The notes under the pieces: generated by a model
Database searches by the model: none
Seen by the model: only the letters and a program-made list of their open reading frames with translations
Told to the model about the DNA's origin: nothing
Program-made: the position numbers and the translations under genes
Part shown: positions 1 through 44,970 of the stretch, piece by piece
Position numbering within the stretch: position 1 is the stretch's first letter
Layout: each line of letters begins with the position of its first letter
From: Escherichia phage vB_EcoP_C
Sequence record: NC_047807.1
Length of the DNA: 44,970 nucleotides
Strand: one strand, 5' to 3'

Positions 1-75
1 TTAAAAAGTCATAATAGTCACCTTATATAGTGTAAGTAAATATCACATAGCCCACACAGGCAGGCTATAGGCTAG

Positions 76-303
76 TTACTTGATGTAATGCCACGTTTCT
101 ATAAATGCATCTTTGTTAATGGCGCATTCCGTGCCGTTAGGTGCAATGTATTCGACTAAACCACCTCTTACACAGAGGTAGTTACCGCCTTCCTTTCTTA
201 GTTTGCGTTTAGCTTTATCGAATAAAAACTCACGGTAAAGGTGATAGGAGCACCAGCTTAAGCCAATAAGAGCAAATGCCATAATGATGCTATCTAAATC
301 CAT
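76..303 (-). CDS. Hypothetical early protein, N-terminal hydrophobic segment (75 aa)
   Basis: ORF track; ATG preceded by TAGGAG Shine-Dalgarno; lies downstream of phage-type promoter at 367-389. Confidence 0.6.
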   Translation of the reverse strand: MDLDSIIMAFALIGLSWCSYHLYREFLFDKAKRKLRKEGGNYLCVRGGLVEYIAPNGTECAINKDAFIETWHYIK

Positions 304-366
304 AGTCTTAACTCCTAGTAAGTGAAAGTTTAATCAGGCGCTACCGTAGCAACGCCTTGTTAAGCC

Positions 367-389
367 TTCTCTTATAGTGTCAGCTAAAT
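367..389 (-). promoter_or_regulatory. SP6-type phage RNAP promoter, variant (minus strand ATTTAGCTGACACTATAAGAGAA)
   Basis: Matches the 11-copy promoter family but has A instead of G at the expected +1 position. Confidence 0.45.
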
Positions 390-497
390 AGTTTGTATGT
401 AGTACCTAGCACTTCCTCACGAATCTGCGCAAATCGTAAGGAACATTTCAGGGTTACACCGTCTGAGAAGATGAAGTTATATTGCCTTTCCATCTTA

Positions 498-827
498 TTA
501 TTCCTCTTCTCCGCCTTCATACCAAACTACATCGCTGTCATTTGGTACATCATTATAAAGAGCTTCATAGATGCGAGCTTGTAGAATCTTGGTTACATCC
601 TTCGTATCAGGAATCAAACCAGCATCTTCAAAATCAACATCAATGCCATCAGCAGCCATCACAGTAAAGATTTCGCTGTAATAAACTGGCACCATGCTAT
701 CTACAACCTCATGCAGTGCATCAGAGTAATCATCATCTTCACGAATCTCATCGTACTTGATGCGCTCGTTGAATGCTTCAACAGTTGCAGCCAGAAGGTT
801 GTAGTAAGCGTTAGCGTTGCGTTCCAT
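498..827 (-). CDS. ocr: Ocr-like anti-restriction DNA-mimic protein (T7 gp0.3 homologue), 109 aa
   Basis: Highly acidic; recalled similarity to T7 Ocr (IRxDDD...VPxYYSxIFxVMAxxGIDxxFEDxGLxPDTKDVxxILQARIYE); GAGGA SD. Confidence 0.8.
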   Translation of the reverse strand: MERNANAYYNLLAATVEAFNERIKYDEIREDDDYSDALHEVVDSMVPVYYSEIFTVMAADGIDVDFEDAGLIPDTKDVTKILQARIYEALYNDVPNDSDVVWYEGGEEE

Positions 828-921
828 GATTTAATCCTCATTAGTTAGTTAGGTTACATTATAGGGCACTCAAAAGAATACCCTAGGTTTAACCTATCCA
901 GACTAAGAAGCGACTACCCAT

Positions 922-934
922 ATTGTTAAAGAGC
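922..934. repeat. Conserved early-region 13-mer ATTGTTAAAGAGC, copy 1 of 4
   Basis: Exact 13-mer recurs at 922, 1184, 1496 and 2255, each in an early intergenic spacer with a flanking imperfect long hairpin. Confidence 0.6.
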
Positions 935-1002
935 GTGGCTTGTGCCTTGATAGGCTGGCTAGTGCCAGCAACTATCTTATAAGATACTATTCACAAGTTT
1001 AT

Positions 1003-1140
1003 CTATTTAGCATTAATTGCAACCACTTTACTATAAAGTTTATCGTGTTTGCTCTTATCTGTGTTAGCTTGCCAAGCGGCATAAGCAACAGCAAGTTTCT
1101 CTTGCAATGCATCATAGCGTTTACGTTGTGCGTTAGTCAT
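1003..1140 (-). CDS. Small hypothetical protein, 45 aa (below ORF-track size cut-off)
   Basis: Hand translation MTNAQRKRYDALQEKLAVAYAAWQANTDKSKHDKLYSKVVAINAK; AAAGGTGA SD 6 nt upstream of ATG. Confidence 0.45.
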   Translation of the reverse strand: MTNAQRKRYDALQEKLAVAYAAWQANTDKSKHDKLYSKVVAINAK

Positions 1141-1183
1141 GATAGTTCACCTTTGTTAGTAAGCCTATCAAGACACAAACCAG

Positions 1184-1196
1184 ATTGTTAAAGAGC
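1184..1196. repeat. Conserved early-region 13-mer ATTGTTAAAGAGC, copy 2
   Basis: Exact repeat; flanked by CCTATCAAGGCAC / GTGTCTTGATAGG complementary arms (13 bp with one G-U) on the transcribed strand. Confidence 0.6.
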
Positions 1197-1239
1197 TAGG
1201 TTAGTGCCTTGATAGGCCAGCTATTAAGCTGGCTTATTG

Positions 1240-1452
1240 CTACAATTCTCCATCATTCAGTGCTTTAAGCCATCTGTAACCAGTGGCCTTACTCACATTA
1301 AGATACATGTTACAGAAGTCCACGAACTCATCATGTGTTGGCTGTTTGTCTGCCTTATAGTGTGCAAGCAGTACAGCCATCTTCTTGATAATCCGCTTCT
1401 CTTGTTTCTCACGTTCCATGCGTAATTCGTGAGCGATGTCGCAGTAGTTCAT
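1240..1452 (-). CDS. Hypothetical small early protein with HTH-like C-terminus (70 aa)
   Basis: ORF track; TAAGGTGA SD; C-terminal segment VSKATGYRWLKAL resembles a helix-turn-helix. Confidence 0.6.
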   Translation of the reverse strand: MNYCDIAHELRMEREKQEKRIIKKMAVLLAHYKADKQPTHDEFVDFCNMYLNVSKATGYRWLKALNDGEL

Positions 1453-1495
1453 AGTTCACCTTAGTAAGTAGTTAGCCTACCAAGGCACTAGCCAG

Positions 1496-1508
1496 ATTGT
1501 TAAAGAGC
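1496..1508. repeat. Conserved early-region 13-mer ATTGTTAAAGAGC, copy 3
   Basis: Exact repeat in intergenic spacer. Confidence 0.6.
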
Positions 1509-1541
1509 GGGATGTTTAAAGACGTCGCCGTCTTGATGCTT

Positions 1542-1570
1542 AATGTAGCCTTGTATGCCGTGGTTGTCAA
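1542..1570 (-). promoter_or_regulatory. Candidate host sigma70 promoter (TTGACA-17 nt-TACATT on minus strand)
   Basis: Perfect -35 hexamer, 17-nt spacer, -10 TACATT; intergenic; same arrangement as candidate at 2420-2448. Confidence 0.35.
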
Positions 1571-1578
1571 TAGTTAAT

Positions 1579-1803
1579 TTAGAGATTTGTCGTGATTACT
1601 TCATCGTAATCATAATCTTCACTACCTAGATACTCAGTAATGACTTGGTTGTCATACTCAGATACTAAGGTAACTCGGTGATATTCAGTGTCGTAATCTA
1701 TCAAATAGTGATACACATCAACACCTACGCCAGCTTGCATCATATCATCGTGGAAGCGAATAGCTTCGCTAGCTGATTCAAAGAATACCTCATGTTGATA
1801 CAT
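1579..1803 (-). CDS. Hypothetical acidic early protein (74 aa)
   Basis: ORF track; ATG overlaps upstream stop (TAATG); rich in D/E/Y. Confidence 0.6.
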   Translation of the reverse strand: MYQHEVFFESASEAIRFHDDMMQAGVGVDVYHYLIDYDTEYHRVTLVSEYDNQVITEYLGSEDYDYDEVITTNL

Positions 1804-1982
1804 TATTTACCCTCCCTCAACTCATCTATCATGTTACGGTATTGATTAACCGTATCGGTCCAACCTTCGTTAAGAAAGCGGTGATACAAGGCTAACTCAT
1901 CATCTGTAAGTAATTCGTTGTTACGAATCATGTAACATAACAGGGTGAAGAGAACGGACAGTTCACGGTTATTTAATGTCAT
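1803..1982 (-). CDS. Hypothetical early protein (about 59 aa)
   Basis: ORF track frame; track start is GTG, first ATG at 1982 has AGAGGG SD. Confidence 0.55.
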   Translation of the reverse strand: MTLNNRELSVLFTLLCYMIRNNELLTDDELALYHRFLNEGWTDTVNQYRNMIDELREGK

Positions 1983-2196
1983 GATTAGCACCCTCTTTAA
2001 GAGTTTTGATAATGCGGTTATATGCTGTACCAGTTATAACTAATTTATTACCCATCTTAAGATCAATATAGTGCAGATACTTAGGCGAATAATCATAGTT
2101 ATCTGGTGTGCGCATCTTACATAAGTCATAACCTTTATCGAGGACGTGCTGAATCTCATCAACTGGCATGTTGTACGCTTTTACTTGTACTTTCAT
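1969..2196 (-). CDS. Hypothetical early protein (about 75 aa)
   Basis: ORF track frame; start moved to ATG at 2196 preceded by GAGGGA SD. Confidence 0.55.
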   Translation of the reverse strand: MKVQVKAYNMPVDEIQHVLDKGYDLCKMRTPDNYDYSPKYLHYIDLKMGNKLVITGTAYNRIIKTLKEGANHDIK

Positions 2197-2254
2197 AGTT
2201 AATCCCTCATTCAATAAGTAATTAACCACGGCATACACAGGTTACACTAAGCAA

Positions 2255-2267
2255 ATTGTTAAAGAGC
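2255..2267. repeat. Conserved early-region 13-mer ATTGTTAAAGAGC, copy 4
   Basis: Exact repeat immediately upstream of the first early gene. Confidence 0.6.
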
Positions 2268-2419
2268 ATTGCGCTAACCTTGGTTTATCGTGGTAGGTTA
2301 TGCTTGCGCCATCTTCCACTATCTAACATTGTTTAACGGCTTCAGTAGCTAGGCCGGATAGTTAAGGACGCTCTCTATCATTCACCCTGAGTGTTTAATG
2401 TCGCTCCCGACTGATTGCT

Positions 2420-2448
2420 AATGTATACCTGTTAACTGCCTATGTCAA
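2420..2448 (-). promoter_or_regulatory. Candidate host sigma70 early promoter (TTGACA-17 nt-TACATT)
   Basis: Consensus -35, 17-nt spacer, -10 TACATT on minus strand in the non-coding region upstream of the early genes. Confidence 0.35.
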
Positions 2449-2675
2449 CACTAAATCGCACTAAGATAGATTATTTATGTGATACCTGTCACAACTGCTA
2501 AGGTAAACCTAGGTTGTCTAACGTGTGAGACTAAGGAAAGCAATAGATACAGAGCTAGGATAGGCTAGGACGGCTAGGTTTCTGGTGTTCCTCCTACTGC
2601 ATCTTATCACTATTACCTACTCTCAGCGGTCTACCGACCGCGACCTAATTGCATCTTATAGCTTTAGCTATGCAA

Positions 2676-3010
2676 TCACTAAGGTCTGGCACTAAGACTA
2701 ACTAAGGTACACTACTAAGTTGATACTAAGCTAAGCACTAAGGCTTTAACTAAGGCAGCCCACTAAGGCTAACCTAAGCCATCCATCAAGGAACAACCTA
2801 AGGTACACGTGAGCGAGTGAACGGAGCGCAAGCGGAGTGAACGAAACGAACAGATAGCCCACACCCTCACACCTTGTCAAACACTCAGGAATTGCCCTAA
2901 AACGGCCTGTGTAAGCCCTAAGCGGTTGCACTAAGGCAATCACCTTGTCCAACACTAAGGCGTGCCCTAGCGCTTCCTAGGCGTTCTACTTGTGCAGCCA
3001 CTAAGAGCAG
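2676..3010. repeat. Array of 12 or more dispersed copies of heptamer CACTAAG(G) in non-coding genome-end region
   Basis: Visible repeats of CACTAAG/ACTAAGG at irregular spacing; by analogy with T7-like short repeats near genome ends. Confidence 0.6.
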
Positions 3011-3204
3011 ACCTCGGCAAACCTCAGCCAACCCGTCGAGCTTCCTGCTGCCGCAGGTTGAAGACGGCCCAGCCTAGCCCAATTCCCAAGCCAACCGCAG
3101 CGCGGCCCCATATGGGGGAAATCCGGCGAGGGCGAGGGCGAGAGAGCTGACACACGCCTACATCAAAATTTTTTTGACTTTGGTTACTTTGTGACCACCT
3201 TTGG

Positions 3205-3360
3205 TTACACTAAGTCGAAACCTTGTGGCTTCTTCATGTAGCACTGGATAGTTCCACCAAGTACCTTCTGGCTGGCTAAGGCCGACTCCTCGGACTCATG
3301 AATCTTCCTGAGTACATTCTTCTGGAATGGACCTACACCATACGTATGAATCCAAATCAT
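3205..3360 (-). CDS. Small hypothetical protein (about 51 aa)
   Basis: Internal ATG of ORF-track frame with strong AAGGAGGT SD; lies in otherwise non-coding region. Confidence 0.3.
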   Translation of the reverse strand: MIWIHTYGVGPFQKNVLRKIHESEESALASQKVLGGTIQCYMKKPQGFDLV

Positions 3361-3430
3361 GTTACCTCCTTTGGAATACACTAAGAGCAGACCTAAGCCT
3401 GCCCTTGTGTACACTAAGATATTAACCTGC

Positions 3431-3580
3431 TTACGCAGAAGATGCAGAAGGTTTCTTCATGGTACGACGTTGAACATCCTTGGCAATGGCATAAGCCTGC
3501 TTAGGGTCACGTCCTGATTGAATAAGTTCTTCTGTGTTCTGGAGTACAGCAGCTTGCTTAACTGATTTTATTAGTGGCAT
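3431..3580 (-). CDS. Small basic hypothetical protein (49 aa) overlapping the 3' end of the endosialidase gene
   Basis: Hand translation MPLIKSVKQAAVLQNTEELIQSGRDPKQAYAIAKDVQRRTMKKPSASSA; GAGGA SD. Confidence 0.3.
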   Translation of the reverse strand: MPLIKSVKQAAVLQNTEELIQSGRDPKQAYAIAKDVQRRTMKKPSASSA

Positions 3581-5993
3581 ACATATCCTCTAACTTGTCT
3601 AAACGATAACGAGTATAAGCAGCCTCCAAGATTAAGATTTCACTATATCTAACACCAAACTGACCTTCTTCGAAGGAGACAATGCCGAAGTCGATTGCAT
3701 CTAACCCTTCGGATGCAAAAGCAGCTACAATGTCTTGTGCCAATACACCAAAGTGAGTGTGGTGCACACCACGAGACATCTCACCAATCAACTTGTACTG
3801 CTTGAAGCTAACCTTACCCCATGCCTTTAGTACACTCTCATCAATACCTTGTGATCCATACTTATGAGTGGCATCAGACGTAATAATAGGGTCACTTGTA
3901 AGATGGATAGTAGTGAATCTATTACGAGGGCCTCCAGCAGGATACACGTTATCATTGTATGGCATGATAGCCCCACTTTTGAACAAGTGCTCATTGGCAT
4001 TATATACTGCGCGTCTAGAAGTACTAGAACCTGCTCCATGTAAGGTAATTTGCGCACCGGTATCTGCTGCTGTACCCTCTCCCCCAGAGATGATAACACG
4101 TTGTGCGGTTGGGTTATCCGTTGGTATAGTCTTACCAATGAACCCATATTCACCTTCCATCAGCATCTCTGAGCGAATATTAGCACTTGTACTTGCCTTC
4201 AGGGTAAGGTGTTCGACAGTCATATCTGCGGCAACTACCTCTCCTGATAAGTGAAGTGGAGCAGGAATAGTACGAATACCATCAGTACCCATGAAGGTAG
4301 GTATAGCCTGACCCGGAGTTGCACCATATGTAAACTTACGAGATACACGATTGTCATTTGCAATCTGCATCTTATAGCAGTATATATCAGTGGGGTGTCC
4401 ATGACCTTTAAATGGGTCTTTATCTTTGTTGTCACCATAAGTCATTGGGTTGAAATGGTTTTCTCCACCAAAGATATAGTAAATGTAGCTGTCTTTAACT
4501 ACTACCGAACCTACACCTACACTAGAGTTCACAATGTCACCCTGATAGATTTGGTCTGTGATGTTAACCCATTCAATGTCATCTGCATTCCACTTGTTTA
4601 CATTCAATCGTGCATAGAAGGTACGAGGATAAGATGCCTTGTAACGATCATCTGGTGCACCTGCTTCCCATTCATTTTCTGCACGTTCTGAACCAAACAT
4701 AATAAGGTCATCTCCTACTTTAGCAAAAGGTAAGGTAGTATGATGAACATTATGTGGAAATCTTAGTGACTCCCAAGTTTGACCTATATCTCTACTACGA
4801 TGCAGAGAGCTTCCTAGTCGATCGCCACGAGTACCACGAGTGATAAGGTACAATACACCGTCATAGTACTTGATGCATGGCTCTGCCGCATCTGGTTCAT
4901 ACTCAGATGGTATCTGACGACGAACATAATTAGATGGGCTATTGAAAGCATCAGGGAAGTAGAAAAGCCCAACTTCTCGTGGAGCTACATCACCTTGATG
5001 ATAGCCCATAACAAAGCCATTGTTATCAATAGTAGCAAAGCTATGCACCTCTGTGACACGAGGGATTAGACCAAGATCTGTCTTACGCCAAGGAGATTTA
5101 TGGAAAGAAGTACCCATGTGCCAACTCTTTCCAGCGTTATTCAAATCTGAAGTCTGCTGGTTAGGTGTAAGAACCGTGAAGTTGTCCTTATCTATTACTG
5201 TTGCAACCTTCATATCACCAGATACACCTGTTACCGCAGAGTTAGAGAAGTTAACAAAATCACCAACGAAGAGTCCGTGATCAGGTACATGGATTGTTGC
5301 ATATCTCTGATTTGCAGCCTTAGTGATACCACCAGTAAGATGCAGACTACGAGACATAGGGCGATCCCACAATGCACAATTGGTTAGTGCGTTCTTGGCT
5401 AAAGTACGTGTTTCAATCATGGCAAACAGACGGTTGCGACATACACCCATACTCATACAATGATAGTTCACTGTAGGGTAATCTGGATGCAGATCAGTTA
5501 ACCACTCTGGAGTAGACCATGTTTGACCATCGTCACCAGACTTAACCCATGATACATGCAGACGACTAACACCATGACGGTCGCTACCCATGTAAGGTGC
5601 ATATATCACGTTCTCATATACAAACGCTTTGTCTTGAGGCCAAGCATTGTAATAAGGGTTATCCGTGATTTTATAGAGTTCACCATTGATAAAACCTTTA
5701 CTCACATAGTAAAGAGGTTGACCTGCTAAACGTTCCCATACGAAGCGGGTGTTATAGAATCGCTCCATATCAGGTAAAGATGATACTTTGTAAGTAGCAC
5801 CAGCACCGTCAATTCTCTTACCTGAAGCCATCGCTGCATTTACTGCATCTTGGTCGTTTGTCTTACCATCACCTTTGGCTCCAAAATCTTTAAGCGATAC
5901 AACCTCGGTGAGCTTGTCATCCAAGTTACGCCAGATTGCACCTGCTATTTTACTCTTGAATTTAACTAATGAAGAACCTAGTCTTTGAATCAT
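3558..5993 (-). CDS. Tailspike endosialidase (K1 capsule depolymerase) with C-terminal intramolecular chaperone domain, 811 aa
   Basis: Recalled similarity to phage endo-N-acetylneuraminidases; C-terminal chaperone-like block (...SDATHKYGSQGIDESVLKAWGKVSF...); strong AAGGAGG SD. Confidence 0.85.
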   Translation of the reverse strand: MIQRLGSSLVKFKSKIAGAIWRNLDDKLTEVVSLKDFGAKGDGKTNDQDAVNAAMASGKRIDGAGATYKVSSLPDMERFYNTRFVWERLAGQPLYYVSKGFINGELYKITDNPYYNAWPQDKAFVYENVIYAPYMGSDRHGVSRLHVSWVKSGDDGQTWSTPEWLTDLHPDYPTVNYHCMSMGVCRNRLFAMIETRTLAKNALTNCALWDRPMSRSLHLTGGITKAANQRYATIHVPDHGLFVGDFVNFSNSAVTGVSGDMKVATVIDKDNFTVLTPNQQTSDLNNAGKSWHMGTSFHKSPWRKTDLGLIPRVTEVHSFATIDNNGFVMGYHQGDVAPREVGLFYFPDAFNSPSNYVRRQIPSEYEPDAAEPCIKYYDGVLYLITRGTRGDRLGSSLHRSRDIGQTWESLRFPHNVHHTTLPFAKVGDDLIMFGSERAENEWEAGAPDDRYKASYPRTFYARLNVNKWNADDIEWVNITDQIYQGDIVNSSVGVGSVVVKDSYIYYIFGGENHFNPMTYGDNKDKDPFKGHGHPTDIYCYKMQIANDNRVSRKFTYGATPGQAIPTFMGTDGIRTIPAPLHLSGEVVAADMTVEHLTLKASTSANIRSEMLMEGEYGFIGKTIPTDNPTAQRVIISGGEGTAADTGAQITLHGAGSSTSRRAVYNANEHLFKSGAIMPYNDNVYPAGGPRNRFTTIHLTSDPIITSDATHKYGSQGIDESVLKAWGKVSFKQYKLIGEMSRGVHHTHFGVLAQDIVAAFASEGLDAIDFGIVSFEEGQFGVRYSEILILEAAYTRYRLDKLEDMYATNKIS

Positions 5994-6060
5994 GTAACCT
6001 CCTTTTCTGAAAGGCTACCATCATGATAACCTTTAAGAAAAGTTGCGCGAAAAGCAGTGC

Positions 6061-6396
6061 TTACGCACTGACAATGTGTTTACCTAGAATGTAAACATCT
6101 ACATCTATGTCTATTTCAACTTGTGCTGTATGGAATACATGTACTTCTAATCTAGTATCTGACACTTTAGTAATCCAAGCTGTACAAAGTGTAGGTGTAC
6201 TTAATGATACAAGTGATGCCCACGAAGAATCTAAATCTCCTGTTGCAGGTACTTCTATCTCAATTTTAGTATCTTCACTTGGGACTACACCTTCAAATGT
6301 AACACGCCTTTTAGATAGTAAATTATCCAATAATGTAGCTAGTACAGTATCTCTATGTAGTAAGCCAGTTGTCTTGGGTTTAGTTAACTTAGCCAT
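6061..6396 (-). CDS. Short tailspike-module protein (111 aa), possible vestigial second tailspike or adaptor
   Basis: ORF-track frame with start moved to ATG at 6396 (AGGAG SD); sits directly downstream of promoter 6475-6497 and upstream of endosialidase. Confidence 0.55.
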   Translation of the reverse strand: MAKLTKPKTTGLLHRDTVLATLLDNLLSKRRVTFEGVVPSEDTKIEIEVPATGDLDSSWASLVSLSTPTLCTAWITKVSDTRLEVHVFHTAQVEIDIDVDVYILGKHIVSA

Positions 6397-6474
6397 ATAC
6401 TCTCCTATTACTTCCCAACCCTCCCTATGAAGATTGGCTAGTAATAGGCCGCTCAAAAGAACGGCACTATCTTA

Positions 6475-6497
6475 TCTCTTCTATAGTGTCAGTAAAT
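6475..6497 (-). promoter_or_regulatory. SP6-type phage RNAP promoter (ATTTACTGACACTATAGAAGAGA)
   Basis: Member of 11-copy promoter family; intergenic between lysis genes and tailspike module. Confidence 0.7.
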
Positions 6498-6526
6498 CGT
6501 AAGACACTGATACATAAAACTATGTA

Positions 6527-6724
6527 TTAATTATACCCGTGTTCTAGCGAGAGAATGTACATACCTAATTTTGTAGCGTCAGGTTTACTGAAGCAGACTT
6601 TATCGTCCACCTCGTAGACTGCCGTAAGCGTCGGCTTCAGAGGCTTCACCTTTGGATTCTCTGGTAACGCCGTCTGACACCCTGAAGTGATCAGCGAACC
6701 AATCAGCAGGATTGTCGCTAGCAT
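6527..6724 (-). CDS. Putative o-spanin (Rz1-like outer-membrane lipoprotein), about 65 aa
   Basis: Internal ATG with GAGG SD; lipoprotein signal MLATILLIGSLITSGC then Pro-rich segment; overlaps the neighbouring membrane-protein frame. Confidence 0.55.
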   Translation of the reverse strand: MLATILLIGSLITSGCQTALPENPKVKPLKPTLTAVYEVDDKVCFSKPDATKLGMYILSLEHGYN

Positions 6725-6821
6725 GATTCGCCTCACTTTGTGCCTCCTTCTCTTCCTTCTTCTTCTTAGCGGCAAGCAGCAGGCCAATAAGACCTGCTAC
6801 CACCTCTAGCACCTTATTCAC
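6600..6821 (-). CDS. Putative i-spanin-like membrane protein (start uncertain, track start is GTG)
   Basis: N-terminal TM segment followed by charged KKKKEEKE region; o-spanin candidate overlaps out of frame. Confidence 0.4.
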   Translation of the reverse strand: MNKVLEVVAGLIGLLLAAKKKKEEKEAQSEANHASDNPADWFADHFRVSDGVTRESKGEASEADAYGSLRGGR

Positions 6822-6963
6822 AGGTGATTACTTGGCATACCACGTCAGTGACGGAACCTTCAGTACCTTCACCTAGGTCTACGCCAAGACCTACAGAAAC
6901 AAGAGCAATCACCAGTGCAACCAGTGCACCTACCACTTTCTTAGACTTAAACAGCTTTTTCAT
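6814..6963 (-). CDS. Small membrane protein (49 aa)
   Basis: Hand translation MKKLFKSKKVVGALVALVIALVSVGLGV...; single hydrophobic helix; in lysis cluster. Confidence 0.4.
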   Translation of the reverse strand: MKKLFKSKKVVGALVALVIALVSVGLGVDLGEGTEGSVTDVVCQVITCE

Positions 6964-7071
6964 TACATCTCCCTTTCCATTGAGCTAATAAGTCCGAGTA
7001 GTTCTTCCAGTCATCATAGTTGCCATCCTCGGCAGCTTGAGCAACCATGCGCTCGCACCATTCAATACATC

Positions 7072-7416
7072 TTACCATCGTGCACATCCCTCTCTTACAT
7101 CAATGTGGGTGAAATTAGGATAAGACCCAATGCCATATTTATTGGGGTAGCGTGCTGTTAGATAGGACCATACACGGTAAGGTGTAATACCTTGTACCTT
7201 AATGTCAGCAGCCTTACCAGTAAGATGCATGGAGTTCTTAGCACCTCCCACATTAGCATTGTGCTTAGCACAGCGGTGTCCAGAAGTAATAACTACAGGA
7301 GCACCAAAGTGCTCACGTACATCTGTGACTACCTGTAGTAACTCAGCATCTACTGTGGATGTACCGCACCCACAACGGCAAGCGAACTCACGGCGCTTGA
7401 AGTGTTTGTTAAGCAT
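7072..7416 (-). CDS. Endolysin, peptidase M15-like zinc peptidoglycan peptidase (about 114 aa)
   Basis: Motif SGHRCxxHNxxxGGxxxSxHxxGxAxDI typical of the M15/VanY-like fold; start moved to ATG at 7416 with GAGG SD. Confidence 0.7.
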   Translation of the reverse strand: MLNKHFKRREFACRCGCGTSTVDAELLQVVTDVREHFGAPVVITSGHRCAKHNANVGGAKNSMHLTGKAADIKVQGITPYRVWSYLTARYPNKYGIGSYPNFTHIDVREGCARW

Positions 7417-7436
7417 TATTGACCTCGTCTTTACAA

Positions 7437-7724
7437 TTAAGCCGCAGGTGTTACAGGGTCCGACTCCATAGTAGTTGCATCCCACTTGTCGGTGGGTTCA
7501 CTCCCACGTGCAATAGCGATGTACAAGGATTGGTTTGTTTTCTCTACAGCAACCATGGCGCCTTTCTGTTTACCAGAGAGGTGTTTAATGTTGATAGGAT
7601 GATCTTTCTTCTTAAGGTCTGCTTCAGCAACAATAGGCAAAGGGATTGCCGTTGCAGTGGTTTGTCCAGTTTTTACTCGAAAAGCCTGACCAGTAACAGT
7701 ACCTGCGGTTCCATATTTAGACAT
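7437..7724 (-). CDS. Hypothetical protein, paralogue B of tandem pair (95 aa)
   Basis: AGGAG SD; shares ...SGKQKGAMV...IAIA...W.A block with the adjacent gene. Confidence 0.6.
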   Translation of the reverse strand: MSKYGTAGTVTGQAFRVKTGQTTATAIPLPIVAEADLKKKDHPINIKHLSGKQKGAMVAVEKTNQSLYIAIARGSEPTDKWDATTMESDPVTPAA

Positions 7725-7736
7725 GTAACTCTCCTC

Positions 7737-8015
7737 TTAAGCTGGGTAAATAGTAGTGACCGCTTTATTAGCTGTCAACCAATTGGAATCTTCTTTGCCA
7801 TCAACTGCGATAGCAATAACCAGGTTATCATGTGTATCAAGACACACCATGGCCCCTTTCTGCTTACCTGATTTGGTGGCATCATTAATAACATCACCTT
7901 TCTTCTCAACAGTGTCCTCGTAAACTACAGGAAGCATCAGGGCTTCACTCACAGGTTGTATCTGCTTACGAGCAGACTTACCTGTAAGGGGTTGTGTACT
8001 ATAACTATTAGACAT
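7737..8015 (-). CDS. Hypothetical protein, paralogue A of tandem pair (about 92 aa)
   Basis: Start moved to ATG at 8015 with AGGAGAG SD; shares SGKQKGAMV...IAIA block with downstream gene. Confidence 0.6.
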   Translation of the reverse strand: MSNSYSTQPLTGKSARKQIQPVSEALMLPVVYEDTVEKKGDVINDATKSGKQKGAMVCLDTHDNLVIAIAVDGKEDSNWLTANKAVTTIYPA

Positions 8016-8147
8016 TCTCTCTCCTATTATGTAAGTATAGTAAGGAAGTAAGGAATAGGGTGTACAGGAGTACACCCATACTAAGGAATACCTATATAAC
8101 CTAGGTTAACCTATATTATCCTTGTTATTTCTCTTATTATCTGGGCC

Positions 8148-8172
8148 TTCCTTCTATAGTGTCCGGTAATTA
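8148..8172 (-). promoter_or_regulatory. SP6-type phage RNAP promoter variant (AATTACCGGACACTATAGAAGGAAGG)
   Basis: Promoter family member overlapping the terminase stop codon; drives the paralogue pair and lysis genes. Confidence 0.6.
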
Positions 8173-8901
8173 ATAAGTCCTTGAAATCCTTGCAGAAAGT
8201 GTATTTCTGCTTGCCGATTTACTCCTGTAATTCTGACCGTATACTCTTTGCTGCATAGCCACGGAAGTGTTGGTTACTCTTCGCTCAGTGCCATAATCTC
8301 CATAGAGCATTGCCCTACGGAGGTGAGGTGTGTTCATAGCTTGGATATAATCGCGCATCTCCTGCGCTCTGAGGCGATTAATCCGTGTAACCTCGTCATA
8401 GTCTATCTGAGAAGTTAATTGCCGTATAGCGCCATACAGCGCGTCTAAGCGGTCATCGTGCCGGAGGCTGTTCTTCTCAATCGTGATGTTCGACATTTGA
8501 TTGAAAAGGCTGTATGACATGCGTAGTTCAAGCGGATAGTGCTGTACCGACTCAAAATCAGACTTGACCATCTCTGCGTTGAAGATGAGCCTGTGGGCCG
8601 CCATTAGTGGCTCTAGTGTTTCAATGATACGCAACTCTTTCTGTCCGGTGGCGTAATCTTCCTCCAGAGTCACAGGCCACTCTCGTTCAAAGTATGGCTT
8701 TATAACGGCCTCAAACGCGCCATGACCAAAGTTCTTTTCAATGAATACCTCTTTAACACCTGCCTGCTTTGCGGCCTGCACAATGCGATTCAGGGACGAT
8801 TCGCGGTATCCTCCCGGCACACCAAAGCACTGATACACATAAATGAATGTGCCGTGCAGGAAGACGATAGCCACACCCGTTTCATCCCCATTCTTACCTC
8901 C
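8170..8901 (-). CDS. Terminase large subunit, exon 2 (nuclease domain; GGKNGDETGVAIV onward)
   Basis: ORF-track frame 8170-8952 carries the terminase nuclease motif; sequence upstream of 8901 is intron-derived. Confidence 0.8.
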   Translation of the reverse strand, partial: GGKNGDETGVAIVFLHGTFIYVYQCFGVPGGYRESSLNRIVQAAKQAGVKEVFIEKNFGHGAFEAVIKPYFEREWPVTLEEDYATGQKELRIIETLEPLMAAHRLIFNAEMVKSDFESVQHYPLELRMSYSLFNQMSNITIEKNSLRHDDRLDALYGAIRQLTSQIDYDEVTRINRLRAQEMRDYIQAMNTPHLRRAMLYGDYGTERRVTNTSVAMQQRVYGQNYRSKSASRNTLSARISRTY

Positions 8902-9427
8902 CGGTTTGAACGTGACGTGCGAGCCAACCCTTGTGGTGTTTACGTAAACCATGTGCCACCTTACGCATATTCTGAGGTGTTAGGTTGTGCTCTTTACAGA
9001 AGTCAGTAATGCAAGTTACAAGAAACTCTTCACCATCTGGAGAAGTGAATATGTAATCTTTGCCAGTACCTTTGTTGTAAGGTGTCATGCCTTTCTTGAA
9101 CTCAGTGGCAACAGACAAGTGCTGTCCTTTCTTGATTTCAGTGGCAATACTTATGCGTTCACCTTTCTCGATGTTACCTGCTTTGCGATAACCACCTTTA
9201 CCCTTATTCCAACCCATGTTGTCATGTGGGCGTAGCTTCTCTTCTAGTGCATAACACTCTTCTTTGCTACCAGTGAATAAGATAACGTACTCGCGGCCAT
9301 CACAAAGACGGCCTGCACACTTGTGCTCTCTCATACGCTTCTTAATATCGGAGGTTACACCAATATAACCTTGCATTACATCAGTTTCACCAACAACACG
9401 AATATGATAAACTTTATGCTCTGTCAT
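8894..9427 (-). CDS. GIY-YIG homing endonuclease (intron-encoded), 177 aa
   Basis: GIY-YIG-like motif (VYHI...11 aa...YIGVT), conserved R/E/N positions, C-terminal NUMOD-like repeats; own GGGAG SD; lies inside the terminase intervening sequence. Confidence 0.8.
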   Translation of the reverse strand: MTEHKVYHIRVVGETDVMQGYIGVTSDIKKRMREHKCAGRLCDGREYVILFTGSKEECYALEEKLRPHDNMGWNKGKGGYRKAGNIEKGERISIATEIKKGQHLSVATEFKKGMTPYNKGTGKDYIFTSPDGEEFLVTCITDFCKEHNLTPQNMRKVAHGLRKHHKGWLARHVQTGR

Positions 9428-9647
9428 ATTTAACTCCCTTCAATTGTTACGTTAATTCGCTACTTTAACTTCTACTAGTCACCTAGTAGGTCGGACTATA
9501 TCTTAGGCTTGCGCCTCCCTCTGTTTCAGACCGCTTGGCCTTACAGTTAGTCTCTACACGTTCCTGTTATTGCAACAGGCTTCGCTCGGTATTGTCTCAG
9601 TGAGAGTTCCACCGAATTAAGAGGGTTTTACGCTGGCAGAGGTGTTT
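8902..9647 (-). mobile_element. Group I self-splicing intron (about 746 nt) in terminase large-subunit gene
   Basis: Splits terminase within YIDPAG|GGKNGDETG; P1 (exon GCUGGU with intron GCCAGC 9632-9637); P10 (intron CCUCU with exon-2 GGAGG); P7 core elements GACUA (9546-9557) and AAGAUAUAGUCC (9493-9504); P9-like hairpin with GUGA tetraloop. Confidence 0.75.
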
Positions 9648-10814
9648 ACCAGCGGGGTCAATGTACATAATTTTACGGGTGACAGCGCCCCATTCATACG
9701 GTCGGGCCACAGGGCGATACATAAAGTCTGTAGGCTTATTGCCATACTTCGGTGCATCGCCAATGATGTTAATAGAGTCGTTGCTCCATGTAGGCATCAC
9801 AGGGACTTCCTCTGTACCGAATGAAGTGAAGATGAGGTTGTTCAGGCGTAGCGGATAGCGGTCAGCATCCATCATGCGAGTGTTAAGCATAAACTGAAGC
9901 TGGAACTTAGCCGCACCCTGCGAGATTTCCTTCTCAATCAGCACATCATCATCATACATTTCAGGTGCACAAGGGGCACCACTATTGCCATCCAAGCCAT
10001 ACCCTGAGCGAAGTGCTGGGTTGTCCTTCATATCCTGCACAATCATAGGTGCAAGGAAGTCGCCATAGCATTGCTCCTGCTCCACTGAGGGATAACGTGC
10101 AGTCCAGATACGAACAGAGTAACCACGAGCAGGTAGGTTATTGTAGATAGAGTTTACGTTCTGAGGAGTACCAAGGTAGATAATATCACCAAACTGGTTA
10201 ATAGATTCAAACTCCTTGGTCAGTTCCTCAAGCAAGGCACGTCCTGCCGCTGTACGAGCATTCTGCATTGACTCAACGTCATCTGCTAGGATGATATCTG
10301 CACGCGCACCCTGCATACCTGCTTCGATTGAGTAACAAGACACAGAAGGCGACTTGTCACTGCCACGTAGGGTGTAATGAATCTCAAATGCCTTAACTGA
10401 GGCACGGTCCCCTGCGTAGATGTCCGGTAGCATAAACTCAAGAAAGTCTAGGCCACGGAAGATTTTAACTACCCAACCTGCGATTTCCTCTGCTCGCTTG
10501 GCGTTTTGGGATACAACCATGATACGCTTATGCGGTTCATGAATGATACGGAATACTGTATAGATTGCTGATAGTGTTGTCTTAGCGATACCACGAGGCG
10601 CTTCGATGAGGCGATACTTGTGTCCGTAGAATAGGAACTTCAAGATATCAGCCTGCATACGAATCAGATGAGGGTTGCCTGCAATTAAGTTATGAATAAC
10701 TGTGTCTGCAAAGAGAAGCAAACCTTCCGCTGTGTAAGGAAAGGTCTGCTGTAACTCCTGTAGCATCTCCCATCTGGCAAGAGCCTCCGCTTGTGATTCT
10801 CTTGCCTTAGCCAT
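9648..10814 (-). CDS. Terminase large subunit, exon 1 (ATPase domain)
   Basis: T7 gp19-like sequence; ATG at 10814 overlaps terminase-small stop (TGATG) with AAGGAGG SD; reading frame runs into intron after ...YIDPAG. Confidence 0.85.
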
Positions 10815-11113
10815 CAATCCTCCTTAGTGAATTGAATAATCTTGCCACTTGATGCCTCTCGGATAGCCTTGAGGCGCTTAGATAGCTTGGACTCCTCCTG
10901 CTGTGCAGCGGGTGTAGCGGTAATACCATTATCAAGAACCCACTTACACATAGCTCCAATGTCTTTACCAGAGACTAAATGCAGTGCTGCATCTGGGTCT
11001 TCTTCTATAGTGTCCAGTATTGCCTGTGCTTTCTTATTAAAGATTTTGGTAATAGCACCATGTAGAATGCCAACCTCGTCTTCCGTAGCTGCATGTTTAT
11101 TGTGTACGCTCAT
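10814..11113 (-). CDS. Terminase small subunit (T7 gp18-like), about 99 aa
   Basis: Position between holin and terminase large subunit; start moved to ATG at 11113 with GGAGGAGG SD. Confidence 0.65.
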   Translation of the reverse strand: MSVHNKHAATEDEVGILHGAITKIFNKKAQAILDTIEEDPDAALHLVSGKDIGAMCKWVLDNGITATPAAQQEESKLSKRLKAIREASSGKIIQFTKED

Positions 11114-11291
11114 GGCTCCTCCTCCATAGTTTAATCTTGGTATAAAACCAGTCTCCAATTTGCAACACGGTATAAATGAATGTTGCTATTAACACCCAAT
11201 TATCCCAACTGATACCGAGGAAGTACCCACCTGATACTAATGCAGGTGGCGCCAGCTTCACACCACTATCTACCAGTTCGGAGTTAATCAT
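11097..11291 (-). CDS. Holin, class II-like (two TM segments), 64 aa
   Basis: Two hydrophobic helices plus charged C-terminus; AAGGAGG SD; T7 gp17.5-like position. Confidence 0.65.
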   Translation of the reverse strand: MINSELVDSGVKLAPPALVSGGYFLGISWDNWVLIATFIYTVLQIGDWFYTKIKLWRRSHERTQ

Positions 11292-11300
11292 CTCACCTCC

Positions 11301-12263
11301 TTACACTAGTTGTAGCTTCACACTTACGACACACTCAGGTAATGGCTCACTGAAAGTGATAGTAGACCCTACGATTTCATAAGCATTATTAGGTTGATAC
11401 AGGCCATCCAAGTATACATCAAGACGTTGGAAAGCCGTTACAATGTCGATAGATTGTGTACCTTCACTCACTGCTTGTGTAAAGAGGATAGTATCCGCAC
11501 TTGTAGGTGGGGTTAAGCGACTACCGATAAGCACATAAACTTCATCCCCAGCCTGTAATGGCTCGGACAGGGTTATAACATCATACCCCACTGATACTGC
11601 ACCTGCTAGTTCATGCTGGAATACACCGTTTATAAACACCATAGCATCATCAAATGAGTAAGGTGGTCGAATGATTTGCTCTCCACCGGAGGCGACCATA
11701 TACCAAGGAATCGTGCGATGAGATACACCAGACACCATTCCTCTCTTAATACCAGCAATCTCTATATCTTGTGCAGAGTTCCAATCAGTATGCTTCTTGT
11801 CGATAGCATCTAGCTGTGATTTATTTACTGCATCTTTTGGATTCTCACCATCAGCTAGGTCAGTAATCTTATTGCCGCCCCAGCTTACATTCTGCTTAAT
11901 GAAGTATCCTTCTGGATAAAACCCATCAAGTAACTCCTGTGTAATCTCCAGTATATGAATGAAAGAGCCATTTAAAGACTTCATATCCAAGGTAACACCA
12001 CGGTCAAACTCAGCGTATGGATATTCCTTTTGTACTTCCCTTCGAATACGGAACTTCAAACCTGCAACAGGTGCTACATCAAAAGTGATTTGATGCGTAC
12101 CAGTTAATTGCCAGCCAGATGTAACCTCAATCCAAGTGTTACCTTGAAGAGATTCCACTATCACATCTGAGGCACGAAGATAGCCTTTATCCCTGCCAGC
12201 AAAGCTAAAGGGATAGGTTACTTGCGTACCGTTGGCTATATGTTCTGTGAAAGTATAACTCAT
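11301..12263 (-). CDS. Tail fiber/tailspike adaptor protein (T7 gp17 N-terminal-domain-like), about 320 aa
   Basis: N-terminus MSYTFTEHIANGTQVTYPFSF resembles T7-like tail-fibre attachment domains; no long C-terminal receptor-binding region. Confidence 0.65.
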   Translation of the reverse strand: MSYTFTEHIANGTQVTYPFSFAGRDKGYLRASDVIVESLQGNTWIEVTSGWQLTGTHQITFDVAPVAGLKFRIRREVQKEYPYAEFDRGVTLDMKSLNGSFIHILEITQELLDGFYPEGYFIKQNVSWGGNKITDLADGENPKDAVNKSQLDAIDKKHTDWNSAQDIEIAGIKRGMVSGVSHRTIPWYMVASGGEQIIRPPYSFDDAMVFINGVFQHELAGAVSVGYDVITLSEPLQAGDEVYVLIGSRLTPPTSADTILFTQAVSEGTQSIDIVTAFQRLDVYLDGLYQPNNAYEIVGSTITFSEPLPECVVSVKLQLV

Positions 12264-15200
12264 CAATCCTCCAGTTCATCTAAGCCATAACGCAATGCGT
12301 TCTGGATTCCTATTACATTAGTTAGAGGCACTAAGCGTAAAGCCCTACGTGCCACATCTACACCTTCTGTATCACCCTCTGCATATTTAGTTATAGAATC
12401 TGCTAAACGATATGCATCTTGACCAACACCTACTAGTGGTATTTGGTCTATCAAACCTTTAGTCTGAAAGCCAGCCTCATAACGGGATTGTACTAACTCA
12501 GAAGGTAGAACACCTAGGCCACCTAAGAAATCTCCACCTAGACTAAATACAGCAGTTGTACTCATCATACCCATTGCACCAAAGGCCAACCCTTTAGGCG
12601 ATAACTTCTCTTCCAAATATTCATCTTGGTCTTCTCGCCCAATAGAGTTCACATAGGCTTTTGCCGCATACACTATTGAACCCAAAGCAAACCCGTAAGC
12701 TGTCTTCTTAGCAAGACCAATTTTATCGTGGCGAATCCCTCGACCAAATTGCTTCTCACCAGATACAAGAGAGAATGACTTAAGCTGTGCAAATGTCTTA
12801 CCTAGTGCTTTGTTCATCCAGATACCTTCATCACCAATGAAGTTACGTTGGATAATTAGACCTGACTTACGACGAATAGCATTAGCTAAAGTTTCACCCA
12901 TGGCATAAGGCATTGTATCAAAGCCAAGCAAGCCAGAACCTTTAGAGTTAGCATCATAGTGCTTCTGTAGGTTAGTCATGAACTCCTGAGTAAGACCAAG
13001 TTCCTCCAGTTTCTTCTGAGGAATAATCTTCTTGCCTTCAAGGTGGTCAATGAAAGACAAAGCTATTTGCCTATTGGTCATTCGCTCCAGAGAACCCTGT
13101 GCCATGCGGAAGAGTGATAGGTTGGTTTGAGCACGACGTATTGAGTTCATGGATTGGTCAAAGTGAGCCATCATTCCTTTTACTGTGGTTACATCACCAA
13201 ACTCATCTGGACGTGCACCCTTGGTTGTTAGCCAGTTATCCTCACCAATGTAACCTACCATCCTCTCTACTTCTGCCAAGTTCTTATCTCGGAAGAAGCC
13301 ATCACCGCTCCGCAAAGCCTTAGATGTAAAGCGGAATTGCTTACCTAAAGCTATAGTGGTTGCAGCAATACCAAACTCACCCATGAAGTTAGCAAGTTCA
13401 CCCAGCTGTGCGAAGCCCATCTGACCTAAGCGAAGTACACCTGTAATGTCACGACCACGACGCAGCATTTTAGTAGACAAAGCCTGTGGGTCTGCATCGA
13501 TAGATTTACCCATAATCAAGCGAAGCCCTTCTCGCATCTGACGGATTTCTTCATCAATAGCCAGACCTGCTGCTTCATCTTTCTCTTTCAATTTAAGTCG
13601 CTTCTTTAGCTCTTCAATCTTCTCTTGTGCCTTCTTGTAATCAGGCTCTGATTGACGAATCTTAGCAGACTCCGCTTCAAATTGTGCGTGTGCTTTTGTA
13701 TCTTTAGCTGCATTTCGTGCATTTCGCTCTACAAGGTCAATTGCATTAAGTGCAGCCTGATAGGTAGAGAAACCTTGACGAGCCAAGGCAGCACCACCTG
13801 CCGCTTCCTTCATGTAGTTATCTGTTAACTCTTCCACGTTAGTATTCATAAAGTCACGCATACGAATGCCATTGTACTCTTGAGTAACATCTAAGCCTAA
13901 ACTCATCTTAGCTCGGTTAGAGATATTATCTTTGGTTTCTTTATTATCCAGAGCTTCTACCATCTTTTCAATTTCTTCATCACTGAAGCCTGCCTTGCGC
14001 ATTATTGCTTCATACTCTGCTTTAGTCTGACCAGACATAGCCTTTTCGAAACTCATACGTCCTGTCAGAGTGGCATCCACAACACGGTTTACTTGTGCTC
14101 GTGCAATTTCATCCGCTACTTCTTTTGGAATTTTACGAGCGCCGTTCTGATAAGCACGAGAGAATAACTCAATGATATCTTCTTTATCGTGCATACCGAA
14201 TTGACGACGAGCCTTCATACTGTCAAAAATATCAGGCATGTACTTATCATCTGCTTTAACCTTTTCAAACCCAGCTTCACCAGAGCGTTGACGTAATGCT
14301 AATGCTTCACGATACATAGCTTGCTGCCCCTCTGCTGCCATACGGATAGACTTAGGCGTAGCCTCATCCATACCGATGCGTACAGCTTCCCATACCTTCT
14401 CATTATATTGCTGCACATAGTGAGAGTTAGTATGGCCTGCAACTGGATTGATATTATTTTCTTTGAGCCATAAGTCAAACCCGTCATTGAAACGGTTCAT
14501 ATCAGCAGACTTCAGTCGATTCAAGTTGGTATTCTGCATAAGACTGGCAGATGCCTTTTGCATACCTAAACCTTGCGGAGACTCAAACAGGCGAGCACCG
14601 AGGCCACGAACACTAGCATCCTGAGAGGAGTGCACGACAGTCCCAAGGGCAGACATAGTTCCGGCCCAGCGGCGAGGTGTCATATCAATTGCATTACCTT
14701 CCCGCTGTAGGGTTTTCAGCAAATCTTCACCTTTGCTAGAGATATCAAATGCACCCTCAGTGAGTACCTCTTCGCCCTTAACACGCATCGCACCGATACT
14801 GTCATCAGCAACAGCACGCACATAGCGGTCCCCTGCGTCTGCACTGCGCACAATGCTCGCAGCCCTGTCATCCCCTTGCTCACTGAGCTTAGTGGCCCTA
14901 CCACGCGCTACAGCTCCAATAACGCCACCCATAGCCATACCGGAACCTAGTGCTACCATAATGTCATCTAAATCACGAGTCATGTCACCTTGGACCAATA
15001 CGGATTCAATAGCGGCATTACTCACGCCAGCGGCGATAGCGCCACGCACAGCACGGCCTACGAGTCCAACTTTAGCTGCACCACCGGTTGGAATAGAGGC
15101 AACCCAACCCACTGGGTCAAGCACAGCAGCGCCAATCGTTGCCACAGAGCCGGCCCATCCAGCCTGAGCAATGCGCTTATTGCGCTCAAGGTCTTCATCA

Positions 15201-15571
15201 GCATTCTGAATACGGAAGTTCAATTCATCCTCAGAACGAACACCCTCAGTGATTGTCTGCATCATATCCGTACCATATTTGAAACGTAGTGCTTCACGTT
15301 GCTCTGGTTGGATTTCAAAGTCAGGTTGGGGTGTGAAATCAGCAGTGGCACGGTCATACCATCGCTTACCTCCGAATGCCAACCATTCATTCTGGAAGGC
15401 AGCACCTACAGCACCTAAGATGTCCGCATCAGCTTTGGCTTCAAGAACTTGCTCTTGTAACTCATTACGCTGGCGTATCGTAGGAGCCGATACCGGAGCC
15501 GCCTCAATAGAAAACGGCTCAGGAGTAGACTGGACATATCCAGCCCAATTAGTCTTAATATCTTGTTCCAT
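12263..15571 (-). CDS. Internal virion protein (T7 gp16-like ejection/core protein), 1102 aa
   Basis: Very large structural-module ORF following two other internal virion proteins; GGAGG SD. Confidence 0.75.
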   Translation of the reverse strand: MEQDIKTNWAGYVQSTPEPFSIEAAPVSAPTIRQRNELQEQVLEAKADADILGAVGAAFQNEWLAFGGKRWYDRATADFTPQPDFEIQPEQREALRFKYGTDMMQTITEGVRSEDELNFRIQNADEDLERNKRIAQAGWAGSVATIGAAVLDPVGWVASIPTGGAAKVGLVGRAVRGAIAAGVSNAAIESVLVQGDMTRDLDDIMVALGSGMAMGGVIGAVARGRATKLSEQGDDRAASIVRSADAGDRYVRAVADDSIGAMRVKGEEVLTEGAFDISSKGEDLLKTLQREGNAIDMTPRRWAGTMSALGTVVHSSQDASVRGLGARLFESPQGLGMQKASASLMQNTNLNRLKSADMNRFNDGFDLWLKENNINPVAGHTNSHYVQQYNEKVWEAVRIGMDEATPKSIRMAAEGQQAMYREALALRQRSGEAGFEKVKADDKYMPDIFDSMKARRQFGMHDKEDIIELFSRAYQNGARKIPKEVADEIARAQVNRVVDATLTGRMSFEKAMSGQTKAEYEAIMRKAGFSDEEIEKMVEALDNKETKDNISNRAKMSLGLDVTQEYNGIRMRDFMNTNVEELTDNYMKEAAGGAALARQGFSTYQAALNAIDLVERNARNAAKDTKAHAQFEAESAKIRQSEPDYKKAQEKIEELKKRLKLKEKDEAAGLAIDEEIRQMREGLRLIMGKSIDADPQALSTKMLRRGRDITGVLRLGQMGFAQLGELANFMGEFGIAATTIALGKQFRFTSKALRSGDGFFRDKNLAEVERMVGYIGEDNWLTTKGARPDEFGDVTTVKGMMAHFDQSMNSIRRAQTNLSLFRMAQGSLERMTNRQIALSFIDHLEGKKIIPQKKLEELGLTQEFMTNLQKHYDANSKGSGLLGFDTMPYAMGETLANAIRRKSGLIIQRNFIGDEGIWMNKALGKTFAQLKSFSLVSGEKQFGRGIRHDKIGLAKKTAYGFALGSIVYAAKAYVNSIGREDQDEYLEEKLSPKGLAFGAMGMMSTTAVFSLGGDFLGGLGVLPSELVQSRYEAGFQTKGLIDQIPLVGVGQDAYRLADSITKYAEGDTEGVDVARRALRLVPLTNVIGIQNALRYGLDELED

Positions 15572-15602
15572 AGTTCCTCCATAGTGCCTATCATAAAGAC
15601 CT

Positions 15603-15618
15603 GTCTCACATGTGAGAC
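15603..15618. repeat. Perfect 16-bp palindrome GTCTCACATGTGAGAC
   Basis: One of six perfect copies of GTCTCAC-NN-GTGAGAC; intergenic between internal virion protein genes. Confidence 0.8.
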
Positions 15619-15635
15619 AAGCCTTGAGTTAGGTA

Positions 15636-18584
15636 CTACAATTTAACTTTACCTACCTTAGAGTCTTTAGCTAACTTGGTAGGTGCAGCCTCATAAACCT
15701 GATACCAGCCATCGGCTCCAATACGTTTATGCGTCCACGCAGAAACAGAGCCTGCTGGCATAGGTCCACCAAACTTAACCCACATAGAGCCATCTTCCCT
15801 CGTCTCCACTTCTGTGATCTTAGGTACACCACCAGCAGCTGCCATATTGTATGCCTCAGCGCGTCGCTTCAGTAGGCCCGGAATACGTTTACCTTCACTT
15901 GATGCAGTACCCAGCATTTCGATAAAGCCTTCCGTAAGCTTACCAGCTTTGAATGCAGCAAGAGCACGCGGTGAGTTCTGGATTCCACCTTTACCTAAAT
16001 TGTAGGTTAAATCCATCAAGCCACGTTGCTGTGCAGGATGCATCTGGTCAAACGGAATCTTCCAGTCACGAGTAGGAGGCACATGCTTCTTAGCATCTTG
16101 CTCCATAAGAGCGCGAGCCTTACTCTCTGTAAGCTGAGACATAGACCCTCGATAGGGAACTAGTTCATCGCCAATCTTAATATACCCGTTTCGCTTCTCT
16201 TCTTCCGTTAAGAAATGACCGTAACCGATAGACTCACCGTGAGCGTCTTTATATGGAGTAAAGGTTCCAGTTGCCTTATTAAAGCCAACTTTATCTTTAT
16301 TCTCATCCATAGCTAGCTTGTCATAGAATTGTTGCATATTACCTCGATAGTTAATCTCGAAGTTAGAAGGCAGATTCTCACCAGAAGCAAAAGCAGAAGA
16401 CATGAGGAAGTTAGCTAGTCCAAATTTACCAATATCTTTGGCAGTTGGTTTAGCTGGCATAGGCTCTTGTGCACCAATATCTGTACGATACGGGTGAACA
16501 TACTCGCCTTTATCTCGTTCCTCTACTTTCTTCTGATAGGCAGAATCTAGTAGTGAAGTGGTATCTAAAGAGGTTACAGGGATTACTCCAGAAAGAGGGC
16601 GACCTGCTGCACCAGCACGAATCACAAAAGTTCCTTTCTGCTCATTGTAGTCAATGTACACATCATCCTTAGTTTCCCACTCTTGAAGCTCCTTTTTCAA
16701 TTCTGGCATCTGTGTTTCTACATACCTACCAAGCGCCAGAGGGACATCGGTAGGGTTTACACCTTTCCCAACTGACATAAGCATATCAGATGCAGAAGTG
16801 TAATCACCTTTAATGAAATAGCCACCGGAAGTCTTTGCATCCTCTGATTGAGTGTAGCGTTTATTGCCCCAAGTAATTAAAGCCTTCTTGATAGAATCCA
16901 TGTTACGCATACCGCTAGACCACAACATATTGGCCTTAGCTCGTAACTCTTCTTCCGCAATAGCTTTACCTAAGTCTGACACTTCGGTTTTACCATCAAA
17001 CCAGCCAGCACCAGATACCTCATCCAGTGCATCTCCAATAGCTGAGTTGAACTTCTTGTTTTCCTTCTCAGTACGAGAGAATTTCTGCTGTGCTTCACGC
17101 GCAAACCTTGCAGCCTGCAAAGGTGTCTCTCCCATTTGTAGTGCAGTGTTGTAGTTATCCATGTAGCCATTCACCGTGTCACCAAAGACACCTCGGCTCT
17201 CTTCTGGCAACTGTTCCCACAACTGACGAATAGTCATCAACTCCTGTGGTTCGCCCTTGGCAAAGTGCTCAGGCGATAGCATAGATTCCATGGCTTTGAT
17301 ACGAGACTCAAAGGTATCATCCACTAAGCCTTTGGAGTTCATGAATTGCAGGCGCTGCACTTCCACTGCACCACGAATAGCTTCAGCCTCTTGACTGTAA
17401 GGGTCCAAGCCACGTTGCTTGATTTGCTGGTCTGCATAAAGTTGGCTATCCTGTTTGATAACATCAATGTAAGCCTTCTTCTCTTTATCAGTCTTACCTT
17501 GGAAGCCAGTCAGGCGGTCGGAGTAAAGCTCACGTCGCATATCCTGCATTGCACCTAGCTCTGCATTCTGCTTAGCCCGTTGGCGCATCAGTGCCTCTAG
17601 CTCTGGATTAGAGAAGACATAGTTACCTGTCAGATTATTAATGTGCTGTGCTCGTTCCAACAATTCTTCATCAGTTAAATCACCTGCAAGGTATGATTCT
17701 TTAACTTCGAAAGACATACGAGTTACATCAGCTACATTATTCCTAGCCCAAACTGCATTACCACTAGTGATGGCTGTGATAAGCTGTGGATTCTTAGCAT
17801 AAACAGAAACACCCTTATCGTCCTTCACATACTTCAGGGCTTCAGCCATGCTAACATCACCGCCTTGTGCAAGTGAAATTGCTCGCTGGACTAACTTCTT
17901 GTGCATCTGTTCAGGTAGTAATCCTTGAGTAAGACCTTCGCGGATTCGTTCCTGTAAAGCATAGCCAGAAGCTTCAGGGTCAATATTAGAATCCCAAGTA
18001 GAAGCCACTCGCCCGTCAAAGGTATCCTCACGGTCTGCTTGTTCACGGTCAAGTTTATGCTGGGTCCGTGTAGCCCAAATCTGAGGCTGCTGTTCTTGGA
18101 AGACATTAGTGACCATACGCATAGTATCTTTGTCACCTTGCAACTCAGGGTATTGCTGGAACAGCTTATTCTGCATCTCATTACGAGAGTCAACCATAAG
18201 TTGTGTCCACTCGTCATCCGTCCCTTGGAAACGAGTAGCCATGTCTTTCATTCGTGCTGCTTCATCATTAGCTAGCAGTTGAGCTTTGACAAGCATGTTA
18301 GCACGAGCGCCACCACGAGTTGCATCCTCAGAAGGCATTAATCCGTTATATGCCCGTTCCATTTGAACAACCTTATCTTCCTCAATCTTCTGATTAAGGA
18401 TACCAGTGGTAACATCAGCCACGCTGCTTGCTGCACGAATAAGGTCTTCGATAAATCTACTACCGGAGGTAGAAGCCACGCCAGCCTCCACACCTCCCAC
18501 TTGTTGAGGTGCAAAGGTCATGACATTAGGAGAAGTGGCCTGCACTTGTGGCAGACCTTGTACTGCTTGTCGCTCAATTGCCAT
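15636..18584 (-). CDS. Internal virion protein with lysozyme-like (GH24-type) domain near C-terminus, 982 aa
   Basis: Segment YKDAHGESIGYGHFL resembles the T4-lysozyme YKDTEGYYTIGIGHLL block; T7 gp15/16-like position. Confidence 0.75.
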   Translation of the reverse strand: MAIERQAVQGLPQVQATSPNVMTFAPQQVGGVEAGVASTSGSRFIEDLIRAASSVADVTTGILNQKIEEDKVVQMERAYNGLMPSEDATRGGARANMLVKAQLLANDEAARMKDMATRFQGTDDEWTQLMVDSRNEMQNKLFQQYPELQGDKDTMRMVTNVFQEQQPQIWATRTQHKLDREQADREDTFDGRVASTWDSNIDPEASGYALQERIREGLTQGLLPEQMHKKLVQRAISLAQGGDVSMAEALKYVKDDKGVSVYAKNPQLITAITSGNAVWARNNVADVTRMSFEVKESYLAGDLTDEELLERAQHINNLTGNYVFSNPELEALMRQRAKQNAELGAMQDMRRELYSDRLTGFQGKTDKEKKAYIDVIKQDSQLYADQQIKQRGLDPYSQEAEAIRGAVEVQRLQFMNSKGLVDDTFESRIKAMESMLSPEHFAKGEPQELMTIRQLWEQLPEESRGVFGDTVNGYMDNYNTALQMGETPLQAARFAREAQQKFSRTEKENKKFNSAIGDALDEVSGAGWFDGKTEVSDLGKAIAEEELRAKANMLWSSGMRNMDSIKKALITWGNKRYTQSEDAKTSGGYFIKGDYTSASDMLMSVGKGVNPTDVPLALGRYVETQMPELKKELQEWETKDDVYIDYNEQKGTFVIRAGAAGRPLSGVIPVTSLDTTSLLDSAYQKKVEERDKGEYVHPYRTDIGAQEPMPAKPTAKDIGKFGLANFLMSSAFASGENLPSNFEINYRGNMQQFYDKLAMDENKDKVGFNKATGTFTPYKDAHGESIGYGHFLTEEEKRNGYIKIGDELVPYRGSMSQLTESKARALMEQDAKKHVPPTRDWKIPFDQMHPAQQRGLMDLTYNLGKGGIQNSPRALAAFKAGKLTEGFIEMLGTASSEGKRIPGLLKRRAEAYNMAAAGGVPKITEVETREDGSMWVKFGGPMPAGSVSAWTHKRIGADGWYQVYEAAPTKLAKDSKVGKVKL

Positions 18585-19306
18585 TAAATACCTCTTGTTC
18601 CAGATGAATATGTGCGAGAATCAGTTAAGGCTTTACCCAATGCCTTGCCAGACTTACTACCAGTTACATAGGCAGATGCCAGACTTGGAATACCTTTAAC
18701 CAAGGTATTCATAGCAGAAGGCTTCTTAAACTCACGCATCTGCATCTGACCACCACGTTGGATAGACTTAAGCTGGTTGGTGAAATTAATCTTCTGATTC
18801 TCATAGTTATCAATGATAGTACTCTGGTTTCTGCCGCCATCTGCTGCTAAGTCATTAAGCATAGAGGACACAGAATTACCACCAGTACCAGTAGCCCCAG
18901 CAAGTAATGCAACCTGTGCTCGCTGCTGTAGCAGTGAAGCCTGATTACTGATTGCATCTGCATGATATTGTTTAGCAGCAGAACGTTCTGCGTCTGCCAC
19001 TGTCTTGTACGCCTCTTGTGTAGCAATAAGCTGCTGCCGCCATTGCTCTTCTTGTGCTTTCTTCATCGCCTTGGCTTCATCACTTCCACCAAAGAGATCA
19101 CCAATCAAGCCTAACCCTTGAAGGCCAGCACCAAGAAGGCCAGCATTAGAGAAACCAGCAGTGGAGCCACTTAGGAATCCACCTAGTGAACCTAGCAAAC
19201 CTCCGCCACCTGCGGCAGCACCTCCAGCAGCGGCTGCTGCACCGCTGCCTGCAAACATACTACCAATAGAAGACATACCAGACATAACGGCTGAACCTAT
19301 AGCCAT
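18584..19306 (-). CDS. Internal virion protein, Gly/Ala-rich (about 240 aa)
   Basis: Start moved to ATG at 19306 (AAGGAGGG SD, TAATG overlap with upstream gene); low-complexity G/A-rich N-terminus. Confidence 0.65.
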   Translation of the reverse strand: MAIGSAVMSGMSSIGSMFAGSGAAAAAGGAAAGGGGLLGSLGGFLSGSTAGFSNAGLLGAGLQGLGLIGDLFGGSDEAKAMKKAQEEQWRQQLIATQEAYKTVADAERSAAKQYHADAISNQASLLQQRAQVALLAGATGTGGNSVSSMLNDLAADGGRNQSTIIDNYENQKINFTNQLKSIQRGGQMQMREFKKPSAMNTLVKGIPSLASAYVTGSKSGKALGKALTDSRTYSSGTRGI

Positions 19307-21708
19307 TAGACCCTCCTTTTGGTTGGATTGTAGCTCCCTTCCCACTCAATATCGCGGAGCTGGAATGTGTGAGGTGATTCTACAATAATACGATAAACAG
19401 CATCCGTACTCTTAGCTCTCAGTGGGAATCTGAAGACACCTTCTCTTGGTTCAACATAACCTACTGTATTGTTGAGAGCACCACCTATACGGTTTGACGC
19501 TAGCACCCTGCGTACTTTACCACTCTTCACATTCTTAACCTCCACGGAGAAATCAGGATACATATCAAGATTAAGGTGAACCAACCCCACAACAGGTACA
19601 TCAATATAGGATACACGGTCTTGCCTATCTCTGATAACTACAGGTGTTGGTTCAAACTCTTGAGGGTAAATCTGACCAACAATAACCTTCGCTTTTACGT
19701 GGCTATCATCATGCATATCAAAGGTTGTAGACAAGGTGTTATCACCGGGATTATATTTGAATAGGAAAGAACCACCAATATATGAATCCCACCCGTCTAT
19801 TAAGATGCAATCCAAAAGCTCTGGGTTAGTAGGAGTCCAAGGAAGCGGTTCAGACACCCATTCATCTTCTGCTTTAAAATGCTTGAAGACTAACTCTGCT
19901 TGCCTATCCATCCTAATGCGGTCATTCAAACCATAGGTTAATGCATCACCCATGTCCATCTTCTCCAGATATACGCCATCCCCTCGCTCAAGGAGTAGGT
20001 AAAGTAATTCACCAGAATAAAATAGACCTCGCACCTTTGTACCTACAGGCCACTTCCATACATGCCATGCTGATTGTACACGGTCTGTTCCTTGCCATAA
20101 CCAATCATAGCAGTAGATTATGTTACGGTACTTATCGGTAGTGACAAGTAACCTGTTGACATTGGTGCTTGCTGCCATGTTGGTAATGTTACCTTCGATG
20201 AGTTTATTCACATGACTTGTGATTGCTTGTGCCTTCTTAGTGTCACTATAAGAGTCTGTATAGAACTCTCGTACACCAGAGTAATAACCATCATTAGTGG
20301 CAAACATTACCGATTCACCAGTTACTACTGGCTTCACTTTATTGTTCACTTCAAATGTTGTAACAGGCTTAAGCAATGCATTTGACTTCTCTAAAGGCTT
20401 ATCGCCTGGCAGTATGAATTGTGACTTATCAGAGAACAATACGGTAGCTCCATCTAAGGTCACTGCATGTTTTAGCTGGTAAACTTCACTCGCATCTGAG
20501 AAAATATCAAATGGGTCAGTTGCCAATGCAGAGATAACCGTATAACGAAAGAAATCGAAGAAATATGATGTACGAGAAGCAATAACCGCTTCACCTGCTG
20601 TAAAGCATAGGCGGTTCTGCACCATGAACATTCCACCTATTGTCTGGGGTACTTCCTCATCAATAAAAGAGGGCATAGGGTTAGTCAAGTCATCCCCTAC
20701 TTTACGGTCTTCCCAATCACCTTGTCTTATCTTGAATTGAGCTATGCCGTCAATGATACCTGTACGTTCAATAATGTAAGGCATTGTGCCTTTATCAAAC
20801 CCAAGTAATACATCAGCAGCTATTGTTTCTTTCCAAGACACAAGGTTTCCCTCTTTAGGCTCAGCTTGCAGCCAGTAACGAGACTCAGGTTTGCTGCCAG
20901 TAGGCCACACTTGTACTTTATAACCAGCAGGCGCACGAGAAGGGAGTAGGTCAGTAGAGCTAACTTTATTCTTGATAGCCACTAAGTCCTTACCTTTTGC
21001 ACCATCGGTAGTTGTTACTGTGAAACTTTTACCATCGCGTCTCTCTATAAATATGCTCGTACCATCTCTTTGTATTTCATAGTCATTCACACCACTCCAT
21101 TGCTGCAACTTGGAGTACAATTCAGAAGTGATACGTTCCGTTCGTATTTGTTCAACATGTTCTGCACTTCCCCCATCTGGTGTTTTAAAACTAGCAGCTG
21201 TAGTTCCATTAATTATGATAGAATAAGATGTACCGTATTGACCATATGCACAAAACACAATGGCTTTATCTCCAACTTTAGGTGACTTCCTATTACTAAC
21301 TTTAACCACTTTCCTACGGTTAAGCATAAAAGTAACATCAGCTATAGTCATGAATTGCACATCTTCCCTAGGGTTAACAACTTCAGAAAGGTAGGTCATA
21401 GGTGCATCTTGAGAGGTGACATTGCACTTGCGTCCATGCTTATCAAATATCTCTGGCACTTGCCCCTTCTTTAAGGTGAAGAAATACTCTTCATCCCCCT
21501 CACCCCTGCGATAATGGTGCGTTGCCATATTATCTGTACCTTCATCCAAGAGCTTAGCAATGTGAGTTGTACCCATGCGGGATTGAGTCCCATTCACTAC
21601 ATCAGGGACCATGTTCACCATAGTCGTACATTGGCCATCAAGACGTACCGCTGGTGGTTGCTGGCTAATCCCTTGGATTTGCCTCCCTAATGAACCTTGT
21701 ACTTCCAT
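19306..21708 (-). CDS. Tail tubular protein B (T7 gp12-like), about 800 aa
   Basis: Size and position; start moved to ATG at 21708 with GGAGGA SD, overlapping upstream stop. Confidence 0.8.
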   Translation of the reverse strand: MEVQGSLGRQIQGISQQPPAVRLDGQCTTMVNMVPDVVNGTQSRMGTTHIAKLLDEGTDNMATHHYRRGEGDEEYFFTLKKGQVPEIFDKHGRKCNVTSQDAPMTYLSEVVNPREDVQFMTIADVTFMLNRRKVVKVSNRKSPKVGDKAIVFCAYGQYGTSYSIIINGTTAASFKTPDGGSAEHVEQIRTERITSELYSKLQQWSGVNDYEIQRDGTSIFIERRDGKSFTVTTTDGAKGKDLVAIKNKVSSTDLLPSRAPAGYKVQVWPTGSKPESRYWLQAEPKEGNLVSWKETIAADVLLGFDKGTMPYIIERTGIIDGIAQFKIRQGDWEDRKVGDDLTNPMPSFIDEEVPQTIGGMFMVQNRLCFTAGEAVIASRTSYFFDFFRYTVISALATDPFDIFSDASEVYQLKHAVTLDGATVLFSDKSQFILPGDKPLEKSNALLKPVTTFEVNNKVKPVVTGESVMFATNDGYYSGVREFYTDSYSDTKKAQAITSHVNKLIEGNITNMAASTNVNRLLVTTDKYRNIIYCYDWLWQGTDRVQSAWHVWKWPVGTKVRGLFYSGELLYLLLERGDGVYLEKMDMGDALTYGLNDRIRMDRQAELVFKHFKAEDEWVSEPLPWTPTNPELLDCILIDGWDSYIGGSFLFKYNPGDNTLSTTFDMHDDSHVKAKVIVGQIYPQEFEPTPVVIRDRQDRVSYIDVPVVGLVHLNLDMYPDFSVEVKNVKSGKVRRVLASNRIGGALNNTVGYVEPREGVFRFPLRAKSTDAVYRIIVESPHTFQLRDIEWEGSYNPTKRRV

Positions 21709-22445
21709 TAACGATCCTCCCACGGACGAAGTGCCCAACTGTCATATGGTGAATGAGAGTAAGCAGGTACATTCTGAGAACCACCTGCCATAATACCGAA
21801 CTGACGCTGCGTAGGATTATGCACAAGCATATTCAATCGCTTTTGTGACATTTGTTCTGATTGCACATCCATTAGAAGCTGAGTGGCAATCTGCTGTGCA
21901 GTGGCTAGCTTAGTCTGATCTGCATCCTTAGACACAATAAACTCTACAGCAGCTTGATAGGCAATAGCCTGCATTACACTAGTAGGTAGATGCTCATATG
22001 GAAGTAAGGTAAGTAAGGTAAGACGAATCATACCATTAGCATTCACATGCTTACGCATATCAAAGGTATGACTCCATGTAGAGTAGAGCTTACCTGCTCG
22101 CATAGTCATGGGTACTTTCTTCTCACCCAAAGCATAACACTGCAATACTGCTAGGCAGTTGTTAGGTAGATTGACTTCACCATTGGTATCAGGTGCAATC
22201 TGCCAGTTTGGTTCACGATTGAACCACCAGCCACCTCCTTTGTTGTACTGGAATCGCTGGGATACGATGTCGATCATCTTGCTTGCATCTTCTGCGTCCA
22301 AGTCACCTGAGTCGAGAGAATCCACACCCTCACGACCAATAGCTCGCATACACAAGTTTACCGCTTCCAGCTTACTATCAATAATCTGGAAGGCCACATC
22401 TTCCATCATATGACCTACTTTACTGGTTTGTCTAATTACAGGCAT
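21708..22445 (-). CDS. Tail tubular protein A (T7 gp11-like), about 245 aa
   Basis: Position after capsid gene and terminator; start moved to ATG at 22445 (GGAGGG SD); the track's longer N-terminus reads through the terminator. Confidence 0.75.
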   Translation of the reverse strand: MPVIRQTSKVGHMMEDVAFQIIDSKLEAVNLCMRAIGREGVDSLDSGDLDAEDASKMIDIVSQRFQYNKGGGWWFNREPNWQIAPDTNGEVNLPNNCLAVLQCYALGEKKVPMTMRAGKLYSTWSHTFDMRKHVNANGMIRLTLLTLLPYEHLPTSVMQAIAYQAAVEFIVSKDADQTKLATAQQIATQLLMDVQSEQMSQKRLNMLVHNPTQRQFGIMAGGSQNVPAYSHSPYDSWALRPWEDR

Positions 22446-22458
22446 GAACCCTCCTAAC

Positions 22459-22508
22459 AAAAAAAAAAAAAGAACCCTACGAACCCTACCTACGCAAGGT
22501 AGATAGGG
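22459..22508 (-). terminator. Transcription terminator downstream of major capsid gene (hairpin plus U13)
   Basis: Minus-strand RNA CCCUAUCUAC-CUUGC-GUAGGUAGGG (10-bp stem, 22484-22508), then a 13-nt U run (22459-22471); analogous to T7 T-phi. Confidence 0.6.
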
Positions 22509-22516
22509 CATAGGTA

Positions 22517-23722
22517 TTACTCAGTAGGTTTCATTGCAGTCGGCTTAATGTCATTAGCCATCACTGCACGAACAGCAGCAACCAAATCTTCAGCAGACAA
22601 GCTAGCAGCGGCAGCAGCACCTGCCGGGGCAGCATTCTTGACGTATACAGCTTTACGCTGTGCACGGTTCAGAACCTGAGTGTGCTGTGCTCCACCAGTA
22701 CCCTCAGCCTCCCCAGTAGATGTGCTACGCTTAGTTGTCACAACAGACACTGCTTCCCATCGATCAGGGATTGCACCTTCAGACATGAAAGTATCAATGT
22801 AGTAGGTCTTCTCTTTCTTCTCATAGAAGATATCACCGGTTACATCAATAGAACGACCCACAAGCAGAGCGTCAGATGTGAACAGTACAGCGATAGCACC
22901 ATTCATCTCTGCGGTCGGGTCATAACGATAACCGTTGTCTTCATTGGACAGCAGGTGATGTTTCTGACCCTGAGAGAATTTAGGGAAGCGGTTAGACGGG
23001 ATAACAGGACAGTTGTAAGAAGACAGAACAAAACCATGAATGGTTGCACCGGACTGGCTGATGGTGTAGCTCTTGTCAACGATACGGTCTGCATCACGCA
23101 GTACGTTGAAGTAGCGCCACGGCATCAGGATAGCTACATCAGAGATGTCTACTTCCTGCTCAAGCTGCTGCTCCAGAGCAAACTCTACAGCCGCCATTAC
23201 ATACTGCGGGTTAACCAGTGCTTCGCTTTCATTGACCTCCACGTTGACAGAGAAGCCATGACCTTTCACACGAGGGTTAGTACGCTTAGCCTGAGTGTTA
23301 GCAATACCACCCAGCAGCATCTGCTGAATCAGCATTTCATCTTCCATCTTCTTAAGCTGCTTAGCTTGGTTGGTAGCCAGCTTAGGTTTCAGGCTGTCAA
23401 TATCACCCTGTACATCATGCAGGTGTGCAACGGTGTTACGAGCAATAACAGTGGCATCAATTACCAGCTGGTTTTTATCGGCCTGAGTAGAGGTTGCAGC
23501 CGGAGACTGACCCGGTGCCAGAACCTGCAACTCTGTTTCACCCAAGTATTTGTTGCTTACCGTGTTAGTACCAGTAACAGTCTGAACATCGAAGTAGGAC
23601 ATGATGTTCTCACCTTTCAGGTACTGCTCATTTACCTTACCATTGAATTTCTCAATGAGCAGGCTGTCTACCTCACCGGAAGCGGAGACTGCAACGTTGG
23701 TCAGAGTATTCGGTGTAGACAT
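22517..23722 (-). CDS. Major capsid protein (T7 gp10-like), 401 aa
   Basis: Position after scaffold and promoter; AAGGAGG SD; followed by terminator. Confidence 0.85.
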   Translation of the reverse strand: MSTPNTLTNVAVSASGEVDSLLIEKFNGKVNEQYLKGENIMSYFDVQTVTGTNTVSNKYLGETELQVLAPGQSPAATSTQADKNQLVIDATVIARNTVAHLHDVQGDIDSLKPKLATNQAKQLKKMEDEMLIQQMLLGGIANTQAKRTNPRVKGHGFSVNVEVNESEALVNPQYVMAAVEFALEQQLEQEVDISDVAILMPWRYFNVLRDADRIVDKSYTISQSGATIHGFVLSSYNCPVIPSNRFPKFSQGQKHHLLSNEDNGYRYDPTAEMNGAIAVLFTSDALLVGRSIDVTGDIFYEKKEKTYYIDTFMSEGAIPDRWEAVSVVTTKRSTSTGEAEGTGGAQHTQVLNRAQRKAVYVKNAAPAGAAAAASLSAEDLVAAVRAVMANDIKPTAMKPTE

Positions 23723-23768
23723 TAATAAACCTCCTTATAAATCAAATTGATAATTTAGGGAGACATTT

Positions 23769-23792
23769 CTCCCTCTATAGTGTCCAGTAAAT
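23769..23792 (-). promoter_or_regulatory. SP6-type phage RNAP promoter (ATTTACTGGACACTATAGAGGGAG)
   Basis: Promoter family member immediately upstream of major capsid gene. Confidence 0.75.
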
Positions 23793-23797
23793 ACTGA

Positions 23798-24718
23798 TTA
23801 AAGTCCGCGAGCCATACCAGCGCGGCGGCGAGCATCCAGTCTAGCCTGATACTCAGCAGCAGCTTTCTTGTCTGTGCCGAAGCGAGAGCTAAGGGTCATC
23901 ATCTCACGCAGGTACTGCTCACGCGAGAGTGGGCCGTTGTCTTCTGATGCGGCAGCAGGTGCAGATGGTTCAATCAGGCTTGGCTTGTCATCACCTTGTG
24001 CAGCCTTACGGCGGCTCTCCAGTTCACGCACAGCGTATTGCTGAAGGTACTGGTTGCCAGATCCCATCACCGCATTGAATGCCATTAGTTCGTCATCAGA
24101 CAGCGCTTCAAGTGCCCACGCCTCAAGACGGGACCACCCTTCTTCACCACCAATTTCCTTAGAAACATCAGAGAAGCGTTGGGTATTAGCTGCTTCCAAC
24201 TCTTTAGCTGCGTTGGCTTCTTTTAGGAAGAAGGCTTCATTTTGAGCCTTAAGGCCTGACAGGTAAGCATCTACCGCAAACTTGCCAAAAGCATCATACA
24301 GTTTCTGCTTGGTTGCATCAGACAGCTCAAACTTGCCATCTTTGGCATAGAGTTCCTTGGCAACCTGCTTAGCATCAATACCTTTCTCTTTAAGGCTATC
24401 AGTAACATCCTGTGGTATATCTACTGTTACTTCATAGTCTCCGAAGAAGTATTGCACTTCCTCAGTGTCGGTCGTGGTATCATCTGGCTTAGATTCACCA
24501 TTCTCTCCGTCATTGTCTCTCGCTTCTGAAGGTTGTCCAGAAGTTTCTCCTCTGGTGTCTTCAGCAGATTGTGTACTAGCATTGTCATCTTGTACATTAG
24601 TGCTAGTATCAGCATGAACATCATTAGTAGTAGCATCAGTTGATACCTCCTTGGTTTCTACCGGATTGTCTTCAGCAATAGGATGAGTGGTTGACGGTTC
24701 AGTAAATGAGAAAGACAT
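23798..24718 (-). CDS. Scaffolding protein (T7 gp9-like), 306 aa
   Basis: Acidic, low-complexity N-terminal half; between portal and capsid; AAGGAGG SD. Confidence 0.75.
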   Translation of the reverse strand: MSFSFTEPSTTHPIAEDNPVETKEVSTDATTNDVHADTSTNVQDDNASTQSAEDTRGETSGQPSEARDNDGENGESKPDDTTTDTEEVQYFFGDYEVTVDIPQDVTDSLKEKGIDAKQVAKELYAKDGKFELSDATKQKLYDAFGKFAVDAYLSGLKAQNEAFFLKEANAAKELEAANTQRFSDVSKEIGGEEGWSRLEAWALEALSDDELMAFNAVMGSGNQYLQQYAVRELESRRKAAQGDDKPSLIEPSAPAAASEDNGPLSREQYLREMMTLSSRFGTDKKAAAEYQARLDARRRAGMARGL

Positions 24719-26268
24719 TACGCCTCCTTAAGTTCTTGTTGAATTACACCCGGAATGGCCTTAGCCACACCCTCTTCAAGCATCTGTGCTTGCTGTGCTT
24801 GCATCTGCGCTTCCTGTTCTTGCTCCATCTCTTCAGTCGATTTAAGGAATGGCAGTTCAGCAGAGATTTGACCACGTACCCAATCCATGTAATCAGGCCA
24901 CTTCACAGCAGCTAGGACAGGCTCAGGCCATTGCAAAGGCAGTGACATGTACTGAGCGAAGTTTGCCAGCTTATCCAGTTCAGCCATGCGCCCTAATGCT
25001 TCAATGCCTGTGATAATCACAGGGTCAACTAGGTCACTAGTGAATGAATCACCTGCCTCCAGCAGACCCCACATCGCTACTGGCGATTGCATAGTAGTAG
25101 CAAAGAGGGAATATACACCGCCCATGTTCTGCTCAATCTCTAACGCATCTCGCTGGATTTCTACAGCAGTAACACGTTCGGCATCACGGCGTGTCATCGT
25201 CTCCATCATGAATACGACACCGATACGGCGAGTGTACACCTCTAGAACCGCACTAATAGGTGTGAGGTCTGCATACTTACCTAACTGTACAATATGGATG
25301 TCTTCTTCTACACCAGTAACAACCTCACCAGTGCCAGAGTTAACAAAGTGGTCAACATCAGTCTGAGCACCCGGACGAATCAAGTACTTAATATCTGCCA
25401 TCAGTGCAGCACCACGGGCAACTGCTTCAGACAGGAATTGGATAACGAATAAATCACCGGAGTAATCCTCTGCTAAAGGACGACCCCAATCCTCACCATA
25501 GCTTCGCTTCCAAGTTAGCGGGATAAATGGTAGCTTTTCTGATTTGATTTTACTTACCTTACCAACAGGGATATCATCAGCAGATTGCTTGAGTTCCCAA
25601 AAACCCTCACCAAGATACTTAGCATGTGTGTACAGCTTAATGCTGTCATCTTCCTTGCATTTCTTACCTTTCAAGCCCACCTCTACCACAGCACGGGTAG
25701 CGGGGTCAAATGTACGCAAGGACTTTTCTTGCAGTAAGATAATGTCTAACAGGTCGCCATTGGTATCACGGTTAACTACGTAGTGATGCATTGGTATTGC
25801 ACTGATTGCACCTTTGCTCGGCTTGTATAGCATACAGCTGCCAGCAACAATAAGATGCTTGAATGCTTCTACTACAGCAGGCCGGAATTGACGTTGCTCT
25901 AACTCTTTCATTGCCCGTGTTTCCACTTGAGCAAAGATAGTAGCTAGCTCTGTCTTCTTCAGGCCACGCTGATTAAGAATCTTCTCACCTTGTGCAGTTA
26001 GGTCTACACGGAAGAAGGAGCGCTGTGCAGGGAATAGCACTTGCGCTAGCTTGTTGGCTAGGTGGTTAGTTGCCTGAGCACCTACACCTTGCCATCCGTT
26101 CTGCGAAGTCTCGTTATCACCTTTGTCATTCATCAGATAGGGCAAGGTTAATTTGGAGTAATGCTTCGCCCTATCAAGGAAAGAGCTACGTTTAGTGGAG
26201 AACTTCTCCCATAGCTTAGGTATCTTAGACCGCTTACCTCCATACTCCAAATCTGTGCTCTGTTTCAT
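24718..26268 (-). CDS. Portal (head-tail connector) protein (T7 gp8-like), 516 aa
   Basis: Size, position and acidic EQEQEAQMQAQQ C-terminal region typical of T7-like portals. Confidence 0.85.
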   Translation of the reverse strand: MKQSTDLEYGGKRSKIPKLWEKFSTKRSSFLDRAKHYSKLTLPYLMNDKGDNETSQNGWQGVGAQATNHLANKLAQVLFPAQRSFFRVDLTAQGEKILNQRGLKKTELATIFAQVETRAMKELEQRQFRPAVVEAFKHLIVAGSCMLYKPSKGAISAIPMHHYVVNRDTNGDLLDIILLQEKSLRTFDPATRAVVEVGLKGKKCKEDDSIKLYTHAKYLGEGFWELKQSADDIPVGKVSKIKSEKLPFIPLTWKRSYGEDWGRPLAEDYSGDLFVIQFLSEAVARGAALMADIKYLIRPGAQTDVDHFVNSGTGEVVTGVEEDIHIVQLGKYADLTPISAVLEVYTRRIGVVFMMETMTRRDAERVTAVEIQRDALEIEQNMGGVYSLFATTMQSPVAMWGLLEAGDSFTSDLVDPVIITGIEALGRMAELDKLANFAQYMSLPLQWPEPVLAAVKWPDYMDWVRGQISAELPFLKSTEEMEQEQEAQMQAQQAQMLEEGVAKAIPGVIQQELKEA

Positions 26269-26269
26269 A

Positions 26270-26479
26270 TTACACCTTCAAGCTAGAAGCTACCGGACGG
26301 ACAAGCCCGCGCTTACCTTTTGCAGATGCAGTCGCATCATCACCACCTGCACCAATCTGTATATCTTCAGCTTCAGTCTCAGGCTTACGCTCAAGCTGCT
26401 GAGCAGGAACCTTGGCTTCAATACGCGGTGCATCTTGAGCAAGACCGACAGCCTTAAATGCTTTCTTTACAATACCCAT
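26270..26479 (-). CDS. Hypothetical protein (69 aa), possibly a small virion protein
   Basis: Strong AAGGAG SD; immediately upstream of portal gene. Confidence 0.55.
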   Translation of the reverse strand: MGIVKKAFKAVGLAQDAPRIEAKVPAQQLERKPETEAEDIQIGAGGDDATASAKGKRGLVRPVASSLKV

Positions 26480-26488
26480 GTGATCTCC

Positions 26489-26950
26489 TTAGAACTTCAG
26501 GTTATACACAGTGCCAAACTGTTCAAAGCCAAGTCGCTTATACATACGTCCGACACGTTCTTCATTAATACCAGAAGCGATAGACAGGCGAACCTCGGAA
26601 CACCCACTATCGTTAGCCCATTGCTTCAAGGCTTTGATGAGGCGCATACCGAGCAGTGTCCCTCGCTTCTCTGGTACAATATAAAAGAGAATGTCAGATG
26701 CAACTCTTACAGGTGTCCAAGGGGCTAACTCGTGATAGCCAGCCCACAGAAAACCTACAATCTGCCCTTCATCTACAGCAACCCATAGGAATAAATCTTC
26801 TCTACTAAGAGATGCACAAAGGTTATGTGCGCTTTGTTCTGCATTCCATGAGGCTGAGTGGTGGGCTACAACCTTGACTTCCTCTTCCACATATTTATTC
26901 CCAAGGTTTATAATCTCAGGAATATCTAGGAATGAAGCTGGACGTATCAT
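26489..26950 (-). CDS. GNAT-family N-acetyltransferase, 153 aa
   Basis: Acetyl-CoA-binding motif-A-like block QIVGF...VRV...YIVPEKRGTLLGMRLIKALKQWA. Confidence 0.75.
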   Translation of the reverse strand: MIRPASFLDIPEIINLGNKYVEEEVKVVAHHSASWNAEQSAHNLCASLSREDLFLWVAVDEGQIVGFLWAGYHELAPWTPVRVASDILFYIVPEKRGTLLGMRLIKALKQWANDSGCSEVRLSIASGINEERVGRMYKRLGFEQFGTVYNLKF

Positions 26951-27069
26951 TGGACCACCAGTTGTGCTCTAACACAATCCATAATGTAACGCTTCACTTC
27001 ATCTACGATTAATTCTTCGTGAGTCTTAGTCACCTTCGGAGAAGAAGGCTTGAGAATCATCTCAAGCAT
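26947..27069 (-). CDS. Small hypothetical protein (start uncertain)
   Basis: ORF-track frame; track start is TTG; internal ATG with GAGGG SD chosen. Confidence 0.3.
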   Translation of the reverse strand: MLEMILKPSSPKVTKTHEELIVDEVKRYIMDCVRAQLVVQ

Positions 27070-27079
27070 CTCCATACCC

Positions 27080-27295
27080 TCAAATGAAATCGTCGGTTTC
27101 TTCTTCGTCTGTACCATAGAGTTCTTCAACCTTCTCTTGGATAGCTTCTACAGAAAGACCAAGCTCTTCTGCATCAGCTAGTAAGGTATATGGCACTTCC
27201 ATGCCACAGGATAAAGTTTCAAAGATAGCTTCTGCTACCTCAACTGCACGAGTTGCCTTCATGCTATCAAAAGAAATCTGGTTCATCTTTGTCAT
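27080..27295 (-). CDS. Small acidic protein (71 aa) with acidic C-terminus ...EEETDDFI
   Basis: ORF track; GGAG SD; strongly acidic. Confidence 0.5.
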   Translation of the reverse strand: MTKMNQISFDSMKATRAVEVAEAIFETLSCGMEVPYTLLADAEELGLSVEAIQEKVEELYGTDEEETDDFI

Positions 27296-28214
27296 GTCTT
27301 AATTCTCCAGCTTTGGGCAGACGAATGTTGCCCTTGCTTGAATCCTGAAGACCTTTTACTTCAAAGATTTTACCAATGACATTCAATCGTCCACCGTGTT
27401 TAATATCGTGGAACATCTGTTCTGCATCTGCATGAGTCCACCCTTTACCTAACATAGCTTTGATTGTCTTTCCTCCTTTCCATTTGAAAATGAGGTTAGC
27501 TACCTTACCTTTGTACTTACCTTTGCCTTCTTCAAAGCCAATACAAGTAAGGTCATAAGTTACCTTACGGACTTCTTTAGTCTGACGATAACCTTTGTGG
27601 CCTGCTTCATAATCACAGTCCAGTTTAAACACAGCACCCTCTCGGCCTGCGTCTATTTGCTCTTGCGCAAACGCTTCAACTTCTCGCTCATTATGGCAAG
27701 GAGTAATAGGAAGGATAGCGTTGTACCCGCTAAGATGAGCGCCGATGCGACGATGTAAAGCATCGTAACGTTTGAGATAAGAAACATCAGTGAATCCATC
27801 ATGGAATGCCTTAATAGTTAACATATCGAAGAAGTCAATATACAGGTTGTCTTTAATCTGCTGGCCTATGAAATCAAGTGGCTCTGTGCGATTAGGGTTA
27901 ACTACTCCAGAAAGTGCTTCAAGGTAGACATCAACAGCCATAGATTGCAACTCACCGAGATAAATGCCAGTAGGGAAAGCTGAATAAGATTCTTCCAAGG
28001 TTTCCGTGTTAGCCAGTTTCTTTCCAGTGCGTCCAAAGACACCAACGACACCATCGTTGCGAACAACCACAGCACTAAATATCCCATCTCGTTTTACCTG
28101 TGCATAACATGGAAAAGTTAATTTCTTCTCAGGTACTTCACCGCGATGTTTCACCAGCATGAATGGGTGATTGCGGTGGTCTTCTGGAAGACCTAGGAAT
28201 TGGAAGATATTCAT
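27267..28214 (-). CDS. ATP-dependent DNA ligase (T7 gp1.3-like), 315 aa
   Basis: Ligase motif I KxDG (CYAQVKRDGIF); AAGGAGG SD; C-terminus DKDEPDFF. Confidence 0.85.
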   Translation of the reverse strand: MNIFQFLGLPEDHRNHPFMLVKHRGEVPEKKLTFPCYAQVKRDGIFSAVVVRNDGVVGVFGRTGKKLANTETLEESYSAFPTGIYLGELQSMAVDVYLEALSGVVNPNRTEPLDFIGQQIKDNLYIDFFDMLTIKAFHDGFTDVSYLKRYDALHRRIGAHLSGYNAILPITPCHNEREVEAFAQEQIDAGREGAVFKLDCDYEAGHKGYRQTKEVRKVTYDLTCIGFEEGKGKYKGKVANLIFKWKGGKTIKAMLGKGWTHADAEQMFHDIKHGGRLNVIGKIFEVKGLQDSSKGNIRLPKAGELRHDKDEPDFF

Positions 28215-28384
28215 TTCACCTCCTTCATCACACCTTTAACTATTGCCTCTTTAAAGTATGCTAAGTCAGAACCATAGGCACTTAGGAACCACATTGCACC
28301 TTCATCATTGGAGGTCAATACAAAACCAAGAGGGCTTACTCTATATAAGTTACCGAAGTACCCTCTATATAGTTTACCTTCCAT
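28211..28384 (-). CDS. Small hypothetical protein (about 57 aa)
   Basis: ORF-track frame; start moved to ATG with GAGGA SD. Confidence 0.35.
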   Translation of the reverse strand: MEGKLYRGYFGNLYRVSPLGFVLTSNDEGAMWFLSAYGSDLAYFKEAIVKGVMKEVK

Positions 28385-28385
28385 A

Positions 28386-28856
28386 TTAAATATCCTCATC
28401 AATACATTCGTGACGATGCTTCTGGAATAGCTCTTTGTAGTAGTCTGCTTTCTTCAGATCTTCTTCCGTGTTGAATTTCTTCCCTGCACGCAGACGATAC
28501 TTCAAAGCATTACCCATGCAATATCCAGCAAATTGCTTCTCGGTCATACTACGAGCAATGATAGTGATTGCCTCTACCCCATCGAAGAACTCGTAGTGCT
28601 TAGGCTTAGTAACCATATTGTTGTCCAACGTGCTAGGATCTTCACCTTGCAATGAGTCAACAACCTTGAAGTAAGGTGCATACCATTCGCGCTTCTCAAC
28701 ACCTTCTAACATGATAGAGTTATAATTAGGTTCTGCACGGGATACTTTGAATACCCCATCTGGTTTCTTGTCTAGGCTTTCACACAGTTTATTCCAGATG
28801 GCATCTCGGTAAGCTGCACGGCGTACGACGTATTCGCCAATATAAATCTTTGACAT
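28386..28856 (-). CDS. Conserved hypothetical phage protein (about 156 aa)
   Basis: Start moved to ATG at 28856 (GGAGG SD); C-terminal block KPKHY...GNALKYRLRAGKK resembles a widespread small phage domain (recalled, unverified). Confidence 0.55.
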   Translation of the reverse strand: MSKIYIGEYVVRRAAYRDAIWNKLCESLDKKPDGVFKVSRAEPNYNSIMLEGVEKREWYAPYFKVVDSLQGEDPSTLDNNMVTKPKHYEFFDGVEAITIIARSMTEKQFAGYCMGNALKYRLRAGKKFNTEEDLKKADYYKELFQKHRHECIDEDI

Positions 28857-28907
28857 AATTAATTCCTCCATTCACTATACAATCAAGGGCAAGCTAATAC
28901 CTACCCT

Positions 28908-28930
28908 TTGTTCTATAGTGTCAACTAAAT
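28908..28930 (-). promoter_or_regulatory. SP6-type phage RNAP promoter (ATTTAGTTGACACTATAGAACAA)
   Basis: Promoter family member overlapping the phosphoesterase stop codon. Confidence 0.7.
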
Positions 28931-29932
28931 CTTACCAATCCAGCGATTGTCATTATTGGTCTGCATCGGGACAATGTGCGGCACACCCTCCAGAATAACC
29001 ACACAACCTAATGCTGGCTTGTATTTGGACTCACGACCATAGGCAAATGCACGAGATGACTCATCAATCAAACAGCCTCCCTGCACAGCCCAATACTGTT
29101 CATGGGTGTTACGTGCATACTCCACCGACATCTTCCCATGCAAGTGACCACACACTAAGTTCATGCGCTCATGTGCTGCATCTGCTAGGACAGCGCCAGC
29201 AGGTTGATGCTTGAACGCCACCTGCTCACCATTAGGTAGCTCAAGTACATGCGTATGCTGCCAGTCCCACTGGTCGCCACCTCCCTGCGGGAAGAAGACT
29301 TCACGGTATGTGCGCAGGTATTGCACAGGGATGCCATGAGCACTGGCCTTACGGAAATGTAAGGAGCCATGATTAGAGTGGCAGATGCGCATTACAGGGA
29401 ACATCTTATGTAATTTACGCATGAAGATACGAGCCTTCTCTAACTCCATACCAGCCGAATCCAGATTAGGATCTGACGTATGGAATGAAAGTGCGTGCTT
29501 GTCCGCCTCATCACCAAGATGAACTACAGTGTCTGGACGGTAACGTGCTGCCACCGCTGCCAGAAACTCTAATGTATCTGGATGCTCATAAGGTGCATGG
29601 GTGTCAGGTATTACCAGTACACTTCGATGAGGCGAGTCAGGCAATGGTACAATAGCCAAATCCTCGTAGCGGTCAGGAGTCCTGAGCTTACGTTCTTCTT
29701 TGATAGCACGGTTCGCAATAGCCAAGGTTTCATACGCCTCGCCATTCTTCTTCCGCTTTTCAAATTGTTTGGCCCAATACTTTGCAAGCTGCCTTGTAAC
29801 TGTAGTCCCGTGTGTGTTATCTGAGAGAATAGACGCCATTAGGCGATAGTTGATAGTGCCATCATCCCGCTTTGCACTTTCAACTGCTTCTTCTACCTCC
29901 TTATTAGTAAACAAGTTTCTAATCTTACCCAT
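28925..29932 (-). CDS. Calcineurin-like metallophosphoesterase, about 335 aa
   Basis: Motifs DTH, GDEAD, SNHG, GHLH in canonical order; ATG overlaps HNH endonuclease stop (TAATG). Confidence 0.7.
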   Translation of the reverse strand: MGKIRNLFTNKEVEEAVESAKRDDGTINYRLMASILSDNTHGTTVTRQLAKYWAKQFEKRKKNGEAYETLAIANRAIKEERKLRTPDRYEDLAIVPLPDSPHRSVLVIPDTHAPYEHPDTLEFLAAVAARYRPDTVVHLGDEADKHALSFHTSDPNLDSAGMELEKARIFMRKLHKMFPVMRICHSNHGSLHFRKASAHGIPVQYLRTYREVFFPQGGGDQWDWQHTHVLELPNGEQVAFKHQPAGAVLADAAHERMNLVCGHLHGKMSVEYARNTHEQYWAVQGGCLIDESSRAFAYGRESKYKPALGCVVILEGVPHIVPMQTNNDNRWIGKI

Positions 29933-30363
29933 TATTCTTTCCAAACCCTCCCGCTTACAATATCACTAATGGTAGCAGGTGAGACATTATATAGCTTAGC
30001 TAGTCGTAACCTCTCACCTTTCTTATTAGCAACATATGTTGCCCTGATAGCACGTACAACATCCCAAGTTAGTTTAGCACGATTATTATTTTCTCCTGCA
30101 AAGCTAGCACGTCTGCCTCGATCTATCATATCTTGTATGTTGTCCTGCTGTGTACCAGATATTAAGTGTGCAGGGTTTATACACCTTGCATTATCACAAG
30201 TGTGTCTAATCACTACATCCTTTATATCCTCTATAGAAAGGCCGTGGTGCTCTGCATAGACCACGCGATGAAGTAATTGTAACCTCTTACTAGGTTTATG
30301 CCACGACCTGTAGTAACCTAATTGATTTAAGCATTTATAATGCCCGTGGTCTATACAGTCCAT
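29932..30363 (-). CDS. HNH homing endonuclease, free-standing (about 143 aa)
   Basis: HNH block HHGLSIEDIKDVVIRHTCDNARCINPAHL plus C-terminal HTH-like tail; start moved to ATG at 30363 with AAGGAG SD. Confidence 0.8.
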   Translation of the reverse strand: MDCIDHGHYKCLNQLGYYRSWHKPSKRLQLLHRVVYAEHHGLSIEDIKDVVIRHTCDNARCINPAHLISGTQQDNIQDMIDRGRRASFAGENNNRAKLTWDVVRAIRATYVANKKGERLRLAKLYNVSPATISDIVSGRVWKE

Positions 30364-30364
30364 A

Positions 30365-30766
30365 TCATACTCCTTTCTTTCTTGCATAAGCAAGGCGTGC
30401 CTTACGGTTCTTAGCCTCGCGCTTCTCTGCCTCCGTTTGATGTTTGTGATATAACTTATCTGTCTGAGGCGTACTATGTAACTTCCAGTATTCATACAGT
30501 CGTTCTAACCATTGAAGCTGGAAGTAACGGTTATTACCTGCCTTGCCATAACCAGAGATAACACCCTTAATCTTCCCTTCCGCACCATTGCAGCCTCGGC
30601 ATACAACAGCGCGGCAGAATCCTGTCTCATGGTCATGGTCAAGTACACGGTTTACAGGTGTGACAGCTTTGAGACTGCCGCCACACAGAGGGCATTTCCA
30701 GCCTTGCTTATCCAGCAATTCCTTCTTATAAGCTGCCACCTCCGATGCTTTTAATTTGCTAACCAT
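30365..30766 (-). CDS. Endonuclease VII-like junction-resolving nuclease, 133 aa
   Basis: Cys-rich zinc site (CPLCGG...CRGCNG) and DHDH motif typical of the T4 endonuclease VII family. Confidence 0.7.
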   Translation of the reverse strand: MVSKLKASEVAAYKKELLDKQGWKCPLCGGSLKAVTPVNRVLDHDHETGFCRAVVCRGCNGAEGKIKGVISGYGKAGNNRYFQLQWLERLYEYWKLHSTPQTDKLYHKHQTEAEKREAKNRKARLAYARKKGV

Positions 30767-31779
30767 TCCGCATCATCTCCCCACAAGATTGGGTTCTTAT
30801 CGGCTCGCCATATATCACCTTTGAATCTAGCCATGTGAGCTAGGCGACCACATTCAAGCATCAGGTCAAAGGCTTTGCCGATACGATAACCACCTCGGTA
30901 ATTCTTAATCTTAACTTGTCCATGCCCGAACTTAGCCTTGTAAGCACCCAGCACTGCCATGTACAACTCTTTCTCTGTCTTACAATCTTTGAGAAGATCA
31001 TAGGCATATTTAGCACCACGACCTGGTATGCCAGCATAGTTATCAATATCATCACCGATAATCATCTGTGCATAGTGGAACATGAGGCCAGCACCTTTTA
31101 GATCTTTGACTTGCCCATTAGCCTTACGGCGTAGCTCAAGCCAGCCCATAGGCTCTACCCACTTCTTCTCTTGACCCGGCTGTAGATGCCAACCGGGAAC
31201 AATCATCAAATCCTTATCCAAGGAAACGATGCAAGTATCAGAGAATGCTTTATGCTCTGGACTACCGATAGGGAACTCGTTACCTGTATCTTGCTGGAAG
31301 CGGCGGTGGCTGTCCCATTGTGCGATACTCATGAGGTCGTCTGCTTCCTCTCCATCTGCCAAGATTGCACCGTGAACCTCTAAGAGATGCTCTCGCAATT
31401 CATAGAAGAATGGAGGCTTCTCGGTCTTACGTTGGCCTTTATAAGGCTTGGTGAATGCTAGGCGGACACGGAAGTTAGCTTCTGATTTCGTCATGAATAA
31501 CTTAGCTGCATCACATTCTGCTGCATACACCCAAGAGTTAAGCAAGGAGTTCACACGGTCACACGCTTGCTTACACTCAGGCGTATCTTTGATTGATGGG
31601 ACTTGTCCTGACTTAACACGAGTTGTGGCTCGTACATAAGTCATGTCGCTGATTGTATACGCGACGATGTAAGGCAACATATCGGCATCTATTAAAGCGA
31701 TTCGATTACCTTCAGTCGGCCACAGGATGAGATTATTGTCTTCCGATACTGTAGCTCCGAAGTCGAAGTTTGGTCGCAT
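30751..31779 (-). CDS. 5'-3' exonuclease (T7 gp6-like, FEN family), about 342 aa
   Basis: Recalled similarity to T7 gene 6 exonuclease; start moved to ATG at 31779 with AAGGAG SD. Confidence 0.8.
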   Translation of the reverse strand: MRPNFDFGATVSEDNNLILWPTEGNRIALIDADMLPYIVAYTISDMTYVRATTRVKSGQVPSIKDTPECKQACDRVNSLLNSWVYAAECDAAKLFMTKSEANFRVRLAFTKPYKGQRKTEKPPFFYELREHLLEVHGAILADGEEADDLMSIAQWDSHRRFQQDTGNEFPIGSPEHKAFSDTCIVSLDKDLMIVPGWHLQPGQEKKWVEPMGWLELRRKANGQVKDLKGAGLMFHYAQMIIGDDIDNYAGIPGRGAKYAYDLLKDCKTEKELYMAVLGAYKAKFGHGQVKIKNYRGGYRIGKAFDLMLECGRLAHMARFKGDIWRADKNPILWGDDAEWLAN

Positions 31780-31964
31780 GTAGGCCACTCCTTCAAGAAG
31801 GAGGACACCGCATCATGGAGGTTCTGTCTTAACCAATAGTCATCCCATTGTCTCACCTCCACTAGCTTCTCACCAGTTTTGTAATCATAGGCAACCCCAA
31901 TATACTGTCTGGTGATTGCATTGTAGCTAATGTCCAGTTCAATTCGAGATTCAATAGTCGGCAT
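31692..31964 (-). CDS. Hypothetical protein (90 aa) overlapping the exonuclease start by about 88 nt
   Basis: ORF track; GGAG SD; 3' third overlaps exonuclease out of frame. Confidence 0.45.
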   Translation of the reverse strand: MPTIESRIELDISYNAITRQYIGVAYDYKTGEKLVEVRQWDDYWLRQNLHDAVSSFLKEWPTCDQTSTSELQYRKTIISSCGRLKVIESL

Positions 31965-32081
31965 AATTCATTCTCCAATAACTATTACGCAAAAGACCCT
32001 GCCTACACTAAGGCAGACAGGGCATTAGATGAGGTGAGCGTGATAGTCAACTAGGACTAACAGAGGCTACACCTGCTATTA

Positions 32082-32453
32082 TCAAAACTCTTCCTCTTCG
32101 CTAACCGGAGCTTCCGGTGCAGACACTTCTACTGCCGGAGCTTCAGCTTCTTCAGCAGCTTTAACTTCTTTCACTGGTTTACCAGCAGCAATCCAATCCA
32201 GATATTCAGCTACGATGTTAGCCTTACCGATCTGGGCTTTGTCAGCCTGCTCAGGGAAGCAAGCACGAGCGAACTCCAGACCATCAGCGAAGTTACCCAT
32301 GCTGTCAATCTTAGCCTGAGCTTCTTCACGGGTATCGTAAGCCTTAGTACCAGCTACCAGTTGATCAGCTTCATCAACGATAATGAAAGACTCAACGGAT
32401 ACCAGAGCAGCACCTTTAACAACACGGTTTACGATAGTTTCAATCTTGAACAT
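32082..32453 (-). CDS. Hypothetical protein with acidic C-terminal tail ending ...SEEEEF (123 aa)
   Basis: AAAAGGAG SD; directly downstream of promoter 32504-32526. Confidence 0.6.
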   Translation of the reverse strand: MFKIETIVNRVVKGAALVSVESFIIVDEADQLVAGTKAYDTREEAQAKIDSMGNFADGLEFARACFPEQADKAQIGKANIVAEYLDWIAAGKPVKEVKAAEEAEAPAVEVSAPEAPVSEEEEF

Positions 32454-32503
32454 ATTAAATTCTCCTTTTGTTGGTTATGGCATTATCGCCGATTAAAATT
32501 CTT

Positions 32504-32526
32504 CTCTTCTATAGTGTCCAGTAAAT
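32504..32526 (-). promoter_or_regulatory. SP6-type phage RNAP promoter (ATTTACTGGACACTATAGAAGAG)
   Basis: Promoter family member; intergenic. Confidence 0.75.
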
Positions 32527-32541
32527 ACCGGACACCGATTT

Positions 32542-32557
32542 GTCTCACACGTGAGAC
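32542..32557. repeat. Perfect 16-bp palindrome GTCTCACACGTGAGAC
   Basis: Copy of GTCTCAC-NN-GTGAGAC; about 15 nt upstream of promoter 32504-32526. Confidence 0.8.
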
Positions 32558-32558
32558 T

Positions 32559-32777
32559 TTATAAAACTGTGTTCACCTGAGCAATGTCATGCGCCGGAAG
32601 CGATACGCCGTGGCGTTTCCCCGTAGCTGGGTCGCTGTAGTTCACCACGTGCTGTCCGTCGCGCCAGATGTAGTGCAGGTCGGCATATGTGTCCCCTTCA
32701 GAGAAGGAGTGAAAAGTGTTGCCGCCAAGAGTTGTAATTCCTTTCTTGCAGTGCAGGGTTACGATTTGTACTTTCAT
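32559..32777 (-). CDS. Hypothetical protein (72 aa)
   Basis: ORF track; strong TTAAGGAG SD. Confidence 0.55.
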   Translation of the reverse strand: MKVQIVTLHCKKGITTLGGNTFHSFSEGDTYADLHYIWRDGQHVVNYSDPATGKRHGVSLPAHDIAQVNTVL

Positions 32778-32786
32778 CCTTTCTCC

Positions 32787-33593
32787 TTAATATTCCGCGT
32801 CCTCATCCATCTCCGGTGCAGGAGTATCTTCTGCTTCAGGTACTTCCTGTGGAACAGACTCACCAGTATCCAGAGATTTACGATTAGCTGGGGTAGCATC
32901 TTCCTCGTCTTTCTTCTTAGCCTTCTTCCATTCAGGGTCTTCTTCACGAGCAGCTTTGATAATAGCTTCTACGTGAGAGCCAGCAACAGACAGGTTCTTA
33001 CCACGAGGTGTCTCGTTCAGGAAGTATTGACGTACCAAGTTAGCTGGGATGTCATCAAGGATTTCTTTGGTCAGCTTGTCGAAGGTGATATGACCTGTCA
33101 TAGACAGACCTTCCTCTTCTACCTGAGCCAGTACAAGCTTCTTCAACTTATCAGGCATACCGCCAAAGCCTTTCCAGTTAACATACTTGAAAGTACCATC
33201 ATCATTCTTGTCGCCAGAGCCAACCATAGTTGCAGTCAGACATTCACCGATAAAATCATCGAAGCCACCCAGCAACTCTTTAGGGTCAACTGCATTCAGG
33301 AACTTAGTCAGTGTTGCCTTATCACCAGACTTCAGAGGCACAGCCATCCATTGTTCCATGCGAGAATCATCTTCATTCTTATCGTCGTCACCCATCAGGA
33401 TAATCTTAACAAGAACAAAGTTTGCTGGCTTCTTAACTTCAGTGGTATTACCTTTCTTAAAGATATCTTGGAAGGAACCAACATGAATGATGCCAGAGAT
33501 TACTGCTTCATGATCACCAACTTCAGGGTTCTTAAATACTTTACCTTCAGCTTTAGTAACCTGAGCACCAAAATCAAAATCACCACGTGCCAT
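32787..33593 (-). CDS. Candidate ssDNA-binding protein (acidic C-terminal tail ...EMDEDAEY), 268 aa
   Basis: Position in replication module; acidic tail ending in an aromatic residue as in T7 gp2.5; primary sequence not obviously gp2.5-like. Confidence 0.5.
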   Translation of the reverse strand: MARGDFDFGAQVTKAEGKVFKNPEVGDHEAVISGIIHVGSFQDIFKKGNTTEVKKPANFVLVKIILMGDDDKNEDDSRMEQWMAVPLKSGDKATLTKFLNAVDPKELLGGFDDFIGECLTATMVGSGDKNDDGTFKYVNWKGFGGMPDKLKKLVLAQVEEEGLSMTGHITFDKLTKEILDDIPANLVRQYFLNETPRGKNLSVAGSHVEAIIKAAREEDPEWKKAKKKDEEDATPANRKSLDTGESVPQEVPEAEDTPAPEMDEDAEY

Positions 33594-33650
33594 TTATTTA
33601 GTCTCCTATTGTTACACTACACAATCATAGGCCGAACTAAGCCGACCTAT

Positions 33651-33673
33651 TGTTCTATAGTGTCCAGTAATTA
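33651..33673 (-). promoter_or_regulatory. SP6-type phage RNAP promoter variant (AATTACTGGACACTATAGAACAA)
   Basis: Promoter family member overlapping the stop of the upstream gene. Confidence 0.7.
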
Positions 33674-33970
33674 CTTATGAACTACCTTAATACGTGCAAT
33701 AGTATCGAGAGGGTAGACATAACTAACACATTCACCATCTTCAACCTCTTGTACATTTACACTAGCCATAGTGTCACAAAGTGAAAGGCTCAATTGATGA
33801 CAAGTTTCACCTTGAGTAAACTCTGGACCACGATAGGCATCTGCTTGTTCCACAGTAGTGATTGCTGTATCGTCTTCTTTAGCCAGACGAGTGTGACCTG
33901 CAACTTTACGCTGCTCTAGATCACGAAAGATGATACCTACATGTTTAGCTTGAATCACTTCTTCCATCAT
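33671..33970 (-). CDS. Hypothetical protein (99 aa)
   Basis: ORF track; AAGGAG SD. Confidence 0.55.
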   Translation of the reverse strand: MMEEVIQAKHVGIIFRDLEQRKVAGHTRLAKEDDTAITTVEQADAYRGPEFTQGETCHQLSLSLCDTMASVNVQEVEDGECVSYVYPLDTIARIKVVHK

Positions 33971-33976
33971 AACTCC

Positions 33977-34354
33977 TTATTTAGTCAAGTTGTCCAGTTC
34001 TATTTCCAGCATAACAATCTCTTTCTTCAGGCTGTCAGATGCAGCTTGATTTACAAGAGCAATTGATGCCTTGTTCTCTTCAAATTCAGCTTTCAGGCTG
34101 TCACGCTCTTGCTGGTGACGTGCCAGCATATCTTCTACCTCTTTGACTTGACGTGCATTTAGTTCATCACGAGATGCATAGTAGCGGTTATGACAGTCAA
34201 TCATTTGAGAACTACGATGTTCTTCAACTTTAACTTGCTCTGCCTGTACTGCTTCGATGCGAGCCTCAATAGCTTTGATAGCCTTGGACTTGAACTTATT
34301 AGCAAGACCACGAAAGTATTGAGCCACGAATACCAGAGTAGTTACCATAGACAT
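33977..34354 (-). CDS. Hypothetical coiled-coil protein (125 aa)
   Basis: ORF track; AGGAG SD; heptad-like charged/hydrophobic pattern. Confidence 0.6.
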   Translation of the reverse strand: MSMVTTLVFVAQYFRGLANKFKSKAIKAIEARIEAVQAEQVKVEEHRSSQMIDCHNRYYASRDELNARQVKEVEDMLARHQQERDSLKAEFEENKASIALVNQAASDSLKKEIVMLEIELDNLTK

Positions 34355-34418
34355 ATTTATATCTCCTATATTTATTTAATTACCTATACTACCTTATAAA
34401 CCTAGATTACCTAGGCTT

Positions 34419-34441
34419 TCCTTCTATAGTGTCCAGTAAAT
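34419..34441 (-). promoter_or_regulatory. SP6-type phage RNAP promoter (ATTTACTGGACACTATAGAAGGA)
   Basis: Promoter family member; intergenic downstream of DNA polymerase. Confidence 0.75.
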
Positions 34442-34509
34442 CATGTTAGACTAAATAAGTAGGAATAAGTTATTCATAAAGGCCACTCGTAAGTGACCTT
34501 GAGTATAAC

Positions 34510-34608
34510 TCAGTCGTAGTTACCATCACAATCTGGGTCAATGCCAGAGAAAGCCCAGAATACTACCATAAATAATATGACTCCAAGAATAATAAAAGAT
34601 GCCTGCAT
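34510..34608 (-). CDS. Tiny membrane protein (32 aa), translationally coupled
   Basis: Hand translation MQASFIILGVILFMVVFWAFSGIDPDCDGNYD; ATG overlaps preceding stop (TGATG). Confidence 0.3.
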   Translation of the reverse strand: MQASFIILGVILFMVVFWAFSGIDPDCDGNYD

Positions 34609-34724
34609 CAATCGTAACCCTCCTCTTCATCAGGTATATCTAATCGCATACTTCCATAGCAAGCAAGCATAAGGAATATAAGAAAGAAAGTGGAGAATAG
34701 GCAAACAATATCAAACCTGTCCAT
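34608..34724 (-). CDS. Tiny membrane protein (38 aa), translationally coupled to DNA polymerase
   Basis: Hand translation MDRFDIVCLFSTFFLIFLMLACYGSMRLDIPDEEEGYD; ATG overlaps DNA polymerase stop. Confidence 0.3.
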   Translation of the reverse strand: MDRFDIVCLFSTFFLIFLMLACYGSMRLDIPDEEEGYD

Positions 34725-37270
34725 CAGTGTGTTTCCTTCCAACTTGCACCAATCTTATACTCACCTGCCATCGGACAACGCATCTTCAGGTACTGACCCG
34801 CCCAAGTCATTGCGTCGGCAATGATATGCCCTGCACGGTGATAGCGACGCTGGCAATGAAGTACACCAGCATCAGCATCAACGCTAACGAGATTTGCAGC
34901 AGACCACATACGTCCTTCAGAATCCACATGAACACGTTTCTCCTCTGCATCGAACACTGCTTTCACAGCAGCCTTCTCTGTTTCGAACCCTTCTAAGGTG
35001 AAAGGCAAGTCGTAGTTGAGATACAAGACCTCATCTTCAGGGACTTCCATCTGGATTTCATCGTGCACGTTAGCTATACCGCAAGGGTTTCCCATGCTAT
35101 CTAAGGCCACACCTTCCTTGCGCATCACTGCAAACGCCCTGACCAATGCGTATTTCATACACAGAGAACCAGTCATCTGGAGTAGTACGTTAAGCATAGT
35201 GTGCTCTTTAAGTTCACCACCAGACATACGGATGCGACCCCAATGACCATCAGGTGCTTGTAGGTAGCCAAACTTGTTACCTTGTGCGATAACATTCTCA
35301 CGAAGACGTGCAAGAGATGGTAGTTCAACCTCAAATCTTGCCACAACTTCCTCCATTTCTTCCTCAGTAACACCACATACTGCTGCAAGGTTAGCTATAC
35401 CAGACCCATATAGGAAGGCATATATAAATGTCTTCGCCATGTCACGCTTAGGAAGACCAGCCTTCATTTGATTATGGGTGTGAATGTCACCATGCAGTAC
35501 AATATCTTGATATTCAGGGTCATTCATGAAGTGAGACAGTACACGTAGTTCAAGACCAGCACCATCACAACCAAGGATTAGCTTACCTTTACCGGCTATG
35601 AATAAATCACGTAAAGGATACAAACCACGGGCAGGAATATTAACCACGTTACGATGACGCATACGGAACGTAGAAGTTCCAATACTAATAGCAATAGCTG
35701 GCACACGCCATTCTCCGTCATCCTTGTCTGACGTAGGCCAGCATCCGTACCTTTCGTAGTATTGCTGCGCATTGATTCCTAACTCCTTGTTAAATGCTAC
35801 AGGTACAAGGCCGCGACACTTTCGTATACCAGCTTGCGAAGGCCACACCCCCTTCTGGTCGAAGGCTTCAACGTCACCACGGTTGAGGATCTGACCACGA
35901 CGGGATACGAGTATGTACCATGCAGCGATACCCAAGCACCAATCAGGGACTGTTTTACCTTCACGTGCGGCTCTCTCTTGCCATAAAGTAAGGGACTTTT
36001 CATTTATCTTCCCACTCCAAGGCTTGGGTAATACGCCATGCTCATCGAGATGCGCTTGCTCGGTATCGTTAAATTCAACACCTTTCCATCCATAATCATA
36101 GAGCACTTGCTTAACTGTATCCCTGTTACCCAAGGGAATCTCTTCGAAAGTAACAGGCGAGTAAGCGCCAATCCACTTGATGCTTGGCGTGTCATTACGG
36201 TTTCCTCTAAGGTGAGGAAAGTCTTTCTTGACGCTAGCCGACCAATCACCAGACTTAGTAGTGACACTCCATACTGTCTTGCGATCTCCTCGTCTCTCGG
36301 CATGAAGAAAGTGTGAGGGGTCAAGGACAGTAGGTATATTGTTGCTAGCTCCATACTCATTTGCGCGTTGGCATACTTCATTCTTTTCTTCCGGTTTAAA
36401 AGGTTTAGACTTGATACGCATAGGCATGTGCGGACGGAACGCTGCGACTGTCTCATCAATCTTAGCGTCCAATTCCTCGCATCGTGCTAATGCTTTATCT
36501 ATATCCAGACGGAATCCACGCTCGGCCTGACGGCTCATCTCCAGCGCCACAATGGACTCCATGTGGAAGGCTGTCTCAATACCTAGGCCAGTGCGTTTAT
36601 TCACGCCACGGCGTTTGTGCTCCGTCCATTCTCCGTTAAATAGCCAGAGGAATAGGTCACGGCCTATCGCCACGTCCTCGCGTACACGATGTACCATGTG
36701 GTCAGTTAGTTTAGACCAATCCTCGTTCTCCGGCTTATAACGGCCTATACGAATGCCGTGCGCCTCAATTGAGTGAGGGGCTACGTTACCCATGCCTTTG
36801 GCGTATGCTTGCGGAGGGAGGCGTCTATCGGGGTTTAACAGGCGACTCATGACCAGCGTATCCATGACGCGTACCGGACACAGGTCAGCGCGGAGTCTGC
36901 CCTTGCCGCGTCTCTCGGTATAGTTAAAGCCTTTCCAGATATCAGGGAATGCTTTCTCAAATAGAAGGCCGTCGTACCCTAGGAAGTTCTGTGAGACGAT
37001 GGCTTCGCAGTGCTTAAGGAAGTTAACACCGTCAACCAATGTTCCATCTTGATGGCCTTCCCATTCTTTTAGGCGTTCTCTTGCTTCAGGGTCACGCATC
37101 TCGTATGGGTCAAAGAAGAGGAACTCCTCTGTAGTAAGCAAATCCATGCAGCAAATGATGTGCACATCTTCGCGGTGGCCATATCGGATAGCATCCAGCA
37201 GGCCTTTAGCCTCAGAATCCATCACTAAGATGCGGCCTTCTGCTTCCTTCTTCCAATCAATTGATTTCAT
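34724..37270 (-). CDS. DNA polymerase (T7 gp5-like family A), about 848 aa
   Basis: Pol A motif B region (KTFIYAFLYGSG) and 3'-5' exonuclease N-terminal region; track start is TTG, first ATG at 37270 has GGAG SD. Confidence 0.9.
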   Translation of the reverse strand: MKSIDWKKEAEGRILVMDSEAKGLLDAIRYGHREDVHIICCMDLLTTEEFLFFDPYEMRDPEARERLKEWEGHQDGTLVDGVNFLKHCEAIVSQNFLGYDGLLFEKAFPDIWKGFNYTERRGKGRLRADLCPVRVMDTLVMSRLLNPDRRLPPQAYAKGMGNVAPHSIEAHGIRIGRYKPENEDWSKLTDHMVHRVREDVAIGRDLFLWLFNGEWTEHKRRGVNKRTGLGIETAFHMESIVALEMSRQAERGFRLDIDKALARCEELDAKIDETVAAFRPHMPMRIKSKPFKPEEKNEVCQRANEYGASNNIPTVLDPSHFLHAERRGDRKTVWSVTTKSGDWSASVKKDFPHLRGNRNDTPSIKWIGAYSPVTFEEIPLGNRDTVKQVLYDYGWKGVEFNDTEQAHLDEHGVLPKPWSGKINEKSLTLWQERAAREGKTVPDWCLGIAAWYILVSRRGQILNRGDVEAFDQKGVWPSQAGIRKCRGLVPVAFNKELGINAQQYYERYGCWPTSDKDDGEWRVPAIAISIGTSTFRMRHRNVVNIPARGLYPLRDLFIAGKGKLILGCDGAGLELRVLSHFMNDPEYQDIVLHGDIHTHNQMKAGLPKRDMAKTFIYAFLYGSGIANLAAVCGVTEEEMEEVVARFEVELPSLARLRENVIAQGNKFGYLQAPDGHWGRIRMSGGELKEHTMLNVLLQMTGSLCMKYALVRAFAVMRKEGVALDSMGNPCGIANVHDEIQMEVPEDEVLYLNYDLPFTLEGFETEKAAVKAVFDAEEKRVHVDSEGRMWSAANLVSVDADAGVLHCQRRYHRAGHIIADAMTWAGQYLKMRCPMAGEYKIGASWKETH

Positions 37271-37475
37271 AGATTGCTCCAAAGTATTTAACCCTATAAC
37301 CAAGTCCTAATAAAGAATTAGGTGTTAGATGAGGATAGTTATATGCTAATTCATTGTGGTACTTATCAAACAAAGCAGCCTCTTTCTTAGACCTGCAATG
37401 CCCACACTTACCATCAATACGACTGCGATAACCTTTACCGCAAGAGCAAACCTTACTGACTTTAATAGCTTTCAT
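37257..37475 (-). CDS. Small Cys-rich (zinc-finger-like) protein, about 72 aa
   Basis: CxC...CxxC pattern (VCSCGKG...CGHCR); start moved to second ATG with GAGG SD. Confidence 0.5.
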   Translation of the reverse strand: MKAIKVSKVCSCGKGYRSRIDGKCGHCRSKKEAALFDKYHNELAYNYPHLTPNSLLGLGYRVKYFGAIYEIN

Positions 37476-37569
37476 ACATTGCCTCTGTTTCGTAGTAGTC
37501 ATCTGAACGTTCAGGTTTTGAGTTCATTGAATCTTGGAAATCCCAATCAGAATCATAATCACGTGGCAT
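37462..37569 (-). CDS. Small acidic protein (35 aa)
   Basis: Hand translation MPRDYDSDWDFQDSMNSKPERSDDYYETEAMYESY; strong GGAGG SD. Confidence 0.35.
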   Translation of the reverse strand: MPRDYDSDWDFQDSMNSKPERSDDYYETEAMYESY

Positions 37570-37600
37570 AATGCACCTCCAATCAATATGATGAAAGGCT

Positions 37601-37616
37601 GTCTCACGTGTGAGAC
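37601..37616. repeat. Perfect 16-bp palindrome GTCTCACGTGTGAGAC
   Basis: Copy of GTCTCAC-NN-GTGAGAC; intergenic. Confidence 0.8.
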
Positions 37617-37626
37617 AACCCTTTAC

Positions 37627-37836
37627 TTATCGACTGCGTGTTACAGTTAATTTCTGGCCCATGTATTTGCCTTGGTGTGGCTCCCAAGTTGCCTCTTTGA
37701 TAACTTGCTCGCGCGTCAGGCTATTCTTCTTGGCCTCAGCCATAGTTAACTGTGCGAACAGGAAGGCTTGGTTAGTAATCTTGGCTTGCAGGTCTTCATG
37801 ACCATCGAACATTTTAAGACTATGTTTATTCTGCAT
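37627..37836 (-). CDS. Hypothetical protein (69 aa)
   Basis: ORF track; ATG start. Confidence 0.5.
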   Translation of the reverse strand: MQNKHSLKMFDGHEDLQAKITNQAFLFAQLTMAEAKKNSLTREQVIKEATWEPHQGKYMGQKLTVTRSR

Positions 37837-38044
37837 GTTTCACCATAAAGCTGCCGATTACATTAAACTCCTCACGGAACTCTTTTTCAGTCAAATGACC
37901 GAAAAGTTCCATCTGAAAACTTGCACTAAGACTGGCACCTATTAATGCAAACCCCTTTGAAGTACCATAGGGCTTAACACCATCTGGTGCTACAACTGCA
38001 TAGCATTTATGAGGTCCACGCATATAAATTAATACCTTAGTCAT
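37826..38044 (-). CDS. Hypothetical protein (72 aa)
   Basis: ORF track; strong TAAGGAG SD. Confidence 0.55.
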   Translation of the reverse strand: MTKVLIYMRGPHKCYAVVAPDGVKPYGTSKGFALIGASLSASFQMELFGHLTEKEFREEFNVIGSFMVKHAE

Positions 38045-38054
38045 GATTAACTCC

Positions 38055-38738
38055 TTAGATATTCACGTATGTTTCTTCAGTAACGATAGGTAGGTACAGT
38101 AATTCTTCACCATTTAAGATGTGAAGACCTTTCAACCCTTGCTTACGAATAATGCCTTCTATAGTGTCGGCAAAATGCTTATTAATTACACGTCGTTGCG
38201 TACCTTGTTCTGTGATTGCATGGTCAACATCCATGATTCGCACAGGTACATTTGGATGCATCATGGCTTCTCCAATCTTTACCATAGCTTGTCCTGTGGA
38301 TTTACCCAATGCACGAGTATTAAACTGTGTAACACCTAATGCAGTGCCACATTGCTTAATCATCTCACTTTGAGTCTTACCAGTGATTACATTGCGACGC
38401 TCTTTCTTGAGTGTGGTTTTCTTTTCTGCCATGTACTCTGCTAGTGTTTGAGGACCAGCACCATAATAAAGAGGAGCTAGGAAATTCTTAAGCATCTGGC
38501 GAGCACATTTATCGCAAACCTCATCATGTATGCACTTACATTGATTGTTTATCTCTACAATCTTTTCAAGATATTTATGTGCTGTCTTCTTGTGGTAATA
38601 TTGCTTAACACCACTGCGATATTCTACATAATACAGGTTCTCACCTACAAAGGTTACAACACCACGGCAAAGATAGCGACTTGAAACTTTCTTGATGTTG
38701 CGTACAAAGTCACCTACATTCAACACTAAGTTATACAT
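38055..38738 (-). CDS. Hypothetical protein with Cys cluster (about 227 aa)
   Basis: ORF-track frame, start moved to ATG at 38738 (GGAG SD); CKCIHDEVCDKC cluster. Confidence 0.6.
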   Translation of the reverse strand: MYNLVLNVGDFVRNIKKVSSRYLCRGVVTFVGENLYYVEYRSGVKQYYHKKTAHKYLEKIVEINNQCKCIHDEVCDKCARQMLKNFLAPLYYGAGPQTLAEYMAEKKTTLKKERRNVITGKTQSEMIKQCGTALGVTQFNTRALGKSTGQAMVKIGEAMMHPNVPVRIMDVDHAITEQGTQRRVINKHFADTIEGIIRKQGLKGLHILNGEELLYLPIVTEETYVNI

Positions 38739-38777
38739 AATCAATCTCCAGTTATTTAATGTACTTAATAAGAGCCT

Positions 38778-38793
38778 GTCTCACAGGTGAGAC
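38778..38793. repeat. Perfect 16-bp palindrome GTCTCACAGGTGAGAC
   Basis: Copy of GTCTCAC-NN-GTGAGAC; intergenic. Confidence 0.8.
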
Positions 38794-38810
38794 AAGCCCT
38801 GATAAATACA

Positions 38811-38972
38811 CTAGATAAGGCGTGTTACAATAAAGAACATTGACATAAGAAAACCAGATGCAACGATAAGTTTCACAGCTTTCTTGAATCCATATCGTGC
38901 AGCATAATCTGCGATCACAAGCATGAATAGGATCTCAATACCGATATTCAATACTGGTTTAATAATTTCCAT
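38811..38972 (-). CDS. Small membrane protein (53 aa), translationally coupled to primase/helicase
   Basis: Hand translation MEIIKPVLNIGIEILFMLVIADYAARYGFKKAVKLIVASGFLMSMFFIVTRLI; ATG overlaps helicase stop (TAATG). Confidence 0.45.
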   Translation of the reverse strand: MEIIKPVLNIGIEILFMLVIADYAARYGFKKAVKLIVASGFLMSMFFIVTRLI

Positions 38973-40960
38973 TAAAACTCCTGTTCATCGTCAAAGGTTG
39001 TCTCTTCTATAGTGTCCGGTAAATCAGGTACTTCTTGTTGCCTTGCTTCACCTGTATCAAATGACTTAGTACGGGCTTGTGGTTCTAGCAGTCGGCCCGT
39101 AGCGATGTCACCCTTAAGCATAATCTTAGTACCAGAGTAAATCCCTTGATCCCTATCTTTAACACAGGAAATATAGGTAGTAGTTCGCTCATCTAGTGTC
39201 TCTGCCCTCGTGTTCCTTTCGATGCCCAAGGCATATGATGCCCAAAAGCCGATAGCGCCTGAGCCTCGGAAGTCAGAAAGGATAACCTCGCCACCTTCTT
39301 CGTGTTGGGTACGGTTTGCCGGAGGACGTGTAAGGTGAGAGACAAGGAATATAGTAACTGGGTGTCGGTCTTTGATAGTACCAATCCGCTTGACGCATTC
39401 ATCAAGTGCACCAACCTTCCCACCAAAAGCACGCTCATCTAATTTAATCCCCGTTAAGTTATCAATGATGATATTAGAAATGCCCATAGCCTCAAACTCT
39501 AGGCAAGTTTGCTCTACCTTCTCCATAGAATAGTCGCCTTCTAGGTCAGCCACAAATAGCTTTCCTGTATCAGCCACATAATCAATGGCAGCGTTAGCTT
39601 CTTCCTCGGTGTAGTCGAACACCTCACGGTATCCGTCTTCTTTCGGGTCGTTGGTTGGCGGTAACTCAATACGCTTATCAATCCACTTGCCGATAAAAGC
39701 ACGGGACACCTTGACCATTGGGTCTTCTGTAGAAATGATGCCTACAGATTCACCGTGTTCTTCAATGAGGTGCTTAACCACTTCGCGAAGGAACTCAGTC
39801 TTACCTACACCAGAGCCTGCACCTACAATGATAAGCTGGTTCTTACGAATACCTAGCGTTACCTTGTTCAGCTTAGGCCAAGGCCATGATAACCCTTGCT
39901 CTGGACGTGCAGCCTTGAGCTTATCCCTTTGAGATGCGATAGATTTAATCTGGCTACCAAAGACTTCATCAGATGACTTGGCATTAAACCAAGCATCAAC
40001 AAACTCTTTAGCCTTGCCAGCCATCAATGCCTTGTTAGCATCTTTGCAACCAGAGGGATATTCGAGGATGTAGGATTTGCCAGGAAACAGGCGAGCAGCT
40101 TGTTGGTTCTGCTTCTGCCCTACCTCATCCCCATCAAAACCCCATATAATCTTCTTGAATTGGGCGATATGCTCACGGTTCTGCACTATCTCTTCAAGGC
40201 AAGACTCGCCTTTGTTGACAGACCATACATGGTATGGCTGGCCTTCCCACTTAGTACCCTTGGCAGAATCAAGGAGCATCTGCTGCGCTGCTAGTGCATC
40301 AAGTTCACCACCTACAATAAGCAAGCAATCCTTTCGTCTCCCCTTGTCTAACACGTGAGACAAAGTATTCATACCGAAAAGATCTTGCATACCAAAGAGT
40401 TTACCTAAATGACCAAACTTAAAATCTTTAGGTAATGTGCGACACTTAGCGCCTACTAGCTCACCTTTTTCGAAGCGTGGATAGTAATGCCGTGAGACTC
40501 TACCCTCTTCATCGTGCCCAACACGTACATCATACAATGCGCAAATGTCGCCGCGAATGTGTCTGGAAACAAGGTTCTTACGCTTAAGCGTGAGGAACCA
40601 TTCAACATCAAGTTTCCACTCTGCTTCTTGCTCTGCCCTTTCTTGTTCATTCATGACCTCCCAACGGTCTTTCATACGCATACCACCAAGTGCGATGGCG
40701 CGTAGCTTAGGGTCGCTAATCTTCCCTTCCTTCTCCATCTCTTTAAACTGAGAAGGTGTATATTTGATGTTTCCAGTGATAGGTAACTCTGTTATCTCGA
40801 TGCCACCTTCCGGCTTATGGTAGTAGGGTCTGCCATTATCATGGAAGTGACCACGGTTACAGTATCCTGCCCCGTCGTCAAAGATCATTAAATGATTGCC
40901 AGTAATATCATGTCCGTTCTTTTGGCAAGCAGGACACGGTACATTCTGAATAATAGCCAT
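38972..40960 (-). CDS. DNA primase/helicase (T7 gp4-like), 662 aa
   Basis: N-terminal Cys4 zinc motif (CPACQ...CNRGH), Walker A GAGSGVGKT; acidic C-terminus ...DDEQEF. Confidence 0.9.
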   Translation of the reverse strand: MAIIQNVPCPACQKNGHDITGNHLMIFDDGAGYCNRGHFHDNGRPYYHKPEGGIEITELPITGNIKYTPSQFKEMEKEGKISDPKLRAIALGGMRMKDRWEVMNEQERAEQEAEWKLDVEWFLTLKRKNLVSRHIRGDICALYDVRVGHDEEGRVSRHYYPRFEKGELVGAKCRTLPKDFKFGHLGKLFGMQDLFGMNTLSHVLDKGRRKDCLLIVGGELDALAAQQMLLDSAKGTKWEGQPYHVWSVNKGESCLEEIVQNREHIAQFKKIIWGFDGDEVGQKQNQQAARLFPGKSYILEYPSGCKDANKALMAGKAKEFVDAWFNAKSSDEVFGSQIKSIASQRDKLKAARPEQGLSWPWPKLNKVTLGIRKNQLIIVGAGSGVGKTEFLREVVKHLIEEHGESVGIISTEDPMVKVSRAFIGKWIDKRIELPPTNDPKEDGYREVFDYTEEEANAAIDYVADTGKLFVADLEGDYSMEKVEQTCLEFEAMGISNIIIDNLTGIKLDERAFGGKVGALDECVKRIGTIKDRHPVTIFLVSHLTRPPANRTQHEEGGEVILSDFRGSGAIGFWASYALGIERNTRAETLDERTTTYISCVKDRDQGIYSGTKIMLKGDIATGRLLEPQARTKSFDTGEARQQEVPDLPDTIEETTFDDEQEF
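39002..39024 (-). promoter_or_regulatory. SP6-type phage RNAP promoter (ATTTACCGGACACTATAGAAGAG) inside 3' end of helicase gene
   Basis: Promoter family member. Confidence 0.7.
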
Positions 40961-40963
40961 AAC

Positions 40964-41092
40964 TTAGAACTCCCACGCTGCGCGTTTAGATGCACGGTCA
41001 CGGACAGGTTTATTCAGCTTCTTGCCTTTCTTCTGCCCTTCTTCCATGTCAAAACGGTTAGCTTTACGGGTCATCTTCTCAAAGTTACGCAT
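40964..41092 (-). CDS. T7 gp1.1-like small basic protein (42 aa)
   Basis: Hand translation MRNFEKMTRKANRFDMEEGQKKGKKLNKPVRDRASKRAAWEF; recalled similarity to T7 gene 1.1; GGAG SD. Confidence 0.55.
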   Translation of the reverse strand: MRNFEKMTRKANRFDMEEGQKKGKKLNKPVRDRASKRAAWEF

Positions 41093-41117
41093 GGTTAAAT
41101 CTCCAAAGTGAGTTAAT

Positions 41118-41140
41118 CTTATCTATACTGTCCGGTAAAT
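41118..41140 (-). promoter_or_regulatory. SP6-type phage RNAP promoter variant (ATTTACCGGACAGTATAGATAAG)
   Basis: Promoter family member with C to G change in the core (ACAGTATAG); 5 nt downstream of a palindrome. Confidence 0.5.
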
Positions 41141-41145
41141 ACGAA

Positions 41146-41161
41146 GTCTCACATGTGAGAC
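41146..41161. repeat. Perfect 16-bp palindrome GTCTCACATGTGAGAC
   Basis: Copy of GTCTCAC-NN-GTGAGAC; immediately upstream of promoter 41118-41140. Confidence 0.8.
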
Positions 41162-41301
41162 AACCTAGGTCTGCCCTTCCTCTGAGTGGTAATAAGAGGA
41201 AGGAAGAAGGTAATAGGTATTCCTAGATAACCTATATAACCTTTAATACCTATTACTTCCTTTATATCCTTTATCTTCCCTTTCTTTCCCGTCTCCGACG
41301 G

Positions 41302-41324
41302 CTATCCTATAGTGTCCGGTAAAT
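41302..41324 (-). promoter_or_regulatory. SP6-type phage RNAP promoter (ATTTACCGGACACTATAGGATAG)
   Basis: Promoter family member just downstream of RNAP gene; 3 nt from a palindrome. Confidence 0.7.
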
Positions 41325-41327
41325 AAA

Positions 41328-41343
41328 GTCTCACATGTGAGAC
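41328..41343. repeat. Perfect 16-bp palindrome GTCTCACATGTGAGAC
   Basis: Copy of GTCTCAC-NN-GTGAGAC; immediately upstream of promoter 41302-41324. Confidence 0.8.
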
Positions 41344-41416
41344 ACGTTTATGTTAATGAAATGTTACAGGTAGTAGGTAAAAGAAAGGCCACTCCCGAAG
41401 GAATGGCCTATTAATA

Positions 41417-44044
41417 TTATGCGAAGCAATAGTCTGAAACTAAGATTTCGTTAAGGTCAAACTCCCCTTGCTCTGGTACTTGTATTCCGGTGTCTACTAA
41501 CCAACGCTCTTCGTGCACATCTAGCAGGTTTTGCAGGGCATTATGGTTTTGATACATCTTAACCATTTCTTCCCTTAAGCTATCCCGCAGGTCTGCGGTA
41601 CGTCCTGCATGAGTACCGAAAGAATCATGGATGACTGCAATGGATGTAATACCTTTATCCACTAGGTCACATACAGTCAGAATCAGGTGGCTAGCATCGT
41701 GACCATGGACGAAGTTAGGAGCAGCCGCACCCATCATTGCCGTTTCATCAACTACATCTGTTTCAATCTGGAGACTCATCTTGATTTCACCCATCAAGCA
41801 AGTGGATACGCGGAGCATATCGGTAGCCATTATCTTTTGTTGCAAGATGAAGCCAGTTGGTAAGGGATATTCTAAGCCTTCGTTTCTTTTAGCTGCGAAA
41901 CGTGCAAGCTGACGAATCATTTTCATTGCCACTATAGGAGCTTTAACCACTTCCGAAATAGAAGGCCAGATTAAAGCTGTCATATAGTTATAAGCTGCGC
42001 TAGGTGTCAGGCTGTCTTTGCGGTCATTATCAAAAGGATGTACAGGATTGGCGGTACGCCCTTCCGCAATAGCCCGTTGGGCCTCTTTTTCTTCCAAATC
42101 AACGATATAATCAATCACTGATTCACGGCAGGTTAGACGTGTGCTGCCATAAGGTAGTGTCATTACAGGCTTTTTGGTCAGGCCGCGAGTGATTCCTATC
42201 ATATCCCACGCACTAGCCATGCTACGAAGTTCTGCACCTGTTAAAGTCACGCTGCCAGAAGTGAAGGTTTCCGCATCCTCTGCATTCATGTATGCATAAT
42301 TCTTCTGAATTACTACCTGCGCAACGGCACCATAAATATCTTGAGGGGAGTCAGAGGGCTTAAGGTTTACCGCTTTCGCACCTACTGCATCGCGTAGCAT
42401 AGTACTGTAGTGCTGGATACCAGAACAACTACCATCTTGATGGACTGGGAGGTGCGTCATGAATTGGTCTTGCGTGCCTTCATCCAGTGCATCCAGATAA
42501 CGCGCATATTCAAAGCACCATGCAAGGAAGCCGTAAGGGGAGTCGGCATTTACCCATTGAGTGAAGGTCAGCGGATCCGCTGCAATGTCGCGGCACATGT
42601 CTTGAAATTCACTATCCAGCACGTTAGCGGTGCGCACGTCAAAAGTTTTCTTATCCCAACCCCAGTTATTAGCCCCGTTCACCAAAAACCACTTAAGCGC
42701 CTCAGCGCTATCAAGACGCTGCCCTTCGGTAAAACGGAGCAATGCCTTGCCTAAGTCGTTTGATTGCGGAGAGAGCGTGCTAGATTGCGCGTAGACGCGG
42801 CTGCGGCTGTCCAGAGCATACACGAAGTATATTGCGTCAAATTGGCTGTATTTACGGGCCTGCCCTACCATGCGGACGGTCGCCGCCGATTTGCTGCCGC
42901 GCTTAGTCTCAGCGGTATACAGCTTGGTGCATTCACCTTTCCAGTTGATGAAGGCTTGCCATTGTTCCGGTGTTAACATTTCTTTCAGTTCACGGCCTCG
43001 CAGGTGCTGGAACTCTAACGGCACCGGATTAGCTGGCTTGTTCTCACGGTCGATGAGTGGTTTAAAGGAAGGTACACCATAGCCGAGGTCTAGACGTATA
43101 ACGTCCTCCACAACCTGTAAAACCTCTTTATTAACCTGCCACTTAGTTGCCTGCAAAGCGTTAACAGCCTTATAAACGGCTGGCATTTGCTTTTTGGTCA
43201 GCTTGCGGACGTGCTCACGATTGCCTTTTACCAGACGAATACGGCTTGCTACTTTCTCAGTATGAAACCCACCGTTAAAAGGTGATACCCAAGGGCGGGG
43301 AGGTATAACGCAAGGTGCATAGGCAGGGCTGAGCTGCGCTACATGTTCCTTAAATGCAGTTATCCACTCGCCAACATGTTCACTGGTCTGTAAATAGTAA
43401 ACACCATGCTTTCCGCCGTTAGTGCGCAAGGTACGAAGGAAAACAGGTTGACCATTGAAGAATACACTATTCTCCAATATTTCGAGCAAGGTCATACCGA
43501 TTTGCAGCAAGGTGTCTTTAGGCCATGCCTCCCAACGGGAGAAATCCGCGTCACGGTCAGCAACAGATTTCTCAGCTACTACCGCTACGTTGTGCGCATG
43601 ACGATAAGATTTAGTCTTGCTAGCCTTAAGCGACTTCTTCACTTTCTCAAAGTACTTAGCTGCGTGACCTTCCAGCTTGCTAAAACGTACTTGGTCCTCG
43701 ATGCGGTCTGCTACATTCATAGCGATAGCTTGTAAGGTAACGTCTGTATTCAGCATATCCATAACGATTTTCATGGTGATATATGCTGCCACTTCGTTTC
43801 CTACGCAGTTAATGAAAGCTAATGCACGTGGTGCACGACCTCTCTTGCCTTCGTATTCTTCCTTGTAAGCCTGAATACCTTCCGCCATAGGTGTGATTAG
43901 TTCGGACAATAAGCGTCGATTCCATGCCGTGTCTGATTCATTACCGGATGCAATCTGGCGTTGTTGGTCCGCTTCAAAGCGACGGATACCGCCGTTAAAC
44001 ATTTCTTCTTCAAGTTGAAGTTGAATAGCGTGTAGGTCTTGCAT
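41417..44044 (-). CDS. Single-subunit DNA-dependent RNA polymerase (SP6-type), 875 aa
   Basis: N-terminus [32 protein letters not shown]... and overall sequence match recalled SP6 RNAP; T7-like catalytic motifs (HDSFGT) near C-terminus. Confidence 0.95.
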
Positions 44045-44107
44045 CTTGTTTACTCCTAGTGAAAGAAACCTTAATAGGTGACACCTAAGAAGATGCCACC
44101 GATAAGG

Positions 44108-44970
44108 TTACTTAGTCAACTCTTCTACTGCCTCAGAGATTAAGGGCCATGCTTCATGGCCTTCACCGTAGCCTAGCTTAACCAGTTCGCGGCGTGCCTT
44201 GTTAACTGCTGTTTTCTTCGTTGCCTCCTCAGCGCTTAAACCTAAGCGAGCATAGAAGCAGGAAGATTTGAATTGCGGCAGCATAGGCGCGGCTGCCTTC
44301 TTGCTTTCGCGTGCGCTACTTAAGGAGGCGATGCGGTCATTGGCTGCCTGTAATTGCTCAGTCAGTGCTTTAATTTGTGCCAGCAGACCAGCAATAGCGG
44401 CATTCTCAGTATTAGCCGTGTTATCCAGCGGCGCGGCCTTCGGTGCCTCCGGCTTGCTTTCCTCTTCCCATGGTGCTGATTCGTCGGCCTCCTGCTCGCT
44501 CGCGGGTGGCACTACCTGCGGCGCTTGCATTTCCTGTGATTCTGCGGCCTCAGTCGCGTTCTCCTGCGGTTTTACCGCCTCAGCCTTAGATTGTACCGTT
44601 TCAGTCTTTATCTCTTTCTTAGGTTCAATCAGGGCGTTTACGGCATTAGTGTCCAGCTTGCCAGCTGCGGCGAGTTCTGCGGCCTTCTCCATGATTATAT
44701 TTTCATCAGCGAAAGGAACAAGCGCCAGCATTACACGCATAGCCACACCTTTAAAGCGTTCGTCTCCTTCAAAGACACGGGCTACACTCATCAGCTTGTA
44801 GCATTGTGCCTTCTTGATGCCGAACTCTGATTCTACATAAGCTAAAAAGTCTTTTTGACCTTCGAAATCACCGCGTAATTCATTCAGACAAGCGCCAACT
44901 TTGATGTAAGAAGTGCCGATATTGTCTAAGTGCTGCTTGATTTCAGCGGTTGCAGCTTCACGAACAGACA
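44108..44970 (-). CDS. Hypothetical early protein, 5'-partial at window edge
   Basis: ORF track gives 227 aa from ATG at 44791, but the frame has no stop for the further 59 codons up to the window end. Confidence 0.55.
   Translation of the reverse strand, partial: SVREAATAEIKQHLDNIGTSYIKVGACLNELRGDFEGQKDFLAYVESEFGIKKAQCYKLMSVARVFEGDERFKGVAMRVMLALVPFADENIIMEKAAELAAAGKLDTNAVNALIEPKKEIKTETVQSKAEAVKPQENATEAAESQEMQAPQVVPPASEQEADESAPWEEESKPEAPKAAPLDNTANTENAAIAGLLAQIKALTEQLQAANDRIASLSSARESKKAAAPMLPQFKSSCFYARLGLSAEEATKKTAVNKARRELVKLGYGEGHEAWPLISEAVEELTK

Follow-up and report, generated by a model that had tools for sequence, protein, structure and literature searches.

The window, by which we mean the whole stretch of 44,970 nucleotides analysed, carries its genes on the minus strand and derives from a Vectrevirus of the K1E/SP6 group; KY295893 (Escherichia phage vB_EcoP_D) is 100% identical to it. 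Two genes for replication enzymes are each followed by tiny open reading frames (ORFs), named here as in phage K1E:

38972..40960, minus strand: primase/helicase gene, the upstream neighbour of gp9.5, with the acidic end ...DDEQEF
38811..38972, minus strand: gp9.5 (K1E; PHROG 15806), 53 aa, its ATG overlapping the primase/helicase TAA (TAATG)
34724..37270, minus strand: DNA polymerase gene, the upstream neighbour of gp13.5
34608..34724, minus strand: gp13.5 (K1E/K1-5; PHROG 15860), 38 aa, MDRFDIVCLFSTFFLIFLMLACYGSMRLDIPDEEEGYD, its ATG sharing one base with the polymerase TGA (TGATG)
34510..34608, minus strand: gp14 (SP6 gp15; PHROG 4539), 32 aa, MQASFIILGVILFMVVFWAFSGIDPDCDGNYD, its ATG overlapping the gp13.5 TGA (TGATG)

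The positions and stop-start overlaps of all three, to which an earlier note had drawn attention, were confirmed on the minus strand. That the ORFs escape the thresholds of gene calling, as the same note supposed, does not hold: the K1E annotation (NC_007637) contains all of them, as genes 13.5, 14 and 9.5, two of the three appear in the annotation of KY295893, and Prodigal predicted the 32-aa gene in GRNsp51. The gp13.5 protein is identical to AAR90054/CAJ29420, gp14 to AAR90055 and gp9.5 to Q2WC20, while SP6 gp15 is the counterpart of gp14 at 87.5% identity, and the exact sequences of gp13.5, gp14 and gp9.5 occur on 61, 93 and 49 contigs in public databases. These are the same genes as in K1E, K1-5 and SP6, without difference, and have been known since those genomes were annotated, where every version is labelled 'hypothetical protein'; their PHROG families, matched with E-values of 1e-17 to 1e-38, are all listed as function unknown.

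The two post-polymerase ORFs have the architecture that had been claimed for them, a single transmembrane (TM) helix and an acidic tail ending in ...GYD or ...NYD. In gp13.5 the helix spans I6-G24 and is followed by the invariant tail PDEEEGYD; in gp14 it spans F5-G22 and is followed by DPD[C/Y]DGNYD, in which residues D24-P-D-C-D-G-N-Y-D32 match DxDxDGxxD exactly and the sole variation is C27Y, in SP6. No basic residue flanking the helix is consistently conserved on either side in gp13.5 or gp14. A comparison of the two by hhalign gave no support for common ancestry, pairing only the 8-residue tail with a probability of 1.4%. In a set of 1.84 billion proteins, just one representative at 50% identity stands for gp14. 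The architecture does not extend to all three ORFs, however, since gp9.5 has two hydrophobic helices with a basic loop, RYGFKKAVK, between them and lacks an acidic tail; with AlphaFold2 it models as a two-helix hairpin (helices 4-27 and 29-52, mean pLDDT 90.6). The hydrophobic cores of the three are 18-19 residues long, with maximum Kyte-Doolittle values (15-residue window) of 2.83, 2.97 and 2.47 for gp13.5, gp14 and gp9.5, and T makes up 37-40% of the ORFs and 45-55% of their second codon positions.

The three ORFs are almost certainly real micro-protein genes, as the pattern of substitutions among related genomes indicates. Conservation of the frames in relatives had been proposed as a check, and full-length intact frames of gp13.5, gp14 and gp9.5 are found in 66, 67 and 49 phage records. 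The ratio pN/pS is 0.22 (95% bootstrap CI 0.12-0.39) for gp13.5, 0.25 (CI 0.12-0.46) for gp14 and 0.46 (CI 0.25-0.89) for gp9.5, against 0.86 and 1.30, 0.81 and 1.06, and 0.63 and 1.55 in the respective shifted frames, and no more than 1% of bootstrap replicates attain a value of 1; gp9.5, with its upper limit of 0.89, is under weaker selection. Variable sites by codon position number 15/8/20 in gp13.5, 11/7/18 in gp14 and 14/6/16 in gp9.5. Within the tails pN/pS falls to 0.015 (gp13.5) and 0.023 (gp14) with several synonymous codon versions in circulation, PDEEEGYD and DPDCDGNYD remaining unchanged while their codons swap between GAG and GAA, GGT and GGA, GAT and GAC, CCA and CCG, and AAC and AAT. 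That these are untranslated chance ORFs is hardly credible. They are short, and in the literature we found no experimental evidence of expression, be it ribosome profiling, proteomics or genetics, for gp13.5, gp14 or gp9.5; but the frames are kept in some 50-67 genomes with coding-type substitutions, a good Shine-Dalgarno sequence stands before every start codon, and simulated sequence with the dinucleotide composition of the strand puts the chance expectation of an ATG overlapping a stop, followed by 30 or more codons of open frame with a comparable hydrophobic core, at about 4e-5 per junction and about 0.002 for the 59 junctions of the genome (two coupled ORFs in succession, about 5e-5).

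Both groups of ORFs lie in what we call slots, between the stop of a large gene and a conserved RNA hairpin, and are surrounded by the following signals:

39003..39025, minus strand: SP6/K1E-type phage RNA polymerase promoter GATTTACCGGACACTATAGAAGA, within the primase/helicase 3' end
38978..38982, minus strand: Shine-Dalgarno sequence AGGAG of gp9.5, in the last Q-E codons of the primase/helicase (...DDEQEF before the stop), 5 nt before the ATG
38776..38795, minus strand: conserved RNA hairpin CTTGTCTCAC-CTG-TGAGACAGG, closing the gp9.5 slot
34734..34740, minus strand: Shine-Dalgarno-like GGAAGGA of gp13.5, in polymerase codons W-K-E, ending 9 nt before the ATG
34618..34625, minus strand: Shine-Dalgarno sequence GAGGAGGG of gp14, in the E-E-G codons of the gp13.5 tail
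34479..34500, minus strand: conserved RNA hairpin AAGGTCACT-TACG-AGTGGCCTT, 9 nt past the gp14 stop, closing the post-polymerase slot
34420..34442, minus strand: phage promoter GATTTACTGGACACTATAGAAGG, opening the next transcription unit (125-aa gene, 34354..33977)

Matches of the promoter type number 12 in the window, against 1.0 by chance. The promoter at 39003..39025, whose predicted +1 G, assigned after the pattern of the SP6 consensus promoter, falls at 39007 and 35 nt before the gp9.5 ATG, is kept in Vectrevirus and SP6 relatives whether gp9.5 is present or absent. The hairpin of the gp9.5 slot, too, occurs with or without gp9.5 and has compensatory variants (TCCAAC/GTTGGA and TTTG../..CAAA). 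The post-polymerase hairpin (fold energy -19.7 kcal/mol, z = -3.35) is unchanged in SP6 (100% identity, against 81% for the polymerase) and has a compensatory variant in L010.

The earlier note had read the overlaps as a coupling to the replication enzymes, a reading that loses its specificity when the whole genome is considered: 10 of its 59 junctions show a one-base stop-start overlap, among them junctions at tail and internal-virion genes. A separate Shine-Dalgarno sequence precedes every micro-ORF, and since a conserved phage promoter lies 35 nt ahead of gp9.5, this ORF could be translated without gene 9. In phage NTNC80A gp13.5 sits after a homing endonuclease rather than the polymerase; gp14 takes the place of gp13.5 in SP6 and UAB_Phi78, preceded there by the same polymerase W-K-E codons, and directly follows the polymerase also in L006, and L007 has neither gene.

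A link to replication could still be argued, in that the micro-proteins would hold the phage replisome at the inner membrane or regulate it there, cytoplasmic acidic tails (..DEEEGYD, ..DCDGNYD) imitating the T7-type helicase and SSB tails that dock on the polymerase and the gene position after polymerase and helicase ensuring co-production. All three ORFs directly adjoin the two replicative enzyme genes and, outside the lysis cassette, no other small hydrophobic ORF of the window is at once non-overlapping and provided with a Shine-Dalgarno sequence (a weak 27-aa GTG-start candidate within a hairpin is the one exception to that count). Other SP6-like lineages carry unrelated tiny hydrophobic ORFs at the same two positions, which may mean a functional link, and aromatic-ended acidic tails recur in the replication module (..DDEQEF in the helicase, ..MDEDAEY in a 268-aa protein, ..SEEEEF in a 123-aa protein). 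A precedent exists in phi29, whose p16.7 and p1, likewise small phage membrane proteins made together with replication genes, anchor viral DNA replication to the membrane (PMC4974454). The proteins described here differ from them in having only 32-53 aa, in soluble parts that are acidic or absent, in being dispensable and in showing no sequence similarity. Phi29 p16.7 has about 130 aa and a cytoplasmic domain that binds DNA and the terminal protein. The T7 gp4 helicase and gp2.5 SSB resemble gp13.5 and gp14, as does this phage's own helicase (..DDEQEF), in having a short and strongly acidic C-terminus that includes an aromatic residue; in T7 gp2.5 and gp4, however, the C-terminal aromatic residue is itself critical, whereas the tails of the micro-proteins have Asp as their last residue and Tyr at -2 and are joined to a membrane helix. 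Moreover, an acidic tail is wholly absent from gp9.5, acidic tails beside a helix without flanking basic residues more likely go to the periplasm, and the DxDxDGxxD motif fits a compartment rich in divalent cations. The micro-genes are dispensable and independently lost, gp13.5 persists uncoupled from the polymerase, the slot pattern is more simply explained if the transcription unit ends with a Shine-Dalgarno sequence already built in, and two positional analogues (X1, X2) are not under selection. A replisome-membrane link is quite improbable, and nothing ties the three ORFs specifically to replication.

The presence and absence of the three genes among relatives is precise and patchy. To judge from this comparison they are dispensable, because besides the patchy distribution several relatives carry frameshift or nonsense alleles: in ULINTec6 gp13.5 is frameshifted and gp9.5 has a 6-codon deletion, gp9.5 of Raoultella phage P3a is interrupted by a nonsense codon, gp14 is frameshifted in L045, and frameshift variants occur in P0006 and P0039. 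Homologues are confined to SP6-like phage genomes or contigs of about 44-45 kb, none of them with a Pfam domain or functional name; a search of 5,426 E. coli genomes gave no match to the micro-ORFs, and none of Pfam, PHROG, NCBIfam and PADLOC showed similarity to a family with a function. Elsewhere the same slots hold unrelated tiny hydrophobic ORFs, of 28 aa in Vibrio phage phi-A318, 33 aa in L042 and two in the L031 clade, and, after the helicase, of 58 aa in L018 and 27 aa in UAB_Phi78 and Kenya-K30, those of UAB_Phi78, Kenya-K30 and L018 preceded by CAGGAGTTT or GAGGAGTTT as at gp9.5. Their recurrence suggests that both slots are hot spots for small-gene gain; as no purifying selection was detected in the slot analogues X1 and X2 (L031-L048), the pattern may partly consist of non-functional ORFs.

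Such turnover bears on another explanation, to which we give little credence, that the peptides are translated but functionless by-products, or proto-genes: ribosomes coming off the polymerase or helicase gene would reinitiate at the built-in Shine-Dalgarno sequence and translate a T-rich spacer that encodes hydrophobic peptides, and conservation would be due to overlapping RNA signals, not to the peptides. Fast turnover of the slots, with unrelated ORFs in different lineages and some lacking detectable selection, would agree with this, as would the fact that the tail codons of gp13.5 are also the Shine-Dalgarno sequence of gp14. 'TM-first' proto-genes arise de novo from thymine-rich sequence, a route that the T-rich ORFs here would fit (PMC7005711), and they share with them small size, hydrophobicity, restriction to one lineage and rapid replacement by unrelated ORFs at the site. 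Unlike proto-genes, the three ORFs are under clear purifying selection (pN/pS 0.22-0.46, in the annotated frames only), and de novo origin is only a possibility. The tail residues are fixed though their codons change, the gp13.5 tail EEEGYD surviving synonymous changes and being retained also where gp14 is missing (CrRp3, CC2), and gp14 DNA is 93% conserved between SP6 and this phage where the polymerase gene is 81%.

Calcium-binding loops of the form Dx[DN]xDG are found in EF-hand loops and 'calcium blades' (PMC3123361), and the exact match of the gp14 tail makes it a putative metal-binding site. Known calcium loops lie inside folded domains, whereas in gp14 the motif makes up the last nine residues, a free C-terminus, of a protein of only 32 aa, and the gp13.5 tail PDEEEGYD does not fit the motif. 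In having one hydrophobic helix and a short acidic segment gp13.5 and gp14 resemble the Pf3 and M13 coat proteins, whose insertion is Sec-independent and depends on YidC and the pmf, with the acidic region translocated; from this likeness we infer that the two tails are probably periplasmic. Coat proteins differ in having a basic cytoplasmic anchor across the helix, which gp13.5 and gp14 lack, and as far as known the latter are not virion components.

Membrane-permeabilising peptides that set the timing of lysis (holin-, antiholin- or pinholin-like), or middle-phase depolarising toxins, would be another use for such proteins, with the effect of switching off the host's energy metabolism or adjusting lysis. 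Membrane integrity is a frequent target of small hydrophobic phage peptides; the three proteins are very small and strongly hydrophobic, and gp9.5 would form a two-helix hairpin like class II holins and pinholins. The micro-genes, however, lie among the genes of DNA metabolism and well away from those for lysis (KY295893 annotates holin D_52, peptidase D_45 and small neighbouring genes elsewhere). A charged hydrophilic C-terminal domain, usual in holins, is missing from gp9.5; Pfam and PHROG gave no hit to a holin family; and a simple pore or depolariser needs no invariant acidic tail. We consider a lysis or toxin role unlikely.

We favour, with a probability of about 0.6, the view that gp13.5, gp14 and gp9.5 are translated, lineage-restricted accessory inner-membrane proteins that act at the envelope or membrane and are not replisome subunits. 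Membrane insertion, topology and middle-phase expression are deduced, and it is most likely as accessory inner-membrane micro-proteins of the middle phase that they are made. Each slot would run from the stop of a large conserved replication gene to a conserved unit-ending RNA hairpin, with the purine-rich codons that finish the upstream gene doubling as a Shine-Dalgarno sequence, so that any ATG within it would be translated with the middle (DNA-metabolism) genes; gp9.5 would also be the first ORF on transcripts from the promoter inside the end of gene 9. A single helix would anchor gp13.5 and gp14 in the membrane with the strictly conserved short acidic tail, in gp14 a cation-binding-loop motif, as the functional end, probably in the periplasm, and gp9.5 would form a helical hairpin whose basic loop should be cytoplasmic. 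Action on the envelope is suggested by analogy with T4 Imm, Sp and other small inner-membrane modulators, which are likewise small, non-essential, membrane-embedded and expressed before the late phase, and small membrane proteins of this exclusion or immunity type are most likely the functional class. The three would then be dispensable fitness factors at the host envelope or membrane, serving for example phage exclusion, counter-defence or membrane physiology, and their position would reflect where small genes are gained and expressed in these phages, not their role.

Three tiny open reading frames with overlapping stop and start codons lie at exactly the positions that the earlier note had claimed, on the minus strand, which carries all genes of this region. 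The 4.9-kb region shows 100% identity with Escherichia phage vB_EcoP_D (KY295893) and 97.7% with phage K1E, a Vectrevirus (Molineuxvirinae) in the SP6 branch of T7-like phages, and we use the K1E gene names for the three ORFs.

Tiny ORFs behind the replication genes
34724..34608, minus strand: gp13.5, 38 aa; its ATG and the polymerase TGA have an A in common (TGATG)
34608..34510, minus strand: gp14, 32 aa; its ATG and the gp13.5 TGA have an A in common (TGATG)
38972..38811, minus strand: gp9.5, 53 aa; its ATG uses the last A of the primase/helicase TAA (TAATG)

By simulation with the dinucleotide composition of the strand, about 4e-5 hydrophobic ORFs coupled in this way are expected at each junction, which makes about 0.002 for a genome, and three of them are therefore not a matter of chance. 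The suggestion that they fall below ORF-calling thresholds proved wrong, as they are already known as hypothetical genes in GenBank, RefSeq and PHROGs and were not overlooked. In the K1E record (NC_007637) genes 13.5 and 14 directly follow gene 13 (polymerase) and gene 9.5 directly follows gene 9 (primase/helicase), each annotated as 'hypothetical protein', and the phage's own record (KY295893) annotates the 32-aa and 53-aa genes. All three protein sequences are identical to those of K1E/K1-5, have K1-5 and K1E accessions at NCBI and UniProt, and occur in exact form on 61 (gp13.5), 93 (gp14) and 49 (gp9.5) contigs. Each matches a PHROG family of 'unknown function': gp13.5 matches PHROG 15860 (E = 2.8e-30, residues 1-38 of 38), gp14 matches PHROG 4539 (E = 3.7e-17, residues 1-28 on profile positions 4-32) and gp9.5 matches PHROG 15806 (E = 2.5e-38, residues 1-53 of 53). 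The 32-aa protein is SP6 gp15, and was entered as 'unknown' in the genome paper of UAB_Phi78 (PMC4837284); a literature search found no published function or expression study of any of the three.

Two other annotations in the region deserve comment. K1E RefSeq genes 13.1 and 13.2 (2998-3582 of L001, the K1E locus in our L-numbered set of related phages; about 35800-36460 of the window, minus strand) lie wholly inside the polymerase gene in another frame and are probably spurious calls. RefSeq and PHROG 7450 give the name 'polysaccharide chain length determinant protein' to a 125-aa gene after the promoter (33977-34354, minus strand). None of its Pfam matches comes near the threshold, all resemble coiled coil, and the name seems to be a weak annotation that has been propagated.

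Conservation in relatives, the check that the earlier note had named, is clear: tblastn recovers full-length intact frames of gp13.5, gp14 and gp9.5 in 66, 67 and 49 phage genomes, with identity down to about 74-79%. Selection was estimated on distinct nucleotide versions of the intact frames, taken from loci in IMG/VR and GenBank.

pN/pS of the three ORFs, with the upper 95% limit from a codon bootstrap
gp13.5, 15 versions: 0.22 in the annotated frame (upper limit 0.39); 0.86 and 1.30 in the shifted frames
gp14, 11 versions: 0.25 in the annotated frame (upper limit 0.46); 0.81 and 1.06 in the shifted frames
gp9.5, 10 versions: 0.46 in the annotated frame (upper limit 0.89); 0.63 and 1.55 in the shifted frames

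Variable sites in all three fall mostly at third, then first, then second codon positions, as in coding DNA. Over the last nine codons pN/pS drops to 0.015 in gp13.5 and 0.023 in gp14, the residues being invariant across several synonymous versions, and the gp13.5 tail is retained where gp14 is absent, though its codons supply the gp14 Shine-Dalgarno sequence. The three are thus very probably real coding genes, and their readings as chance ORFs or as functionless by-products are less likely. That much of the micro-protein proposal stands, on the pN/pS values and invariant tails; the genes were neither overlooked nor are they demonstrably tied to replication. A 30-aa ORF that overlaps in another frame (34630..34538, minus strand) is not a gene, with shifted-frame pN/pS of 0.8-1.3.

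The Shine-Dalgarno sequence of each micro-ORF is built from the final codons of the gene upstream.

Shine-Dalgarno sequences and embedded promoter
gp13.5: GGAAGGA, in the polymerase W-K-E codons
gp14: GAGGAGGG, in the gp13.5 E-E-G codons
gp9.5: AGGAG, in the primase/helicase Q-E codons
39003-39025, minus strand: phage RNA polymerase promoter in the last 50 nt of primase/helicase, where its acidic C-terminal tail is encoded

This promoter is one of 12 of SP6/K1E type on the minus strand, where chance would give 1.0; its predicted start lies 35 nt upstream of the gp9.5 ATG, and its sequence (GAATTAGGTGACACTATAGAAGA) is conserved from Vectrevirus to SP6, with or without gp9.5. From its position gp9.5 can be predicted to be translatable from transcripts of its own. 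All three ORFs show the overlapping or abutting stop and start codons by which translational coupling is recognized, but dependence of their translation on that of the upstream gene is doubtful, because each has its own Shine-Dalgarno sequence and gp9.5 is the first ORF behind a promoter. A conserved hairpin follows gp9.5; gp14 is followed by another hairpin and then by the next promoter, so that gp13.5 and gp14 are predicted to be the final genes of their transcription unit.

Both hairpins carry compensatory substitutions in relatives, and Rfam holds no credible family for either. That directly after gp14 (34479-34500, minus strand; also in L010 and L012) has a 9-bp stem and a UACG loop (AAGGTCACT-TACG-AGTGGCCTT); it is 100% identical in SP6, as against 81% for the polymerase gene, with a compensatory variant in L010, and a 50-nt stretch around it has an 84% match between the internal virion genes of Vibrio phages N4 and ICP3. 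The hairpin lacks a U-run, and in a scan for sigma-70 and terminator consensus sequences no classical terminator followed gp14; its role may lie in processing, by RNase III or otherwise, or in termination of transcription by the phage RNA polymerase. The other type, TTGTCTCAC-N3/4-GTGAGACA, occurs in four intergenic copies, all on the minus strand (38776-38795, 37599-37618, 40344-40363 and 15601-15620), with compensatory TCCAAC/GTTGGA and TTTG/CAAA changes in relatives, and by these features is a putative repeated regulatory RNA element of SP6-like phages, absent from Rfam.

Coupling to the replication enzymes does not hold up as a specific link. Of the 59 junctions, 10 show the same one-base stop-start overlap and 24 an overlap of some kind, tail-tube and internal-virion genes included, and phage NTNC80A keeps gp13.5 behind a homing endonuclease that separates it from the polymerase. 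The genes themselves come and go: gp14 alone stands at the polymerase stop in SP6, UAB_Phi78 and L006, CrRp3 and CC2 have gp13.5 only, L007 and many others have neither, and relatives with and without gp9.5 differ by a precise indel from the helicase stop to the hairpin. Decayed alleles are also found, with gp13.5 frameshifted and gp9.5 shortened by a 6-codon deletion in ULINTec6, a nonsense codon in gp9.5 of Raoultella phage P3a, a frameshift in gp14 of L045 and two further frameshift variants in public assemblies. From this patchy presence, the precise indels and the decayed alleles we infer that the genes are accessory and modular. The presence of gp9.5 goes with a helicase tail ..ETTFDDEQEF and its absence with ..ETNFDEESEF (38972 region compared with L003, L007, L011 and L017), an association that points to a recombination boundary within the last helicase codons. 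Homing endonucleases are a wider feature of these phages, at the NTNC80A polymerase/gp13.5 junction (L079 5586-6014), in the split primase/helicase of ULINTec6 (L084 1-1697) and in the large terminase gene of this phage, which one also splits (KY295893 29449-32093).

In distant SP6-like phages the two sites between replication-gene stop codon and hairpin, which we call slots, are occupied by unrelated ORFs, likewise tiny and hydrophobic and each with a good Shine-Dalgarno sequence.

Unrelated tiny ORFs in the two slots
Behind polymerase: 28-aa ORF, Vibrio phage phi-A318/Vp670
Behind polymerase: 33-aa ORF, L042
Behind polymerase: two ORFs of 28-32 aa, L031-L048 clade
Behind helicase: 27-aa ORF, UAB_Phi78 and Kenya-K30
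Behind helicase: 58-aa two-helix ORF, L018
Behind helicase: 63-aa and 24-aa ORFs, L038 and L046

Such ORFs are rare elsewhere in the roughly 14 kb around the polymerase; apart from those in the lysis region, the window has just one other non-overlapping candidate, a weak GTG-start ORF of 27 aa that lies inside a hairpin. A rough count, crude and on related loci, gives about 5 unrelated families behind polymerase against about 5 elsewhere over about 15 junctions; chance alone would seldom produce this excess, with a probability of the order of 1e-4 for a crude count of related loci that includes two analogues without purifying selection. These two, X1 and X2 of the L031 clade, have pN/pS of about 0.9-1.2 on only 3-4 distinct sequences, and with no purifying selection detectable we do not count them as proven genes. 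They stand consecutively, with strong Shine-Dalgarno sequences, at L031 8479-8673 (also in L032-L034, L044 and L048), in an uncultured clade whose polymerase is about 54% identical and for which no cultured relative was found; one of the two varies at its C-terminus in a frameshift-like manner, and they may be proto-genes. In Zindervirus (UAB_Phi78, Kenya-K30, SP6) the gp9.5 slot of Vectrevirus holds an unrelated 27-aa hydrophobic ORF (MDELGFWLFMVVCIVMINLDKLAMLIK; L008 4629-4712, L088 2320-2403, L012 about 4870-4960, and L087), with pN/pS 0.33 on two sequences and a truncation in GRNsp51.

The micro-ORFs are rich in T (37-40% overall, 45-55% at second codon positions), hence hydrophobic. The simplest reading of their recurrence is that the conserved upstream terminus would provide a Shine-Dalgarno sequence where a transcription unit ends, making the slot a hot spot where small T-rich, hydrophobic ORFs would be gained, tested and often lost (compare PMC7005711), and that gp13.5, gp14 and gp9.5 would be slot ORFs that came under selection.

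The shared architecture first attributed to all three holds for gp13.5 and gp14, in which a single hydrophobic segment, 18-19 residues long, precedes a short acidic tail (..PDEEEGYD and ..DPDCDGNYD), and fails for gp9.5, which has two helices and a basic loop. The helix of the former two is variable and the tail invariant, a clear division of labour as far as sequence can tell. hhalign joins them through the 8-residue tail only (probability 1.4%, E 0.038), too little to establish paralogy, and both genes end in TACGAYTRA beside the hairpin; common descent of the tails is possible, and recombination between these gene ends seems to have removed gp14 from CrRp3. Residues 24-32 of gp14, DPDCDGNYD, match DxDxDGxxD exactly and are invariant in 11 distinct orthologues save for C27Y. 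Dx[DN]xDG is the linear signature of calcium-binding loops (PMC3123361), commonly with an added acidic or polar ligand at position 9; gp14 matches it in sequence only, as a free 9-residue C-terminus, and the gp13.5 tail does not match. The gp14 protein contains neither Lys nor Arg.

AlphaFold2 (19 homologues) models gp9.5 as helices 4-27 and 29-52 (pLDDT 90.6) joined at a basic RYGFKKAVK, a loop that by the positive-inside rule should face the cytoplasm. A holin-like role is less likely. Class II holins and pinholins have two transmembrane helices within no more than about 60-100 aa; gp9.5 is modelled with two, a number that many unrelated small membrane proteins also have. However, gp9.5 lacks a charged hydrophilic C-terminal domain (it ends ..FFIVTRLI), lies in the replication region rather than the lysis cassette, the annotated holin (D_52) being elsewhere, and matches no holin family. 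No fold in BFVD matches the model at E <= 0.001. In gp13.5 and gp14 no conserved basic residue sets the orientation; the motif and the analogy of the coat proteins of Pf3 and M13 suggest periplasmic tails.

Three replication-region proteins have acidic tails with an aromatic end at their minus-strand C-termini (38975-38992, 32787-32810 and 32082-32105): the helicase (..DDEQEF), a 268-aa protein (..MDEDAEY; PHROG 862, unknown function) that may be an SSB, and a 123-aa protein (..SEEEEF; PHROG 4429). All recall the polymerase-docking tails of T7 gp4 and gp2.5.

Could the slot peptides instead tether the replisome to the membrane or regulate it, the gp13.5 and gp14 tails docking on a basic patch of the polymerase, with unrelated micro-TM ORFs recurring behind polymerase and primase/helicase out of real functional need? 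They would then be a minimal analogue, in a T7-type phage, of phi29 p16.7/p1, a precedent (PMC4974454) that speaks for this idea along with the resemblance of their tails to ..DDEQEF and the other aromatic-ended tails of the replication module. The T7 docking tails, however, end in an aromatic residue, as does this phage's helicase (..EQEF), whereas in gp13.5 (..GYD) and gp14 (..NYD) the last residue is Asp and Tyr stands at -2; p16.7 joins an N-terminal TM helix to a cytoplasmic domain that binds DNA and terminal protein, whereas only 10-14 acidic residues follow the helix in gp13.5 and gp14, which have no DNA-binding domain and no profile match. The genes are moreover dispensable, the tails likely periplasmic and gp9.5 without a tail, and we consider a replisome tether very improbable. 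We favour, with a probability of about 0.6, accessory middle-phase micro-proteins of the inner membrane whose invariant tails would contact an envelope partner, and which would not be parts of the replisome.

Homology searches place the three in phages alone. None matched Pfam, NCBIfam or PADLOC at E <= 1, including the anti-defence, defence and exclusion families of these collections, and 5,426 complete E. coli genomes gave no DNA match indicative of host origin. Among 5.8 billion clustered proteins, every relative of gp13.5 or gp9.5 lies on a phage contig of about 44-45 kb, those of gp9.5 all with at least 74% identity and on phage-sized contigs; a concatenated gp13.5+gp14 query matched gp13.5 clusters only, and exhaustive phmmer found one gp14 representative among 1.84 billion proteins. 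Two NhaA antiporters in the gp13.5 cluster have no alignable similarity and are a clustering artefact.

As the genes already stand in databases as hypothetical proteins, the direct importance of these results is limited; what they add is evidence that the genes are coding and selected, and that tiny hydrophobic ORFs of unrelated families have repeatedly landed in the slots. These phages are in use against K1 E. coli and Salmonella, so that it is of some practical value to know of any effect that such accessory genes have on host range, exclusion or the evasion of defences. K1E/SP6-like phages offer a compact system for the function of phage micro-membrane proteins, the invariant tails being precise targets for mutation, and equally suit the study of gene birth and loss where a conserved upstream gene gives the Shine-Dalgarno sequence.
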